Shown here: positions 1-52,993 of the stretch, piece after piece
Position numbering within the stretch: position 1 is the first letter of the stretch
Layout of the letters: the number at the start of each line of letters is the position of its first letter
Source of the DNA: a virus
UHGV virus genome: UHGV-1368966
DNA: 52,993 nucleotides
Strand: one strand, 5' to 3'
Position numbers and translations under genes: made by a program
Notes under the pieces: generated by a model
What the model saw: the letters and a program-made list of their open reading frames with translations, nothing else
Told to the model about the DNA's origin: nothing
The model's database searches: none

Positions 1-357
1 TGGGATGCCAACCTGCAGGATGCCGACCTGCGGGGTGCCAACCTGTGGGGTGCCGACCTGCGGGGTGCCAACCTGTGGGGTGCCGCAGGTAAAATTCTAT
101 CCTTTGGTCCTATCGGTTCCCGACAGGGAATTACATATGTGACCAAGACCGAACGGACTGTCCACGTCCGTTGTGGTTGCTTCTACGGTACGCTCGAAGA
201 ATTTGCGGCGAAGGTTGAAGAAGAACACGGTGATTCTCAACATGGGAAATCGTACAAGGCGGCAATCGAGTTCATCAAGGCGCATGATGCCGCTTGTTGG
301 CAAGATGATGTCGAAGAATGCAATGAAGGCCCCGGTTGTTCCGGGGCCTTACTTTAA
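1..357 (+). CDS. Pentapeptide-repeat protein, 3' portion. The 5' portion is at 52904..52993 if the element is circular.
   Basis: Frame 1 is open from nt 1. Translation begins WDANLQDADLRGANLWGADLRGANLWG, an A(D/N)LxX five-residue periodicity, followed by a Cys/His-containing C-terminal domain. Stop at 355-357. A hairpin (ggccccgg-ttgtt-ccggggcc, 328..348) overlaps the 3' end. Confidence 0.7.
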   Translation, partial: WDANLQDADLRGANLWGADLRGANLWGAAGKILSFGPIGSRQGITYVTKTERTVHVRCGCFYGTLEEFAAKVEEEHGDSQHGKSYKAAIEFIKAHDAACWQDDVEECNEGPGCSGALL

Positions 358-370
358 CCGGAGAAAAACA

Positions 371-1207
371 ATGGCACAGACAACCCAAGAACAGGCGGTG
401 CAGGCAGCGAGCTTCCTGGGATGCGACGCAAGCGAACTCGTGAACCCCTTTGACCTTTCCGCTATCGTAAGCAGCAAAGGATTCCAGCCGATGAAGATTG
501 TCCTCTACGGGGTTCCCGGCATCGGAAAGACAACGTTCGCAGGGACGTTCCCTTCTCCCATCCTACTCAGGACGGAAAACGGGGCCGCCGCACTGGACAT
601 CCCCACGTTTCCAAATCTCATCACCAGTCTTCAAGACCTTGACGCTGCAATAGCCGCACTGCGCGGGATTCACCAGTTCAAGACATTGATCATCGACTCT
701 CTCGACTGGATGGAGCCCCTTGTATGGCAGTACGTATGCACCAAGGAAGGAAAGGAAAACATTGAGGATTTTGGATACGGTAAGGGATACGTCAAGGTTG
801 ATGACGTGTGGCGGGCAATTCAAGCCAAGCTCGAAAAGCTTCGTACCTTGCGCGACATGAACATTGTTACCATCGCTCATGCCGTGCCTGTGACCATCGA
901 TCCGCCGGACTCCGATCCGTATCAGCGGTATTCCCTCAAGCTCCACAAGCGTGGTGCGGCACTCTGGATGGAATGGGCTGAAATGATCCTGTTCCTGAAC
1001 TACAAGGCCCGCGTCACAAAGAGGGAAGGAGAAAAGGCAAAGGCCACCGGAAGCGGCGACCGCGTCATCTACACGGCAGAGCGCCCGGCATATCAGGCCA
1101 AAAGCCGCTGGCCTCTGGAACCGGAAATCTTTATCGGAAACGACCCGACATGGGCCGCATTCCATGAACAACTCTCAACCGCCACGGAGGGCGCCTACCA
1201 TGCTTGA
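371..1207 (+). CDS. AAA_24 / Sak4-like phage recombination ATPase.
   Basis: ATG at 371 follows GGAG. Walker A motif GVPGIGKTT lies near the N-terminus. Size and motif spacing are typical of Sak4/AAA_24 proteins. Confidence 0.65.
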   Translation: MAQTTQEQAVQAASFLGCDASELVNPFDLSAIVSSKGFQPMKIVLYGVPGIGKTTFAGTFPSPILLRTENGAAALDIPTFPNLITSLQDLDAAIAALRGIHQFKTLIIDSLDWMEPLVWQYVCTKEGKENIEDFGYGKGYVKVDDVWRAIQAKLEKLRTLRDMNIVTIAHAVPVTIDPPDSDPYQRYSLKLHKRGAALWMEWAEMILFLNYKARVTKREGEKAKATGSGDRVIYTAERPAYQAKSRWPLEPEIFIGNDPTWAAFHEQLSTATEGAYHA

Positions 1208-1841
1208 TCTCAATATGGAATCTGAACAAAAAAACCGCAATTACGGGCCTGTTCCTGCCGGGAGCAAGGTCATGGTTCGCATCAGCGTAGAAACGCCCAA
1301 ATATGGGCTCCAAGATACTCCGTGGGTGGCTCAGGCAAAGTCAGGGCTTCTTGGCCTGTGGTGCAAGTTTACCGTTGTAGGCGGACTTTATGATGGTGTG
1401 GAATGGTACGATAATCTGTGGCTTCCCGCAGGGTATCAGAACATCCGCTTGAACGAGGGGCAAACCACCACCTGCAATCGCTCAGGAGCACAGATACGAG
1501 CCATTATTGAAGCCCATCGGGGAATCAACCCAAAAGCCACTGACGATCGTTCGATACGAGGACGTCAGCTTGCCGAGTGGACGGATATGCAAGATATGGA
1601 ATTTCCCGCAAAACTCGGTATCAGCAAAGAGTTTTACGAAAAGGACGGGAAAAAGTACTGGAACAACTATATCACATCGATCATCACCCCGGACAAAGAA
1701 GAATATGTACAGATCAAATCAGGTAAGGAATTTATCACTGACGGCCCTGTAACCGGAGAAGCGGAAAAGGGGAAGAATCAGACCCCACCGGAAGCCATTA
1801 CCTACGGTCAGCCTTTTCCCTATGATGAACCACCCTTCTAA
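1200..1841 (+). CDS. DUF669-like phage protein, the usual partner of AAA_24.
   Basis: ATG at 1200 overlaps the upstream stop. Placement directly after the Sak4-like gene matches the known DUF669 position. An intrinsic terminator follows at 1849..1878. Confidence 0.4.
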   Translation: MLDLNMESEQKNRNYGPVPAGSKVMVRISVETPKYGLQDTPWVAQAKSGLLGLWCKFTVVGGLYDGVEWYDNLWLPAGYQNIRLNEGQTTTCNRSGAQIRAIIEAHRGINPKATDDRSIRGRQLAEWTDMQDMEFPAKLGISKEFYEKDGKKYWNNYITSIITPDKEEYVQIKSGKEFITDGPVTGEAEKGKNQTPPEAITYGQPFPYDEPPF

Positions 1842-1848
1842 CCACCCC

Positions 1849-1878
1849 GGCCCGGCTCACCACCGGGCCTTTCTTTTG
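1849..1878 (+). terminator. Intrinsic terminator.
   Basis: Stem ggcccgg / ccgggcc followed by tttcttttg. Confidence 0.5.
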
Positions 1879-1888
1879 AGGTAATGCC

Positions 1889-2182
1889 ATGAACAAATCT
1901 GATTTCGTCATAATGGTTCGAGCTTCCGACACCACGGACATCATGACCTCAATCGAGAAGGCCGAATGTGTCGTCAATCAGGTATTGGATACGCTCCAAC
2001 GGGCTATCGTTAAACACGGCTCCCTGAAAATTCAGGGCTTCGGCGTGTTCGAAGTCGTGGACGTGCCCGAACGTCAAGGCCGCAATCCGCGCACCGGAGA
2101 AAGCATCCCCATTCCCGCGCACAAGGCCGTGAAGTTCAGGCCGGGAAAGGAACTGCGGGAGGCGGTGAACTGTGAGCGTTGA
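1889..2182 (+). CDS. HU/IHF-family DNA-binding protein.
   Basis: Contains GFGVFEV...RQGRNPRTGESIPIPAHKAVKFRPGKELREAVN, the HU beta-arm signature. RBS gagg precedes the start. Confidence 0.8.
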   Translation: MNKSDFVIMVRASDTTDIMTSIEKAECVVNQVLDTLQRAIVKHGSLKIQGFGVFEVVDVPERQGRNPRTGESIPIPAHKAVKFRPGKELREAVNCER

Positions 2183-2573
2183 TTTGTACGGGGATTACAC
2201 GGCTGAGGTACTTTCGCTTCCACAGCAATGGCGGGAACAGATGTGGTTAGCCAACGGAGAAACCGGGATCTCTTCAAAAACCATCTACGCGGTTTTGACA
2301 GGAACGGACGAAGATACGGTTTTCAATACTTCTCCTTCATGGTGGCGGCATGACGTTCCCCATGACCCGTCTGATTTCCGGCGCTGTTATCTCCTGCTCA
2401 GGTTTATACCGGAATGGAAACCGCGTTTGCATGAGGTGGCAGAAAGGTTCCCGAAATGGAAACCCTTTGTCGAACATTGGGAGGAACTGACGCGTCTTTA
2501 TGAAGAGGAACGTGAAAACGCTGACGGAAAAGCCCGCAAGCTATTCTCTCGGATGCAAGAGTTGAGGGGATAA
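2172..2573 (+). CDS. Hypothetical protein.
   Basis: GTG start overlaps the HU gene end. Tiled plus-strand ORF of 133 aa. Confidence 0.4.
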   Translation: MSVDLYGDYTAEVLSLPQQWREQMWLANGETGISSKTIYAVLTGTDEDTVFNTSPSWWRHDVPHDPSDFRRCYLLLRFIPEWKPRLHEVAERFPKWKPFVEHWEELTRLYEEERENADGKARKLFSRMQELRG

Positions 2574-2577
2574 CGCC

Positions 2578-2829
2578 ATGCCCGACACCGACGCCCTCCC
2601 CGACATCAGACTAAAATGTCCTGATTTGGCATCAATAATTCCGGGGCGTCGTTTCCTCTACCGAGCAAAGGTAGGCGGCGAACGCCAAACCGTCACCGTT
2701 ACGGCATCCTGCGCCCCGTATCTCCGTGATTTCGGGAAAGGGCGCAAGGCTATGTACGTCACCGTGTACGGCTACGAGGGGAAATGGACGGTCCCGGCAA
2801 GCAAGCTGAGAATTGCTGAGAAAGTATGA
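2578..2829 (+). CDS. Hypothetical protein.
   Basis: ATG at 2578 directly after the upstream stop. Hairpins follow at 2833..2860 and 2963..2990. Confidence 0.45.
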   Translation: MPDTDALPDIRLKCPDLASIIPGRRFLYRAKVGGERQTVTVTASCAPYLRDFGKGRKAMYVTVYGYEGKWTVPASKLRIAEKV

Positions 2830-2962
2830 AAAAGGCCCCGAACCATAAAGGACTCGGGGCCTTGAGCAGAAGAACGTGGCATAGTGCCTCGCTCTCCCCT
2901 AAACGTAGCAATTTAGGATAGAGCTTTCATTAGCTCTTGTCAAAATTGCAGAAGCACCCCAC

Positions 2963-2990
2963 GCCCCGCCTCCCCCGGCGGGGCTTTTCA
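2963..2990 (+). terminator. Intrinsic terminator.
   Basis: Stem gccccgcc / ggcggggc followed by ttttca. Confidence 0.45.
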
Positions 2991-3019
2991 TACCCCAAAC
3001 TCTAACCCAAGGATTCAAC

Positions 3020-3217
3020 ATGACCATCGGAGAACTGATCGAGAAGCTGGAAAACTTTGATCCTGACCAGAATGTCTGCATCACGCTGGATGGAAGCGAG
3101 GGAGCGGGTGTGTTCGACATCGACCCGCAGCCCACCGAATGCAGCTGCGAAGACAGAGAAGGAAAGACGTTCATGGAAACCGTCATCGGCCTCTATCCGG
3201 TTGACGCCAGCGAGTAA
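3020..3217 (+). CDS. Hypothetical small acidic protein.
   Basis: RBS aaggattc precedes ATG 3020. 65 aa. Confidence 0.45.
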   Translation: MTIGELIEKLENFDPDQNVCITLDGSEGAGVFDIDPQPTECSCEDREGKTFMETVIGLYPVDASE

Positions 3218-3263
3218 TCCATCACTCAACCGTGGGCCGCGCATACGAATCACGCGGGATGAT

Positions 3264-3464
3264 ATGCCAAGAATCACAAAAAATAGCGTAAACTGGCAGA
3301 AACATGCGCCGACAAAGAATTGCGCGAATTGCAAGCATGTCGAGCGCATTGAGAAAAAGGGATACTACGGTACATCGTACTTTGACGGTTCCCGCTGTAC
3401 GCTCAATGGCTGGAAGACTGGTGCTTTGGCAATCTGCGATAAATGGACGGAAAAGGCGGAATGA
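3264..3464 (+). CDS. Hypothetical Cys-containing small protein.
   Basis: Internal ATG at 3264 of ORF 3057..3464. Contains CANCKH...C...C. Confidence 0.35.
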   Translation: MPRITKNSVNWQKHAPTKNCANCKHVERIEKKGYYGTSYFDGSRCTLNGWKTGALAICDKWTEKAE

Positions 3465-3747
3465 CAAAATGGGAAAGGCGGCTCACGTGGATGTGGGTCG
3501 CCTTCTTTCTTTGGCTGATCTGGGCAACTGGCCCAGGAAGGGGGTGATGCCAATGCAGAATGAAAAAAGTGCAGAAAAAATCTACCGCGAAGAGGAAAGA
3601 TGGAGGCAGAACATAGAAGCGCAACACCGTGTACTCCGGTCAACTCACGATTGGTTAGGCTCTGCACATCAGTAAATTCCGGGGTGCGCCGCTGATACGC
3701 ATGATTTGGCAGGGGCGCGGCTGCATGAACAACGCGCGGGGTGAAAT

Positions 3748-4095
3748 ATGCTGACGGAACAGGAAAAGAAGTGGCTCACGGTTCGAAAAAAGGCTTGCGC
3801 CCGGTGCGGCAAAGTCCCGTTCCGGTGCAGCCAAGACCAGCGGAACGCCTGCTATAGGGCGGGCTTCCCGCTGTGGGACAAAACGACAGTTACGTTTGAA
3901 TCGTACCGCGACGCCGCCGAGTTCGAGGCACGTGTGGCACGGTGTATCGCTGGGAATGCATCAGAACTAGATATGATATCTAACAACTTGCAGTTCCTTG
4001 ATGGTTTCAAAGCCAAAAGCCTAGCGTGGTACATCCTGCGGGAAGCGCGCATCGCCGTTGAAGAGGAGATGGACAATGAACGAAACCACTCTTGA
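3748..4095 (+). CDS. Hypothetical protein.
   Basis: ATG at 3748. 115 aa. Its stop overlaps the next start. Confidence 0.45.
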   Translation: MLTEQEKKWLTVRKKACARCGKVPFRCSQDQRNACYRAGFPLWDKTTVTFESYRDAAEFEARVARCIAGNASELDMISNNLQFLDGFKAKSLAWYILREARIAVEEEMDNERNHS

Positions 4096-4306
4096 TGAAA
4101 TCATGAAGTGCTCGAAAAAGGCGATTGCGCTGGCATATATGTGCAAAATCAGTGCATCGGTTTATACTCGATGCCCGCTACATGGCGAAGAAACAGAAAA
4201 TTGCCCTATGAAAGAGGTGTGGTGCTCAGACGTTACGCCTCAAGCTTGGGAAGAAGTGTTGAACAACGCGCAGGAGGAGAGAGGATGCCTGAGCCCCAGA
4301 TCGTAA
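4076..4306 (+). CDS. Hypothetical protein.
   Basis: ATG at 4076 (MNETT) overlaps the upstream stop. Confidence 0.4.
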   Translation: MNETTLDEIMKCSKKAIALAYMCKISASVYTRCPLHGEETENCPMKEVWCSDVTPQAWEEVLNNAQEERGCLSPRS

Positions 4307-4566
4307 TCGTGGTCAACTCCCTCACAGAAGCCCACAAGCTCGAACGGGAACTTGTGCGGGATAGACAGAATGCATGTGGCTACAGGCCGCGTCAAAAGGA
4401 TGAGTGTAGGTTTTGCAAGCACGTGGGGCGCTACTCCAGCTACACATACCAAACAACCTACTTTTGCGACTTGCACAATTTTTGTGTTGCTGCACGCGGG
4501 ATATGCAACGACTTTGAAACAAATATACCGGGGGAACGAACCAATGACAGCGCAGGAGTGGCTTGA
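4285..4566 (+). CDS. Hypothetical Cys-rich protein.
   Basis: RBS ggaggagagagg precedes ATG 4285. Confidence 0.4.
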   Translation: MPEPQIVIVVNSLTEAHKLERELVRDRQNACGYRPRQKDECRFCKHVGRYSSYTYQTTYFCDLHNFCVAARGICNDFETNIPGERTNDSAGVA

Positions 4567-4888
4567 CGAACTGGAGCGGCTTAGGAAGGCGGCGACGCCG
4601 GGGCCGTGGAGTAAAAGCGAACAGGGCACGAATGAAACATATCATCATCGTATCGAACGGTACTATGGTGGCAAAGAAGTTCCTGAGCATATTGCCTATG
4701 TCTTCTTGCCAAATGTTTTTGGTAACTTACATAACACCGCCTACATCGTCGCCGCGTGCAACGCCGTGCCAAGGCTGATCGAGATGCTCGTCTTCCTCGC
4801 GTCTCTCGCTTCCGAGGACGACGAATCCGTAGACGCCATAGAGCGGCGCATTCAATGGGCTTACAACGAAACGAGGCCGAAAGAATGA
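4544..4888 (+). CDS. Ead/Ea22-like phage protein.
   Basis: ATG at 4544. Motifs AATPGPW and AYIVAACNAVPRLIEML are typical of Ead/Ea22. Confidence 0.5.
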   Translation: MTAQEWLDELERLRKAATPGPWSKSEQGTNETYHHRIERYYGGKEVPEHIAYVFLPNVFGNLHNTAYIVAACNAVPRLIEMLVFLASLASEDDESVDAIERRIQWAYNETRPKE

Positions 4889-5349
4889 TCACCACCGAAG
4901 AACTCGCCAGCATCCGGGCCGCCGCCATCGGCGACATGCTCGGAGATTCCAAGGCGCTCGACAAACTTGGTCCGGCGGCTACGGTTTTCAGGCTGTGCCG
5001 GGAACTGGAACTAGCTCGGAAACACGCCGTCACCATGTCAGAAGTGGCAGCCGCAGCATGGGATGGGGAAATCCCGTCACCGTTGCCCGGTCATACTCAC
5101 ATGACCGAAGAAGAATTTACCGAAAGATATAACTGCCCTTGGTGTGGCGGTTCTGGTCACATCGACGATTGCGATGAAGCAGACAAACAGGTCAAGGCTC
5201 AACTGGAAGCAGCGGAGCGGAAGGCGTATTTGCTGGAACAGTCCAATCTTTGGATAGCCGCTGTAGCTTTTAACGGAACGGCTAGTGATTACGGAAGTCT
5301 GTATGGTCTTGTAGAAGCCGCTCACGATGCCGTGGAGGAAGGGAGATGA
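4885..5349 (+). CDS. Hypothetical protein with a CxxC...HxxxC zinc motif.
   Basis: ATG at 4885 overlaps the upstream stop. Contains CPWCGGSGHIDDC. Confidence 0.45.
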   Translation: MITTEELASIRAAAIGDMLGDSKALDKLGPAATVFRLCRELELARKHAVTMSEVAAAAWDGEIPSPLPGHTHMTEEEFTERYNCPWCGGSGHIDDCDEADKQVKAQLEAAERKAYLLEQSNLWIAAVAFNGTASDYGSLYGLVEAAHDAVEEGR

Positions 5350-5675
5350 ACGACAATTACATCAAGGCATTATCCGTTCATAACATCGCCAAGATGGTAT
5401 ACGCCATGCAACTGCATTGCGAACCGGGGATGCCGCCGGGAATTCACTTGGGAAGCATTTATGGCGAAATCTTCTCCGTTGCAGATGGTAGTTGGCTTGT
5501 TTGGCATGACCGGACACCGCCTGAATATAGCTTTATGACAGATGAAGAGTTCAGGAATGTTTTCATACCATACAATGAGCTTCCCGAAAAGATGAAGGCG
5601 CTCTGTGATGCACATCCCGGATATGACGAATGGGTAGATATCAAGAATGCGGAGGAATCATGTCCGAAGAACTGA
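5346..5675 (+). CDS. Hypothetical protein.
   Basis: ATGA overlap with the upstream gene. 109 aa. Confidence 0.45.
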   Translation: MNDNYIKALSVHNIAKMVYAMQLHCEPGMPPGIHLGSIYGEIFSVADGSWLVWHDRTPPEYSFMTDEEFRNVFIPYNELPEKMKALCDAHPGYDEWVDIKNAEESCPKN

Positions 5676-6007
5676 CGTTGCTACCGTGCCCACTGTGTCA
5701 AGCAAGAGCACACGTTGAATGCCACAATGGAAAGTTCCGTGTGATATGTAAAGGCGAATCAGGATGTCCATTCAGAATGGGCGGAAAGTGGTTTGTTTTT
5801 CCCGATGAGTGCTATGACTGGTGGAACGCCTTCCCCCGAACACTGGAGTGGACGGACGAGCCGCCGAAGGTGCCGGGGTGGTACTGGTATCGCCACAAGC
5901 CTAGCCGTACAATCGCCATGATCAATGTAGACGTCGAGCCAATAGAATATGAATCCCTTCCCGGACAATGGGCAGGCCCCATCCCCGAACCCCGCGAACC
6001 GAAGTAG
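5660..6007 (+). CDS. Lar-like restriction-alleviation protein with a C-terminal extension.
   Basis: LLPCPLCQARAHVECHNGKFRVICKGESGCPFRMGG...DWWNAFPRT matches the Lar family zinc-ribbon pattern ending in WN.R. RBS gcggagga. Confidence 0.5.
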   Translation: MSEELTLLPCPLCQARAHVECHNGKFRVICKGESGCPFRMGGKWFVFPDECYDWWNAFPRTLEWTDEPPKVPGWYWYRHKPSRTIAMINVDVEPIEYESLPGQWAGPIPEPREPK

Positions 6008-6029
6008 CCCCGAAAGGGGCTTTCCTTTT
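6006..6029 (+). terminator. Intrinsic terminator.
   Basis: Stem agcccc-gaaa-ggggct followed by ttcctttta. Confidence 0.45.
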
Positions 6030-6045
6030 AGAGAGGAGAAGCATC

Positions 6046-6540
6046 ATGCGAAGACCAATCAACCCCGTAATCCCGTACCCGCACGAGGCAATCCAGCACA
6101 CCCGCTGTGTGCTGGCCTTGTCCATGATCACCGTGGCGATTTCTTCCCTCAAGCCGGAAATGCTGGCGCAGCTTGGCGACCTTGGCAGACAAGTCGAGAA
6201 GGTCAACCGCTGGATCGACCGATGTGCGGACGACACGCAGAAGCGCAGGCTCTCCGCAGGCGCGAAGCGAGATCTGGATACCCGGTTCCATATCCTTGCC
6301 GGGCACGTCGGGGATGTTCAGGCCGCTGCCGCCGATGCTTCCCGCTGGACGCAATGGGGCGCCGGGATGTGGGCCGGGCTGACCTTCCTTGAGGACTGCC
6401 GGAACACCTGCCCCGCCTACTTCCGGGGCCTTCACTGGCACAACCTGCTCAAAACGCTGACCACGCTGTGCAATGCGCTCGAAAATGTCGACCCGCAGAT
6501 AGCTGAGATCGGGACGCGGGTGTACGAGCTGGCCGCGTAG
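6046..6540 (+). CDS. Hypothetical protein.
   Basis: RBS gagaggag precedes ATG 6046. 164 aa. Confidence 0.45.
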   Translation: MRRPINPVIPYPHEAIQHTRCVLALSMITVAISSLKPEMLAQLGDLGRQVEKVNRWIDRCADDTQKRRLSAGAKRDLDTRFHILAGHVGDVQAAAADASRWTQWGAGMWAGLTFLEDCRNTCPAYFRGLHWHNLLKTLTTLCNALENVDPQIAEIGTRVYELAA

Positions 6541-6552
6541 GGAGGAAAGAAA

Positions 6553-6852
6553 ATGGAGCCAACACTTTTGACTACAGAACAGGCATCCGAACTCATGGGA
6601 ATGGGGATTACACGTTCACTCAACTTGCTACGCTCCCACGGCGTGCAGCCTGTCGATCTGGGACGTGGACGCGGAAACGGCTTGCGCTGGCATCGTCGGG
6701 CCGTTATGACGGTGATCGACACATTACATGCTGAGGCTCAGGCAAAGGCAGGAGTTCCAAGGCGACGAAGACAGACCAAAACATCAGGGTGCGTCATCGG
6801 AAAATCCGCCAAGGAACTTTTAGCAGAGTTCAATATGGGGGCCGTCCAGTAG
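6553..6852 (+). CDS. xis: Excisionase / AlpA-like HTH DNA-binding protein.
   Basis: LTTEQASELMGMGITRSLNLLRSHG is a helix-turn-helix of the AlpA/Xis type. Sits immediately upstream of the integrase. Confidence 0.55.
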   Translation: MEPTLLTTEQASELMGMGITRSLNLLRSHGVQPVDLGRGRGNGLRWHRRAVMTVIDTLHAEAQAKAGVPRRRRQTKTSGCVIGKSAKELLAEFNMGAVQ

Positions 6853-6890
6853 CAGCTGGAGCGGCCTCCTTTGCTCAGGAGCTATTCAGT

Positions 6891-7985
6891 ATGGCTATCA
6901 GACAGAGGAAAGGCCGTAGAAAGCCGTGGGAAGTGTACTGGAACAACCCGTTCACCCTCAAGCGAGAATCACTTTACGTCGAAACGGAGGAGGAAGCAAA
7001 GAAGCAAGATGCCCTCAAGAAGTATCAGCTTAAGTATGAAAGAGATTCATTCCGTAAGGACGAAGTTTCTGAGACGAATCAGGAACACACATTTGAGTCC
7101 GTATATTATTTATTTCTAAAAGAAAAACACTTTTCGGAAAAGGCATTAAACAGACATTTGGCAAATATGAAACCGGCTATGCCATTCATGTGTGATATAC
7201 CCATTCATGAGATTGATAGTACAAAACTTAAAACCCTCGTCGAGTATTTTCTATCACGCAGAATCAAAACAGCAACTATCAGGCGTTATGTAAGTCCGGT
7301 TATTTCCATAATTAGATGGGCATATCAAAATGAACTCATCAGAGAAATGCCAAGAATCCCAACTTTGCCGCATGTTGAATATGAACATTTTGTACCACCG
7401 ACACAACATGAAATTGCCTTGATATTCGCACACGCCAATGAGCATGTGCGGCGCGTGATCATACTTGGTTCACAAATGGGTATTAGAGTAGGTCCATCAG
7501 AGCTTTTCAGTTTAAAATGGTCCGATGTAGACATTGAAAATAGTGTGATTCATCTACATGCTGCAAAGAAAAATAGAAAAGAACCCATCCGTGATATTCC
7601 GATAAGAAAAACATTGATAGATGAATTGCGGTCGTGGCGTGATGCTGATAAAGAATTAGGAGTCAATCAAGTTATCCATTTCAGAGGAAAGCCCATTAGA
7701 ACCATACATGAGGGTTGGAAAGCCGCTCTCAGGCGTGCTGGAATATCAAGAAAGATACGTCCCTACGATCTAAGACATGCCTTTGCTACCGAAGCTATCG
7801 CCGCAGGTGCAGACATCGGGACGGTTGCAAAGCTCATGGGGCACGCCAGCCTTACAATGGTTTTGAAACACTATCAGCATGTCCTCAACTCTCAAAAAAT
7901 TGCCGCAATTGAGGCTATCCCTGAACCTAAATATGTGGCAGAAAATATGTGGCAACTTAAAGATGGATGTTCAGTTCGTCAATAA
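6891..7985 (+). CDS. int: Tyrosine site-specific integrase.
   Basis: Catalytic-box residues are visible: R...HDLRHAFAT...LMGHASLTMVLKHY, carrying the R, HxxR and Y positions. Start MAIRQRKGRRKPWEV. The gene is clearly more AT-rich than the backbone. Confidence 0.85.
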   Translation: MAIRQRKGRRKPWEVYWNNPFTLKRESLYVETEEEAKKQDALKKYQLKYERDSFRKDEVSETNQEHTFESVYYLFLKEKHFSEKALNRHLANMKPAMPFMCDIPIHEIDSTKLKTLVEYFLSRRIKTATIRRYVSPVISIIRWAYQNELIREMPRIPTLPHVEYEHFVPPTQHEIALIFAHANEHVRRVIILGSQMGIRVGPSELFSLKWSDVDIENSVIHLHAAKKNRKEPIRDIPIRKTLIDELRSWRDADKELGVNQVIHFRGKPIRTIHEGWKAALRRAGISRKIRPYDLRHAFATEAIAAGADIGTVAKLMGHASLTMVLKHYQHVLNSQKIAAIEAIPEPKYVAENMWQLKDGCSVRQ

Positions 7986-8094
7986 CCAATGGTTAACAAA
8001 CAACTTTTACACACTGTTGTTTTAAGCATGATTCCCATGTACAGGGCATTGTTTACATATTAACATATCGAATTTATTATATTAAGCCTCAGCA

Positions 8095-8147
8095 AAATGT
8101 GTCAAAATGTGGCAAAACTACTCTAAATATGTGTCAGAATATGTGTC
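8095..8147. repeat. Four arm-type direct repeats, candidate integrase binding sites in attP.
   Basis: AAATGTGTCA and AAATGTGGCA at 8095..8114, then AATATGTGTCA and AATATGTGTCC at 8126..8147. They lie between the convergent integrase and tail genes. Confidence 0.45.
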
Positions 8148-8193
8148 CAAAAAAATCCCCCTCTCGGTTCGCGCCGGGAGGGGGATTTTTTTG
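8148..8193. terminator. Bidirectional intrinsic terminator.
   Basis: A7-atccccctc-tcggttcgcgccgg-gagggggat-T7. A 9 to 12 bp GC stem flanked by an A-run and a T-run. Confidence 0.6.
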
Positions 8194-8469
8194 TGTCTTC
8201 AATCCGGCTTTTTCGCCACAAATCGGATCTCATCTCGGTGCTCAGGCAGCCACCTGCATTTGTTCAGGCACCACCACGGAGTGATGATGAACCGACCATC
8301 AGCTTTCGCTTTTCTGTCGGGATGAGCCCCCGACACGGCACAGTCCAGAGAACACAGCATCAGGGCTTGGACGCGCTCACCATGTGGGCAACGCAAGTTG
8401 CATGGGTAGCGGCATGGACTTCCTCCTTTTTTCTAAAGAGACTAGCCATGCCTACGATTTTTGCAATGG

Positions 8470-8868
8470 CTATGGTTCCACTGGCCACGGGCACGCCGGG
8501 TCATCCGGTCCTTGCCACGGAAAGCCAAGCTGTTGCGGCAAGTCACGCAGGGATTGGCGGTACGCCTTGATCTCTTCAAGCTTGTCAGTATCAAGCGGAT
8601 AGTCCGGCATGACGAGGTAATCTGTTGCAGTAATGCGCCTATCGCGTTCGGCGCGTACGCTCGCCGCAAGTTCTTCGGTTGTCGGTACGGGCGGCGTGTA
8701 CGGCTGTTCCTCAGTCACGCATTCGGGGTGCGCCTCGGCGTAGGCAAAGACCTCATCCCAAAGTTCCGCAAATTCCGCGGCGTAGGGATAGACATGGTAT
8801 GGAAGGCCGTTCTTTGTGATGACATAGGAATCGTCAAAGATACGGTGAATGATTTGTCCGTAGCTCAT
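8470..8868 (-). CDS. Tail fiber assembly protein (Tfa / Caudo_TAP-like).
   Basis: C-terminal TDYLVMPDYPLDTDKLEEIKAYRQSLRDLPQQ is the Tfa hallmark. Start MSYGQ follows the tail fiber stop. Confidence 0.55.
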   Translation of the reverse strand: MSYGQIIHRIFDDSYVITKNGLPYHVYPYAAEFAELWDEVFAYAEAHPECVTEEQPYTPPVPTTEELAASVRAERDRRITATDYLVMPDYPLDTDKLEEIKAYRQSLRDLPQQLGFPWQGPDDPACPWPVEP

Positions 8869-8881
8869 TTCCAATCCTTTT

Positions 8882-10387
8882 CTATGCGTTTCGGATAGCA
8901 ATCCAACGCCCAGAGATATATGTTCCTCCGGCAACTGCGCCGTATTCAACTTGTCCGTTGTTGTATGCAAGAAACGTCCATGTTCCCCCGGCAGGAATAT
9001 TGTTGTTGTCTCCTGCTCTAACGTTTGGAACTATCGTTGTTTGCCATGCATTGCTTGAGTTCGTAGCATAGTTCACGCTAAAATTAATTGGGTTCCATGT
9101 ATACATATTTCCAAATTCTGCCGCGTTTCCACCCCAAACCCACTCCGGTTGTCCTGTAGATCGTCCAGCCCAGTTGAATTTCGCGACTTGACCGTCATCT
9201 GTTACGACTAAGCTTTGCGCCTTTTCCGCACTTGGGGCTTTTGTACATCCGGCGGATGTCGTGACGATACTCCCAAGATCGAGAGTATCCGCCTGCGCCT
9301 TCAGTCCACTCTCACTGTACCCTATGTAGATCTTATCGCTTCCTTGCCCGGTTCCGCCGCCTTGCTGCACGGGCGTAAAACCTAGTGCGGGCTTGTACTC
9401 CCCGCCTCCGGTCAGGAAGCTTTCATGCTGCCCGGCGGCTGCGGGCGGTACGAGGCCGCTTGTCCCGGCTGTCGATGCCGTCGCGCCTTCGTATTCGGGA
9501 ACGGAGATGATCCCGTTGTTGACGGTGAGGCCGTCGCCGACCTGGGAAGATGTGATGAACTGCGTCCAGACAGACCAAGATGAACTCGCCATTCTATACT
9601 GGCGGATAAAAACCAAGTCGGCTACAGACGAATAATTGTAAGCAATCTGAAACAGATTTTTGGTGATTGCTCCTTTAACACTTCGAACCACCTGCAAAAA
9701 GAAAGCCTGATTTCTCCGAGGGGCGTTCACGCTCCCTGTGGCATTTATCAGATAAAGACCTGCCTCAGTGACGGTATTAAAATCTACGTTGTTTCCAAGT
9801 TCTCTTGCGGGCCCAATCTGTCCCCGCGCACTCGCCAGATCCTCAAGGTTCCCCCCAATCGCCACGTCCTTCACGGTGATGGTTCCGTCTTCTGTGACCT
9901 TTGCAGTTATCCCGTCCGGCTTTACAAGACCCGGTGCCGAAGTCGTCCCAAGCACCACTCCGAGATTTTTTCTTGCCTCTGCCGCCGTTGACGCTTCTGT
10001 CCCACCTTTAGCGACGGGTACAACATAGTTATCGGCAAGATCTGATGCTTTAGAAGCTGTACTTGCATTACCTGTGATATCTCCGGGAAGTTTTCCGCTG
10101 GAATCGCGCACGGGGATGGTGTTCGCGGTGGTCCCGGTCGCCGCATGTTTGCCGTCAACAGTGTCCACGTCATGCATGAGCTTGCCCACCGTTGCCCATG
10201 CGTTCGAGGCATATTTCTGTATCTGCACGCCGCCCGTCACTGAGGATATCCGTTTTGCATTCTCGGGAAGGTTAGTAATCCCCGTGAAATCCATGTTCGC
10301 CAGCGCGTCGAGCATGGTTTTGATGGCGGGGACATCCGAAGCAATTTTGTTTGCAAGCGCAACTTCTGCGCTCCATGAAATAGCCAT
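8882..10387 (-). CDS. Tail fiber protein.
   Basis: About 500 aa and Gly/Thr/Ser-rich. Sits between the J-like gene and the Tfa gene. AAGGAG lies 7 nt before ATG 10387. Confidence 0.55.
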   Translation of the reverse strand: MAISWSAEVALANKIASDVPAIKTMLDALANMDFTGITNLPENAKRISSVTGGVQIQKYASNAWATVGKLMHDVDTVDGKHAATGTTANTIPVRDSSGKLPGDITGNASTASKASDLADNYVVPVAKGGTEASTAAEARKNLGVVLGTTSAPGLVKPDGITAKVTEDGTITVKDVAIGGNLEDLASARGQIGPARELGNNVDFNTVTEAGLYLINATGSVNAPRRNQAFFLQVVRSVKGAITKNLFQIAYNYSSVADLVFIRQYRMASSSWSVWTQFITSSQVGDGLTVNNGIISVPEYEGATASTAGTSGLVPPAAAGQHESFLTGGGEYKPALGFTPVQQGGGTGQGSDKIYIGYSESGLKAQADTLDLGSIVTTSAGCTKAPSAEKAQSLVVTDDGQVAKFNWAGRSTGQPEWVWGGNAAEFGNMYTWNPINFSVNYATNSSNAWQTTIVPNVRAGDNNNIPAGGTWTFLAYNNGQVEYGAVAGGTYISGRWIAIRNA

Positions 10388-10398
10388 AGTCATACTCC

Positions 10399-13300
10399 TT
10401 AAACGCCATATGCGGCCCAATCCACAGTTCCATCGGCTCGATTGCCGTTTTTGTCTTTTACGAATATGCGGAATCCCTTGGGGTTTTCTGTATCCTCGAA
10501 CACTGTAAACGCGGTAAGGTTTTCATTATTGACGATATTAGGTTTGGGCAGGCTTTCAACATCGATAAAATTGACATTGAAATCGACCCACTTGCCCGTG
10601 AGCATGGGAGTCTCTGTCTCCGAGATCCACCCGGTACCGTTGTCCGTTGACTTTACATCTATCCTCCCGAAATCCATTTTTCTTTTCACATCAAGGGAGT
10701 AGTTGATGTTCGAGATCACCGTCATGCCGCCCGTAACTGTGATGGTGTATCGGACATAGCGAAACTGCGTAGCGAAGACGACTGTGGCGTTATCCGAAAT
10801 GGTCCGCCATATAGCGTTGTCTTGGCTCACCTCGATCTTGCAGGCAAAGGCGGGATTGCCGCTCAACGTGCGGGAGGAGATGGTGACCGTAATTTTGGTT
10901 GAGGGTACGAGTTTGCCCACATCCACGGTTTCGATATAGATTCCGGATGCAGCAGCCGGGGCCATCCACGTAGTGAAGCCTTCGTCGATCTTCTGTTGCC
11001 ATGTTTCGATGGACCTACCCGCTGCTTGTGTTGCCCGTGTAAGGTTCTCTTCCCATGTCTCATCGGGCACGGGGCCTATCATGCTGCCGCGCCCGTCCAA
11101 CACAAAATTGGTCTTCGTGCCGTTAAAAAGAGAATCAAGGTTATGGTAGAATACGAAGTCAGGCGGCTGGCTGACAGTCATCTTGATTGATGACATTGTT
11201 CCCCGGTTCCCCCCCACATCAACAGGGGTTATGCCATAGATATATTCTCCTGAAACGGTTTCAAAAGAAGAGGCAAACAGTGCATCAATCCGCCCGATCT
11301 CCATATCATAGCCGTCCTCATCGATTTCTGAAAAGATGTATTCACGAATGGGGAAAAATATCCTATCCGGTTCCGTCCAATACAACATGACGTTGTTGTC
11401 AACTGTGGCACAGTTTTCGAACTGCACTTTTCCCGGTGCAATGACCGTGAAATCGCAATCTCCCCATCCTGAAATATTTCCAGCACTATCTACGGCCCTG
11501 ACCATGAACCAATGCATCCCAACGGATACGGCTGGAACGGTCAGACAATCGATGTCAAGACGTCCATAATCTTCCTCTCTGGTAACGATCACCCCATCAT
11601 CCCGAGTTTCTTCCCACTGCCGAACTAAATCCCACGCGACGATGGGAAGAAGGTTAGTCGTCGCCTTCCAGCGTACAGTGATGCCTTCGCCGTCAAGAAC
11701 TGCAGTCACCTGCGGAGGCTCTGGTTTGGTGACGACATATGCAGCTTCACCCCACCCTGATACATTCCCCGCTACGTCTATCGCACGGACTCGATATTCC
11801 CATGTCCCTGCCTTTGGTGCCGGGAATCGATATGAAGTGGCCTTCGTCTTGGCTACAAATATTCCATCAACAAAAACAATTTCATATGTTTCAATGGGAA
11901 ACGCTGACTCTACCGTAGGCCACGATATGACCATATCAGTGCTGTCTATCGTGATGACGGGCTTGGGCGGATAAATCGGCCCAACGTGAACGCTCCCGTA
12001 TCCTGCCGGAGATTCGTTTTGGAAGATGTCCACAGCGATTACTTTGAACGTGTAATCCCCTTCGGGACGTGGGGGCATCAACCATGCCGTAGAGTTCACT
12101 ATCTCATTTATATTGTTATATATATCAAATATATTGTAATGATGGATAGGCCATGTAGTCTTGCAGTCTTGCCATTGCACATACAGTCCGTCGGTTCTAA
12201 GTTCCCCTCCAATGTCCGGCACTGCTGGACTTTTGACTTCGATTGTTATTTGCGCAGGATTCTTTGATGTTCTTCCTCCAGTGTCCACGGCAACAACGGA
12301 AAAAGAAAGCATTCCCGTTTTTTTCGGAGCCGCAAGCGTTATCGCATTATCAACAGTCTTTCCCCCGAAACTTCCGGTCACAACATAATGTGAAAGGTCA
12401 AGGACGGTTACTTCATCCCATGCCAAAGTGATTCCTGCGGGTATATCGATAACTGCCGAAAGGTTTTCAATGTCGGGGGGAAGAGACGTTTTCCCTACAA
12501 CTTTATGAAGAACGACAGGCGATTGTTGGGACATGACGCCGATGTTGGACATGGCCATGATCGCCAGCTCGTACATAGCCCCTTCTTGCACGCCGGATAT
12601 GTAGCTGAATGTCTGCCCAGTATTGCGTTCAGGTACGCTGATCCATTCGGAATCTCCTTGCTTACGGTGCATGATGCGCCATGAATCAATCACCACATTA
12701 GAGTCCGCAATCTTCCAGTTTACGAGAATGCGGGGCAAAAGTGTGCCGTCTGCAAGCTGTGTCAGCACGGTTTCATCAGAAACGATATTCGTGAGTTCAG
12801 GCGTAGGCGGTGTATTCGCTTGGTACCGCGTGGGGGCCGTGATATTCGAATCCCACGGAGGTATTTCCCCGGTGAGCGCATCGTAAAGATTCGTTGCCGC
12901 GTCTTGGAATGTAATTTGAGCCGTTAGCCCTTCTGAGGGGGTTATGCTTAAAACGTTCAGAAGCTGATCCGTACGTCCAGCGATACCAAAAGATACCAAA
13001 TCCCCAATATCCGGAGCCGATGAAGTGGCGGGAATAGGCATGGCAAGCACGAGAGTACGAGATACGCCGGGAACAGTCTGAACAGAGTAGTACGCGTCGA
13101 CGTTGGTGGGAGTGGAAACACGGATGCCGTAGGATTTCCCCGCGTCCATCGCACAAAGCTCATCAAGATCAATGGAAATAAGGTTACCATCACTATTGAG
13201 AGCACGGCTTACGACGCGCCCGGAAATGATGCCCCACAACGTAACATCGTGCTGGCAACGGACATGCTCACCCCGGCGCAGCGTCAACGATTCCGCCTCG

Positions 13301-15510
13301 GCATTGAGCGTATACACCTCGGGGCGTAGCCTCAGTTCCGCAAGGCGCAACCTTCCATGTTTCCAAATCAGATCGGGATTGGTAACGCCGTCTTGTTCCC
13401 ATTCGATGACATTGGTGGCGTTTGTCTCATTGTAGCCATCAGCATAGACCACGCGCTCGTCTTCTTGGAAATCACGAGTTTCATTCAAGAAACGCATACG
13501 AAGACCCTGCACGGGTTCCGTCAAAAATTCCTTCTTTGCTGAAAAACCCCATGTATTTCGAGGAGTCAGGATTTCAACAACAGGCGCATCCGGATCGTCC
13601 CAAACCACCCCATGCCCGTTTATCAGTGCATAAGAGCCTCGCCCGGCTCCCATGATGTTGTGCTGGAGTTCGCCCGCTGTGGTGCGTGAAGTCTGGACGG
13701 CATTATAGGCCCACCCCCACCGCTGGCACCAGTTATAGAAATCAGCATAGGAATCCATGTCCATTTCATCCCACGACGCGGGTTTACCCGTGCATTGCGA
13801 TGTGGCCACGAGAAGCGCGAGGGATGCGGGGTTATTCGTGGGCTGGTCTATCCAGTTTGTCCCGTTCCAGATCGGCGCAATGGACTGGCAATAGCAGTTG
13901 AACTCGTCGACGTTCCCGAAAAGCTGTTCCGTAGCCTTGAGCTGTACTTCGATGAGCGTAAGCGGACGGCCCTGATAGACCACGGCGGGACGGTTGCGCC
14001 AGCTTTGCAGCGTCGTCCATGTACACTCGTCCATGACCGTCTGATCGGTGGTTTCCTTGTCTGAATCTGGTGTGACGCGACGGACGGAAACTTCATACTG
14101 TCCGTCGGGAACGTCAAATTCCACCCCCTTTCGTTGGGTAGTAACTGTTTGGCCTGAGAAAACAATGCTTGGAGATATGACTGAACCTGAAGAAATTTTT
14201 ACGGTAGCTCCTACAGCTTCAACAGTACCTGTAAAATTATTTACCGTATGCAAATTTTGTATATAATACACGTTTCGAGAATACCATTGCATACCACCAT
14301 TACCATGCTCTGCCTCATAATATACTTCTTCTATTACAAATTCACCAACAGCGATTGCCATGCCTCCATTTATAGAAAAAGAATTGTCCGGATTGATGCC
14401 GATACTAAAATTTCCTGCGGCAATACGAGGACGTAATTCTACAAGAGGAACATTCCCCCCGCCCGTCGTGCGTGTCCCCCCATAAGGAATCCAATCGGAA
14501 GCCCCCACGCGGCGGTATCTGACTTCAAGTTCAACGGATACGGGGTAGGAATTGCCTTTCTTATCGATGCGTTTCAACCCGTTGAAAGTAAAGAACAGGG
14601 CGATATGGTTGGTATCGGCCTTCGTCGTCCGTGTTACCCACCCCACGCTGTTCTTGAGCAACACGGACATGGACTCTTCGGACACGGCACGGTTGAACCA
14701 TGCAAACCCGCTGCCCTGCCAGTTCTGGTGGATGCGGTATTCAGATCCTTGGAAGTTTCCGAACGGCGTGTCTCCTATACGGAAATCGGATACCTGCACG
14801 TTGCCCATACTTACAACATACAGATAGCGGACATACTGATCGTTTCCGGAAAGGACGGTGTAATACTGTGCGGCGAACCGGGGCGCGAATCGGATAAAGC
14901 CAAGTACCAGCGGCACAATGCCGTAAGGATCGGCACGGTTCTGTGCGCCGTCGATGCTCCAGACTTTAGCGGCGGTTTCGTTGTCGGCGGCGGCAAGCTT
15001 GGGTTGGGAAACACCCGCTATGGCATTTACAAGCAACATGCCGCTCATCATGACGGCGGCACCCGCTACGGCTCCCCATCCGGCCCCCATTCCAAGAGCT
15101 TCAATACCGAACCATCCTGCGCCAGCCCCGCCCACATACCATGTCGCTATGGCGGAAACAGCAATGACAACCAATTGTAAAATAGTCGCCAGCGGGTTCT
15201 TTCCCCCGCCCTTTCCCAACGGAATACAGACGGAAACAAACTGTCCCTCACAAACCAGCGTCGTGTGCCACTCTTCATAAGGTACCGGAACGCCGTTGAC
15301 GAACACCTTGGCATAACGCAGCGTGGTGTAGCTGATGCCCGCATCCCGGCAAGCCTTGCGCAGTCCGAAAAGGAGGCTGGTTCCGCTTGGGATGAGTCTG
15401 TCGATGACGTTGGTTCGCATCGGGGAAGGCCGCAGCCGTAAAGACGCCCCGTCCTTTTTTAGAATGGGCAACGCTTCGGGGATGGCGGGAAGGTTATACA
15501 AGTGCGACAT
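10399..15510 (-). CDS. Host-specificity / central tail fiber protein, lambda J-like, with a gpI-like N-terminus and FN3-like repeats.
   Basis: 1703 aa. N-terminal Gly-rich hydrophobic segment. Follows the gpK/L/M-like genes. Internal repeated beta-rich modules. Confidence 0.7.
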   Translation of the reverse strand: MSHLYNLPAIPEALPILKKDGASLRLRPSPMRTNVIDRLIPSGTSLLFGLRKACRDAGISYTTLRYAKVFVNGVPVPYEEWHTTLVCEGQFVSVCIPLGKGGGKNPLATILQLVVIAVSAIATWYVGGAGAGWFGIEALGMGAGWGAVAGAAVMMSGMLLVNAIAGVSQPKLAAADNETAAKVWSIDGAQNRADPYGIVPLVLGFIRFAPRFAAQYYTVLSGNDQYVRYLYVVSMGNVQVSDFRIGDTPFGNFQGSEYRIHQNWQGSGFAWFNRAVSEESMSVLLKNSVGWVTRTTKADTNHIALFFTFNGLKRIDKKGNSYPVSVELEVRYRRVGASDWIPYGGTRTTGGGNVPLVELRPRIAAGNFSIGINPDNSFSINGGMAIAVGEFVIEEVYYEAEHGNGGMQWYSRNVYYIQNLHTVNNFTGTVEAVGATVKISSGSVISPSIVFSGQTVTTQRKGVEFDVPDGQYEVSVRRVTPDSDKETTDQTVMDECTWTTLQSWRNRPAVVYQGRPLTLIEVQLKATEQLFGNVDEFNCYCQSIAPIWNGTNWIDQPTNNPASLALLVATSQCTGKPASWDEMDMDSYADFYNWCQRWGWAYNAVQTSRTTAGELQHNIMGAGRGSYALINGHGVVWDDPDAPVVEILTPRNTWGFSAKKEFLTEPVQGLRMRFLNETRDFQEDERVVYADGYNETNATNVIEWEQDGVTNPDLIWKHGRLRLAELRLRPEVYTLNAEAESLTLRRGEHVRCQHDVTLWGIISGRVVSRALNSDGNLISIDLDELCAMDAGKSYGIRVSTPTNVDAYYSVQTVPGVSRTLVLAMPIPATSSAPDIGDLVSFGIAGRTDQLLNVLSITPSEGLTAQITFQDAATNLYDALTGEIPPWDSNITAPTRYQANTPPTPELTNIVSDETVLTQLADGTLLPRILVNWKIADSNVVIDSWRIMHRKQGDSEWISVPERNTGQTFSYISGVQEGAMYELAIMAMSNIGVMSQQSPVVLHKVVGKTSLPPDIENLSAVIDIPAGITLAWDEVTVLDLSHYVVTGSFGGKTVDNAITLAAPKKTGMLSFSVVAVDTGGRTSKNPAQITIEVKSPAVPDIGGELRTDGLYVQWQDCKTTWPIHHYNIFDIYNNINEIVNSTAWLMPPRPEGDYTFKVIAVDIFQNESPAGYGSVHVGPIYPPKPVITIDSTDMVISWPTVESAFPIETYEIVFVDGIFVAKTKATSYRFPAPKAGTWEYRVRAIDVAGNVSGWGEAAYVVTKPEPPQVTAVLDGEGITVRWKATTNLLPIVAWDLVRQWEETRDDGVIVTREEDYGRLDIDCLTVPAVSVGMHWFMVRAVDSAGNISGWGDCDFTVIAPGKVQFENCATVDNNVMLYWTEPDRIFFPIREYIFSEIDEDGYDMEIGRIDALFASSFETVSGEYIYGITPVDVGGNRGTMSSIKMTVSQPPDFVFYHNLDSLFNGTKTNFVLDGRGSMIGPVPDETWEENLTRATQAAGRSIETWQQKIDEGFTTWMAPAAASGIYIETVDVGKLVPSTKITVTISSRTLSGNPAFACKIEVSQDNAIWRTISDNATVVFATQFRYVRYTITVTGGMTVISNINYSLDVKRKMDFGRIDVKSTDNGTGWISETETPMLTGKWVDFNVNFIDVESLPKPNIVNNENLTAFTVFEDTENPKGFRIFVKDKNGNRADGTVDWAAYGV

Positions 15511-15964
15511 GCCGATATATCCCTACGAGTTGATAGCCTGTGCCGAGCATTTTGAGGGGAGCCAACCGGGAAGGCCGCGTTTCTTCAACGTGTATGATGT
15601 GCCGGGCATCAACCACGGCGGCGCAATGGCAATCGGCCCCACGGTAGCGGTATAGGGCCATGTCCAACGGCTTGGGTTCAGTCCCCTTGGACAGAAGAAC
15701 CCACTCTGAAAGTGAGTCTCCAATCATGTGGGAAAGCCGCTCTTGACCGTCTCGCGTGTGCAACTCCTGCCGTTCGTAGACCTCAAGCATATCTTTGGCA
15801 TGGATGCCCCGTTCCGTCTTGAGCATGAGCAGAACCAACCCGCCGCAATCGCAGCCCAAAAAGGAGCGTCCGCCGTTTTCAAACGGGATGCCGATGTATT
15901 TTTCATGCCACTGCATCAGAACAACCCCGGAAAGAGCGCAGGATAAAAGTTCATCGCCGGGCAC
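15494..15964 (-). CDS. Tail assembly protein gpK-like (NlpC/P60).
   Basis: Motif GCDCGGLV plus downstream His, in the position of lambda gene K. Confidence 0.6.
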   Translation of the reverse strand: MPGDELLSCALSGVVLMQWHEKYIGIPFENGGRSFLGCDCGGLVLLMLKTERGIHAKDMLEVYERQELHTRDGQERLSHMIGDSLSEWVLLSKGTEPKPLDMALYRYRGADCHCAAVVDARHIIHVEETRPSRLAPLKMLGTGYQLVGIYRHVALV

Positions 15965-16434
15965 GGTTCCGCCCGGTAGTCGTCAGGCCCGAGTTCGGCG
16001 TCAATCGTACTGGCATTGTAAGTTGCCGAGGTGATTCTGAGCACTGGAAATTCCTGTTGTACTTCATTCGGGGAAGAGGCAAAGACTGTCTTGACAGTGA
16101 AGGAGGCCGCCGATTCCATATTCCGGATAGCCGCCACATACTCCCGATCAATATTGTCAATCGAAACCTGCGCCTTGATAGGGTCACTTCCTTCCGGCTG
16201 GTCGGGCACCGTGAACTTGAAGGGCAGCGCGTAGTAAACAACCCCATTGTGCCGAGTCCCGTAAATCGGCTCTTTCGTCTCGTCATGAAGCTGGATAAAT
16301 TCGGTCATGTCCGAAGATACCCGGATCGGCGCGGACAATGACGGATGCGTGATTTCCAAAAGAAAAATATATGGATCGGCACTGTCGTTAGCCGTAGCCC
16401 ATTTCCTGAACTCACTACTTGTTACGACTGACAT
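15916..16434 (-). CDS. Minor tail protein, gpL-like.
   Basis: Position between the M-like and K-like genes. 172 aa. Confidence 0.45.
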   Translation of the reverse strand: MSVVTSSEFRKWATANDSADPYIFLLEITHPSLSAPIRVSSDMTEFIQLHDETKEPIYGTRHNGVVYYALPFKFTVPDQPEGSDPIKAQVSIDNIDREYVAAIRNMESAASFTVKTVFASSPNEVQQEFPVLRITSATYNASTIDAELGPDDYRAEPCPAMNFYPALFPGLF

Positions 16435-16792
16435 AAGGCCATATCTCCAAGGTCATGGTGACATACCAATGTCGTGCGCCAACGGGGGCAAACTGGATTT
16501 CCGAATCGCCTTTTACCCGCACATAGCGGTACACATCGGCTGTCGGGTCGGGCCACCAGAAGGACCTCCCGGCGTTGCCGTCAAGAAAATCCTTCATCGT
16601 GGCCTTCTGTTCCCATTTCAGAAGATACTTGACTGAGCGGGACTCTGTGCCCGCGCTCGACCGCCTACGCTGACGCTTCGGGCCAGCGTCCATATCCGTC
16701 ACGATAACGTCATAGTTCGGCGTCTCCCCATAACTATCAACAAGCGGCCTCTGTTGAAGCGAGACGGGCCATGTGATTTCGGAATATGCCAT
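16415..16792 (-). CDS. Minor tail protein, gpM-like.
   Basis: 125 aa, immediately after the tape measure gene, overlapping its stop. Confidence 0.45.
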   Translation of the reverse strand: MAYSEITWPVSLQQRPLVDSYGETPNYDVIVTDMDAGPKRQRRRSSAGTESRSVKYLLKWEQKATMKDFLDGNAGRSFWWPDPTADVYRYVRVKGDSEIQFAPVGARHWYVTMTLEIWPYVSRNK

Positions 16793-19419
16793 CAGCGCCC
16801 CCTCACCACAGGCTTGACGCCGTACCGCCCCCGTATCGTCTGGTCGATGACTCCCCCACGGGCAATGTCAGATGCCATTTCTCGCTTGAGCAAGACCACA
16901 ACGTCCATGCCGCCCTGCGCATTACGCTGTTGTTGGACTTCGGCGGTAGCGTCGGTGCCCGTCTGGTTGATGACTTGGATGTTGATTTGCGGAGTAATGC
17001 TACTAGAACTCTGTGCCCGTACCCCGAGATCGCCGCTGGATGTCCGCACAAGAGGCATAACCGCCTCACTTCTCCCCGGTACTTCGCCCATGACGCCGCC
17101 CTGTGCAAAAGGCGTCAGGCTATCAAAGCCGAAGAACGTTGGCCTGTTGATAATCCTGTTTGAATATGCGGATATCCCCGGTCCGGATAGGACGTTACCG
17201 TGTGCATTCGGAAGCGCACCAGCAACGATAGAATCAGCAAGATTATTGAACTTGATGTTCGTAGACCAATTAGAGAACAAGCCACCCAACGCCCCCGCCA
17301 ACGGCCCGGTTATGTTCGCCCGTACTGTCAGCCGCACAAGATCGGCAATCATCGAGTTGATCATGTCAGAGAACGACAGCTTCCCCGTTTCCGCCATTTT
17401 CACGAAGGCATCTTCAATACCTGTGAGTGTGCCCGTGGTCAGGTTCTCGAACGACGCTGCAAGGTTTTCCGTCTCAATGCGGTACCTCGTGAGGCCCCGG
17501 TAGGCACCTGCCCACGGATCGCGGGAAAGCTCAAGGGACAAGATCTCCAGCATTTTGTTCACATCATCAATGGGGATGCCCATCGCAATCCAGACTTCAC
17601 GCTGTTTCTCAAGCAACTGGTTCTGATAGCTGATGCTCGAACTGTATTCCCCGGTCTTCTCCGAAAGCTGTTTGTAGAACTCGGCCTTCTCTTGGAGGTT
17701 CTGGTTCTCCAATTCCTCAAGCTTCTTGTTCGCCTCAAGAACGGCCTTGCGCTTCGTGAGTTCAGCTACCTGTTCGGCCTGTGCCGCCGTCGCCTGTTTC
17801 CGGCGTATCGTCTCTTCCTTGGTGACATCGGCGTTCTCAATGGCGGCGTCGCGTTCGGCCTCAATCTGCACCCGCATTCGTTCGAACTTCGTCAGGGTAG
17901 GGTCAAGGGAGTCTTCGAGAGACGAGACTTCATTGCGAAGCTTTTTCAGGCTGGATTCGTATTGGGCAGAACTTTCCGCAAATTTCTTTGCTTCTGATTC
18001 TTCCTTATTTTTCCCCCTTTTTTTATTCTCCTTTTCTTCTAGTGCTTTCTTTTCATCTGCATATTGCTTATCAAGCCTTGATTTTGTCTGGATAAGATCC
18101 GCGTAATCTTTTCCCTCTTGTTTACGCTTATCTATTTGAGCATCTATAAACTTAACATTTTCATTATATTCATTTTTTATATTTTGAAGACGGGATTCAT
18201 ATGTAGTTTTGAGTGATTCACGGATTTGAGCATACCCTTTCGATTCAGCATCTGCCGCAGCCTTTGCCGCCAATTCAGAAGCCCTTTGTCTCTTTTGTTC
18301 AGCAACCATACGTTGCTGTTCAACTTTATCGTATGCGTCACCAGACTTAAGTATTAAATCAACCATTTTCTGGCGATTCATAAAATCTGCTTTTACAAAC
18401 TTGTCATAATCAAGTTTACCTTCTGATACGAGTTTCATTCCCTGAGAGAACGTTTCTCCTACAGAACGCAGATTCGCATATTCGCGGACTTGTTTAAGTG
18501 CTTCCGTTATTTCATTAATAACATCAACTACAGATTCGCTATCAAGAATATTCGCTTTGAATAGAGTCCACTCTGTGCTCATCTTGTTGATAGCCTGTTG
18601 AACACCATTGGAAGCGCTTTGAGCAGAGGCTCCAAATTTGTTTTCCAAAGCGTCGGCAAGTTTTGGCAACAAGTCTTCGGCAGTCAATTTGCCATCCGCC
18701 ATGAACTTATCCAGTTCTGCCGTTGTCATCCCCATAGCTTGAGCAGCAAGCTGAAATGCACCTGGTAGCCGTTCACCAAGCTGTCCACGCAATTCTTCTG
18801 CCTGAACTTTTCCCTTTGAAATCATCTGACCGAGGGCTAGAAAGATTCCCTGCATTTGATCTGTAGACAAAGATAATGACGTACCAGCTTTTGAAATACT
18901 GGTAAAAATTTTATCCATATCTTTTTCAAGAGATGTACCTTGCGCAGCAGAAAAGAATGTCTTTGCAGACTCAGCAGTGGAGACAAATTCAAGACCAAGC
19001 TTTTGAGACGTATTATATATAAAATCTAATTGTTCTTTCGCTAATTCTGAACTTCCAGCAATAGACGTATATGATTTGTTTAATCTGTCAACGGATATTG
19101 AAGCATCTAAAAGAGCTTTACCCATAGACATTATTTTATCTATAGCAATCAAACCAGTAAATACACCAACAGCTTTTGAAAGCATAGAAAATGAAGACTC
19201 AGTTTGTTTTGCAGAATCTCCGGTTTTCTTTATACCATCGCTGGCTTTTTTACCTGATTCACCTACTTCTGATAGTTTATTTTTTACTTTTCCTGCGCTA
19301 TTAGACATGCCATCCATAATGGTTATCGCGTCTCTAGCACCTATCTTCAGCTTGGCAATATCAAATTCAACTTGGAATACAGGCATGGCATACCTCAATA
19401 TTTTGTGCAAGTATGCCAT
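16792..19419 (-). CDS. Tail tape measure protein.
   Basis: 875 aa. Long coiled-coil, KE-rich central region. Upstream of the M/L/K/J-like genes. Confidence 0.75.
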   Translation of the reverse strand: MAYLHKILRYAMPVFQVEFDIAKLKIGARDAITIMDGMSNSAGKVKNKLSEVGESGKKASDGIKKTGDSAKQTESSFSMLSKAVGVFTGLIAIDKIMSMGKALLDASISVDRLNKSYTSIAGSSELAKEQLDFIYNTSQKLGLEFVSTAESAKTFFSAAQGTSLEKDMDKIFTSISKAGTSLSLSTDQMQGIFLALGQMISKGKVQAEELRGQLGERLPGAFQLAAQAMGMTTAELDKFMADGKLTAEDLLPKLADALENKFGASAQSASNGVQQAINKMSTEWTLFKANILDSESVVDVINEITEALKQVREYANLRSVGETFSQGMKLVSEGKLDYDKFVKADFMNRQKMVDLILKSGDAYDKVEQQRMVAEQKRQRASELAAKAAADAESKGYAQIRESLKTTYESRLQNIKNEYNENVKFIDAQIDKRKQEGKDYADLIQTKSRLDKQYADEKKALEEKENKKRGKNKEESEAKKFAESSAQYESSLKKLRNEVSSLEDSLDPTLTKFERMRVQIEAERDAAIENADVTKEETIRRKQATAAQAEQVAELTKRKAVLEANKKLEELENQNLQEKAEFYKQLSEKTGEYSSSISYQNQLLEKQREVWIAMGIPIDDVNKMLEILSLELSRDPWAGAYRGLTRYRIETENLAASFENLTTGTLTGIEDAFVKMAETGKLSFSDMINSMIADLVRLTVRANITGPLAGALGGLFSNWSTNIKFNNLADSIVAGALPNAHGNVLSGPGISAYSNRIINRPTFFGFDSLTPFAQGGVMGEVPGRSEAVMPLVRTSSGDLGVRAQSSSSITPQINIQVINQTGTDATAEVQQQRNAQGGMDVVVLLKREMASDIARGGVIDQTIRGRYGVKPVVRGR

Positions 19420-19523
19420 ATATATTTCTGCATTTGGAGTTATGACAGGGTATTTCTGGAAAGTTTTTTCCCAATTGCCTTATGTCTTTTAGAATGCTAA
19501 TTTACCATTCATGGAGGGTATAT

Positions 19524-19865
19524 ATGATTGAACTATTTGGTTTTGTTTTTTATATCATTCTTGTGATCGCTTGCGGAACCCTTGCGAATAGGTATCGCCG
19601 TAGCGTTCTGGGCTGGTCTATGCTTTCTTTGCTCCTCACCCCGCTCGTAATTATCATTCTTCTGTGCCTTGGAGAGATAAAAGACGACACGGGGAGAAGC
19701 TCCTTACGCGAGACTCCTACTGTAAAAGATAATCATCCCACTAAAGAAGATATAAAAGATCAAGAGTTGGGCTTGAGAGTTATTGGTTTTGGACTATTAT
19801 CTATAGTTGTCTTGTATTTGTTGTATCATGGCATTGCGTATTTATATGATATAATTAAAATATAA
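19524..19865 (+). CDS. Small 3-TM membrane protein (AT-rich cargo).
   Basis: GGAGGG lies 5 nt before ATG 19524; an alternative in-frame ATG is at 19482. Three hydrophobic helices. Strongly AT-rich. Followed by the bidirectional terminator. Confidence 0.5.
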   Translation: MIELFGFVFYIILVIACGTLANRYRRSVLGWSMLSLLLTPLVIIILLCLGEIKDDTGRSSLRETPTVKDNHPTKEDIKDQELGLRVIGFGLLSIVVLYLLYHGIAYLYDIIKI

Positions 19866-19870
19866 AAACA

Positions 19871-19900
19871 AAAAGGCGTCCCATGAGACGCCTTTTCTTT
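19871..19900. terminator. Bidirectional intrinsic terminator.
   Basis: aaaaaggcgtc-ccatga-gacgcctttt, a perfect stem with an A-run before it and a T-run after it. Confidence 0.65.
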
Positions 19901-20670
19901 TATGATAAAAACAACCTAGACAATTCATCATCACTTCTCAATTTCCATGTTTTTGGATCTATTAAGTCTATTGCCTTTATCTGTTCGTTGACCCACAGCG
20001 AGTACGCTAATTCTGTTTTGAAAAATCCTCTAATATATTTTGAGGGCAATGTTTTTATCCATTCTTCTGCTGTACCTTTAAATTGTATACTGCTATGAAT
20101 AATTCTTCGCCTATTTTTAAGCAACTTATTTGGATCACGTTTCTGATAATATTCATAATCACAAATTATTGCGCTTCTTGTATATGGGTAACATTTTTGT
20201 GCATCTATTATGCTATTTTTTGTCAAAATATTATACAAGCAACGACAAGAATCATGTCTTGGAACTGGTGGTCTAAAATTTATATCTTTTGTGAAAATCT
20301 GACCATCTAAAGGCCAACATTCACAGCACATATGATTATCAAGTACACAACTGTATAAAACTGCCTCAGTAAAACTATCAAAATTAATAATCATCATCTC
20401 ACTGTTTGCTTGTCCTGTAGAACAAACACCACCATCATGATCTAAAGCTTCTTTGTGTAAATATTTTTCTCTATGTTTCCGCTTTTCTTCATCTGTTCTG
20501 TTGTCTGGACGGTAAAAAGGACTCTCTTCTAACATTTGTTTATAAGATATACATTCTCCTCTATATAACTTTATTAGATCAATTTCATCAGATGTTTTAT
20601 CATGTTCTACAGAGATATCCCTATTGACATTACCCTTAGAAAACAATTTAAAAATATCGAATAGAGCCAT
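19900..20670 (-). CDS. Mu-F-like domain protein, Cys-rich, AT-rich cargo. A second Mu-F-like gene in addition to the head-module gene.
   Basis: GGGAGGAG lies 5 nt before ATG 20670. CCECWPLDGQIFTKDINFRPPVPRHDSCRC matches the HxxLDG...P..H.nCRC pattern of Phage_Mu_F / SPP1 gp7. Confidence 0.5.
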   Translation of the reverse strand: MALFDIFKLFSKGNVNRDISVEHDKTSDEIDLIKLYRGECISYKQMLEESPFYRPDNRTDEEKRKHREKYLHKEALDHDGGVCSTGQANSEMMIINFDSFTEAVLYSCVLDNHMCCECWPLDGQIFTKDINFRPPVPRHDSCRCLYNILTKNSIIDAQKCYPYTRSAIICDYEYYQKRDPNKLLKNRRRIIHSSIQFKGTAEEWIKTLPSKYIRGFFKTELAYSLWVNEQIKAIDLIDPKTWKLRSDDELSRLFLS

Positions 20671-21010
20671 TTGTACTCCTCCCTTCCGGTACCGTACCAG
20701 CACTTCACCCCATCCCGCAACGTGAATCTTGACAACAAACGCATTTCGTGCTCTTGTTTTTTCACGGCCTTCAACAGCCGACAACAAGCGGATACCGCGC
20801 CCGCAGATGCGGATTTTTTATGCCCTGTCAAGAATGTTTTTCGTCTTGGAAGTGGTGTATCATCCAGCCTGTATTTGGGCCGGGAGTCCATCCATTATAC
20901 AATACCCGCAAGGGAAAGGTGTATGGGCCGTTCTTGTTGACGGTGTTGAAGCTCCCGGCCCTTTTTCTATTCTGAAAGGGGGAATTCAACAACACAACAA
21001 GGGGTTTACC

Positions 21011-21982
21011 ATGTCTCAATCTCTCTGCTTCAACGATTTTACCTTCTCCCCCGTCACCCGAGACAACGAGCCTTGGTTCAAGTCTTCCGAAATTGCTTCT
21101 GCTCTTGGGTATAAGCGAGAGGACACTTTGAGCAGGTTGTTTGATCGTAACGCTGACGAGTTTACCGAAAACATGACGCAAGTTGTTGAAATCTCCACAG
21201 ACCGTCAGTATGGCGTAATGGGGAATTTCGGTACTGGTCGCGCCCGCATCTTCTCCCTTCGCGGCTGCCACCTTCTCGCCATGTTCGCCCGGACTCCGGT
21301 AGCTAAGGCATTCCGCCGTTGGGTACTGGACGTCATAGAGCAGTACGGCGATAGGGTACCCGTTGCCCACCCCGTGACGCTCAATGACGCCCCGATCTCA
21401 CCAGAACAACGCGCCGAACTCAAGCTCATTGTGGACTCCAAGGCCGGGATGGTGCCCAAGGCCGTACAGCGTCGGGCGTACAAAGAAATCTGGACGCGAT
21501 TCAACCGCCACTTCCATATAGCCGAATACAAACAACTCCCCTGCTCTCGCATGGATGAGGCCCGGGATTTCCTGCTCTCCATGCAGGTCAATGCGGGGAA
21601 GATAGAGACGTTGCCTCAAGCTTCTCTAGTTATGCCTAGGCAGGGATACGCTACAATTGACGAACGCCCCTATCTCGAACTCATAGACGCCATACAAGCC
21701 GCGCATGAGGAGGTAGAACGCGCTTTGTCGCCTATCAGGAATCGAATCTATGACCTTTGCGACAACTTAGCATGGATCATCAATGAACGGTCTGGCATCA
21801 GCGTTTATGGCGTAAATGGCATGGACTCAATGAACAGCCTTAGAGGATATCTCTGCCATGCGGTAAATATGGAAACCCGAAAGGCTATGATCTCTCCAGA
21901 CATCCAACTCAACCAGTACACGAATCCGGCCTACTCGCTTCTCGGGATCGTCAGGCAGTTGAACGGGAATGGGAGGGCTTAG
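21011..21982 (+). CDS. Bro-N domain antirepressor-like protein.
   Basis: N-terminal FNDFTFSPVTRDNEPWFKSSEIASALGY is Bro-N-like. The C-terminal roughly 110 aa are paralogous to the 34185..34913 product (...YSNPGYSLLGIVRQLN). Confidence 0.6.
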   Translation: MSQSLCFNDFTFSPVTRDNEPWFKSSEIASALGYKREDTLSRLFDRNADEFTENMTQVVEISTDRQYGVMGNFGTGRARIFSLRGCHLLAMFARTPVAKAFRRWVLDVIEQYGDRVPVAHPVTLNDAPISPEQRAELKLIVDSKAGMVPKAVQRRAYKEIWTRFNRHFHIAEYKQLPCSRMDEARDFLLSMQVNAGKIETLPQASLVMPRQGYATIDERPYLELIDAIQAAHEEVERALSPIRNRIYDLCDNLAWIINERSGISVYGVNGMDSMNSLRGYLCHAVNMETRKAMISPDIQLNQYTNPAYSLLGIVRQLNGNGRA

Positions 21983-21984
21983 GC

Positions 21985-22242
21985 ATGGAACGCACCTACG
22001 TCACAACCTCTCTCGAAGTAGCCCGAGTCGCAAACCGCAAGCATGGGCAGGTGCTCAGGGACATCGACCGTCTTCGCGTGATTCTTCCCGACACGAAAGC
22101 CCCGGAATTTGAAGCCGCCCGGCGTACCGATGCCAAGGGAAACTCCCTGCGCTACTACCTCCTCACGTCCTACGCGCTGGCCTTGCTCGACGTGGGACAG
22201 GGAAAGTCCGCACTCCGGTGGAAGGGGGAAAAGCTCCTGTAA
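21985..22242 (+). CDS. Rha-family phage regulatory protein.
   Basis: TTSLEVARVANRKHGQVLRDIDRL matches the Rha N-terminal motif. Confidence 0.5.
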   Translation: MERTYVTTSLEVARVANRKHGQVLRDIDRLRVILPDTKAPEFEAARRTDAKGNSLRYYLLTSYALALLDVGQGKSALRWKGEKLL

Positions 22243-22363
22243 ATTCTGACGGGAAATGATTGACAAAAAAGGCGGCTCTTCGGGGCCGCCTTTTCATACA
22301 AGTAAGCCCCAACCGTGGGAGGACAAGACGGTTGGGGCTTTCGCATGGGGGGGAGGGGGAAAT

Positions 22364-23152
22364 TTAGGCGGCTACGGGCGTATTGGCAGAGAGAAATTTT
22401 TTGACGAAGTAGAGTTGCCCCTTGCCCGTGACCTTGGTAGTAAATCGCGTTCTGGTGGATCCGTCAGGATTATGAACGAGGTATTCCTTGACCTCAAACA
22501 GTCCCATCTCCATACTTCTCTGCGTTGGCGTATTCTTCCGGCTTCCGGACTGAATGAGGAAGCCTTTCTCGCGGAGATAGACAAAAAGGCGGTTCTGTCC
22601 GATCTTCACGCCATTTTGTACCAGAAGCTTTGCCAAGTCTCCAATCAGGATGGACGAACGGGAAGCCGCAACGGAATCGGCAAAAAGGACTTTCGGCGCG
22701 TCCTGTTCGACCTTGGCGGCGAGGGCGGCACTTTTGGCACGCTCCTCTTTCAGTGAGGTAAGCAGCTTGATAGCCGTATCGGGGTCAGCAAGCATAGCTT
22801 CGACAGTTTGAGGAGTGGCGTACAGGCCGCGCTTACGGATGGAGGGGATGACATCATGCGTCACCCACCGTTTGAACGCCTTGGCTTCCGGCTTGCGGGA
22901 ACGGAGGATGAGGGAATACAGGCCGGGTTCGGATACCGCATTCATTTGATGGGGAATTCCGGCCCTTGGATTACCATCAGGATTGCTGAGGGTAATCTTT
23001 TCGTCTTCATCCAGCCCCCGCAGGGCCTCAGAAACATTTTCCAGTTCCAAACACTCGCACACATCCCGAGCCACAAACCACGGCTGGCCCTCGCGCTCGA
23101 CAACCCGAACCTTCCCAAACGTCGCATTCTCGAAAACAGTCAATTCGTGCAT
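22364..23152 (-). CDS. Antirepressor (Bro-N plus KilA-C / Ant-like).
   Basis: GGGAGGG lies 5 nt before ATG 23152. N-terminal FENATFGKVRVVEREGQPWFVARDVCE is Bro-N-like, with a long C-terminal Ant-like domain. It has its own upstream terminator and an inverted repeat in the leader. Confidence 0.6.
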   Translation of the reverse strand: MHELTVFENATFGKVRVVEREGQPWFVARDVCECLELENVSEALRGLDEDEKITLSNPDGNPRAGIPHQMNAVSEPGLYSLILRSRKPEAKAFKRWVTHDVIPSIRKRGLYATPQTVEAMLADPDTAIKLLTSLKEERAKSAALAAKVEQDAPKVLFADSVAASRSSILIGDLAKLLVQNGVKIGQNRLFVYLREKGFLIQSGSRKNTPTQRSMEMGLFEVKEYLVHNPDGSTRTRFTTKVTGKGQLYFVKKFLSANTPVAA

Positions 23153-23229
23153 TGAACCCTCCCGTGCCATTTGTGGACAGTATATCCGCTGTTCAGGAGA
23201 GGAGAAAGGCCGTGTGCGGAGTTTCTGGA

Positions 23230-23262
23230 ATGAAAAAGGCCGGGATTCGAAAATTCCCGGCC
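23230..23262 (-). terminator. Minus-strand intrinsic terminator ahead of the Ant gene.
   Basis: Stem aggccggga / tcccggcct with the T-run on the minus strand. Confidence 0.5.
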
Positions 23263-23284
23263 TCATCATTTATTGTAACACGCT

Positions 23285-23773
23285 CTACGCGCCCATCATA
23301 GCCTTTTTCTTGGCGAGGAACTCCATCACCACGGCTTTTTCTTCGGCACACTCGCCGCAATGGGTCTTCACATAAGCTGCAAGCTTGTCGTGGCAGTCCA
23401 TCTCGTCAGAGAGAGACTTGAGCATCTTATGCTTGCTCTCGGCATCTCCGTGCATCTTGTAGTGCGCCTTGTGCTTCTGGTAGTGCATAAAGTGGCGTTC
23501 AAGGTCTTCAAAAAGCCTACGCGCTTCGTGGTCGGCATCACCCCACTCTTCATGGTCACCACCCATCTTGTGGCGCTCGCCTACGGCATCCTCATCATCA
23601 AGAATATCTTCGGCCTCTACAAGCTCTTTATAAGCTTTGGAAAGATGATAGATGTCCTCAGGGTCGGACGGCTTGTCTGTAAGCTCATTGAGCCCGCGCA
23701 AGATATCCATCTTGGCGTCATCGATCAACTCTTCCTCGCCCATGAAAGAAAACTTCCCGTGTTTACACATCAT
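23285..23773 (-). CDS. His-rich acidic hypothetical protein.
   Basis: AGGAG lies 7 nt before ATG 23773. Contains HFMHYQKHKAHYKMHGDAESKHKM. Confidence 0.4.
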   Translation of the reverse strand: MMCKHGKFSFMGEEELIDDAKMDILRGLNELTDKPSDPEDIYHLSKAYKELVEAEDILDDEDAVGERHKMGGDHEEWGDADHEARRLFEDLERHFMHYQKHKAHYKMHGDAESKHKMLKSLSDEMDCHDKLAAYVKTHCGECAEEKAVVMEFLAKKKAMMGA

Positions 23774-23963
23774 CGCCATGCTCCTTATCCCCAGCGTCCT
23801 TTTCGTCGTCTTCTGCGGGGAATTGTTTTTCGAGTTCTTGCGCGGCTTTTTTCGCCGCCTTAGCTGCCAACTCACGAACCTCGGGGCTAACGATAGAGGC
23901 CACGGTAGCACCGCCGACAATAATCCCGAACAGAAAAGTTACCGGGTTCATGGAATACCTCAT
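23763..23963 (-). CDS. Small single-TM protein.
   Basis: Hydrophobic N-terminal helix plus a charged tail. Tiles with its neighbours. Confidence 0.3.
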   Translation of the reverse strand: MRYSMNPVTFLFGIIVGGATVASIVSPEVRELAAKAAKKAAQELEKQFPAEDDEKDAGDKEHGDDV

Positions 23964-24427
23964 TTTGTCGTCAGCTTCATGGAGAAGGGATCAGATGCAG
24001 AAGACTCGGCGGGCGGTGTGACAGGCGCGGGAGCCGCGTCAATGGTCACTGACGTTGATGCGCAGCAAATATCCGCAGCAGGAGCGGGACAAGGCAGCTT
24101 ATCTGTGCTGATGAAGTTTCCCGCCGGGGAAGTGGTGGCGTTGAAGTGCAGGACGCCGCACTTGGCAAGTTGGCAAGAGGTCTGCCCAAGCTGCAAGAAA
24201 TTACCGTTGCGGGCAAGGACGTTTGCATAAGTTGTCGAACCATAGAGGAATTCAACACGGGCCTTGGAGCACCTACTGATTCGGGTGCAACACAGATTGA
24301 AGCAAAGGGTGAAGCACCCAGACGTGGGCGGCGCGGATGCGAGGGTCAGGGTGGCGATATCGGTCGTGGTATCAATCGCGATATTGGTCACGCGGATGAC
24401 CGGGAAAGCGGCACAACGGCAAGACAT
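23960..24427 (-). CDS. Hypothetical Cys-rich protein. Coding status uncertain.
   Basis: Fills the gap in the minus-strand tiling, with a 4-nt overlap on the next gene. Confidence 0.2.
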   Translation of the reverse strand: MSCRCAAFPVIRVTNIAIDTTTDIATLTLASAPPTSGCFTLCFNLCCTRISRCSKARVEFLYGSTTYANVLARNGNFLQLGQTSCQLAKCGVLHFNATTSPAGNFISTDKLPCPAPAADICCASTSVTIDAAPAPVTPPAESSASDPFSMKLTTK

Positions 24428-24506
24428 GGAACACCTCCGGCATAGCCGAGTTTAAGATGAACGGCGGCCCGCCGTGCAAAGCAACGGGCCACCAGTCAGG
24501 GGGGGG

Positions 24507-25055
24507 TTAGGCCGTGAAGCCGCCAGAGCAGCAACCGGAAGTGGGCATATTGGAACATCCGGAGACGGGAAGAGCTCCGAAGGGCATGAAAGGCGGACGC
24601 TTCAGCATGTCGCACTCGATGCGGTCAAGGCGGTGGTTCAGTTCGCAGTTCTGAGCGGCGGACTTGGCCTCGGCCTGAGCAACGCCCATCGTGATGAGAT
24701 TTCTGGTCTGTTCATTCTGGCTGGTGATGAACAGCTGAGTGGCCTGCTGCTCAAGCTGCTTGATGTACAGATCCTTCTGGCCGCTCAGAATGGCTGCGGT
24801 GTTCGCGTCGCTTTGCTGAACGATGGTACGGAACGCGGTATTCAGCTGTTCCTGAAGAACGGCGTTCTGTGCGGTAACATTACACTTGAGTTCCAGAACG
24901 TCACGGTCAGTGGTGTAGTTGGAACAGCCAGATTCAGCAGCACAGGCATTACCAGCGCCGAAGCCATTTCGCCCAACCCCCCAAAACAGGATCAGAAGGA
25001 AAATGGCAAGGAAACCAATACCGCCCCAGCTGGAAGAACGAGAATCGTCGTACAT
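24507..25055 (-). CDS. Membrane-anchored coiled-coil protein.
   Basis: AAGGAG lies 6 nt before ATG 25055. N-terminal TM helix and a Cys-rich C-terminus. Confidence 0.4.
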   Translation of the reverse strand: MYDDSRSSSWGGIGFLAIFLLILFWGVGRNGFGAGNACAAESGCSNYTTDRDVLELKCNVTAQNAVLQEQLNTAFRTIVQQSDANTAAILSGQKDLYIKQLEQQATQLFITSQNEQTRNLITMGVAQAEAKSAAQNCELNHRLDRIECDMLKRPPFMPFGALPVSGCSNMPTSGCCSGGFTA

Positions 25056-25094
25056 GATGTACTCCTTGTATGGTATCGACAACGCAATATGCGT

Positions 25095-25463
25095 TTATCG
25101 GCGCGAAAGTGCCCCAAGGCGTTGCTTCAACTCCTGCACAGTATCAGTACTCTGCGGTTGGGCTGGAGAAGAAGGCGCTGGCGTGTTGACGCCGGGCGTG
25201 TTTAAGATGTCTTGTCCAGCTTGTTGAAGTTGCTGAACAAGATTGGGTGAGACGCGGTTGAGCATCCCGGAAATCATCGGATTTTGCATAGCGGCAAGGG
25301 CCTTTTTGATGTCTTCGGTTCCCTTTCCATGCTGGCGCATGAGATCAAGAACTCCCGCTTTCGTCGGCTGGAATTGCCCCGCTATCTGTTGAGCCTGATT
25401 GATTCTTTCGTGCCACGGGCTGTTTGCCGGAAGGAACGCTTTTGCCATCGCTACGATGTCCAT
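25095..25463 (-). CDS. Hypothetical protein.
   Basis: AGGGGA precedes ATG 25463. Overlaps the 3' end of the upstream ORF by about 119 nt. Confidence 0.35.
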   Translation of the reverse strand: MDIVAMAKAFLPANSPWHERINQAQQIAGQFQPTKAGVLDLMRQHGKGTEDIKKALAAMQNPMISGMLNRVSPNLVQQLQQAGQDILNTPGVNTPAPSSPAQPQSTDTVQELKQRLGALSRR

Positions 25464-25767
25464 TATCAATCCCCTGCATTTGCATTAAAACTTGGGTAAG
25501 CTGCGCTACCTTAGTAGAAAGCTCATCAATCTTTTCCGCGTCAGTTTTGGGCATAGTGATAAGGCCAGCATCGACAAGCTGTTTGTGATACTGTTCCGCC
25601 GTTGCGGTGGCCTCTGTCGCCATCTGTTCGAGTTGCTTGTATCGTTCTATGCTTACGCCGACGATGCGGTTACCCATCATGTCCGAAGCAACGATGTCCC
25701 CAGATTGAGTGATACTTGCGTAAAAAGTGTTTGAGCTAGAAAAAAAGGCCGCTGTAGATTGCTGCAT
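25345..25767 (-). CDS. Hypothetical protein, possibly a tail chaperone.
   Basis: ATG 25767 directly follows a minus-strand terminator. Low-complexity C-terminal tail. Confidence 0.35.
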   Translation of the reverse strand: MQQSTAAFFSSSNTFYASITQSGDIVASDMMGNRIVGVSIERYKQLEQMATEATATAEQYHKQLVDAGLITMPKTDAEKIDELSTKVAQLTQVLMQMQGIDNGHRSDGKSVPSGKQPVARKNQSGSTDSGAIPADESGSS

Positions 25768-25805
25768 AAAAAATCCCCCAAAAGCGTTTTGTTGCTTTCG
25801 GGGGA
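25764..25805 (-). terminator. Minus-strand intrinsic terminator.
   Basis: cccccgaaagc...gcttttggggg, then a U-run on the minus strand. The only mismatch becomes a G-U wobble on the minus strand alone. Confidence 0.5.
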
Positions 25806-25855
25806 AGTATCCTACACAATCTACAATGTTGTCAGTAAGTTAATTTTATACGTGT

Positions 25856-26086
25856 TTAATTATGGGCATATGTGTCCAGTTGCAAATTTTTGGGCACTTC
25901 CCAATCGGTCTTGCCGATGAAAACAGGAGTCCTTCCGATAGCTCCACACGAACATTTTCGGGTTTGAACGCGCATAGCTATTATCTTATAACCTTTAAAC
26001 ATAATAGGCGGAATAGAAATCGTATCGGTTTGTGTAGCTCTGACTTGACGTTCGCAACAGGGGCATTTCTCGGAAGTACGGCCCAT
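25856..26086 (-). CDS. Small zinc-ribbon protein (AT-rich moron).
   Basis: MGRTSEKCPCCERQ...CSCG. Lies in an AT-rich 0.8-kb insert and has its own terminator. Confidence 0.35.
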   Translation of the reverse strand: MGRTSEKCPCCERQVRATQTDTISIPPIMFKGYKIIAMRVQTRKCSCGAIGRTPVFIGKTDWEVPKNLQLDTYAHN

Positions 26087-26565
26087 AAAATCATTTCCTT
26101 CTAATGCCCGTATCAGCATATGGATCGTGCGGATACTCTGCAAAGGAGGGCTCAAACCTTTGCCGGGCCGTGTACCGATGCGTGTACATCGGCACGGTGG
26201 GGGAGGTGCGAACTCCCCCGCCACTTAAGGACGCTTTGTCTTTTGCCGCTCAAAATGAGCACTGAGCATCACATCATCAATCAACATAACACGCTCAACG
26301 AGCGCATCAGGATCGCTTGCCATTGTCGCTTCATCTCTGACATCACGGATATGCAACGGAAGCATGTTTCCGCCCATCGTATCCCATTTCCTCCCGTGCA
26401 TATCCAACCGCTTGTAAAGTATCCATGCTTCCCAATTCAGACTGCTTATTGTACGTGGTTTGCGGCATGTCTTGCACGGGGGGGGATCGCCGTTCGCCTC
26501 GTATATGTCCCGGCATTCTTCGCATGTGGGCCGGGTGGTGTCTGATTCCCACTCGGCCCACGTTC

Positions 26566-26928
26566 TCAGTTTTTTAGGTCTTCAATCTCCCCGAACCGGG
26601 CTACAGACATGATGCGGATGAAGATGCCCCGGAACAGTTCGGGGTCAATCTCGCAGAGTTCGGAAAGAATCTCTGTAGAAAAGGGAATTTCCGTACCCTT
26701 GGCATCCTTGAATCCCTTCCACTGGATGATGCATTCCTTAAGAACATCGCGCTGGAAAAATTCGTTGGCAATGTTCTGGTCATGCCCGGCTTCCTGAATA
26801 GAGGCATGTTCAAGCTGTTTACGCCGCGTTTTTGAGAGGGGACGCGAAAACACCCCCTCAGACTTATCCGCAGACAACGGGATGAAAAAGGTGTGATCCA
26901 TGTATTCCCTAGTCAAAACGGTAGGCAT
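26566..26928 (-). CDS. Tail assembly chaperone-like protein.
   Basis: GGAG lies 7 nt before ATG 26928. Sits downstream of the putative major tail gene. Acidic. Confidence 0.35.
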   Translation of the reverse strand: MPTVLTREYMDHTFFIPLSADKSEGVFSRPLSKTRRKQLEHASIQEAGHDQNIANEFFQRDVLKECIIQWKGFKDAKGTEIPFSTEILSELCEIDPELFRGIFIRIMSVARFGEIEDLKN

Positions 26929-26977
26929 TACTAACTCCTGATAAAGATAGACATGGAAAGATGGGAACCTGTCTATG

Positions 26978-28366
26978 CTATTCTTGGATGAGATACAGAG
27001 AACTTTCCCCCCCACGCTCTTCGGGAACGCCAAGAGCCGTCCCATCCTGAGTGAGAGTGTAGAATTCACCATCCGCTGAAATCGTGGGGGCATTGAACTT
27101 CATACGCGGGAAAAGCAAAGCAAGAGCATTTCCCGCCCTGTCACCGAAGCGCACGGTCATGGGGAGCTCATATCCGTCATACCCAAGCCCGAATTGCTTG
27201 GCATCAATGGCACGGAAATATGTTCCGCCAGAAACGGAAATCTCACGCTTGGAGTCAGCATTTTCTCCGGGGAATTCGTCTCCAATTTCCTGCGCAAAGG
27301 TCGTAGGCGTGTTGATGGTGATATCGCCTTCACGCCGAGTTCCTGCCGCCCCATTGATGAAAACACGCGCATTCCTCGATTCCACGGGTACACCGATTCC
27401 CGAAGCCTCCGGAAGCCAAGGCTTGAGCATGTCCCCTTTCATCCATCCTGACGGCTGCGGGGAAACAGTGATGGTGGAAGCGTCGACATCAACGGCAGTG
27501 ATAGTGTACCCTGAGCCGCTGTTGTCATCTTTCTTCGTAGCATTCTTGATGATGCCCCCAATGCGATAGGCGTTCGCCAAATCATCCTCAAGGGTAATGA
27601 CTGAACCGGATACGCTGGAAATCTCGCCCGTCCCACACCATCCCATTTTGCGGCCCTGAAGCGTAAATGTGCACATCTGTCCGCCTTGGTTGCTCATCGG
27701 AAGTGTGGTTGCAGTTACGGCACAACCGGACATGAATAACACGGCATGATCAAACTCAATCCATACCGACACAGTGGGACGGCAGATGGATTGCATCCAG
27801 ACCCTGCTCTTATACGTCATAGACGTAAGGGCATCATGCGCAGCCGCCGAAGTTCCGCCATATCCCCGTTGGCATCCGGTCAGTGTGGTTTCACCAAGAT
27901 TTTCTGTCTTCCCGGTATACAGGATCTTTTCTGACTCGATGAGCACAACCCCCCGTGAAGGAAGAAAACCCCCGGATACCGTATCAATCTTTATCTCCAC
28001 AGCCTTATCGGTGAGACTCTCTTTCAACGATGCCGTCACCGTATCCGGAGGCTGTAATTCTCCCATCGCCGCCGTAAACAGGGCGTCCCCTTGCGGAGCT
28101 GAGTAGTCGCTATTCAGACAAAGATACATGGGGATGGATACATCACCAGCGGCTACAGCATCCTGAAATTGTGCGGTGACGTTGAGAGATCTCCCGAGCT
28201 CTGTGGAGTTTGAGGAGGTAGGGGTTTGAGACATGCTTGACTGATCGGAAGGGACAATGAAGCCTGCCGCAGTGGGGCGTTGCAAGATGCCCGGGACATC
28301 TTCAACTTCCACATATACACTCTGTACGCTTGATCTTCCAATTGTGGGGCAATTCGTCGTTGCCAT
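26978..28366 (-). CDS. Putative major tail protein.
   Basis: AAGGAG precedes ATG 28366. 462 aa and beta-rich, positioned after the connector genes. Confidence 0.4.
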   Translation of the reverse strand: MATTNCPTIGRSSVQSVYVEVEDVPGILQRPTAAGFIVPSDQSSMSQTPTSSNSTELGRSLNVTAQFQDAVAAGDVSIPMYLCLNSDYSAPQGDALFTAAMGELQPPDTVTASLKESLTDKAVEIKIDTVSGGFLPSRGVVLIESEKILYTGKTENLGETTLTGCQRGYGGTSAAAHDALTSMTYKSRVWMQSICRPTVSVWIEFDHAVLFMSGCAVTATTLPMSNQGGQMCTFTLQGRKMGWCGTGEISSVSGSVITLEDDLANAYRIGGIIKNATKKDDNSGSGYTITAVDVDASTITVSPQPSGWMKGDMLKPWLPEASGIGVPVESRNARVFINGAAGTRREGDITINTPTTFAQEIGDEFPGENADSKREISVSGGTYFRAIDAKQFGLGYDGYELPMTVRFGDRAGNALALLFPRMKFNAPTISADGEFYTLTQDGTALGVPEERGGESSLYLIQE

Positions 28367-28367
28367 T

Positions 28368-28823
28368 TTATGCTCCTTCCCCGCCCGTCCATGCAACCCA
28401 CGGGACGGTGACTAGCAGGGACATGCGGTTATCCGGCGTGATACCGGAGTTCGATATATACGGATCATCTGTCCAAAACATAGCGCCATTCGGAGAGGAG
28501 AGTTCAAGCATCCTGAAATTAGCTTCCAAATCTCCAGAGATAGCCCATGCTTGATCCATCTTTACCTTGTCACCCTTTGGCACGCTCAATGTGATCAGGT
28601 AATTTCCTCCCCTTCTGGAATGTCCAGCCCTTCCCCCCAATTCTGCACCAGAAACGATTTCAGGCTTGAAGGCTTGGAGGATAAGAATCTTTGCTGTGTC
28701 CGGATCTGCCTCCTGAACTTCTGGAACGATGATGATATGCGAGGAGAACGGCTTGACCGTCTCAACCATCACGGCACGAAGAGCGGCATTGATTTCCGAT
28801 AGTGAGGGGCAAATTTGCATCAT
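28368..28823 (-). CDS. Tail completion / connector protein.
   Basis: ATGA coupling to the upstream gene. 151 aa. Confidence 0.4.
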   Translation of the reverse strand: MMQICPSLSEINAALRAVMVETVKPFSSHIIIVPEVQEADPDTAKILILQAFKPEIVSGAELGGRAGHSRRGGNYLITLSVPKGDKVKMDQAWAISGDLEANFRMLELSSPNGAMFWTDDPYISNSGITPDNRMSLLVTVPWVAWTGGEGA

Positions 28824-29332
28824 CGCACCTGTGAGAGTTCGGTAGCAAGGTCTTGAAGGCGTCTTTTCACTCTCAGCAAAAAGCCGTCTATGAACCCTGC
28901 GGGCTGTTTCTTCGACCATCCAGCATTAAGGGCAAGGATATATTCAACATTGTTAAGAACTATGATGACATCAGCATCCATCAATGACACCATGTCCGGA
29001 ACTTGAGGCGTGTACGATACCTGTCCTAACGCGGGGACAAACTCAATTGCGCCTCTATCCCCTGTTATCAGCCATGCTGCCCTTGCCCTGCCAGTATCAA
29101 CTGGTGTTCCACCTTGAAGCTGTGCGAATTCTTCGAGCAGAATCCTCACAACTCCGCTGATTGCAGCGGATTCAGTTAACTCAGCCATCTCGGACAATGT
29201 GGCATCTATCTGCGCCGCTGTGGTGCACTGACGTTGATTCAACACTCGGATACGCTGCCTGAACTCGGACATAGTAAAACGTCCTGTTCTAGCCATATTG
29301 CGAACGCCGCCGTATTTGAACGCTTGTGCCAT
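28820..29332 (-). CDS. Head-tail connector protein (HK97 gp10-like).
   Basis: Contains ...DTGRARAAW.... 170 aa. Located in the connector block. Confidence 0.4.
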   Translation of the reverse strand: MAQAFKYGGVRNMARTGRFTMSEFRQRIRVLNQRQCTTAAQIDATLSEMAELTESAAISGVVRILLEEFAQLQGGTPVDTGRARAAWLITGDRGAIEFVPALGQVSYTPQVPDMVSLMDADVIIVLNNVEYILALNAGWSKKQPAGFIDGFLLRVKRRLQDLATELSQVR

Positions 29333-29715
29333 TACTTGTCCCGTGCCGTTCCGATGTCCTTGACCTGAAATTTGTACAGAATAGCCTGTTCAGCCGGAGC
29401 AACAGGTTTGATTGCCGTTATGTCCCACTTTTTTTCACTGAACATCAAGTAATCCGTAGTGTCTGGCTGTTTCTCAAATCCTTCACCAGACATGAGGACT
29501 ATCATGCTGCCAGCCGAGAAAATGCCTCCCTGTACCTCGTCAACTGTGGGCTGAGTCTTCAAGCCGTACATGGGAAATTGAATCTCTTTAGTAGGGTAAC
29601 TGTCCGTTATGGGGTCATATTCTTCGCTCTCATCGACCCGCACAAAGGTCATCGGCATACCCTTCTCTCGGATCTTCGCTGTGGCTTTGGCTATGGCTGC
29701 GCTGTAGTCTGCCAT
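29332..29715 (-). CDS. Head-tail joining protein.
   Basis: 127 aa, tiled in the connector block. Confidence 0.4.
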   Translation of the reverse strand: MADYSAAIAKATAKIREKGMPMTFVRVDESEEYDPITDSYPTKEIQFPMYGLKTQPTVDEVQGGIFSAGSMIVLMSGEGFEKQPDTTDYLMFSEKKWDITAIKPVAPAEQAILYKFQVKDIGTARDK

Positions 29716-29718
29716 AGG

Positions 29719-30102
29719 TCACACCCCGAAACGTAAGTTTTCCATGCGTCTGATAACGGCATGGTACGCCCGAGAAAGTTCTATTTCTCTGCTAGTTCTG
29801 CTCATATCCGCACGCAAAGCTAATGAATCAATATCTGCCAAAAGGAGATGAATGACCTCATGATAAGCAACACGCTCTAGTCCTTCTTGTGTAACTTCTT
29901 GATTTCCCCAATCAGAAGACAAGGCAATGATGCAACACTTGCTAATATCATGTGTTCTGCATTCAGCCATTGCATCAAATGGTTCATGAACAAAATAGAC
30001 CTTCCAATCTGTAAGACCAAATTCATTCACAAACTTTTTGCAATAACCACAAAATGTATCAAAATCTTCTTTTGTTGTTTGGATATTATTTGATTCATTC
30101 AT
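29719..30102 (-). CDS. HExxH-motif protein (ImmA/IrrE-like?), AT-rich moron.
   Basis: AGGAAG precedes ATG 30102. Motif AYHEVIHLLLAD. A markedly AT-rich island inside the structural module. Confidence 0.45.
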   Translation of the reverse strand: MNESNNIQTTKEDFDTFCGYCKKFVNEFGLTDWKVYFVHEPFDAMAECRTHDISKCCIIALSSDWGNQEVTQEGLERVAYHEVIHLLLADIDSLALRADMSRTSREIELSRAYHAVIRRMENLRFGV

Positions 30103-30322
30103 GCTTACTTCCTGAATTACAATATGTTTCAATGAGATAAAGAGGAAAACCTCTATCATCAAAAGGAGCTACAAGCATGTTATGAATCCATGTGCTTATC
30201 GTCATTAGGACATCATCCCACCAGTGCACACCGCAAAGAATAGTTTCATCTCCATGCTCTCCGTACCAGCATGTAGCAAGGTGCATTCTTACTTTAGCCT
30301 TAGCCCATTCAGGACGCTTCAT
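30095..30322 (-). CDS. Hypothetical small protein in the same AT-rich island.
   Basis: 75 aa. Overlaps the next start by 8 nt. Confidence 0.35.
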   Translation of the reverse strand: MKRPEWAKAKVRMHLATCWYGEHGDETILCGVHWWDDVLMTISTWIHNMLVAPFDDRGFPLYLIETYCNSGSKHE

Positions 30323-30894
30323 TATCCCCTCCTTACTCCGAACACACGCAACCCGGTGGGTTTACCGGGAACAACCGTCAGGAACGGCTCAACGCCCCGC
30401 AGTTGGGGATAATACGTCTCAGACGGGGCACCGGATGCGTATGTGTAGCTGTCGCTGGTAGAATCACCTTCTATGACATCAACGCCGCCTACGGTCTTGC
30501 TATGGCTCTCAGACGTGACCATACCGCCCCGTTCGACGGTGGCGAGGGGATCGGTTCCGCCAAAGATGAGCGCCGCCATTTCCATGCAGGACACGGCAAC
30601 CGCTGAGGGTACGATGTTCCCCGGAACGGTGCCCTTGCCGCGAGGGATGGGGACATCTTCGCGGGGCCATGCCATCGTGCGTTGCCAGTCTTCGACGTAC
30701 CCGACCCACGAGAGAGTGTTGAGGTAGTCAGTAGCCCGCATGAGCGCAGATTCCTTGCGCGTAACCATCGCTGCATCATCCTGCGGCGTCTCAGGCCACA
30801 GGGAGCGCGGCACAAGGTAGGCGTCAGCATCGGCAACGCTGGCATAGCTGTTTGCCCCTGCGGGCATGGTTCCGTCTTCGACAATGAGGGGCAT
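30322..30894 (-). CDS. Structural protein (head completion?).
   Basis: 190 aa, tiled after the capsid gene. Confidence 0.4.
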   Translation of the reverse strand: MPLIVEDGTMPAGANSYASVADADAYLVPRSLWPETPQDDAAMVTRKESALMRATDYLNTLSWVGYVEDWQRTMAWPREDVPIPRGKGTVPGNIVPSAVAVSCMEMAALIFGGTDPLATVERGGMVTSESHSKTVGGVDVIEGDSTSDSYTYASGAPSETYYPQLRGVEPFLTVVPGKPTGLRVFGVRRG

Positions 30895-30896
30895 AG

Positions 30897-31124
30897 CTAC
30901 TTTTTACTCCACGGCGCAGAGGCAAATCTTTCGGCATACAGTGAGCATTGAATCTCGGCCGGCCCACCGCCCCTAACCCTCAAAATGAAATCGGAGTCAC
31001 ACAGAAAGGGAATGCTTTCCCCGTTGATGAGAAGCTTCTTTACGGGTTGCGGGATTCCGCTTTTGGATTGGCCTACGTATATCTCCACCACTCCGGGCTC
31101 GACTGCATGTTGTCCATTTTCCAT
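30897..31124 (-). CDS. Small structural protein.
   Basis: 75 aa, tiled. Confidence 0.35.
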   Translation of the reverse strand: MENGQHAVEPGVVEIYVGQSKSGIPQPVKKLLINGESIPFLCDSDFILRVRGGGPAEIQCSLYAERFASAPWSKK

Positions 31125-31206
31125 TTTATCCCTCTCTTCCGTCCTTGATTCCGGGCAGGGTGTGGGAGGTAGGCACCCCGCCCGTGGTCAAGGCCAGAAC
31201 TCAGGT

Positions 31207-31506
31207 TTACATGCTGCTTGAGGTGTGTTCTTTCGCCTTGAGCAATTCGGCAATTTCAGCCTTGGTCGTCGCCGTCGCCGGGATGGGAATGCCATGTTCC
31301 TTGGCGTATTCCCGCATCTCGGCAACGGTCATACCGTCGATGGAATTTCCAGCAGAGTTTTCAGGAGCGGTCATTTCGTGTTCTCCTGAGAGATACCATC
31401 CCGCTCGGCGCATCATGGGAACTCCCTCTTCCGGGACTTCTGCCGTTGTAGGGCCTCCCGTCATCTCGGGGTCATCATGGTACATCTTGATCATTCCCAT
31501 ATTCAC
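31207..31506 (-). CDS. Small head protein with a Rho_N/HeH-like motif.
   Basis: Contains MTVAEMREYAKEHGI...KAEIAELL. Immediately downstream of the capsid gene. Confidence 0.4.
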   Translation of the reverse strand: MNMGMIKMYHDDPEMTGGPTTAEVPEEGVPMMRRAGWYLSGEHEMTAPENSAGNSIDGMTVAEMREYAKEHGIPIPATATTKAEIAELLKAKEHTSSSM

Positions 31507-31509
31507 CCC

Positions 31510-32652
31510 TTAGCCAAGCAAAATGGCCGTATGTTCAGGCTTAATCAGCTTCACGCCCCAAGCGAGGCCGACTTCATAGCGAACCTGACGATATTCTCGA
31601 TACAGGGCGACCTGGAAGGAAATGCCGCTCACGGGGTCGGTCACGATGGTCACGTCTTCTGCGCTGTCGCCACCCTGCGGCATTGCCGGGGTCCGGGCGA
31701 TAAGCTGAATGGCATTGCGGTCGAAAGCCATGTTTGCGATATAGGAACCACTCACGGAGATGGGGGCATCGTCGGCAACCGCAGTCATAAGGCCCGGGGC
31801 CGCAATGGAGAACGGGGTGGAACTCGCCGCTTTCGGGACGACATACTTGTATCCGCTGGAATCGAATGCAACGATATCGCCAGCGGAAAGGGCCGTGCCG
31901 GAAGCCCCATCGAAGGCGATGGTCTTTGCCCCTTTTGCGTACCCACCGGAGTTGTTCACCAGAGCGTCGCCAGTAAACTTACCTGCCGTGTGCATTTTGA
32001 TATGACCGCTTTCACGGATGGAGAAGCCGGAAAGCTGGAGCAAGACGCCCCTGCGCAAGGTTTCGTCCGTATTCGCCTCATTCGCTTTGGTAAGCTGCCC
32101 GAGTGAACGCAGGTTTGCCCCCGCTGTCGTATCGATCACGAGCTGAAGATCCGTAATCGGCGCGCCATTGTCGGCAAGGATTTTACGCATCTGCGCAACA
32201 TCGGAGATGTTCGAGGCAAAGGGGGTAGTCCCCGGAGTGCCGTAGGCGCGGGACGCTTCCTTGTACAGGGCGGCGATATCGGCATCCACCTCATTCGCAA
32301 GCGCGCGCATGGCTTGCGCAAATTGCTGGGTCAGCACGGAAGTATACGTCCCGGCGTTATTCATCCCAAGCTGTTCTTCGCCATTCCAACGCACGGGGGC
32401 GTATTTCGACTTGCTGATGGTCATGCTGACATTGGAAATATCCTGATCCCCATTGTTATCAGGTTTCTGACCAGCGACGATATCATGGGTTGTAGCCGAA
32501 GGCGTAACCGGGATGGTGATCTGTTCATCTTTTGCGGCCCCGGTAGGAGCGGCATTCACAGCCACAGCAGGGACAAACCCCACCATTTCGCGGGAAACGA
32601 TGTCCAGCGCGGCGTACAGTGTAGGCATCAGATCGGTAAGCGTATTCGCCAT
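31510..32652 (-). CDS. Major capsid protein.
   Basis: 380 aa. Follows the scaffold gene and is the largest head ORF. P22-coat-like composition. Confidence 0.6.
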   Translation of the reverse strand: MANTLTDLMPTLYAALDIVSREMVGFVPAVAVNAAPTGAAKDEQITIPVTPSATTHDIVAGQKPDNNGDQDISNVSMTISKSKYAPVRWNGEEQLGMNNAGTYTSVLTQQFAQAMRALANEVDADIAALYKEASRAYGTPGTTPFASNISDVAQMRKILADNGAPITDLQLVIDTTAGANLRSLGQLTKANEANTDETLRRGVLLQLSGFSIRESGHIKMHTAGKFTGDALVNNSGGYAKGAKTIAFDGASGTALSAGDIVAFDSSGYKYVVPKAASSTPFSIAAPGLMTAVADDAPISVSGSYIANMAFDRNAIQLIARTPAMPQGGDSAEDVTIVTDPVSGISFQVALYREYRQVRYEVGLAWGVKLIKPEHTAILLG

Positions 32653-32664
32653 GTTTGTTTCCTT

Positions 32665-33426
32665 TTAGTCGGTCAGCGTGTAGCCTTCCCTCATCCGCGC
32701 CGTTCGAGACGCGGGGTCAAGTTTTTCAAAATCGGCACGGCGCATATGTTTTGCGCTGGATTGCACCCGCCCGGGGGTTGGATTCGCACCTCCACCGCTG
32801 GCCTCACTGCCCTTGAGCAGAACGCCCTTGTACGGGGAAAATTCGACCATCTGACGCAACGCTTCATCAAACGTGGCAATCCCGCTTTCCCCGCACATCT
32901 CTGCGCCGTTTTCATCAAGCCCCATGACGCGGCCTTCCTTGCGGACAAAACGCTTAGAAAACAGATCAGCGGCAAGGGCAGGATCGACGAGGTTCTTGCG
33001 GGCGTATTCGCTGCGGGCAAAGGCGTTGCCGATAGCTTCCTTTTGGAGCTCAGCTTCGAGCGTGTCTCTTTGCTTGGCGATATCGGCGAGCTTGGCGTTA
33101 AGCGGGTCGGTAGCACCCTTTACCCGAGCCGTAATGCGCTCTTCGATTTCCTTGTCCTTATCCGGAGCGTTTTTCATCATCTCAAGGGCTTTGGTGGCCT
33201 CAGCGTGCCAAGCGTCAAGATCTTCGATATCGGCAAGTTTGGCGTATTTGGACTCCAAGGCCCGAAGCTTGTTCTTCCGGTCGACGCTTTCACGGGTCGT
33301 ATCCGTAAGGCTTTTGGACATGGCCAGATAGTCGACGCCCTTCTTTTCCCCGGCGTCATTGCCCCAAATGGGATTGCCGTTGTCATCGATAGCGATGTTG
33401 CCGCTTTCGTCTTTTTCCCAAGCCAT
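32665..33426 (-). CDS. Scaffolding protein.
   Basis: AAGGAG lies 7 nt before ATG 33426. Highly charged coiled-coil, located between the Mu-F-like and capsid genes. Confidence 0.5.
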   Translation of the reverse strand: MAWEKDESGNIAIDDNGNPIWGNDAGEKKGVDYLAMSKSLTDTTRESVDRKNKLRALESKYAKLADIEDLDAWHAEATKALEMMKNAPDKDKEIEERITARVKGATDPLNAKLADIAKQRDTLEAELQKEAIGNAFARSEYARKNLVDPALAADLFSKRFVRKEGRVMGLDENGAEMCGESGIATFDEALRQMVEFSPYKGVLLKGSEASGGGANPTPGRVQSSAKHMRRADFEKLDPASRTARMREGYTLTD

Positions 33427-33581
33427 CAGGCTACTCCTTTCCGCAACTGCGGATATTCTTGTTCGCATATGCAAGTATCTTATGCCTATGCGTGCATAGC
33501 TGGATCTGATTCAAGTTCAGTGCTATGATACTATGCAAATCACAAATTGATAGTACATGTTACATAGTTTCTGGAAACTTT

Positions 33582-33911
33582 ATGAACAGAAAATCCAAAA
33601 GAATCGTCATATGCGTTTTCATCATTGCATTTTCCCTGTGCTCGATTGCCGGGTACAGGATATACAAGGTCGTACACATCAAGCGTGACCCCAAGATGGT
33701 TCGGTTGTTCCTGCGCAATAATGGGCTTTCAGGAGTACCGAGAGGCTATCAAGTAGATCACATCATTCCGCTATGTGCAGGAGGTGACGACTCACCGGAC
33801 AACATGCAGCTATTGAGCGTGAAAGAGCACAAAAAAAAGACACGTGGCGATGTGCGCACGTGTCGGGATATGTGGGAAAGGAAGGTATGGAGGTGGTTGC
33901 AGGGTAAATAG
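33582..33911 (+). CDS. HNH endonuclease with an N-terminal hydrophobic segment.
   Basis: GYQVDHIIPLCAGGDDSPDNMQLL...EHKKKT is an HNH motif. N-terminal IVICVFIIAFSLCSIAG. Confidence 0.6.
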   Translation: MNRKSKRIVICVFIIAFSLCSIAGYRIYKVVHIKRDPKMVRLFLRNNGLSGVPRGYQVDHIIPLCAGGDDSPDNMQLLSVKEHKKKTRGDVRTCRDMWERKVWRWLQGK

Positions 33912-34184
33912 TTATTGACTTTTACCGCTTTTTATGGCGTTGTCTCCTCACGGTGCTTCAAAACACCTTCGCTGGCGGCAGCCAACCCCGAAACGTGGCC
34001 TTTTTTGTGCCCTGTCAAGACTTGTATCCTCTTGGCGATGGTATGTCCTACGGACATTGACTCCGGGTGTGGGCTAATACAATACCGACTTGTCGGGAAT
34101 ATGCCCGCTGTCCAGCGACAGTTTTGAGCACCCGGAGTTTTGCTATTTGGCTGCTCCAATCAAAGAACTCGCTGGAGGCTCACC

Positions 34185-34913
34185 ATGAGTCGCAATCAAT
34201 CCCCTTCCCTGTCCGATTCTTTCCTTTTCCAAGAACACCCTGTAAGAGCACAGCTTGACGGAGATCAACTTTGGTTCATTGCCAAGGATGTATGTGAAGC
34301 CCTTGGGATTCTGTGGACTGGAGCCACTATTAAGGGCTTCCCCGAACGCTGGCAAAGGATGTTACGGTTTAACACCCATCGACGTGGAAACCAATCATTC
34401 AAGTGTATTAACGAACCCGCCGTTTATAAGCTGGCGTTTCGTTCAAACAAGCCACGGGCCGAAGCGTTCACGAACTGGATCGCGTCGGAAGTAGTCCCGG
34501 CAATCCGCAAGACGGGCAAGTATGAAGTGCCCAATCCACGCCTCATCAAGAAGTCTGAACAGCTTCCCCTGCGTCCTGCCGCGTTCCCGGCACCGATAGA
34601 CGAAAAGCCCTTCTTGGACTTCATCGAAGAGATTCAGGCGGCGCACGAAGAGGTAGACCGCATCCTTTCGCGCCTGCATCACAGCGTGTTCACCTTAAGT
34701 TGGAAGGTAGCCGAAGCTCTCGAACAGCGGGCGGATATCCGGCTGTACCTTATCCCGGATATGCTGTCTGAGAACACCTTGCGCGGCTACCTGCACCAGA
34801 GCGTTTATCATGACGTCAGGAAGGCACTCACCGCGCCGGGACGACAGCTTGAGCAGTACAGCAATCCCGGATACTCGTTGCTCGGCATCGTCAGGCAGTT
34901 GAATGCTAGGTGA
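34185..34913 (+). CDS. Bro-N domain antirepressor-like protein, paralog of 21011..21982.
   Basis: GGAGG precedes ATG 34185. FIAKDVCEALG is Bro-N-like. The C-terminal module is shared with the other Bro gene. Confidence 0.6.
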   Translation: MSRNQSPSLSDSFLFQEHPVRAQLDGDQLWFIAKDVCEALGILWTGATIKGFPERWQRMLRFNTHRRGNQSFKCINEPAVYKLAFRSNKPRAEAFTNWIASEVVPAIRKTGKYEVPNPRLIKKSEQLPLRPAAFPAPIDEKPFLDFIEEIQAAHEEVDRILSRLHHSVFTLSWKVAEALEQRADIRLYLIPDMLSENTLRGYLHQSVYHDVRKALTAPGRQLEQYSNPGYSLLGIVRQLNAR

Positions 34914-35074
34914 CTTGACCGCAGCCCAATGAATGGCTATTGAAAAAGGAAGGGCGGCGAGTGCGACCAACACCCACCGCCCTTTGGGGCCAGTCCCCGG
35001 AGTTTCTAACGAATTGCTCCAGTTTTTAGCCCCGGCAGGGAGGTCAGTCCCTACCGGGGCAACTCGTTTTCAGC

Positions 35075-35158
35075 CTACCTTTTCAGATAGGGGGCAACGA
35101 GAACCACGATGACGCCCGCCAATACATTGGCGAGGACGTCCAGCAGGAACTGCTCCAT
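35075..35158 (-). CDS. 27-aa hydrophobic peptide, type I toxin-like or membrane peptide.
   Basis: MEQFLLDVLANVLAGVIVVLVAPYLKR. AAGGAGGT lies 8 nt before the ATG. Promoter TTGACA-17-TAGAAA sits upstream. Below the 60-aa cutoff of the ORF track. Confidence 0.4.
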   Translation of the reverse strand: MEQFLLDVLANVLAGVIVVLVAPYLKR

Positions 35159-35195
35159 AGGCGCAACCTCCTTTCGGAGACTGGCCCACGGCGGT

Positions 35196-35224
35196 TTTCT
35201 ATCCGTTCCTCATTTCTGTGTCAA
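35196..35224 (-). promoter_or_regulatory. Sigma70-like promoter for the 27-aa peptide gene.
   Basis: On the minus strand: TTGACA (35224..35219), a 17-nt spacer, then TAGAAA (35201..35196). Confidence 0.45.
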
Positions 35225-35303
35225 AGTTAAAGTAAAATGTCCTGATTCACGACAAAAAGGCACGGTGTCACCCGTGCCCGCGCCCCTGTATCAGAGAATT
35301 TTC

Positions 35304-35332
35304 TTGCATTCTTCAGCGCCCATACATATACT
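35304..35332 (+). promoter_or_regulatory. Sigma70-like promoter of an ORF-free plus-strand transcript.
   Basis: TTGCAT, a 17-nt spacer, then TATACT. Confidence 0.45.
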
Positions 35333-35507
35333 CAAATGCAGGGAAAGGGAGTGCACTAACATTCCTCTTCCCCGGCGGAGATGTTTTGATTAAACCATTC
35401 TTCTGCTGTTTCCCCATTTTTATCCCGGTTGCACTAACCCCGCTACCGGGATATTTTTGTCCTTCAAAACCTTCTCTCGCTGGCTTGAGGATTAGCTCAA
35501 CGAATTT

Positions 35508-35551
35508 GACCCCGACAGGCATACCCCGCCCGTCGGGGTCGCCTTTTTTTC
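35508..35551 (+). terminator. Plus-strand intrinsic terminator.
   Basis: gaccccgac...gtcggggtc followed by gccttttttt. The A-run sits on the other side, so it is plus-specific. Confidence 0.6.
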
Positions 35552-36661
35552 TTACTCTATCGCCTCACCTTCCCGCGTGAACCCAAGGTCTTTGAGCGTC
35601 CTGTATCGGCCAGTTCGCTTATCGGCTAGCTCATCCCACGAGATGGAACCATTCCGCAACAGCGCGGCCCTCGTCGGCCCCAATATCGCGTCTTGCTTGG
35701 CTGGCGGCAACGTCTTCCACCAGCCCCCGAAGAACTCCCTCGTCGTGCCCGCATTCAGAATCTTTCGCCCACCAGTACCGATACTTCCCGGCTCACGCTC
35801 AACCCACGGGCGTATGACGCGCTGCACTTCGTCATCGGGAACGCCCCAATCACGGGGATTGTTAGTGATCCACTGCTTGACGCATCGACAGCGAAAATGT
35901 CTGGGCATGGGCGGGGACGCTTCACCCATTTTGTAAAAATTGCCGTCTAAACTCGCGCACAAAAAACACGTCCTCGTATCGAGCGTTGCCGCCCAGCGCC
36001 ACCCGCGCAAAAGCTCCTTGTTCGCTTCCATGACCGCATCCATCGCGCCCACATTCGCGGCTTGGATATAGGAACGGGTCAGGGTGACGGCCTCGCGCTC
36101 AGTGATGGTAAAACCTTCATCCAGCGCGGACTGAATGACGCTTCTCACAGCCTCTCGCGTCCCCTTCCCCTCAAGCCCGGCCTTGCGTAGCGCATCAAGA
36201 ACGGATTGCTTCACCCCTGCGCTCATCGCGTTCTGTACCCGAGTCGTGAGCTTCATGCCCTCAAAGATGTCGGTATCCCTGAACCACGTCACAAGCTGTT
36301 CACGGGTAAAGCCCACGGTCTGCACAACCGAAGATGCCCCGTTGAGGCTCATCATGGCGTTGTACTCTGTGAGGCTCGACATAGCGGCAATGACGGCGGC
36401 CTCTGTGATGAACGAAGAGGTCGTCAGTGCAGCACCGCCCAACACCTCGGAAAGCCATTCATCAAGCTGTTCTATCCGGACTCTACGAAAATCCGTGAGG
36501 GAATCGGCGTTATCGAAAAGCTCACCGCGTATCTCTCGCTGTAACTTCTTCATGAGCTTCATGATTTCGGCTACTGTCTCGGCGTCGAAATCATCAAGCA
36601 TATCGCGCCACGCAAGAGCACGGGTCAGGAAATAGCGCTCGAACTCTTCGCGGGCAGTCAC
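35552..36661 (-). CDS. Head morphogenesis protein (Mu F / SPP1 gp7-like).
   Basis: Contains CFLCASLDGNFYKMGEASPPMPRHFRCRC. Located just after the portal gene. Confidence 0.6.
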   Translation of the reverse strand: MTAREEFERYFLTRALAWRDMLDDFDAETVAEIMKLMKKLQREIRGELFDNADSLTDFRRVRIEQLDEWLSEVLGGAALTTSSFITEAAVIAAMSSLTEYNAMMSLNGASSVVQTVGFTREQLVTWFRDTDIFEGMKLTTRVQNAMSAGVKQSVLDALRKAGLEGKGTREAVRSVIQSALDEGFTITEREAVTLTRSYIQAANVGAMDAVMEANKELLRGWRWAATLDTRTCFLCASLDGNFYKMGEASPPMPRHFRCRCVKQWITNNPRDWGVPDDEVQRVIRPWVEREPGSIGTGGRKILNAGTTREFFGGWWKTLPPAKQDAILGPTRAALLRNGSISWDELADKRTGRYRTLKDLGFTREGEAIE

Positions 36662-38167
36662 TTAAATTGCTCCACCGATCATGGAGGCAAGGCTTTTTGC
36701 GCCGCCGGGAGTCCCATTTACCATGACGCCACGAGCCAGCTTTTCAGCTTCTGCCTCTGTGTCAAAGTCATCTGGCAAAGTCCCTACACGCTTCAAAAGC
36801 TCATGATACGATTCAAGAGACAACGCCCCGGCGCGGTACATCTCAAGCAAGTACCCGTCAGCCATCGCCCGGGAGAAGTCAGTGTTCACCTTGACACTGG
36901 GGCCATCATCTTCACCCCACCACATGGCGACAAACTTGAGGCAGTTCTCAAGGAAATCTTGAAACTCAAGAGCCCACCCTTGCAAGGTGCTGTTGTTCTC
37001 GCTGGCGTCGCGCTCAGACTCCGTAGCCGTGATGTTGCCCGTCTTCGGCTGGAGAAGTTGAAGACCGTACATCGCCATATCGCTTTTGAGCCCATCAAGC
37101 TCGCCCTGCGATGCTGCCACGCTTGACGCATCTACGCCCACGGACTTGAGTTCAGAACTTGGGTCATTGCTGGCTAAGAGCTTGCCAGCGCCCACTGTCG
37201 GGGCCTCTTCCTTCCCCGGCTCATCGCTTATCATGCCAAGCATCCGCCCGAACCACACTGGCCTCCGGACATACTCCATGAGCTCATAGTGACCGGACGT
37301 CGCCGCCCAATGCCGCTTGTTGAGTTCGGCAAGGTCAGACAGCGCAGGTTCAGCTGTTGCCGGGCCTTTCTGTTCACCGGGCATGAAGATAGCCAGAGGG
37401 ACGACTGAGAGCGTTGTAGTGCCCTCATCCCCTTCAAGAACCGTGTAGTCCTGCTGTCCTTCCCTTTTCGTATATACAACCCATTTTCCCGGAGTGAGCA
37501 CGCGGATGCGGTCAACGCGCTCGCGTCCAAACTCCGTACCGTCGCTTTCGTATGTCGTCTCAAGGTAGCGGAACATGGTTACGACAGGCTTGCCGCCTAT
37601 TGTCTCAATCCAGCAATCGATGACGGATGCAGCCGGGACATGCACGAGATACGGGCTCCACCCGTTCATGGCGTCGGCATCAGCGGTCTTCGTGAGCCAT
37701 TCTCCGGTGCCCTCATCAAAGTACTTCAACACACCGCCTTCCATGCGAGTGCGGACGCGGGAATAGTCAGCAAGGGCAAAGGCCACACCGTCACGCAATC
37801 CAGCCTCAAACGCGGCAGCCGACCATGCGGTGAGGTTGTGTCCTGCGTGGTCGACGTCTTCTGACCATGCCTTGAACGCATCAGACGCATCAGCCCCGAG
37901 AACAACAGGCTTTTGGAACACCTGTCCCTTGAGATAGTACAGCGTCCGCTTGAACGTGTTCAGAAGCACGGTACGGGAAAGGCGTGCCTGATATTGCTTT
38001 TGGCTTTCTCCATCACCTTGCTCGATATAGCGTGTTCCCGCAGCAATCATTGCCGGGGTTCCACCCATCAAGTCTTGTGAAAGCTGCATTGCCTTACGCT
38101 GGACAAGAAATTCAGGCGATACGGTATCGACTGACACTTCCTTTGCGGTGTTCTGAGTTATAGCCAT
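36662..38167 (-). CDS. Portal protein.
   Basis: 501 aa, between the TerL and Mu-F-like genes. Confidence 0.6.
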   Translation of the reverse strand: MAITQNTAKEVSVDTVSPEFLVQRKAMQLSQDLMGGTPAMIAAGTRYIEQGDGESQKQYQARLSRTVLLNTFKRTLYYLKGQVFQKPVVLGADASDAFKAWSEDVDHAGHNLTAWSAAAFEAGLRDGVAFALADYSRVRTRMEGGVLKYFDEGTGEWLTKTADADAMNGWSPYLVHVPAASVIDCWIETIGGKPVVTMFRYLETTYESDGTEFGRERVDRIRVLTPGKWVVYTKREGQQDYTVLEGDEGTTTLSVVPLAIFMPGEQKGPATAEPALSDLAELNKRHWAATSGHYELMEYVRRPVWFGRMLGMISDEPGKEEAPTVGAGKLLASNDPSSELKSVGVDASSVAASQGELDGLKSDMAMYGLQLLQPKTGNITATESERDASENNSTLQGWALEFQDFLENCLKFVAMWWGEDDGPSVKVNTDFSRAMADGYLLEMYRAGALSLESYHELLKRVGTLPDDFDTEAEAEKLARGVMVNGTPGGAKSLASMIGGAI

Positions 38168-38177
38168 ATGTCTAGCC

Positions 38178-39500
38178 TTATCTGAGGGTTGAGATCGTGG
38201 TGACGGTAGTGGTGTGCTTCACAACAGGGTAGTCTTTGACGATGAAATATCCGGCTGCGTCGTTTACGTGGTCATGCCCGGTCGTCTTGTCCGGTTCGCC
38301 ATTTTTCGCCCAAGGCTGTTGTTCAAGCGCTTCAGTGTATGACGGGCACCTATCGGGGTTGACCCTGTACCGCCTCTCGCCCAATGCATTGCAGAACATG
38401 GAGTTCATGGCGTTGATTCTGTCCTTCACCGGGGGATTTGAGCTATTCACGCAAACCACAAAACCCGCTTCCCGGAGTAAAGCAATATCCGTCTTGCTGG
38501 CATTCACTGAGCGTCTGGAATCGCCGGATGCATCAGGATAGATACGGATCTGGCAAGTTGGCAGATATCTCCCCACCTCATATCGCCAATAGCGTTCTTT
38601 GATTCTCTGTATCATGTCTGGTGTATCGTAGGCATTGATGATTTCATCAACGGCACACGGAAACCCTTCACGTTTGACGTGAATAACTGCCGCCATTTTT
38701 CCCACGTTGAAGTCCATCCCGATATAGAGCGGCTCACCTTCTCGGATAACCTCAGCGCAAGCATTGTACTGACGATTGAAGGCACAATAGACCGTTCCAG
38801 ACGTGAGATTAACGAACTCACCGTTGATGTAAGCGTCGATAAGCTGTGTGGGATATGATTGCAGCAAAGAAGGGATGTAATCATCAGGCAGGTTGATTTC
38901 ATTGTCGTATGTGCTGGCCTTAACGATTCCGTACATCTTTGAAAGCTCAGGCTTCTCTCTCACCTGCTTTACAAACTGATTGTAGACGAACTTGAAACCC
39001 TCTGGCGTAGTCGTTACGTCAATGCCGTTGCGCAAACCAACGACATTGTAGCGCATACGTGAGATTATTTTTCGCCATGCAAGGGACGCCTTATCAACAG
39101 GCATAACGTCTATTTCATCGACAAGCGCATGGCCAATTTTGAAACCTACGATTGTTTGGGGATTGTCCATCGAACGGCATTTTATGATCCCCCTAAATGT
39201 GGTTCCAGAATAGACAAAAACTTCGTGGTTACCTTCCTTGACCTGAGTCCTAAGTCCCCAATTGTAGAAGCACTCTTCAACCGTGGGATAAAAAATATCG
39301 CGGATTTGAGGATAGGTAGGGGCGAAATATCCGGCATCAATGCGTGGGAATCCCCAAAAGTGCTTAGCAAGGCCACAGCACCCCACATAAGTCTTTCCAC
39401 TGCCAAACCCACCTACAAAGCTCTTGAACTTTACATCAAGGAACAAAAATTCGGCCTGTCGTTCGTTCAACTCTGGGCGGATGACGAGCGTGCCATTCAT
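38178..39500 (-). CDS. Terminase large subunit.
   Basis: N-terminal Walker A GGFGSGKT, then a C-terminal nuclease-like region. 440 aa. Overlaps TerS. Confidence 0.8.
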   Translation of the reverse strand: MNGTLVIRPELNERQAEFLFLDVKFKSFVGGFGSGKTYVGCCGLAKHFWGFPRIDAGYFAPTYPQIRDIFYPTVEECFYNWGLRTQVKEGNHEVFVYSGTTFRGIIKCRSMDNPQTIVGFKIGHALVDEIDVMPVDKASLAWRKIISRMRYNVVGLRNGIDVTTTPEGFKFVYNQFVKQVREKPELSKMYGIVKASTYDNEINLPDDYIPSLLQSYPTQLIDAYINGEFVNLTSGTVYCAFNRQYNACAEVIREGEPLYIGMDFNVGKMAAVIHVKREGFPCAVDEIINAYDTPDMIQRIKERYWRYEVGRYLPTCQIRIYPDASGDSRRSVNASKTDIALLREAGFVVCVNSSNPPVKDRINAMNSMFCNALGERRYRVNPDRCPSYTEALEQQPWAKNGEPDKTTGHDHVNDAAGYFIVKDYPVVKHTTTVTTISTLR

Positions 39501-39958
39501 GTGCTACGCCTCCCGTTCACTACTTGAACTTGAATCGCTACGGGAATCTCGTCGGCAGGGTCATCTTTGCGTTCTCCAAAGGCGTTGACATGTTTCCCAA
39601 GAAGTTCAAGCGCACGGTTGGCTCCTGACGAATCAAAACGCCAAACGGATCGTCCCTCTTCATCAACAACCTGTTCCCCACGAGTATTATATACAGGGGC
39701 CTTTTGCATACAGCGTTCGGCAACCTCACGAAGAGATGTAACGACATAATCGACGGTGACGAGAGTCCTCTTTTGTCTCTCTTGCTGCCCCTTCTGTATG
39801 GCCTCCTGAACACTAGCTTTCGTTAACAGACGTGCGGCCTGTTCATTTGCCGTTCTCTGACTATACCCTGCACGAATAGCAGCCTGCGTCCCATTAAGGT
39901 CGACAAGATACTCTTGAGCAAATCTAGCTTGTTTAGGTGTCAGAGATAGTTCTTTCAT
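39497..39958 (-). CDS. Terminase small subunit.
   Basis: LTPKQARFAQEYLVDLNGTQAAIRAGYS is the Terminase_2 signature. Confidence 0.7.
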   Translation of the reverse strand: MKELSLTPKQARFAQEYLVDLNGTQAAIRAGYSQRTANEQAARLLTKASVQEAIQKGQQERQKRTLVTVDYVVTSLREVAERCMQKAPVYNTRGEQVVDEEGRSVWRFDSSGANRALELLGKHVNAFGERKDDPADEIPVAIQVQVVNGRRST

Positions 39959-40382
39959 TCTGTTCCCTCTGGAACCGCTTTTCGTCGCGCTTGTTCAGTT
40001 CTTCGACCCTCGTACTGAGGGAAGTATCCAGATCGAAATGTGTCTTTTCCCTTCTTCTGGTAGGACACTGATGTCCTATCTGGTAGTCCACGGGTGGCCT
40101 ATCCACTATTCCACATTTTTTTCCAAGGGGAACAAGGACTGCCGACCTACCTGTTTGCTGGGAAGACAAGATTCCCTCAGCCACTAGAGAAGCTATTGCC
40201 CTGCGTACTGTCCTTGTTGAGACACCACATTCCTGAGCGATGATCTCTTGCCTTACTCTGATCTTTCCGGTTTTCCTGTCGATATGTAGGGCAAGAGCCA
40301 TGCCCACAAGCTTTTCCGTTGGAAGAAGTTCTTGTTGAAGTATCCACCGTTGAAAGCTGTAAGTATCCATCCATTTTCCCAA
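39933..40382 (-). CDS. Winged-helix DNA-binding protein.
   Basis: ECGVSTRTVRRAIASLVAEGIL is a helix-turn-helix. TTG start. Lies between the lysis and packaging genes. Confidence 0.4.
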   Translation of the reverse strand: MGKWMDTYSFQRWILQQELLPTEKLVGMALALHIDRKTGKIRVRQEIIAQECGVSTRTVRRAIASLVAEGILSSQQTGRSAVLVPLGKKCGIVDRPPVDYQIGHQCPTRRREKTHFDLDTSLSTRVEELNKRDEKRFQREQNERTISDT

Positions 40383-40465
40383 CTCCGCTATCGGCCCCGC
40401 ATAAAAACCTTGGGCAGGGGCGCGGAATACCCTTTTCGGCTGGCCTGCCTAGCCCAAGGAAATTT

Positions 40466-40690
40466 TTAATTCCAAAATACTTTGCTGATAACCGCACCAA
40501 GGGCGGAACACATAAGACCGAGAATTGCGTATGCACCCGTCCTTTGATCCCTTTCAGCTTCAAGCGATGCTACGCGGGCGGGAATATTCAGTTCATGTTC
40601 AGATGCAAGGAGCGTTTCGATACGCACAAGACGCTCCCTGATTTCCTTGTCGGTACACTCGGGACAAGTTGTTCCGGCGACCATGCTCAC
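40466..40690 (-). CDS. Small lysis-associated protein with a C-terminal TM helix.
   Basis: 74 aa. Coiled-coil plus AILGLMCSALGAVISKVFW. Adjacent to the spanin-like genes. Confidence 0.35.
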   Translation of the reverse strand: MSMVAGTTCPECTDKEIRERLVRIETLLASEHELNIPARVASLEAERDQRTGAYAILGLMCSALGAVISKVFWN

Positions 40691-40974
40691 CTTCCTGATT
40701 GCTCAACATCATAAATCCATTCTGCCAATGTTGCCGCGTCTCTATCGTCCATCCACACGCCATCAATTCCGTCAAGATTCACTTTTCGGATGCTCGCCAG
40801 TATGGGCGTAGACGGTATCTGTGTTCTTTCCGCCCAATTTGCTGACGAGCACCCCAGAAGCATCAAGAGCAACAGACCGCCGAAAATCGTCAGCAGCGGC
40901 TTTATCCACCGTATCAAGAAGGCGTAAAGCAAGTTGCAGGAAGGATAGAATGATGGCGGTAATGTTCGACACAT
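40687..40974 (-). CDS. Lipobox-containing protein (o-spanin-like).
   Basis: LLLMLLGC|SS lipobox followed by a periplasmic-type tail. Overlaps an alternative-frame TM ORF. Confidence 0.4.
   Translation of the reverse strand: MCRTLPPSFYPSCNLLYAFLIRWIKPLLTIFGGLLLLMLLGCSSANWAERTQIPSTPILASIRKVNLDGIDGVWMDDRDAATLAEWIYDVEQSGR
40772..40972 (-). CDS. Alternative-frame ORF with an N-terminal TM helix (i-spanin-like).
   Basis: GTG start. SNITAIILSFLQLALRLL then a soluble tail. Embedded in 40687..40974. Confidence 0.25.
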   Translation of the reverse strand: MSNITAIILSFLQLALRLLDTVDKAAADDFRRSVALDASGVLVSKLGGKNTDTVYAHTGEHPKSES

Positions 40975-40978
40975 GCCC

Positions 40979-41269
40979 TCACTTCCCGGTCACGGCCTTG
41001 ACTTCAGACTGAACAGCGGGAGACTTGCCGTCAGCCACGGCCCCCTTGTTCTGTCCAAAATGCGCTGCAAAGGCATGAACCCAACGATATACGGCGGCAT
41101 AGGCCCCGGTTGTTTCCTTGGGTACTGGCATCCAGACGGTGACTACGGCGCACAGGCCGCATACGGTCATGACCACACTCAGGGCGGTGACGATCCACGC
41201 CGCGTCGGGATACTGTGCAGAAAGTTGCGCCAAGGTAGCCAGAATGAAGTCAATCACGGTTGCTTCCAT
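40979..41269 (-). CDS. Holin.
   Basis: 96 aa with two hydrophobic helices and a charged C-terminus. ATGA-coupled to the endolysin gene. Confidence 0.5.
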   Translation of the reverse strand: MEATVIDFILATLAQLSAQYPDAAWIVTALSVVMTVCGLCAVVTVWMPVPKETTGAYAAVYRWVHAFAAHFGQNKGAVADGKSPAVQSEVKAVTGK

Positions 41270-41652
41270 CAGTACTTGCCTCCTTTCTGGTAGAACGCCA
41301 CGTCACGCGGCTTATCGGGATCGTTGTCCACATGAATCCATGTCGGAGCCAGCTCGATGCGCCGGAATCCGGCTTCAAGCAGGGCTTGCAGCATGACGAA
41401 ACGGGAATGGGAATCCACGCAGCGGATATCCACGGCGTAGCCCCGGGTGTGGGCAGAATCTGCTACACCGCCCACGGTCTTGTTGTGCTTGGCGCAGCGG
41501 TATGCCGACGTCAGGGAAAAAGGAATGCCCGCAATGTCCCGCGCCTCGTCGAGCATCTTGAGCAAATCGGCGTCCATCTTTTCGACGCCAGCCCCGCACC
41601 CACATTTGCAACGGAACTCGGCAGGGGTGAAGTGACGTAAAACTGTAGCCAT
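41269..41652 (-). CDS. Endolysin, peptidase M15 (zinc D-Ala-D-Ala carboxypeptidase-like).
   Basis: SAYRCAKHNKTVGGVADSAHTRGYAVD is the M15 metal-binding motif. Confidence 0.7.
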   Translation of the reverse strand: MATVLRHFTPAEFRCKCGCGAGVEKMDADLLKMLDEARDIAGIPFSLTSAYRCAKHNKTVGGVADSAHTRGYAVDIRCVDSHSRFVMLQALLEAGFRRIELAPTWIHVDNDPDKPRDVAFYQKGGKY

Positions 41653-41796
41653 AAAAACCTCGCATTTTCAGCGAGTATATACTAACATAACGTATTTGTT
41701 TTTGCTTTGTTCTGTGTTTCTGGAATATTTTTGAAGTAGTGACGTAAAAAAGGGAGTTTCATGCTCCCCTTTTCATACGATGCAAATACGCACTAC

Positions 41797-42036
41797 TTAC
41801 CCGCAGAACGAAGTATTCACGATATCGAAGATTGAAATCGGCTTGGTGGCCTTGTCCGGGATGACGATTCGAGGACGGGTTTCTCCGCACACGGTGCATT
41901 TGCAGTAGCGGATGAGCAATCCGTGAGAACGGGCTGTATGCATGACCAACATCTTTCCATCGCAATCCGGGCAAGACTCGCATTTAAGTGGCCTTCCCGG
42001 ATTTTGGTATGTACGCCTACCCATTCTTTTCTTCAT
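41797..42036 (-). CDS. Ogr/Delta-like zinc-finger late activator.
   Basis: CESCPDCDGKM...RYCKCTVCGE matches the CPxC...RY.qC..C Ogr pattern. Confidence 0.5.
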   Translation of the reverse strand: MKKRMGRRTYQNPGRPLKCESCPDCDGKMLVMHTARSHGLLIRYCKCTVCGETRPRIVIPDKATKPISIFDIVNTSFCG

Positions 42037-42385
42037 TCAAGGCCCCCGATTTCATTTCAAGTAAGAACGCGATATTGCAGGCCATATGCTCCAAGTGTGG
42101 AAGTCCGCTTTCCTCATCAATGCCATCGGGGTTTCTCAGCCAAGCACAGGTATGCCGCATGAGAGCATCACGGTAGCGTTCTGGTTCGACTTTTCTCCAG
42201 TTATCTGGGTCACCATATTTTTCCGTCCCGTACGTCCTGACGCGCCCAACGGCTTCGATAATTGCGGGGGGAACGAGTGAAAGGCGGGGTTTCCCGGCGT
42301 CTGCCTTGGCTTCCTGCGCAGCACAGCGCATTTCCCTGCTTCTTTGGAGCTCTACGGTAATATCTAACCCAAAAGGATCTTTCAT
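42017..42385 (-). CDS. Hypothetical protein, possibly dNTP pyrophosphohydrolase-domain-like.
   Basis: 122 aa. LVPPAIIEAVGRVRTYGTEKYG...HLEHMACNIAFLLEM. Confidence 0.3.
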   Translation of the reverse strand: MKDPFGLDITVELQRSREMRCAAQEAKADAGKPRLSLVPPAIIEAVGRVRTYGTEKYGDPDNWRKVEPERYRDALMRHTCAWLRNPDGIDEESGLPHLEHMACNIAFLLEMKSGALNEEKNG

Positions 42386-42479
42386 TTTTCACCACCCAGC
42401 CCTTTCGAGTACCCCAACCACAGCCATCAAAATCATCACAACGGCAACCCAGAACACCGCGATACCAAAGCCTTTAGGA

Positions 42480-42677
42480 TTACGGCTTGCCATGCTGTAC
42501 CTCTAGCTGCCTTTTGTGGGCGTCAAGCTCGTCGGTATAGGCACAGACGCCGTACCCGTGATGAGTTGCCCTGTCGCAGTCGTGGACGGGGTAGGCGTAG
42601 CGGATCATGAGGAGGCGGCTAACTCCGGTGTAGGCTGTGATGGCCTTCCAGCCGAGCAGCAATTTCCGTTCATTCAT
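42480..42677 (-). CDS. Small HTH protein.
   Basis: MNERKLLLGWKAITAYTGVSRLLMIRYAY has an AlpA-like HTH flavour. Confidence 0.3.
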   Translation of the reverse strand: MNERKLLLGWKAITAYTGVSRLLMIRYAYPVHDCDRATHHGYGVCAYTDELDAHKRQLEVQHGKP

Positions 42678-43105
42678 TGCGCTTCCTCCTGTGTGTACAC
42701 GGCTACCTCCCAATGCGGGACGGCGGCGTAGCGTTTTGAACAGCGTAGGGCCACCACCTGCTTATCATCCCCCCAGAACCCCGCGCGCGTCATGGCGTCT
42801 TTGAGCTGCTTCACCATGTTGTCGAGGTCCGGCTTCTTCGTATGGGCGATTTCGCCGCGTAACATGGCCTCTCGTTGTTTTTTCGGGGTCGACGCAGGTA
42901 TCGGCATCCCCGCGATAAATTCGAGCGCGAGAGGGCCTTCCAGCGGCTTTTTTGGGGTGCACGCAGAAAGGAGATCGTCAAGCACGGCTTCCGCGCTCTT
43001 CTGCCCGGCGGACTTGTAGGCGACGCTGTGCCCGCAACGGACGGCGTGCCGGACTCGGGCCTGTGCCGTAGGCGTGCAGGACAAGGTGAAGCGTAAGACC
43101 GTCAT
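42674..43105 (-). CDS. rusA: RusA-family Holliday junction resolvase.
   Basis: HTKKPDLDNMVKQLKDAMTRAGFWGDDKQVVAL is the RusA catalytic region. Confidence 0.65.
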   Translation of the reverse strand: MTVLRFTLSCTPTAQARVRHAVRCGHSVAYKSAGQKSAEAVLDDLLSACTPKKPLEGPLALEFIAGMPIPASTPKKQREAMLRGEIAHTKKPDLDNMVKQLKDAMTRAGFWGDDKQVVALRCSKRYAAVPHWEVAVYTQEEAQ

Positions 43106-43521
43106 GACGCCGCCTCCCTGTTGTCCGAGGTTCTCGGCTGTTTTAAAATGCGCCACACCTGCCGTTCGTAAAGCCCGTGCAGCGTGGCGAGCCTGGCGAC
43201 AAGAGCTCTTTCACTCAGCCCCTTGCGAGCCAACTCGTCGCGCTCGGTGTTGATGTCCATGTCCCGTGCGCGGATCTTCGCCCGGCGCAAAGTGGGGATA
43301 TAGATTCTCGTACCGCCATAGGTGTGCAGAAAGTCGGAAAGGGCATCCTGCCCCAAGAAGGTGCACAATTCCCGAGCTAGCCGCGTCTTCCGGCTTTTGG
43401 CGGGAATAATAAGAGTTATACCCGCGAAGCGTTCAATCATGTGCCGGACAAAGGGCTTTCCGAAACGGTCGGACATGTCTTGCAGTGTTTCCGGCAACGA
43501 TTCTTCCCTGTACGTGCTCAT
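43102..43521 (-). CDS. Mor-family transcriptional activator.
   Basis: YGGTRIYIPTLRRAKIRARD...LHGLYERQVWRIL matches the Mor fGG..iYIP and C-terminal HTH pattern. Confidence 0.55.
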   Translation of the reverse strand: MSTYREESLPETLQDMSDRFGKPFVRHMIERFAGITLIIPAKSRKTRLARELCTFLGQDALSDFLHTYGGTRIYIPTLRRAKIRARDMDINTERDELARKGLSERALVARLATLHGLYERQVWRILKQPRTSDNREAAS

Positions 43522-43591
43522 CACACACTCCTTTTCGTCCCCCCCCCTGCACACGCGCCGGGGCCGAAGATTTCACAGTACCGTGGGCACA

Positions 43592-45001
43592 TCACAAATC
43601 GTTTTCCTGTACCGCAGGACGTCCGGCCCATGCTTCACCCTCGGTAAACTCAGAAAAAGCTTTTTCAAAACGCAAGAACGATGCACCTGTTCCCGTACTG
43701 CGGGATTTCCCGACGATGCATTTCACGTCTGGTCTGGCATTCGCCCTGTCCAGATCGCGGGTGTGCAGCAAAAGGATGATGTCGGCGTCCTGCTCAATCG
43801 CTCCAGATTCTCGGAGATCGGAAACCCGGGGCTCTCGCTTGCCTTCTTCGCTTGAGCGGTTAAGCTGGGAAAGCAGAAGTACAGGAACTTGCAGATCAAG
43901 GGCCATTTGCTTAAAGGCGCGTGACATCTCCGCAACTTCTCGTTCTCTGCTGGTGCTTTTCTCGTCAGGATGCAAAAGCTGGAGATAGTCCACTACGATG
44001 AGCCCTAAATCCTTGATGCCCCGCGCCAGCCTGCGGACTTCGCGGGGGCACATGGGCACAGTTGACTTTTCCACGATAGACAAGGGAAGAGCTTCAAGCT
44101 GCCCTATGGCGGCGTCAATGGCTCCACGGATCTGCGGCGTGACGCCCATCCCTTCACGGAAAAACCGTCCGTCGATACGCCCTACGCGGGAGATGAGACG
44201 ATGCCCAAGGCTTTCGTCGCTCATCTCGCATGAGACAAAGAGCACACCCATTCCGCGCCATGCGGCACTCAACGCCACATTTGCGGCTAAGGCCGTCTTT
44301 CCAAGTCCGGGACGAGCGGCAAGGACGATCAATTCCCCCGGCATGAATCCCCCACGCAAAACGCTGTTCAAGCTTTTCCACGGAGTCTGAATTTTGCGCA
44401 GCGATTGCGGATTATCGAGCTTTGCCCGAATGCGGCCCATGAGGTTCGACATAGTTACGGCTTCCTGAATCCCTCCCGAAGCTTCAACAAGCTTTCGGGC
44501 ACGGTCAGCGATGTATTCGGAGTCCACGCCGTAAACCGATGCTTCCGCAGCAATTTCGAGCAATCCGGCATGGAGTTCCGCCCGGCGATGTTCATCGGCA
44601 AGCTTTCGGGCCAAACTCTCGGCATGGCCTTTCAGCCCCCACGCGGACGTAGAAAGTTCAGCCATGCGCGCCATATCCGGGGCGGGCCAAAGTTCAGGAT
44701 CTTTCGCCCAACGCGATTGCATCTGCGTTGCCAACGCTGTGAGATTGGGACGTTGACCGGACTGACGGAGCAAATCGAGAGCCACGGCAAGCGGCGCAGC
44801 TTCCGGCGTCACAAAACAACCTGCGGGGCAGATATCGAGTACATCCCCAAGCAAATGGGCATCCCGGTTCATGCCCGAGAGAGTCGCGGCAATGACGCTG
44901 GACTCAAGCTGTGCACGGGCTTCCGAGGCCATGACGGGCTTTGGCGCTGGAGCATTCTGCCTGCGGGCCATGATGCCGCGTTCAAGCGTCTGAACTGCCA
45001 T
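43592..45001 (-). CDS. dnaB: Replicative DNA helicase (DnaB-like).
   Basis: GGGAGGTGG precedes ATG 45001. Walker A ARPGLGKTALAANVAL, with a RecA-like core and a DnaB N-terminal domain. Confidence 0.8.
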   Translation of the reverse strand: MAVQTLERGIMARRQNAPAPKPVMASEARAQLESSVIAATLSGMNRDAHLLGDVLDICPAGCFVTPEAAPLAVALDLLRQSGQRPNLTALATQMQSRWAKDPELWPAPDMARMAELSTSAWGLKGHAESLARKLADEHRRAELHAGLLEIAAEASVYGVDSEYIADRARKLVEASGGIQEAVTMSNLMGRIRAKLDNPQSLRKIQTPWKSLNSVLRGGFMPGELIVLAARPGLGKTALAANVALSAAWRGMGVLFVSCEMSDESLGHRLISRVGRIDGRFFREGMGVTPQIRGAIDAAIGQLEALPLSIVEKSTVPMCPREVRRLARGIKDLGLIVVDYLQLLHPDEKSTSREREVAEMSRAFKQMALDLQVPVLLLSQLNRSSEEGKREPRVSDLRESGAIEQDADIILLLHTRDLDRANARPDVKCIVGKSRSTGTGASFLRFEKAFSEFTEGEAWAGRPAVQENDL

Positions 45002-45002
45002 T

Positions 45003-45890
45003 TCAAGCCACCTCCCGATTGTCGTACTTGCCTTCAATCACGCCCATAAACCCGCTTGGGGACATGAGCTTGTCGAAATCCACCCGGTACACTGTCCCAT
45101 CTCGAAAAGCCTTTTTGCCAGTGAGAAAATCAGACCGGGAAGCCCTTGCAAACAGCCGCCGAAAGTAATCCAGCCTTTCGGCGGCGGAGGTGTCCCTGTT
45201 CAGCATTCGCAGCCTCTCTCCGGCCTCTGTCCATCTTGCCTTCATTGCCCCCTTGCGCTTTGCGTTCACGATTGCAACTCGGGGATGCTCCGGGAAAGCC
45301 TCGTGATACAGGCCGACAATGGCGTCATAGGGGCAGGCTGGCGAGGCATGGGCCTGCCGCTTTTCGCCGGGCTGGGAGGCGTCGGCGTCGTCGGCGTCGA
45401 CAACTACCCCGTCAGGGGTAGTATCTTCTCTCGGAGAGAGAGAAGAGGGAGTCAGAGAAGAGGGAGTCAGGGGGATTTGACCTGAAATTACGGGAGCACT
45501 TCGATCCTTTTCGGGAGCAACACCGTAATTGTCGTGTTTTGGTGATGATTCATACGCTGCAAAGTCGTCAGGATGTGCGGGAAGTTCGCTACATTTCTCG
45601 TTTTTGTGGGGACTTTGGTGTCTCTTGAACTGAGGAATCCAGATAAGGTTCTGCCCATTCACCTCGTAAAAACGAATCAGTCCCGAAGATTCCAGTTCTC
45701 CCAGAAGAGAGGCGACGTCTACATTGTCAAAAGGAAAAATTTCGCCTTTGATTTTCTTGGGGCGATTTTCTAGACGGCCTTCCCTATCCGCCATCATCCA
45801 GAGGCCGGGGAAAAGAAGACGTGCAGCCATAGAACAATCGGCAAGCTGATCATTCTTGAAGAAACCGGGCTTTATATCACGCGCTCTCAT
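45003..45890 (-). CDS. Replication initiation / helicase-loading protein (replisome organiser-like).
   Basis: N-terminal MRARDIKPGFFKND, a Pro/Ser-rich linker, and a conserved phage C-terminal replication domain. Lies directly before dnaB. Confidence 0.5.
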   Translation of the reverse strand: MRARDIKPGFFKNDQLADCSMAARLLFPGLWMMADREGRLENRPKKIKGEIFPFDNVDVASLLGELESSGLIRFYEVNGQNLIWIPQFKRHQSPHKNEKCSELPAHPDDFAAYESSPKHDNYGVAPEKDRSAPVISGQIPLTPSSLTPSSLSPREDTTPDGVVVDADDADASQPGEKRQAHASPACPYDAIVGLYHEAFPEHPRVAIVNAKRKGAMKARWTEAGERLRMLNRDTSAAERLDYFRRLFARASRSDFLTGKKAFRDGTVYRVDFDKLMSPSGFMGVIEGKYDNREVA

Positions 45891-46071
45891 GGCTTGCCCC
45901 CTCCAACTCGACAATTTTGTTATGCTCTATCTTAATTCTAGAGTTGATGTCATCGATATTGGAGATGCTGGCATTTCTCTCAATGAGGTACGTTCTTACA
46001 CGGCACAATCTGTCTATCTCTCTCAAAGAGTCCATAATCTCATCATTGACTTTCTGCGAAGATTCCATCAT
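45877..46071 (-). CDS. Small AT-rich hypothetical protein.
   Basis: 64 aa, coiled-coil, tiled. Confidence 0.3.
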   Translation of the reverse strand: MMESSQKVNDEIMDSLREIDRLCRVRTYLIERNASISNIDDINSRIKIEHNKIVELEGASHESA

Positions 46072-46334
46072 AATTCATCCATTGAGTTGGTTTTATGTTT
46101 AGCCCGGTGTTCCCGCATCGGGCCTTTTCTTTTGCCTATGCCTTAGAAGCATCAAGCTTCACTTCAACCCTGTTCCGGCACTTTTGGCATCGCTTCTTGT
46201 TGAGCCACCACCAGTTAGCTTTTGGGCATGGCCTTAAGTGCGGAAATGCGCTGATAGCCTCCAGCAATGCCTCTTTCGTCTCGTACCCTGCGGCTTGCGG
46301 CGTAGGGAGGCGGTGACGGCAATGGAGCGACATA

Positions 46335-46826
46335 TCAAAACCCCAGAACCGGATCTGCGGCCCTTCCCGGCATACTTCCCCGGACGCTATGCAGCCCGTC
46401 GAAGCACAGCCTCTTCCCTTGATACGGATCGGGCATACAGAATTGTCCGTACCAAGATGCAGGAGTGAAATTTCCCTTGTTCCGGTCCGCATCATACCGC
46501 TTCTTGTACTCTGCCCTGCATGACAGCCTTTCACATACCAACTGGTGGGGACTTCGCGGAGTAAATTCTCTCTCACATATGGCACAACACCTTGTTTCCC
46601 CAACCTCTTTTGCCTTCTCTCTGAATCGACGCACCCGCTCGGCTCCATCCAGACTCTTCTTTGCTTTTAGGCAGCTTTCCGAGCAACAGATCTGGTTGTG
46701 TCCTGCCGGAATAAACATCGTGTGACAGATAACGCACTCTCGCTCTTCATAGACGTGATCAATCTTGCAGACATGATCCGCCTTTTTCCCTTTGAACCAC
46801 CGACCGCAAAGCTGGCATTTTTGCAT
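46335..46826 (-). CDS. Multi-zinc-ribbon protein.
   Basis: GAGG precedes ATG 46826. Three CxxC...CxxC clusters. Confidence 0.4.
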   Translation of the reverse strand: MQKCQLCGRWFKGKKADHVCKIDHVYEERECVICHTMFIPAGHNQICCSESCLKAKKSLDGAERVRRFREKAKEVGETRCCAICEREFTPRSPHQLVCERLSCRAEYKKRYDADRNKGNFTPASWYGQFCMPDPYQGKRLCFDGLHSVRGSMPGRAADPVLGF

Positions 46827-46828
46827 GG

Positions 46829-47365
46829 TTACTGCCTCGCTTGTTTGACAGGAACCCAACCTTGCCCTTGTCTGAAAATGTGACCAGCTTTGGGCTCATC
46901 CTCGAACGCGCGGACAACCGTTTGCCGAAGGTCTTGGGTAGCGAAATCAAGGGCGGCAAGCACCTTTTCCTGACCACACTTACCCGCAAGGTATTCGTCG
47001 ATAGCCTTATGCAGCTCGACCACGGAAGGGACATCTTGGAGCATTTCCGTTTCGACCGTGGGCATATCGGGATGAATCGCGCTCATGCTCACAGCAACCA
47101 TTCCAAAATGCGCATTCAAGACATTCAGCGCATCCAGGTTCCCGACAAGTTCCTGTACCCGGATCAGATCTGAAACCTTGGGTTGAGGCTCTTTCAACTC
47201 GCCATTGGGCCGTTGCTTCATGTTCGGGCTAAGATCGTTGTAGATGGTGGATTCAGCCCGCCCGTCTTCCTGAGAAAGGATTCTGGCGATGGCCTGAATG
47301 CCGCCCGGATACTGGCAGCATTGCCTGTGCATGATGCGCGCGATGCGTTGGGAAACTTCGCTCAT
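46829..47365 (-). CDS. CII-like regulatory protein (CP76-like).
   Basis: ESTIYNDLSPNMKQRPNGELKE resembles the CP76 ...NKLNPeqph... region. Position is downstream of the Cro-like gene. Confidence 0.45.
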   Translation of the reverse strand: MSEVSQRIARIMHRQCCQYPGGIQAIARILSQEDGRAESTIYNDLSPNMKQRPNGELKEPQPKVSDLIRVQELVGNLDALNVLNAHFGMVAVSMSAIHPDMPTVETEMLQDVPSVVELHKAIDEYLAGKCGQEKVLAALDFATQDLRQTVVRAFEDEPKAGHIFRQGQGWVPVKQARQ

Positions 47366-47612
47366 ATTATTTTTCCTTCTAATGCTTAGAATCCGTATTC
47401 TGGCCTCATGGAAACCGTTCACCTGCTCATCACACGGCGTCGTGCCGTCTGGCGTGTCCGCATCCTCTTTCGTGGCTCCATTTTCTGGAAAAGCTACCGA
47501 GTAGCGGAGTACCCAGAACCGGAAGAGGTGGTACAGAGATGCGCGGCGCGGTTAGTCGGTAGGGGCAAAGACGACGAGCATAACAAGGGCCACAATAATT
47601 CCTATCAAAATG

Positions 47613-47852
47613 CTACTCATTGCAGGATGCCTTTTTGCATTCGTTGGGAGTTTCAGCCGTTGATATGGGAGTAGGTTTCAACTCGTAACCTAATGCAAAA
47701 AATAGATTTATTGCATTTTCAAAGAGTATTCCGCTCTGTTTGTTCAGATACGTATAGACTCTTGATCGTGATACGCCTGAAAGCATCGCCAACTCTTCTT
47801 TTGACAGCCCCAGCCGTTTGAGTTCTTCGGATATAAAAATATCGTGTTTCAT
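47613..47852 (-). CDS. XRE-family HTH regulator (Cro-like).
   Basis: LSKEELAMLSGVSRSRVYTYLNKQ is a helix-turn-helix. First gene of the minus-strand operon. Confidence 0.6.
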   Translation of the reverse strand: MKHDIFISEELKRLGLSKEELAMLSGVSRSRVYTYLNKQSGILFENAINLFFALGYELKPTPISTAETPNECKKASCNE

Positions 47853-47902
47853 GGATTTATTATCTCGAAATCAAGATAGTAAGTCAAGAATAATCCTGCT
47901 TG

Positions 47903-47927
47903 CAAAATTCCCGTCCGCGGGATTTTG
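47903..47927. promoter_or_regulatory. Inverted repeat / hairpin in the divergent immunity-region intergenic.
   Basis: caaaattcccg-tcc-gcgggattttg: a 10-bp stem with one bulge, in the centre of the 113-bp divergent region. Confidence 0.3.
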
Positions 47928-47965
47928 TGGCATAAGAAATAAAAAATCAGGAAAATGGTGACGCT

Positions 47966-48400
47966 ATGGCTGGAGTTAAAAATGAAGAAAAAGTTAAAGA
48001 AAATTTAAAAAAAATAAAATCAAATACATACAAAAACATAATTGATTATATCAATGGCGTTATTGAGAATAGGTATGGTTCAGTAGATAGCGCACTCCAA
48101 AGCTTGAAGATAGAAGAAAGATCTCCCTTTTATAATATGATTAATTTTGTTGCCTTCCCTAATACGAACAGTTTTATTTCTTGGATAGAAAAATTTGGTA
48201 TTTATATTCTAATACCGGGTGAAGATACAAGATTACCAAAATCAACGGATAATGAATCATTAGAATACATTAAAAATCTTGAAAAAGAGAACCAAAACCT
48301 CCGCAATAAAAATGCTATGTTGGTTGGTCAACTAATGGAGCAAAGACAGACAAATGAAAAATTATTAGATAAGATATTAAGAACGAATAAAGATAGTTGA
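47966..48400 (+). CDS. AT-rich cargo protein of unknown function.
   Basis: 144 aa with a coiled-coil C-terminus. Strongly AT-rich. Followed by terminator 48424..48455. Confidence 0.45.
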   Translation: MAGVKNEEKVKENLKKIKSNTYKNIIDYINGVIENRYGSVDSALQSLKIEERSPFYNMINFVAFPNTNSFISWIEKFGIYILIPGEDTRLPKSTDNESLEYIKNLEKENQNLRNKNAMLVGQLMEQRQTNEKLLDKILRTNKDS

Positions 48401-48423
48401 TAACATCATAATTAATATACATA

Positions 48424-48455
48424 AAAGCCCTTTTTTGAGGGCTTTTATTTTTTGT
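48424..48455 (+). terminator. Intrinsic terminator.
   Basis: aaagccc-ttttttga-gggcttt followed by attttttg. Confidence 0.6.
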
Positions 48456-48558
48456 GCATAAAAAAACAAGAATATTATAACAATTAGATGTAAAAATCTA
48501 ATTTAAACTTTTTTGTTCTAATATGTATAATAAAATACAATAAACAGGAGCTAATCCG

Positions 48559-48882
48559 ATGGAAGATATGCAGAATAGTATTACATCTATGAAACACTAT
48601 ATGCAGGAAAAAAGAAACGACTTGTACGAAAGGATAGAGTCTTTCAGTTCTCAAACAACAGAAAAATTTATCTCTATTTATTGTGAATTGTTGTGCATTT
48701 TAAGTCAATGCGAAGGATTGCCACTTTCCGGGACTCCTGAAAGAAACTATGTCGAGGCCCATCTTTTTGAGCTTTTAAGGAAAAAATCTTTTTCATTACA
48801 TTCAGATCCACCCACTGAACTTGAAGACCCCGTAGACTACGTTTATCGGATGCACGCACTATACGGAAGCAATGTTCATTAG
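48559..48882 (+). CDS. AT-rich cargo protein of unknown function.
   Basis: RBS caggag precedes the start. 107 aa. Own AT-rich promoter region containing TATAAT. Followed by terminator 48893..48920. Confidence 0.45.
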   Translation: MEDMQNSITSMKHYMQEKRNDLYERIESFSSQTTEKFISIYCELLCILSQCEGLPLSGTPERNYVEAHLFELLRKKSFSLHSDPPTELEDPVDYVYRMHALYGSNVH

Positions 48883-48892
48883 TTTGATGATA

Positions 48893-48920
48893 ATCTCCCT
48901 TTGCAGGGAGATTTTTTTTG
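48893..48920 (+). terminator. Intrinsic terminator.
   Basis: atctccct-ttgc-agggagat followed by T8. Confidence 0.65.
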
Positions 48921-48950
48921 CCTACATGATTTTGTTTTCAAAATTTTCTA

Positions 48951-48979
48951 TTGACATATTATCCCGAAAACGAGATACT
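48951..48979 (+). promoter_or_regulatory. Sigma70-like promoter upstream of the tRNA cluster.
   Basis: TTGACA, a 17-nt spacer, then GATACT. Confidence 0.4.
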
Positions 48980-49181
48980 GTTTTCACGACGAACGGGGAA
49001 GGTAAACACGCCCGGCACACTAGCCGGAAAGTAGCCAGAATGCCCCGTGAGAAGGAAGCCAGTTTGGGCGGCATGAAGGCCGTAGCAATACGGTGGGCGG
49101 AGCAAGAGGCCGCCCGGAAAGCTCGAAAGAGGCCCGTGAGACTGGTGAGGTTCAGGAACAGCAACAGGACGTAGACCAATA

Positions 49182-49257
49182 GGGAATGTAGCTCAATAGG
49201 CAGAGCGTCAGACTCATAATCTGCGGGTTTTGGGTTCAAATCCCGACATTCCCACCA
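49182..49257 (+). tRNA. tRNA with CAT anticodon (elongator Met or lysidine Ile2).
   Basis: Canonical 76-nt cloverleaf. Acceptor GGGAATG/CATTCCC. D-loop contains GG. Anticodon loop ctCATaa. T-loop ttcaaat. Encoded CCA. G1:C72 argues against an initiator. Confidence 0.85.
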
Positions 49258-49259
49258 AA

Positions 49260-49347
49260 GGACGGGTTGCCGAGAGGATGAAGGCAGCGGTCTTGAAAAC
49301 CGCCGATGTGAAAGCATCCGTGGGTTCGAATCCCACCCCGTCCGCCA
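49260..49347 (+). tRNA. tRNA-Ser (TGA).
   Basis: Acceptor GGACGGG/CCCGTCC. Anticodon loop ctTGAaa. Long variable arm cgatgtgaaagcatccg. T-arm gtggg-ttcgaat-cccac. Encoded CCA. Confidence 0.85.
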
Positions 49348-49525
49348 GATTGAAAAGTGAAGAGTCGTTGTTTCGAGGGATGGATTCGCAGAGGTGCCCG
49401 TGTCCAGATAGTGGTGCACGCGCATAAAAATTCCTCGCGTAGAGAGAGCCGAATATCTGCGGTGCGTTTGCCAGATTCGGCATGGCAAGCAAAGGCGGCT
49501 CCATCCGCTCGAAACAGCGACACAC
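49348..49525 (+). ncRNA. Structured 178-nt spacer between tRNA-Ser and tRNA-Gln. Function unknown.
   Basis: 49365..49383 pairs with 49501..49520 in a 19-bp helix (one bulge, one G-U) that encloses several local hairpins. Co-transcribed with the tRNAs. Confidence 0.35.
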
Positions 49526-49600
49526 AGCCGGGTAGCCAAGCGGTTACGGTAACAGGCTTTGACCCTGTGATCGGCGGTTCGAATCCGCCCCCGGCTGCCA
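49526..49600 (+). tRNA. tRNA-Gln (TTG).
   Basis: Acceptor AGCCGGG/CCCGGCT. D-arm gccaagcggttacggt. Anticodon loop ctTTGac. T-arm ggcgg-ttcgaat-ccgcc. Encoded CCA. Confidence 0.8.
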
Positions 49601-49849
49601 TGTTCAAATATCGCCGTTCCCTGTGATGCGGGGATAACCATTAGCCCTCAAGATGGTGAGATGTCAGCCAACTTCATTTCCCTGCATCAACACGGAACGG
49701 CGTTCCGATTCAGAAGGCAAAGGACAAGGTGCCCTTCGGGGGTATGGTGCGAGAAAAGGCGTCATGTGGAATGGCGTACTCCGAAAGGACGCAAGGTAGC
49801 TGTTGACCGACCATAGCAGCGTAACAATATACAATATAATGGAAATACA

Positions 49850-50071
49850 ATGGATAACCAGATCGAAGATGAAGAAATCAAACTGCTCTCGCGCCAGATT
49901 GCCTTGGCAGCCTGTCGTCTTGGACTTAGCGCAGAAGTGATCTTGAAGCCTCTTGTAAGGCGTGAAATCGACATGAACGCACAGCTTGCCGCAGTTTCAG
50001 CCATGATGCTCGGTAATGTGAACAAATCCGGTGAAAAGAACCCTTCCGAAGAGTGCGCTGAATCAGAATAG
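49850..50071 (+). CDS. Small hypothetical protein.
   Basis: GGAAA precedes ATG 49850. 73 aa. A putative promoter TTGACC...TATAAT region lies upstream. Confidence 0.35.
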   Translation: MDNQIEDEEIKLLSRQIALAACRLGLSAEVILKPLVRREIDMNAQLAAVSAMMLGNVNKSGEKNPSEECAESE

Positions 50072-50077
50072 TACAAT

Positions 50078-50310
50078 AGTTTTCCTATCCGACCGCCAGC
50101 GCAAGACGTTGGCGGTAAGGGTGTGAAAACATCCGGTGGTAGATTTCGACACTAGCCGCTGGTCTAGGACGTGGTGATTCCCGGTGTATTGAACTAGGCA
50201 TCGGTCATAGCCGCGTTGGAAAAGGTAACCAGTGAAGCCCCGGTGCCTCTCCTCCGGGCAGTAACCGCATGTGGGCGGGTGGTTCGATGCCGCCCGCCCA
50301 TGAAGTTTTC
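50078..50310. repeat. Direct repeats AGTTTTCC(C)TATCCG(A)CC flanking a GC-rich structured segment.
   Basis: Copies at 50078..50097 and 50294..50310. The interior contains the long hairpin tgggcggg-tggttcgatgcc-gcccgccca with a T-loop-like GGTTCGAT. Confidence 0.35.
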
Positions 50311-50451
50311 CCTATCCGCCATACCACCGATGACACTACCACCGGACTGGGCGGGTTATGGGGGCTGATTGTCAAAGAACGATTATTAAAATGAGCTTAT
50401 TTAGAAGATAAAACAGTGTATCATATTGAAAAAGTTGATATTCTTAAAACT

Positions 50452-50489
50452 CATAAAATCCCATAAATCGCTTATAAATTGCCCATAAA
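50452..50489. repeat. Four helically phased YATAAA repeats in an AT-rich region.
   Basis: CATAAA at 50452 and 50462, TATAAA at 50473, CATAAA at 50484, with spacings of 10, 11 and 11 bp. Confidence 0.4.
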
Positions 50490-50550
50490 GTTCGTGGACA
50501 GGCTACGCACAGAGTAAAATGTCCTATTTCAGCGTTGTTTTTCATACTTC

Positions 50551-50605
50551 ACGGAATCTCAAAAAGAATTGAAAACGTCTTTTGAGATTCCGTTCCCCTT
50601 TTTTC
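50551..50605 (+). terminator. Long hairpin plus T-run (terminator-like).
   Basis: acggaatctcaaaaag...cttttgagattccgt forms a 16-bp stem, then tcccc and T6. Confidence 0.35.
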
Positions 50606-51089
50606 ATCTTTCCCACCCTCCCCATTCCGGCAAGAGGGCGGGAACCGCCCTGACCCTAGTTCTCGGTAGGCGAAGAGTTCAGGATATACCTAGAGCAAAA
50701 AGACAGAAAACCAAAGACAAAAGGCAGTTAAGCTTTACCTGATTCGGATGGTGAGTCTTGAGCGAAAGGCGCAAAACTCCCCTTGTCGGGGATTGCCCCA
50801 ACCGGGTTTGCGCCTTGCGTGATTCGGACGGAGCCGTCTCTCGCATTCAGGCACCCACAACGTGCAAACCGTGTGAGCTGGGAAGCGTTAATGCCGTTTG
50901 CGGCACCCTGCCAAGGTCTTCTTCCCTCAAACTCTACCCGCCGACGCATTGGCTTCTGGTTCGCCGGACTTTGGAAGGATGCCGCCAGCGGGTTTACCTC
51001 CCCCGGCAACCATGCCCCTTGAGCGGTGGCCTACTCCCTCCTGTTCGCTTCTTCGCGGGGCGGTTGGTGTGCCCTGTTGACTTCTTTTT

Positions 51090-51104
51090 AGGTAAAGTTT
51101 ACCT
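51090..51104. promoter_or_regulatory. 15-bp palindromic operator AGGTAAAgTTTACCT upstream of the XRE gene.
   Basis: Perfect 7-1-7 palindrome overlapping a TTGACT (51077..51082) -35-like element. Confidence 0.55.
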
Positions 51105-51153
51105 CTTTGTCAATGCAAAAAAATACGCCAAGAGCAAAAGGAGAGTTTTTGCT

Positions 51154-51516
51154 ATGACTGAGGGAAAAGGAGAAATGCAGGTGCTAAACGAAACCGGGAT
51201 GGTCGCATTTGAAGAATCCATCCGAAAAGCACTTGAGGAACGCCGCACAGTCATAGGCATGACCGAACAAGCCCTTGGCTCGCTTGCATTCCCTCACGTT
51301 GCTGATTCTCGGAGAAAGGTTCAATCAATTAGGAAGGGGCAAGGCTCTGGCGAAAACAGGAAACCCCAGCAGTTGAGAATGACCGATGTGATGAATCTTT
51401 GCGCGGCACTGGGATTGCCGTGGGCGGACGTCATCAAGCAGGCTCTGGCTGAGGCTGACCGGGCACAAAAAGAAGAGCAAGAGAAAATCAAAGCCCTCTT
51501 AGCAACGCAAAAATAA
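51154..51516 (+). CDS. XRE-family HTH transcriptional regulator (repressor candidate).
   Basis: AAAGGAGAG precedes ATG 51154. RKALEERRTVIGMTEQALGSLAF is a helix-turn-helix. Flanked by the two identical operators. No S24 peptidase domain. Confidence 0.6.
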   Translation: MTEGKGEMQVLNETGMVAFEESIRKALEERRTVIGMTEQALGSLAFPHVADSRRKVQSIRKGQGSGENRKPQQLRMTDVMNLCAALGLPWADVIKQALAEADRAQKEEQEKIKALLATQK

Positions 51517-51546
51517 TGTAACAGCCTGACAAAACATCACTCATTT

Positions 51547-51574
51547 GAGCCGCCGTAACTGGCGGCTTTTTTGT
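51547..51574 (+). terminator. Intrinsic terminator.
   Basis: agccgcc-gtaact-ggcggct followed by T6. Confidence 0.65.
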
Positions 51575-51608
51575 TGCTAAGTTTTAGGAGAAAATTTTGC
51601 TTTTTCTC

Positions 51609-51637
51609 TTGACGTAAAGGTAAAATTTACCTATTCT
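51609..51637 (+). promoter_or_regulatory. Sigma70-like early promoter with an embedded operator AGGTAAAaTTTACCT (51618..51632).
   Basis: TTGACG, a 17-nt spacer, then TATTCT. The palindrome is identical, apart from its centre base, to the one at 51090..51104. Confidence 0.55.
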
Positions 51638-51683
51638 GTTTTCAACGAGACGGGGAACGAACCCCGCCAAAAGGAGAACAGCC

Positions 51684-51896
51684 ATGAACGCCACGAACGC
51701 CTACCTCGTAATCAGCCAGAACCCCGACAACGGGATGGATTGCATCGATGAGTTCGACAGCTTCACAGAGGCTTGCGAGTTCGCGGAAGAGTTCGGCGGG
51801 GAAGTGGTTAACGCCAGCGACTACCAGCGCAAGGGATTGCTCGACGGCTGGTTCAGCGGATGGCTCTCCGAAGCGGAAGAGAACTACGCGGGATAA
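51684..51896 (+). CDS. Hypothetical acidic protein.
   Basis: AAAGGAGAAC precedes ATG 51684. 70 aa. Confidence 0.45.
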   Translation: MNATNAYLVISQNPDNGMDCIDEFDSFTEACEFAEEFGGEVVNASDYQRKGLLDGWFSGWLSEAEENYAG

Positions 51897-52066
51897 CGAA
51901 TTTCGCGGGAAGCCCCGCACAGTTCTTTGACAATCAGCGCGAAGACGGCCCGAAGCTGGACACCAGCGGCAAGCCCGAGCATCGGCCGGAAAAGGCAAGG
52001 CCGATTAGAGAAAGACAAGTGAATTGAATAACCTAGATTCACAAAACCCCGGCCGGAATCCGGGGG

Positions 52067-52381
52067 TTGAATGAGACTGGGAACGCAAATATGGAGGGAA
52101 ATATGGAATGTATCGGACATCACGAGGCTATGGCGGAACTTGTCAGGGCGCACGACGAACAGCGCCCCTATGCCCCGGAGAACGGGCGGCCCCTCGCCTT
52201 CTCCGTGGGCGACAGAGTGACGTTCGTCAATGACTATGGCGTTGCATTCCCGCATCATACCGTGACGCGGATCATGCAAAGACATGAAAATGAATGGCTC
52301 TACTGCTCAGGGCGCAGGTACTACATAGACAGCGACTGCCCTTGGATGCCTGTAGAAGAAGCCAATTTACGCCCCGCCTAG
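52067..52381 (+). CDS. Hypothetical protein. Start uncertain: 52067, 52091 or 52103.
   Basis: GGAGGG precedes ATG 52103, and GGGGG precedes ATG 52067. Confidence 0.4.
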   Translation: MNETGNANMEGNMECIGHHEAMAELVRAHDEQRPYAPENGRPLAFSVGDRVTFVNDYGVAFPHHTVTRIMQRHENEWLYCSGRRYYIDSDCPWMPVEEANLRPA

Positions 52382-52459
52382 ACCCGCACTTGCCCCGGAT
52401 TCCGGGGCAGGAAACGGGATTGGGACGCCGATCCAGACTTCAACGCAGGAGAGAAGGAT

Positions 52460-52630
52460 ATGAGCATATCTCATGCAGACGACTTTACTCGTAGTCATCC
52501 CGTGCTCGTTGGGGAACGCAAGGGAACGACGCTCCGGGAACGTCTTGAACGCATTCGTGACAAGGCAAGAAAGGCCAGCGTGCGCGAGGCAGCAGAGCAA
52601 TGGCTGAGAAAGACGGAGGTGGTGGCATGA
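52460..52630 (+). CDS. Small basic protein (56 aa).
   Basis: AGGAGAGAAGG precedes ATG 52460. ATGA-coupled to the next gene. Confidence 0.35.
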   Translation: MSISHADDFTRSHPVLVGERKGTTLRERLERIRDKARKASVREAAEQWLRKTEVVA

Positions 52631-52785
52631 TTTCCAACGTCTACATGAAGCACGCCAAGGTATCTTTGGAACGGCCTAAAAAGGTTGACCGGGCTAGAGT
52701 TGCTGCGGTCATCATCTTTATGTCGGTCATGCTTGGGATCTGCATTCTTCCACAGATCTTGTACGGGATGGAGGCCATGCGATGA
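52627..52785 (+). CDS. Small single-TM protein (52 aa).
   Basis: ATGA overlaps with both neighbours. Hydrophobic AAVIIFMSVMLGICILPQIL. Confidence 0.3.
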   Translation: MISNVYMKHAKVSLERPKKVDRARVAAVIIFMSVMLGICILPQILYGMEAMR

Positions 52786-52883
52786 AACCAGAAACCGATA
52801 TGTACGACGCGGAACGCGAAAGCGTAGACCGCACGATTCCCGATGAACCCGAATACTACGGCCCCGACAAGGGGCCTTTTTAA
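52782..52883 (+). CDS. 33-aa acidic peptide.
   Basis: ATGA coupling. Stop TAA at 52881. Confidence 0.25.
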   Translation: MKPETDMYDAERESVDRTIPDEPEYYGPDKGPF

Positions 52884-52903
52884 TAACATATTAAGGTGGA
52901 ATT

Positions 52904-52993
52904 ATGCGCGAACTCACGAAAGAAGAAATAGAAGTTTTACAGCGTCATGCAAAATGGCTTAAAAATGAAGAAGGCGGTGAAAAGGCCGACCTG
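52904..52993 (+). CDS. 5' part of the pentapeptide-repeat protein gene. Runs off the window end in frame with position 1.
   Basis: ATG 52904. MRELTKEEIEVLQRHAKWLKNEEGGEKADL is exactly 30 codons to the last base. Joining to nt 1 continues ...ADL|WDANLQDADL... in frame. Confidence 0.55.
   Translation, partial: MRELTKEEIEVLQRHAKWLKNEEGGEKADL

Follow-up and report, generated by a model that had tools for sequence, protein, structure and literature searches.

The locus and its gene context

The window analysed here, that is the whole 52,993-nucleotide stretch of the virus genome UHGV-1368966, carries on its minus strand a putative gene for a 27-residue hydrophobic peptide, in the 638 bp that separate a Phage_Mu_F gene ending at 35552 from a Bro-N gene ending at 34913 (Table 1). 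A previous sequence-only reading had placed a promoter, a Shine-Dalgarno (SD) sequence, an ATG and a 27-aa ORF in this interval, described as a 0.6-kb intergenic gap beside a Bro gene, and all these elements are indeed found there (minus strand, 35224-35075). In the explanation that we judge the best, and probable on balance, the module is a moron inserted within the head-gene cluster of a Desulfovibrionaceae prophage, whose host is probably a Bilophila or a Desulfovibrio.

The putative promoter of the peptide mRNA consists of TTGACA and TAGAAA, separated by 17 nt as had been read. Both hexamers are present, but the promoter is less near to consensus than was proposed, as its -10 hexamer matches TATAAT at only four of six positions; because of this, and of the missing final T, it is not among the sites listed by a consensus promoter scan. 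The pattern TTGACA-N16-18-TANNNW is observed four times in the window for 1.5 expected, so that the promoter motif, taken alone, is not beyond chance, and our argument was therefore built on conservation. In nearly all members of the family described below, a -35-like hexamer with a 17-nt spacer stands at the homologous position, at an equal distance from the conserved block, and is followed by TAGAAA, TAGAGA, TACGGT, TATAAA or similar -10 versions. Transcription would start at the G at 35189, 7 nt past the -10 hexamer, and the stretch between this hexamer and the SD measures 22 nt instead of the leader of about 30 nt initially described.

Table 1. Coordinates of the observed and predicted features of the module in the window.
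Feature	Position	Strand	Remarks
-35 hexamer TTGACA	35219..35224	-	peptide-mRNA promoter, read from sequence
-10 hexamer TAGAAA	35196..35201	-	4/6 match to TATAAT, final T missing
Predicted peptide mRNA, ~248 nt	34942..35189	-	putative start G 35189 to terminator T-run
5' arm GUGGGCCAGUCUCC, including anti-SD (CUCC)	35176..35189	-	pairs with 3'-UTR element
SD-sequestering hairpin UCUCC-GAAA-GGAGG	35167..35180	-	SD GGAGG at 35171-35167
ORF of the 27-aa hydrophobic peptide MEQFLLDVLANVLAGVIVVLVAPYLKR	35075..35158	-	ATG at 35158; stop TAG 35077-35075
Hairpin inside ORF	35111..35140	-	RNAalifold consensus, alignment A1 columns 52-81
Hairpin 1 (GCCCCGGUAGGG...CCCUGCCGGGGC)	35029..35060	.	starts 14 nt past stop codon
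Variable stem-loop (GGAG...CUCC)	34999..35020	-	paired in MFE structure prediction
3'-UTR element GGGGACUGGCCCC	34986..34998	-	SD-like G-run and complement of mRNA 5' end
Intrinsic terminator of peptide mRNA	34940..34984	-	stem 34984-34950, then CCTTTTTCAA; terminator scan
Antisense promoter	34915..34943	+	TTGACC 34915-34920, 17 nt, TATTGA 34938-34943; directly past Bro-N stop codon
Predicted antisense RNA, ~120 nt	34950..35070	+	start placed from promoter; 3' end uncertain
Candidate antisense terminator	hairpin 1, site 35047-35060	+	then AACTCGTTTT; terminator scan

The peptide gene and its family

The first homologue of the locus came from a single 65-nt blastn match in a phage collection (query 34900-35600); the same query gave no match in E. 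coli genomes, and tblastn of the 27-aa peptide gave none in the phage collection. The family comprises 38 distinct copies of the module, which carry 22 peptide variants and are found in IMG/VR viral contigs as well as in genomes of Bilophila, Desulfovibrio, Mailhella and other Desulfovibrionaceae. One copy lies in the window (nhmmer match 35188-34938, E=1.7e-63), and the conserved block, of about 248 nt, spans from the predicted transcription start to past the terminator. As 38 distinct copies elsewhere preserve the unit in its entirety, the module is more than a chance arrangement of motifs; a lack of conservation of the ORF in related phages was among the points of refutation named by the sequence-only reading. 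Fifteen of the 21 loci retrieved by a genome scan (in Bipolaricaulota, Dehalococcoidia, Clostridia and others) proved to be chance matches in which the peptide is absent, and were dropped. Three exact peptide sequences were found in a collection of 15 billion proteins, all of them unnamed.

The SD region AAGGAGGT lies at 35173-35166 on the minus strand, at 7 nt from the ATG; the spacing of 8 nt that had been proposed holds if it is counted from GGAGG. This spacing is constant across the family, and ATG and SD are invariant. The peptide variants are 24-31 aa long, with a core GRAVY of 1.8-3.3, usually a basic residue after the helix and a C-terminal charge ranging from -1 to +3. They would thus be encoded by a short hydrophobic, membrane-spanning ORF of the size (below about 60 aa) expected of a type I toxin gene.

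Since the RNA is extremely structured, and since two terminator-like hairpins lie between the convergent transcription units, the ORF could in principle be untranslated, the locus then being no more than a non-coding RNA with a strong fold, or a group of terminators at the junction of convergent genes. This explanation is hardly credible in view of the substitutions, which are of the protein type: 10 of the 13 variable ORF sites are synonymous in the closest subgroup, and differences are more numerous at third codon positions (3383) than at positions 1 and 2 (2137 and 2021). The family dN/dS is about 0.44, and the frame remains open for 24-31 codons in 22 variants, despite an amino-acid divergence of about 50% and behind an ATG, an SD and a spacing that do not vary. 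All these results argue that the ORF evolves as a protein, mainly through synonymous substitutions, and that the membrane-peptide gene is real and conserved.

The module is found both in prophages and beside chromosomal genes. Tandem copies are present at four genome loci (L018, L023, L024 and L033), and they also adjoin chromosomal genes of the ribBA-like and flagellin-like types, at sites that are not in prophages. The MEQFL allele occurs in nine different upstream contexts, and an orphan copy in Bilophila (L024, 3937-4084) has kept the 3' UTR and the antisense promoter while its toxin ORF is gone. [quoted passage not shown]

Structure of the peptide mRNA

The predicted mRNA folds with an MFE of -134.6 kcal/mol (z=-9.0 vs shuffles). 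Near its 5' end, the SD is enclosed in a short hairpin, whose family form is CCUCC-GAAA-GGAGG. The sequence CCGAAAGGAGG is invariant in every member, although this invariance is partly obtained by construction, the hairpin motif having been demanded in all the search patterns. In the nascent 5' part of the mRNA, opening of the SD and AUG is predicted to cost about 13.6 kcal/mol, and the ribosome-binding site would thus be occluded by the mRNA structure, as in the mRNAs of type I toxins.

In the MFE structure of the full-length mRNA, the anti-SD is paired with a 3'-UTR element. This element is the best 3'-UTR duplex partner of the 17-nt 5' segment in 37 of the 38 copies, with energies of -21 to -38 kcal/mol. 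RNAalifold, when applied to a MAFFT alignment, recovered only 4 bp of the long-range helix, owing to register shifts and bulges, and we therefore used per-sequence duplexes, a permutation test of cognate pairs and an anchored mini-alignment. Cognate 5' and 3' segments form more stable duplexes than non-cognate ones (mean -27.2 vs -21.2 kcal/mol), and none of 10000 permutations was as good. In the mini-alignment, which is anchored by the predicted duplex, 74.9% of the cells pair, as compared to 67.2±1.7 in shuffles, and 54 cells are changed on both sides, as compared to 29.5 (0/500), with a shuffle-based significance that is inflated by the relatedness among sequences. Slide controls peak at offset 0. 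Furthermore, the complementarity of the 3' element reaches the anti-SD itself in almost all members, where GGAGG or GGGGG stands opposite CCUCC. RNAalifold also proposes an alternative in which the SD pairs with the invariant UUCCU of codons 4-5, and through which the SD may stay partly closed even when the anti-SD is captured.

The other helices are also subject to covariation or replacement. The hairpin inside the ORF shows changes on both sides at several pairs (e.g. GC:13, CG:10, AU:3, UA:1 by RNAalifold). Hairpin 1 has a 12-bp consensus stem with seven pairs changed on both sides, and it may serve either the mRNA or the antisense RNA, since the counts of G-U and A-C mismatches, compared to tell the two strands apart, are about equal (11 vs 10). 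At the place of the next stem-loop (34999..35020), other members carry stem-loops of different sequence. Finally, the 11-bp consensus stem of the terminator covaries and contains many G-U pairs that would be lost on the opposite strand, so that this stem is clearly specific to the mRNA strand.

A predicted convergent antisense RNA gene

A second putative promoter, on the opposite strand, is found just beyond the mRNA terminator. It has the family form TTGACn-17 nt-TATCTT-like and is present in 38 of 38 copies. In 34 of them it stands at the homologous position and no other -35/-10 pair past the terminator scores higher; in the other four it was identified by eye. Its spacer measures 17 nt in all copies except one (L037, 18 nt), while the sequence of the spacer is not conserved. 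In the window copy, the -10 hexamers of both promoters, TAGAAA for the mRNA and TATTGA for the antisense RNA, are weak.

The transcript predicted from this promoter is complementary to the entire 3' UTR of the peptide mRNA and would end about 4 nt before reaching the stop codon. Its fold has an energy of -57.2 kcal/mol (z=-4.1), and its 3' end was placed by hairpin 1 and the TTTT at 35067-35070; across the family this T tail is weak, and only 7 of the 26 distinct tails have TTTT after hairpin 1. A protein-coding antisense transcript was considered and rejected, since the sole plus-strand ORF (34933-35112) begins upstream of the predicted start site. The peptide gene thus appears to be accompanied by a previously unnoticed, convergent antisense RNA gene with its own promoter, as expected for the antitoxin of a type I module.

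A cmscan of positions 33400-36000 against Rfam, on both strands and with E values up to 1, gave no match inside the module, neither to the antitoxin or toxin-associated families (Sok, IstR, Sib, RatA, SR4-like and others) nor to any other. Its sole match, to sRNA-Xcc1 at 34061-34145, lies outside. Our search of the literature on type I TA systems, small RNAs and antisense RNAs in Desulfovibrio or Bilophila returned nothing relevant, and the hydrophobic tandem-ORF screen of Fozo et al. (2010) may list such ORFs.

A predicted three-state switch

The effect of the 3' UTR on the accessibility of the SD was assessed by constrained partition-function folding with nearest-neighbour thermodynamics. 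On average, opening the SD and AUG of the full-length mRNA costs 6.4 kcal/mol, and 13.4 kcal/mol with the 3' UTR masked, which is close to the value for the nascent 5' part (13.6). Of 37 members, 36 show an increase above 1 kcal/mol when the 3' UTR is masked; the remaining one (L046) no longer has the 3' element. Masking the 15-nt element alone is sufficient (13.1 kcal/mol), whereas masking the remaining 3' UTR has no such effect (6.2 kcal/mol); in the window copy, masking the element alone makes the cost pass from 5.2 to 17.0 kcal/mol. For 36 of 37 members, the folding thus predicts a release of the SD by the 3' element, and a renewed closing of the SD once this element is masked, as it would be by the antisense RNA.

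A mechanism can be proposed on this basis. During mRNA synthesis, the SD would be locked inside the CUCC-GAAA-GGAG hairpin. Once the 3' UTR has been made, GGGGACUGGCCCC would pair with the 5' end of the mRNA, including the anti-SD, so that the SD would be released and the peptide translated. The antisense RNA, by binding the 3' UTR, would occupy the element and send the anti-SD back onto the SD, thereby turning translation off, and the long mRNA/antisense duplex would probably also be cut by RNase III. If the module or its antisense RNA were lost, the peptide would be produced and would damage the membrane.

The direction of this switch is suggested by folding, and the same two genes could alternatively obey another logic. 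The 5'-3' helix, which is real and covarying, could be a stabilising or inactivating lock, as in the fold-back of hok or in AapA1, which shields the 5' end and holds the complete mRNA in an inert state. The antisense RNA would then act mainly by triggering cleavage and decay of the duplex, and not by closing the SD again; the sequence of the helix does not by itself give its effect. Such a lock would accommodate the pairing of the SD with codons 4-5, which may leave it closed after capture of the anti-SD, and the complementary region of about 120 nt, an obvious substrate for RNase III. The long convergent overlaps of Clostridioides difficile have likewise been taken as suggesting a degradation mechanism (PMC5961336). 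A lock is nevertheless at odds with the 3' element halving the predicted opening cost of the SD in 36 of 37 members and with the lack of any effect in the member devoid of the element. The extension of the complementarity into the anti-SD in almost all members would, moreover, be needless for a mere end-to-end clamp. We thus regard the lock as a minority possibility, and a release of the SD by the 3' element as the better account.

Toxin-antitoxin module or another function

Comparisons with family libraries gave recurrent matches to only three families, all below threshold, and the named ones among them are only type I toxins. In NCBIfam (18,950 models), the family that is matched repeatedly is that of the C. 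difficile type I toxins, NF047374 (7 of 18 peptides, best E=1.1e-4), over the N-terminal 22 positions of the model. The peptide of the window matches positions 1-22 of the 51 of this profile with 19.8 bits (E=7.8e-4), below the cut-off of 60 bits. NF033608 (Fst family toxin) is matched by 2 of 18 peptides (best E=0.011, below cut-off), and the uncharacterised phrog_738 is the recurrent sub-threshold match in PHROG. These toxin-family matches are far under the curated cut-offs, and hydrophobic helices readily match each other. In Pfam, no family matched the peptide of the window, and a search with four variants gave a sole match, far below threshold, of another variant to PAP2.

Two functions other than that of a toxin under antisense control have to be weighed against these data. 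The first is a phage lysis or host-killing accessory, holin-like or Kil-like, that would be expressed in the lytic cycle and for which the promoter on the opposite strand would be incidental. The position of the module in the late region of the prophage and weak matches to a PHROG holin family (3 of 18 peptides, E of about 0.03-0.05) point in this direction. Such an accessory is nonetheless very improbable: the gene has its own promoter and terminator and no adjoining lysis genes, tandem copies lie by ribBA-like and flagellin-like chromosomal genes, and the antisense promoter is kept in every copy with its fixed spacer. The peptide, at 27 aa, is also shorter than known holins.

The second is a small non-toxic membrane protein, for example a modulator of a membrane complex of the host or the phage, or a superinfection-exclusion factor, the level of which would be tuned by a cis-antisense RNA outside any TA pair. 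Among bacterial peptides of 20-50 aa that have a single transmembrane helix, many act as regulators and not as toxins; the peptides described here have no Lys-rich tail as C. difficile toxins do, and PADLOC gave no match for the module. This possibility is unlikely, if less so than a lysis function. Layered repression of translation, a dedicated antisense gene, tandem copies, the exchange of alleles at one site, the toxin-less orphan and the spread over mobile elements and chromosomes together make a signature that is typical of type I TA modules, and the recurrent named matches are to type I toxins only.

We therefore favour, as a probable reading, an autonomous two-gene type I TA module, composed of the mRNA for a 27-aa single-helix peptide and of a convergent, 3'-side antisense RNA. 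The designation as a type I toxin-like module, initially made from the peptide gene, is now backed by the coding signal, the invariant SD hairpin, the very stable mRNA (z=-9.0) and the conserved antisense promoter. The copies likely form a new family of RNA-controlled TA modules, carried by sulfate-reducing bacteria of the gut and by the phages of these bacteria. In a more tentative extension, to which we give rather less than even credence, this type I TA family would be an undescribed one and the first for Desulfovibrionaceae (Thermodesulfobacteriota) and gut phages. It would act as a three-state switch, in which the SD is locked, then turned on by an SD-mimic in the 3' UTR, and in which the antitoxin hides this activator without touching the ribosome-binding site; the portable moron would stabilise prophages or abort superinfection.

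If this is true, the 3'-side antisense arrangement would extend to Gram-negative gut Desulfovibrionaceae (Bilophila, Desulfovibrio and Mailhella) and their temperate phages, and a compact, portable RNA switch, in which an antitoxin RNA masks a translation-activating SD-mimic, would be added to the known repertoire. Type I TA systems have been reported from few phyla, a 2025 paper naming only Proteobacteria, Firmicutes and Tenericutes (PMC12390103). A moron that stabilises prophages or aborts superinfection could then be at work in abundant sulfate and sulfite reducers of the human gut. For prophage maintenance or phage exclusion, the module supplies a specific candidate in organisms whose genetics are hard to study, and its predicted regulation is open to a direct test with few compensatory mutations.

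Comparison with known systems

In hok/sok and AapA1/IsoA1, the 5' end of the toxin mRNA pairs with its 3' end, and the SD is held under alternative structures, including metastable co-transcriptional hairpins. The covarying 5'-3' helix found here is a fold-back of the same kind. However, the pairing of hok and AapA1 keeps the mRNA inert and their antisense RNA binds the 5' region, whereas the helix described here would, by prediction, make the SD accessible, and the 3' UTR would be the site bound by the antisense RNA. Hok is moreover a peptide of about 50 aa with a mok leader ORF and a 5' antisense RNA, while the present gene encodes 27 aa without Pfam match, has no overlapping leader ORF and has its antisense promoter on the 3' side.

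Fst/RNAI-RNAII, the par system of pAD1, consists of convergent RNAs around a terminator and produces a small single-helix toxin, the translation of which is limited by an upstream helix. The module resembles it in all three respects. In par, nevertheless, one bidirectional terminator serves both RNAs, which interact by means of direct repeats located outside the overlap (PMC8594479), whereas in the present module the antisense promoter is found past the terminator of the mRNA and the two RNAs would interact in the overlap itself.

The closest parallel in layout is that of bsrG/SR4 of Bacillus subtilis (SPbeta prophage), txpA/RatA, bsrE/SR5 and yonT/SR6, which also encode a small hydrophobic toxin in a prophage and a convergent antitoxin RNA overlapping the 3' part of the toxin mRNA. 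Binding of SR4 at the 3' end of bsrG alters the structure of the SD region, inhibits translation and promotes decay (PMC3834814). A similar 3'-end antitoxin logic is predicted here, constrained folding suggesting that masking of the 3' end would tighten the sequestration of the SD in 36 of 37 members. These systems differ from ours by their sequence, which shows no similarity, and by their hosts, which are Firmicutes. The 3'-side arrangement has been reported only for Gram-positive families in the T1TAdb paper, and in most of these families the antisense RNA overlaps the ORF too (PMC8594479). Here, in contrast, it would stay clear of the ORF by a margin of about 4 nt, and control would be exerted through an explicit SD-like element in the 3' UTR, by which the anti-SD is captured.

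The type I toxins of C. difficile are peptides of 50-53 aa with an N-terminal hydrophobic helix and a Lys-rich tail (PMC5961336). CD2517.1/RCd8 and CD0956.2/RCd10 share with the present module convergent overlapping transcripts, prophage loci, a sequestered ribosome-binding site and the N-terminal hydrophobic helix (PMC5961336), but the peptides described here, of 24-31 aa, are devoid of the Lys-rich tail and belong to another host phylum. The initial likening of the peptide to TisB, Fst, DinQ and Ibs should be revised: it is not a homologue of any of them, and the layout of its gene is closer to that of the Gram-positive 3'-overlap families, namely bsrG/SR4, txpA/RatA and those of C. difficile, than to that of the E. 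coli families named at first.

The Peptide Gene and Its Island

Re-reading of the sequence confirms, small counting errors aside, where the sequence-only reading had placed the promoter hexamers, Shine-Dalgarno sequence (SD), ATG and ORF of the 27-aa peptide gene. The promoter, then described as near-consensus, indeed carries TTGACA followed by a 17-nt spacer, but its -10 is weaker than claimed: it matches the consensus at 4 of 6 positions, without the final T, which is why the promoter is absent from the list of our consensus scan. A relaxed form of the motif, TTGACA-N16-18-TANNNW, has 4 matches in the window, as compared to 1.5 expected.

Features of the module and of neighbouring genes in the window
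Feature	Position	Strand	Basis or context
-35 of peptide gene, TTGACA	35224-35219	-	read from sequence; 17-nt spacer next
-10 of peptide gene, TAGAAA	35201-35196	-	read from sequence; 22 nt to SD stretch
SD stretch, AAGGAGGT	35173-35166	-	read from sequence; 7 nt to ATG
Start codon, ATG	35158	-	read from sequence
Peptide ORF, product MEQFLLDVLANVLAGVIVVLVAPYLKR	35158..35075	-	ORF reading
GC-rich hairpin (hairpin 1)	35060-35029	-	terminator scan; downstream of ORF, same strand
Canonical intrinsic terminator, stem then CCTTTTTCAA	34984-34950	-	terminator scan; 3' of hairpin 1
Predicted antisense promoter, TTGACC and TATTGA	34915-34920, 34938-34943	+	immediately after Bro-N stop codon
Bro-N gene	34140-34913	+	converges on module
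HNH gene	33525-33911	+	after Bro-N; then minus-strand scaffold-like and capsid genes
Phage_Mu_F gene	35552-36661	-	upstream neighbour of module
Portal gene	36662-38167	-	upstream of module, beyond Phage_Mu_F

The order and strands of the neighbouring genes place the module, i.e., the peptide gene and a predicted convergent antisense gene, in a small island that breaks the minus-strand head operon, with the Phage_Mu_F gene on one side and the DUF6651 scaffold-like gene on the other. This island (33525-35551) consists of the HNH gene, an sRNA-Xcc1-like element, the Bro-N gene and the module. The element is a near-threshold match to the full-length Rfam model sRNA-Xcc1 (RF02221; 34061-34145, plus strand; 52.9 bits, just under the gathering score of 53; E=5e-8), and falls within the Bro-N leader. 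In the related viral contig L003 (3040-3080), the Mu_F stop codon leads directly to a terminator (window equivalent 35279-35258) and then to the module. Relative to this contig, about 270 bases (35280-35551) are additional in the window, including a hairpin, GACCCCGACGGGCGGGGTATGCCTGTCGGGGTC, found again with 97% identity beside the module in L010 (2552-2629). A Pfam search with the 69-aa ORF of this extra stretch (35313-35522) gave no match.

A Conserved and Mobile Family

The first homologue, a single 65-nt blastn match in a human-faecal phage contig, shares the SD hairpin, the downstream hairpins and the terminator with the window and has a related ORF of 28 aa. Pattern scans then revealed further copies in IMG/VR viral contigs and in genomes of Bilophila, Desulfovibrio, Ca. 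Desulfovibrio gallistercoris, Mailhella and another Desulfovibrionaceae bacterium; the remaining genome-scan matches were discarded as chance matches. The ORF is conserved in 38 distinct copies, with 22 peptide variants of 24-31 aa (consensus M-x-x-F-L-[RL]-D-V-L-A-A-x-L-A-x-V-L-A-A-L-x-x-R); the window itself holds a single copy. The conserved block begins about 7 nt past the -10 and ends just beyond the terminator and a short flank.

The substitution pattern indicates that the ORF encodes a protein. Among 13 variable ORF sites of the closest subgroup, 10 are synonymous and the 3 others are V/I, L/I and R/K exchanges. Family-wide, codon differences are more numerous at the third position (3383) than at the first (2137) or second (2021), dN/dS is about 0.44, and the start codon, the SD and the 8 nt between them are fixed. 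The peptides are very hydrophobic, with a polar N-terminus and, in most of them, a basic residue after the helix.

Library searches point to resemblance rather than membership. The window peptide matches no Pfam family, and among four variants searched the only hit, to another variant, was a far sub-threshold one to PAP2; PADLOC gave no match. In NCBIfam, the sole recurrent match is the model NF047374, for type I toxins of C. difficile. It is hit by 7 of 18 peptides (best E=1.1e-4), in each case over its N-terminal 22 profile positions and far under the 60-bit cut-off, and the Fst model is matched by 2 of the 18. Half of them (9/18) match phrog_738, a PHROG family of unknown function.

Comparison of the flanks indicates that the module is a conserved, mobile unit, which moves and multiplies. 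The peptide allele of the window is found behind 9 different upstream sequences, one upstream region is shared by different toxin alleles in other phages, and tandem pairs of the module are present in genomes. The loci L006 and L010 share their upstream hairpin and promoter region with L040, L042, L044, L045 and L046, with the alleles MEQFLLD... and MKRFLRD...; two alleles behind one shared upstream region suggest cassette exchange at a single phage site. At two other loci (L017, ~880-2130; L033, 15-2603), copies adjoin ribBA-like and flagellin-like ORFs, identified by eye from their N-terminal sequences without a family search, and the family is therefore apparently not limited to prophages.

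A Predicted Convergent Antisense Gene

A promoter is predicted on the opposite strand, just past the terminator, in every copy (38 distinct flanks). Its -35 is TTGACn or TTGCCA and its -10 TATCTT, TATTGA or TATCAA, separated by a spacer of 17 nt (18 in one copy) of unconserved sequence. The best-scoring promoter pair lies at this homologous place in 34 of the 38 flanks, a lower-scoring one in the other 4. Transcription, which we infer, would start near 34950 and proceed through the terminator stem, a G-rich, SD-like 3' element, a variable stem-loop and hairpin 1, followed on the plus strand by AACTCGTTTTC. The predicted antisense RNA of about 120 nt is the complement of the entire 3' UTR and ends about 4 nt short of the stop codon; this 3' end is only approximate because the T tail is weak across the family (after hairpin 1, TTT in 18 of 26 tails and TTTT in 7).

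In Bilophila sp. MGYG-HGUT-01277 (L024, 3937-4084, minus strand), two intact modules in tandem are followed further downstream by an orphan third copy, which immediately succeeds an HTH/XRE-like ORF. Of the toxin ORF this copy retains no more than the final six codons, together with the whole 3' UTR and the antisense promoter. The existence of a copy without the toxin argues for an antisense gene that is functional by itself. On sequence and predicted folds, the reading as a type I toxin-like module is upheld, and the conserved antisense partner and RNA architecture make it much firmer than a promoter and an ORF alone.

A Predicted Switch in the Peptide mRNA

Folding of the predicted transcript (248 nt) gives -134.6 kcal/mol (z=-9.0). 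The SD is located in a CCUCC-GAAA-GGAGG hairpin, whose invariance is partly by construction, since the motif was included in the search patterns. For the 17-nt 5' end including the anti-SD, the best 3'-UTR partner is the same pre-terminator element in 37 of 38 copies, with duplex energies of -21 to -38 kcal/mol despite differing sequences. The 5' arm and 3' element read CCAGUCUCC and GGGGACUGG in the window, CACGUCCUCC and GGAGGACGUG in L039, GCGCGUU and AACGCGC in L050, and CAGGCAAGU and GCUUGCCUG in L037. Cognate arm pairs are more stable than non-cognate ones by 6 kcal/mol, which none of 10,000 permutations equalled. In a conservative mini-alignment, ungapped and anchored at the anti-SD end, 74.9% of cells pair (67.2±1.7 in shuffles) and 54 are altered on both sides (29.5±4.4 in shuffles; 0/500), with both-side changes at 10 of 15 pairs and all slide controls lower. 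The parts of the module are established together with their conservation and covariation, and the 5'-3' helix is among the parts that covary.

In the RNAalifold consensus, hairpin 1 has 12 bp, of which 7 covary, and the terminator has 11 bp, with many G-U pairs possible on the mRNA strand only; a hairpin within the peptide ORF is supported too. RNAalifold further pairs the SD (AGGAG, 35168-35172, minus strand) with UUCCU in codons 4-5 (Phe-Leu; 35145-35149, minus strand). This UUCCU is invariant and lies within the ORF, where it could be another partner that occludes the SD.

Constrained partition-function folding of 37 distinct members gave the predicted cost of freeing the SD and AUG from base pairing. 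The full-length mRNA has a mean cost of 6.4 kcal/mol, which becomes 13.4 with the 3' UTR unavailable, mimicking the antisense duplex; for the nascent 5' part it is 13.6. All members but one (36 of 37) show an increase of more than 1 kcal/mol. That one, L046 (4696-4948, minus strand), is a natural variant with unrelated sequence in place of the 3' SD-like element, and it is the only member without a drop in the full-length mRNA (11.2 vs 11.4 kcal/mol). With the 15-nt element alone masked, the cost is 13.1 kcal/mol; with the element free and all other parts of the 3' UTR masked, it is 6.2.

These element-specific costs best support a three-state model. The SD lock would form co-transcriptionally; the 3' element would then capture the anti-SD and open the SD; finally, the antisense RNA would cover the 3' element, re-closing the SD, and cleavage of the duplex, presumably by an RNase, would probably come next. 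The sign of this switch is a thermodynamic prediction. In the main rival model, which keeps the same parts, the 5'-3' helix would instead lock the mRNA as in hok, and the antisense RNA would trigger decay, a reading for which the alternative pairing of the SD with codons 4-5 leaves room; it is the dependence of SD opening on the element that makes us favour the three-state switch.

Comparison With Known Systems

No Rfam family matched either strand of the module, and no literature on type I systems or such sRNAs was found for Desulfovibrio or Bilophila in a search that did not extend to the candidates tabulated in the supplement of Fozo et al. (2010). Three exact peptide sequences are present, all nameless, in a large protein collection. 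The original observation is real and its interpretation holds. We consider the full statement, a peptide-plus-antisense module of the type I toxin–antitoxin kind, somewhat probable, with greater confidence in the two-gene architecture and less in the exact switch as modelled.

In hok and AapA1, the toxin mRNA also folds back 5' to 3'; however, the effect is opposite to that predicted here, and their antisense RNA is 5'-side. The module is closer to bsrG/SR4, txpA/RatA and yonT/SR6 of B. subtilis and to the C. difficile systems in its predicted convergent transcripts and 3'-side antisense RNA and in its prophage location. It has been demonstrated that SR4, by binding at the 3' end, extends sequestration of the SD (PMC3834814). 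The toxins of C. difficile are encoded in prophages, their transcripts are convergent and overlap, and the ribosome binding site is sequestered, but they differ in having 50-53 aa and a Lys-rich tail (PMC5961336), as compared to 24-31 aa here. In the T1TAdb paper, the 3'-side arrangement is given only for Gram-positive families, and Gram-negative families are given 5'-side or fully overlapped antisense RNAs (PMC8594479). We classify the module, on its sequence, as a new, unannotated type I toxin–antitoxin-like family of Desulfovibrionaceae and their phages, with presumed toxicity and biological role, which would be distinguished by a Gram-positive-style 3'-side antitoxin together with a predicted 3'-UTR activator element.

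What the first reader, a model, noticed from the sequence alone, without database searches (positions are those of the whole stretch)
49348..49525. A 178-nt highly structured RNA domain is embedded in the phage tRNA operon.
tRNA-Met(CAT) and tRNA-Ser lie 2 nt apart. tRNA-Gln then follows only after a 178-nt spacer. The ends of that spacer, 49365..49383 and 49501..49520, form a 19-bp helix enclosing about 117 nt that contain further hairpins, for example gccgaatatctg...cagattcggc. This is not a fourth tRNA, since no T-arm or anticodon architecture was found. It could be a processing element, a ribozyme, an sRNA released by RNase P/Z processing, or a degenerate intron.
Basis: seen in the sequence. 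Interest (0 to 1): 0.55.

Follow-up and report, generated by a model that had tools for sequence, protein, structure and literature searches.

The report
Structured RNA cassette inside phage tRNA array
The 178-base gap between two phage tRNA genes is a real, conserved, self-folding non-coding RNA module of a kind not in Rfam, one interchangeable cassette in a modular RNA/tRNA array carried by human-gut Bilophila-type phages; what it does is unknown.

Summary
tRNA-Met and tRNA-Ser(UGA) lie 2 nt apart, and tRNA-Gln(UUG) follows after 178 nt. That spacer folds at -76.5 kcal/mol (z = -5.9). Its closing helix is 21 bp, or 25 bp with an extension.

The spacer matches no tRNA and no Rfam family, even at E<=10. 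The same element ("type A") occurs in 18 phage or gut-metagenome contigs as 11 sequence variants, always directly after tRNA-Ser. The closing helix is kept through one-sided changes. One inner hairpin shows three compensatory pairs and is wholly replaced by another hairpin in one variant. Five G-U pairs and the covariance-model scores (222 versus 24 bits) place the structure on the + strand.

In other contigs an unrelated ~220-nt element ("type B") fills the same slot. It is also closed by a long helix, and one lineage carries A and B in tandem. A third long hairpin follows tRNA-Gln.

The whole block sits behind a sigma-70-type promoter and a 165-nt structured leader. In related phages that leader starts 450-700-nt tRNA-free non-coding RNAs that have no Rfam match.

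Most likely it is a stem-locked RNA module co-transcribed with the tRNAs and cut free by tRNA-processing nucleases. This is inferred, not shown. Its function in trans is unknown.

The parts
48951..48979 (+). Sigma-70-type promoter of the array (TTGACA, 17 nt, GATACT). It follows the terminator of the upstream gene at 48892-48913.
   Evidence: A promoter sits at the same distance before CACGACG in the related loci, although the surrounding sequence differs.
48985..49150 (+). Structured 5' leader, rich in GNRA loops. It is the conserved 5' domain of a wider phage non-coding RNA family.
   Evidence: 90-95% identical in more than 20 contigs. RNAalifold finds 6 pairs with compensatory changes. No Rfam hit.
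49182..49257 (+). tRNA-Met(CAT), with CCA encoded.
49260..49347 (+). tRNA-Ser(TGA), with CCA encoded.
49348..49363 (+). Single-stranded purine-rich linker GAUUGAAAAGUGAAGA between the tRNA-Ser CCA end and P1. I infer it is the 3'-trailer cleavage site.
   Evidence: Unpaired. The same linker precedes type B cassettes.
49364..49389 (+). P1 5' strand (49364-49384 plus 49386-49389).
49391..49436 (+). P2. This comprises the GAGG/CCUC stem (49391-49394 with 49433-49436) and a variable hairpin (49395-49406 with 49412-49424).
   Evidence: Three compensatory pairs in L020 and a wholesale hairpin replacement in L098.
49438..49461 (+). P3 hairpin CGUAGA/UCUGCG. Its loop holds GCCGAAU (49448-49454).
   Evidence: One U-G to C-G change in L102.
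49466..49490 (+). P4 hairpin GUUUGCCA/UGGCAAGC. Its loop holds AUUCGGC (49475-49481), complementary to the P3 loop, giving a possible 7-bp kissing contact.
   Evidence: The columns are invariant, so the contact is inferred.
49495..49521 (+). P1 3' strand (49495-49498, 49500-49506 and 49508-49521, with a bulged G at 49507).
49526..49600 (+). tRNA-Gln(TTG), starting 4 nt after P1.
49612..49702 (+). Type C element, a long hairpin: 49612-49633 pairs with 49680-49702 around an interior of about 45 nt.
   Evidence: The helix is kept in a diverged variant (L002, L098, L103) with one compensatory and three one-sided changes.
49703..49849 (+). Conserved trailer segment.
   Evidence: 89-95% identical in related arrays.
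50073..50370 (+). Further conserved non-coding modules shared with tRNA-free arrays.
   Evidence: L004, L015, L047, L112, L099; sequence.

Best explanation
The spacer is a self-contained, independently folding RNA module, here called a type A cassette. A 25-bp helix joins its two ends and closes a four-way junction. One arm of that junction is variable (P2). The other two arms are short hairpins (P3, P4) whose loops are complementary.

The module is transcribed on the + strand from the promoter at 48951-48979, as part of one long non-coding precursor. The order on that precursor is: structured leader, tRNA-Met, tRNA-Ser, cassette, tRNA-Gln, a second hairpin element, trailer.

The flanking tRNAs act as punctuation. 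RNase P cutting at the 5' end of tRNA-Gln, 4 nt after P1, would set the cassette's 3' end. Endonucleolytic cleavage in the A/U-rich linker after the encoded CCA of tRNA-Ser, RNase E-like in a proteobacterial-type host, would set its 5' end. That would leave a 160-180-nt RNA whose ends are locked in a long helix and so protected from exonucleases. RNase III may additionally cut the 25-bp helix.

The released module would then act as a structured RNA in its own right, as a protein-binding or decoy RNA or as a subunit of a larger RNA assembly.

Shown here: the structure, its strand, its conservation, its cassette-like exchange and its likely co-transcription. Inferred: the processing route, the stability and any function in trans.
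For: Fold:
- z = -5.9.
- P1 pair probabilities are about 1.

Conservation:
- The element is present in 18 contigs as 11 variants, always between tRNA-Ser(TGA) and tRNA-Gln(TTG) or a type B cassette.
- P1 is kept through U-G to U-A, G-C to G-U and U-G to C-G changes.
- P2 has 3 compensatory pairs, and L098 has a different hairpin at the same place.
- 99.3% of cells are paired, and 0 of 500 shuffles reach the covariation score.

Strand:
- There are 5 G-U pairs.
- The covariance model scores 222 bits on + and 24 on -.
- Minimum free energy is -76.5 on + versus -68.8 on -.

Not coding:
- Variants differ by 1-5-nt indels.
- The only ORF runs into tRNA-Gln.

Punctuation geometry:
- Other tRNA-tRNA gaps in these arrays are 2-3 nt.
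- All three tRNAs encode CCA.

Cassette behaviour:
- An unrelated ~220-nt element with an 18-22-bp closing helix fills the same slot in L049, L051, L099, L109 and L113.
- A and B stand in tandem in L020 and L110.

Single transcription unit:
- The promoter position is conserved.
- No terminator-like site lies on the + strand between 48914 and 50300.

Evidence that these phages maintain non-coding RNA genes built of such modules:
- The same leader heads 450-700-nt RNAs that run from a promoter to a terminator without tRNAs.
Against: - There are no expression or end-mapping data, so nothing shows that a discrete RNA accumulates.
- Sequence diversity is low (mean column identity 95%). P1, P3, P4 and the loop-loop contact are almost invariant, so they are supported by thermodynamics and one-sided changes only.
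- The apparent invariance of the core is not clearly above the 90-95% identity of the surrounding array, so selection on its sequence is unproven.
- One variant has a mismatch in P1 (L102), and one has a 24-nt insertion in its 3' arm (L115).
- No partner protein gene is linked. The downstream genes differ between phages.
Confidence: 0.45

Rival explanations
1. It is a cis-acting, essentially passive insert. On this view it is a stem-closed intervening sequence, like those in some 23S rRNA genes. Its long helix would be cut by RNase III, which separates the tRNA precursors, and the excised piece would be discarded. Its only role would be as a processing or insulating spacer, or it could be a tolerated selfish insertion.
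For: - The 25-bp closing helix is of RNase III substrate size.
- Unrelated sequences (A, B, or A+B) occupy the same slot, and arrays work with either.
- The helix holds the two flanking tRNAs together whatever lies inside it.
- Conservation of the core is not clearly above the local background.
Against: - The interior keeps an elaborate fold, with a compensated P2 hairpin and complementary P3/P4 loops. A pure processing stem would not need this.
- Related phages keep whole promoter-to-terminator genes built only of such modules, with no tRNA to process.
- The other tRNA pairs in the same arrays are processed with 2-3-nt spacers and no stem.
Confidence: 0.25
2. The cassette is not released at all. 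On this view it is an integral domain of one giant modular RNA of more than 1 kb: 5' leader domain, linker carrying tRNAs and cassettes, then 3' modules. Such an RNA would act as a whole, by analogy with GOLLD RNAs that carry tRNAs in their linker region.
For: - The leader (48985-49150) and the modules at 50073-50370 lie about 100 nt apart within one RNA in L004. In the window they are about 920 nt apart, with the tRNA/cassette block between them.
- There is no + strand terminator in between.
- GOLLD has a variable 5' region, a conserved 3' region and sometimes tRNAs in the linker (PMC12286853).
Against: - No GOLLD or ROOL covariance-model match at E<=10.
- Canonical tRNAs with encoded CCA are expected to be excised by RNase P, which would cut the RNA apart.
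- A 73-codon ORF (49850-50071) lies between the block and the 3' modules in this window, though it has no diverged homologues.
Confidence: 0.2
3. It is a DNA-level element. The terminal inverted repeats would mark a miniature transposable element, a recombination site or a cruciform, and the RNA fold would be incidental.
For: - It has 21-bp terminal inverted repeats.
- It shows presence/absence and swapping between otherwise similar arrays.
Against: - Five G-U pairs would be A-C mismatches on the other strand.
- The covariance model scores 222 bits on + and 24 on -.
- Compensatory changes occur in an internal hairpin.
- Types A, B and C have unrelated terminal repeats, so no single recombinase site is shared.
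- No target-site duplication is visible at the junctions.
- nhmmer and the covariance model find no copies elsewhere in the window or the other sources searched.
Confidence: 0.04
4. It is a degenerate or unconventional tRNA, a tRNA intron remnant or a small self-cleaving ribozyme.
For: - P1 closing three arms gives a cloverleaf-like four-way topology.
- It sits among tRNAs.
- Odd tRNA-like genes exist in sister arrays.
Against: - ARAGORN finds nothing here.
- No Rfam tRNA, tmRNA, intron or ribozyme model matches at E<=10.
- P1 is 25 bp, not 7.
- There is no T-loop or anticodon-loop motif.
- Both flanking tRNAs are complete, so nothing needs splicing.
Confidence: 0.03

Closest known systems
Phage T4 RNAC and RNAD (species 1 and 2 stable RNAs of the T4 tRNA gene cluster)
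   Same: These are non-tRNA RNAs of about 120-140 nt, encoded among phage tRNA genes and made with them, with function still unknown (PMC9697503). Their position in the tRNA cluster and their processing from tRNA precursors are from my own knowledge of the T4 literature.
   Different: - No sequence relation was detected or testable here.
- T4 is a virulent myovirus of E. coli, whereas this is a temperate phage of a gut Desulfovibrionaceae host.
- The T4 RNAs are not known to be interchangeable cassettes closed by 20-25-bp helices, nor to be linked to a large structured leader.
GOLLD and ROOL large ornate phage RNAs
   Same: - They are encoded in phages and prophages, often next to tRNA islands, and GOLLD sometimes carries tRNAs in its linker (PMC12286853; PMC5737381).
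- The array here also combines a conserved structured 5' domain, embedded tRNAs and further structured modules.
- The tRNA-free relatives are 450-700 nt long.
   Different: - No covariance-model match to either family at E<=10.
- The modules are mosaic and shuffled between phages.
- The embedded 178-nt cassette is a closed unit rather than part of a conserved core.
Functional RNAs derived from tRNA-operon spacers (E. coli 3'ETS-leuZ and internal spacers acting as sRNA sponges)
   Same: The RNA lies between or after tRNAs in a polycistronic precursor and is released by the tRNA-processing nucleases (my own knowledge).
   Different: Those are short, largely unstructured pieces that act by base pairing. 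This one is a 178-nt compact fold with few single-stranded bases.
Intervening sequences of 23S rRNA genes
   Same: They are stem-closed inserts of 100-200 nt at a fixed slot, sporadic and variable between strains, and excised through RNase III cleavage of the closing helix (my own knowledge).
   Different: Those sit inside rRNA helices, not between tRNAs, and their interiors are not known to keep an elaborate conserved fold.

Membership tests
tRNA (RF00005) / tmRNA | Cloverleaf with a 7-bp acceptor stem, T-arm and anticodon arm, detectable by ARAGORN or the Rfam model. | tested here: not met
   No gene is called in 49348-49525. No tRNA-clan match there at E<=10.
GOLLD (Rfam) / ROOL (Rfam) | Match to the family covariance model. 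| tested here: not met
   No match at gathering score or at E<=10 in window 48900-49900, L067 or L004.
GOLLD / ROOL | Phage or prophage location next to tRNA genes, with tRNAs sometimes inside the RNA. | tested here: met
   Phage genes. tRNAs lie between the structured leader and trailer.
Small self-cleaving ribozymes and group I/II introns (Rfam families) | Match to a family covariance model with its catalytic core. | tested here: not met
   No such hit at E<=10 in 48900-49900.
T4-type stable RNAs of phage tRNA clusters (RNAC/RNAD) | A non-tRNA RNA gene embedded in a phage tRNA cluster. | tested here: met
T4-type stable RNAs of phage tRNA clusters (RNAC/RNAD) | Accumulates as a discrete stable RNA processed from the tRNA precursor. 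| not testable with these tools
   No transcript data are available.
RNase III-excised intervening sequence | A closing helix of about two turns or more, with variable or alternative content at a fixed slot. | tested here: met
   25-bp P1. Type B, or A+B, occupies the same slot.
RNase III-excised intervening sequence | Cleavage of the helix by RNase III. | not testable with these tools
   This needs an enzyme assay or end mapping.
Miniature inverted-repeat transposable element | Multiple dispersed copies with target-site duplications, and strand-neutral inverted repeats. | tested here: not met
   Found at a single context only. G-U pairs and strand-asymmetric scores.

The most novel reading that the evidence does not exclude
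The cassette may be one payload of a previously undescribed class of giant, mosaic phage RNAs from gut Desulfovibrionaceae (Bilophila) phages. In this reading a conserved 5' domain, tRNAs used as punctuation or as tethered cargo, and swappable stem-closed modules make up a GOLLD/ROOL-like system. That would be a third, unrelated lineage of tRNA-associated ornate phage RNA, and the alternative cassettes (A, B, C) would carry distinct activities such as decoys against host defences.
Probability: 0.2. Interest if true: 0.75.

Novelty: new member of a known kind. Interest (0 to 1): 0.5.

Why it matters
Phage tRNA clusters are usually read simply as lists of tRNAs. This one shows that a gap in such a cluster can hold a conserved, elaborately folded RNA that is exchanged as a cassette between phages. 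It also points to an unannotated family of long modular non-coding RNAs in phages of Bilophila, a gut bacterium relevant to disease.

GOLLD and ROOL are the two known large phage RNAs that sit near tRNA islands. Both were recently shown to form RNA cages, and their function is still unknown. An independent RNA system in the same genomic setting would offer a new handle on why phages couple structured RNAs to tRNAs.

If the cassette is only a processing spacer, the finding is of modest, local interest.

Tried and rejected
- **Rfam.** I searched at gathering score on the whole window and at E<=10 on 48900-49900, L067 and L004. Only the tRNAs matched. A weak sX4 hit overlaps tRNA-Ser and is far below threshold.
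- **Known phage and E. coli genomes.** BLAST of the region and of 25 kb of the window against INPHARED phages and E. coli genomes matched only the tRNA genes.
- **A wasted scan.** One tRNA-to-tRNA gapped pattern was wasted because the gap range was one base too short. The corrected scan found only the three loci already in hand.
- **Search for more type A copies.**
  - A 16-mer from the core gave mostly chance hits.
  - nhmmer and a covariance model found no further or divergent copies in 117 and 35 sources respectively.
- **Coding potential.** Rejected. The only ORFs overlap tRNAs, and variants differ by frame-breaking indels.
It is less stable than P3 + P4.
- **An alternative pairing, CGCAGAGG/CCUCGCG.** It is weakened by the G-to-A change in L020.
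- **Fremin et al. 2023 phage structured-RNA catalogue.** No supplementary sequences are held, so overlap could not be checked.
- **Host assignment of the window itself.** An exact TerL look-up gave only metagenome contigs. Bilophila is therefore inferred from the leader in B. wadsworthia ATCC 49260.
- **ORF 49850-50071.** It has a single 97%-identical cluster and no diverged homologues, so whether it is a gene is undecided.
- **Untested idea.** The linker GAUUGAAA resembles the AUUGAAA(C/G) handle of CRISPR repeats. I treated this as probably coincidental.

Full report
**1. Observation**

ARAGORN and Rfam agree on three tRNA genes: tRNA-Met(CAT) at 49182-49257, tRNA-Ser(TGA) at 49260-49347 and tRNA-Gln(TTG) at 49526-49600. 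The first two are 2 nt apart, and the third follows after exactly 178 nt (49348-49525).

Folded as RNA, the spacer reaches -76.5 kcal/mol, against -52.8 +/- 4.0 for 200 dinucleotide-preserving shuffles (z = -5.9). 49364-49384 pairs with 49500-49521 (21 bp, one bulged G), and 49386-49389 pairs with 49495-49498 (4 more bp). Pair probabilities are 0.97-1.0.

No tRNA, tmRNA, ribozyme, intron or any other Rfam family matches the spacer, even at E<=10.

**2. Relatives and conservation of the fold**

No sequenced phage in INPHARED and no E. coli genome matches anything here except the tRNAs.

Pattern scans of IMG/VR and of metagenome contigs recovered the same element, which I call type A. It occurs in 18 contigs counting the window, as 11 distinct sequences, mostly from human-gut samples. 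It always starts right after tRNA-Ser(TGA).

The alignments (A1 and A3) and RNAalifold give the following fold:
- P1, 25 bp.
- P2, made of GAGG/CCUC plus a variable hairpin.
- P3, CGUAGA/UCUGCG.
- P4, GUUUGCCA/UGGCAAGC.

Support for each part differs:
- **P1** is kept through U-G to U-A, G-C to G-U and U-G to C-G changes. There is one mismatch in one variant.
- **The P2 hairpin** has three pairs with changes on both sides (L020). In L098 it is replaced outright by a different perfect hairpin (CCCGGCA-AAGAA-UGCCGGG).
- **Overall**, 99.3% of cells pair, and none of 500 column shuffles reaches the observed covariation score.
- **P3, P4 and most of P1** never vary, because mean column identity is 95%. 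For these the support is thermodynamic only.

In the P3 + P4 fold the two 7-nt complementary stretches lie in the two loops. A loop-loop kissing contact (duplex -8.9 kcal/mol) is therefore the natural reading, but it is an inference.

**3. Strand and coding potential**

Five G-U pairs would be A-C mismatches on the other strand. The covariance model scores 222 bits on + and 24 on -. The minimum free energy is -76.5 on + and -68.8 on -.

Variants differ by indels of 1-5 nt, and the only ORFs run into the tRNAs. This is an RNA-level element on the tRNA strand, and it is not coding.

**4. Context: the spacer is one cassette in a modular array**

- **An alternative cassette at the same slot.** In L049, L051, L099, L109 and L113 the slot between tRNA-Ser and tRNA-Gln holds an unrelated 216-221-nt element, type B. 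It follows the same linker GAUUGAAAAGUGAAGAG and is again closed by a long helix. RNAalifold gives 18 bp continuing into stacked hairpins. One pair is compensated (U-A to C-G), and there are two U-G to C-G or U-A changes. L020 and L110 carry A and then B in tandem.
- **A third hairpin element.** Type C (49612-49702) follows tRNA-Gln in every array. A diverged version in L002, L098 and L103 keeps the helix.
- **Other tRNA spacers are tiny.** All other tRNA-tRNA spacers in these arrays are 2-3 nt, including arrays with five tRNAs (L103, L112).
- **Promoter and leader.** The block is preceded by a terminator (48892-48913), a promoter (TTGACA, 17 nt, GATACT, at 48951-48979) and a 165-nt leader rich in GNRA loops (48985-49150). 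The promoter position is conserved in relatives although its surroundings differ. The leader shows six compensated pairs.
- **The leader also heads tRNA-free RNAs.** In L004, L009, L012, L015, L040, L047, L060, L067 and L072 the same leader heads 450-700-nt stretches that run to an intrinsic terminator. They contain no tRNAs and match no Rfam family. The L004 stretch folds with z = -5.1.
- **Shared 3' modules.** Modules at 50073-50370 of the window lie about 100 nt downstream of the leader in L004, but about 920 nt downstream here.
- **Variable downstream genes.** The genes that follow the arrays differ between phages: TerB, DUF3560, SocA/Panacea and Bro-N/ANT. The array therefore behaves as a self-contained accessory unit.
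- **Host.** The only named genome carrying the leader is Bilophila wadsworthia ATCC 49260.
- **Phage type.** The window itself is a temperate siphovirus-type genome, with integrase, tape-measure, portal, terminase and DnaB genes.

**5. Mechanism**

Shown here: a conserved + strand fold, cassette exchange at a fixed slot, and a position in one probable transcription unit. No + strand terminator-like site lies between 48914 and 50300.

Inferred from established tRNA processing:
- RNase P cutting at +1 of tRNA-Gln would leave the cassette with a 4-nt 3' tail after P1.
- Cleavage in the A/U-rich linker after the encoded CCA of tRNA-Ser would trim the 5' side.
- The 25-bp helix would then protect both ends. 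It is also long enough to be an RNase III substrate.

I favour a released, stable, stem-locked RNA with a function of its own (0.45). The interior keeps an elaborate fold, and sister phages maintain whole genes built only of such modules.

The main rivals are:
- A passive, RNase III-excised spacer like the intervening sequences of rRNA genes (0.25).
- An unreleased domain of one giant GOLLD-like RNA (0.2).
- DNA-level or tRNA/ribozyme readings, which are unlikely (0.04 and 0.03).

**6. Comparison with known systems**

The element works like the T4 RNAC/RNAD stable RNAs, which have unknown function (PMC9697503). It also works like spacer-derived RNAs of bacterial tRNA operons (my own knowledge). 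The wider array resembles GOLLD and ROOL in its setting, a phage next to or around tRNAs (PMC12286853, PMC5737381).

It is not a member of any of these by the only membership test available, the covariance-model match, which was not met. I therefore file it as a new family within a known kind.

**7. Caveats**

- The family is narrow and shallow (about 95% identity), so statistical covariation is limited to P2.
- The invariance of the core is not clearly above the local background.
- There are no expression data.
- The host of this particular window is inferred.
- The 73-codon ORF (49850-50071) between the tRNA block and the 3' modules has only near-identical relatives, so its status is open.

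Noticed in passing
window 48985-49150; L004 932-1630, L067, L009, L015, L040 and others: The leader is the 5' domain of an unannotated family of 450-700-nt phage RNAs that run from a promoter to a terminator. They are rich in GNRA loops and have mosaic sub-domains closed by covarying helices (GCCAG..CUGGU versus GCCCCA..UGGGGU). They match no Rfam family.
   Followed up: partly
window 50270-50310: CAUGUGGGCGGGUGGUUCGAUGCCGCCCGCCCAUG forms a 13-bp stem with a UUCGAUG loop. It resembles a tRNA acceptor/T-arm minihelix and lies within conserved non-coding modules (50073-50370) shared with tRNA-free arrays.
   Followed up: no
window 50551-50605: A perfect 14-bp hairpin (ACGGAATCTCAAAA / TTTTGAGATTCCGT) is followed by a T-run. 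It is probably the terminator that ends the array transcript. The simple scan missed it because its loop is 15 nt.
   Followed up: no
L002 532-616; L035, L049, L051, L099 (about 36 nt upstream of tRNA-Ser where one is present); L112 2970-3044: These are tRNA-like genes with abnormal anticodon loops. ARAGORN calls 'tRNA-???' with a 2-base or a 4-base (cata) anticodon. The L002 copy looks like a recombinant between such a gene and tRNA-Ser.
   Followed up: no
L103 6162-6262 and L112 2786-2886: A 101-nt 'tRNA-Phe(aaa)' is called within five-tRNA versions of the array. Its length and anticodon are unusual.
   Followed up: no
L001 about 12370-12250 (- strand): This element has an acceptor-like stem (CCCCUAG/CUAGGGG) and a canonical T-arm (GAGGUUCGAUUCCUC), but a long non-tRNA body. 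It sits between the leader and tRNA-Ser. ARAGORN does not call it.
   Followed up: no
window 17664-17750: ARAGORN calls an 87-nt tRNA-Gln(ctg) inside the tape-measure ORF (16792-19419, - strand). Rfam does not see it, so it is probably a false positive.
   Followed up: no
window 20878-20968 (+) and 40395-40459 (-): Rfam matches above gathering score to sRNA-Xcc1 (63.7 bits) and to int-alpA RNA (46 bits).
   Followed up: no
window 49850-50071: A 73-codon ORF lies in the segment that varies between arrays. The segment is only about 120 nt in L112 and L099 and holds a TerB gene in L001 and L003. The only relatives of the ORF form a single 97%-identical cluster.
   Followed up: partly
L009 (array-oriented about 530-570); window 50363-50375: GTCAAAGAACA is repeated three times in tandem after the array in L009, and a single copy (TTGTCAAAGAACG) occurs in the window before an AT-rich stretch. 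These may be protein-binding repeats.
   Followed up: no
L115 501-702: This type A copy has a 24-nt insertion within the 3' strand of P1.
   Followed up: no
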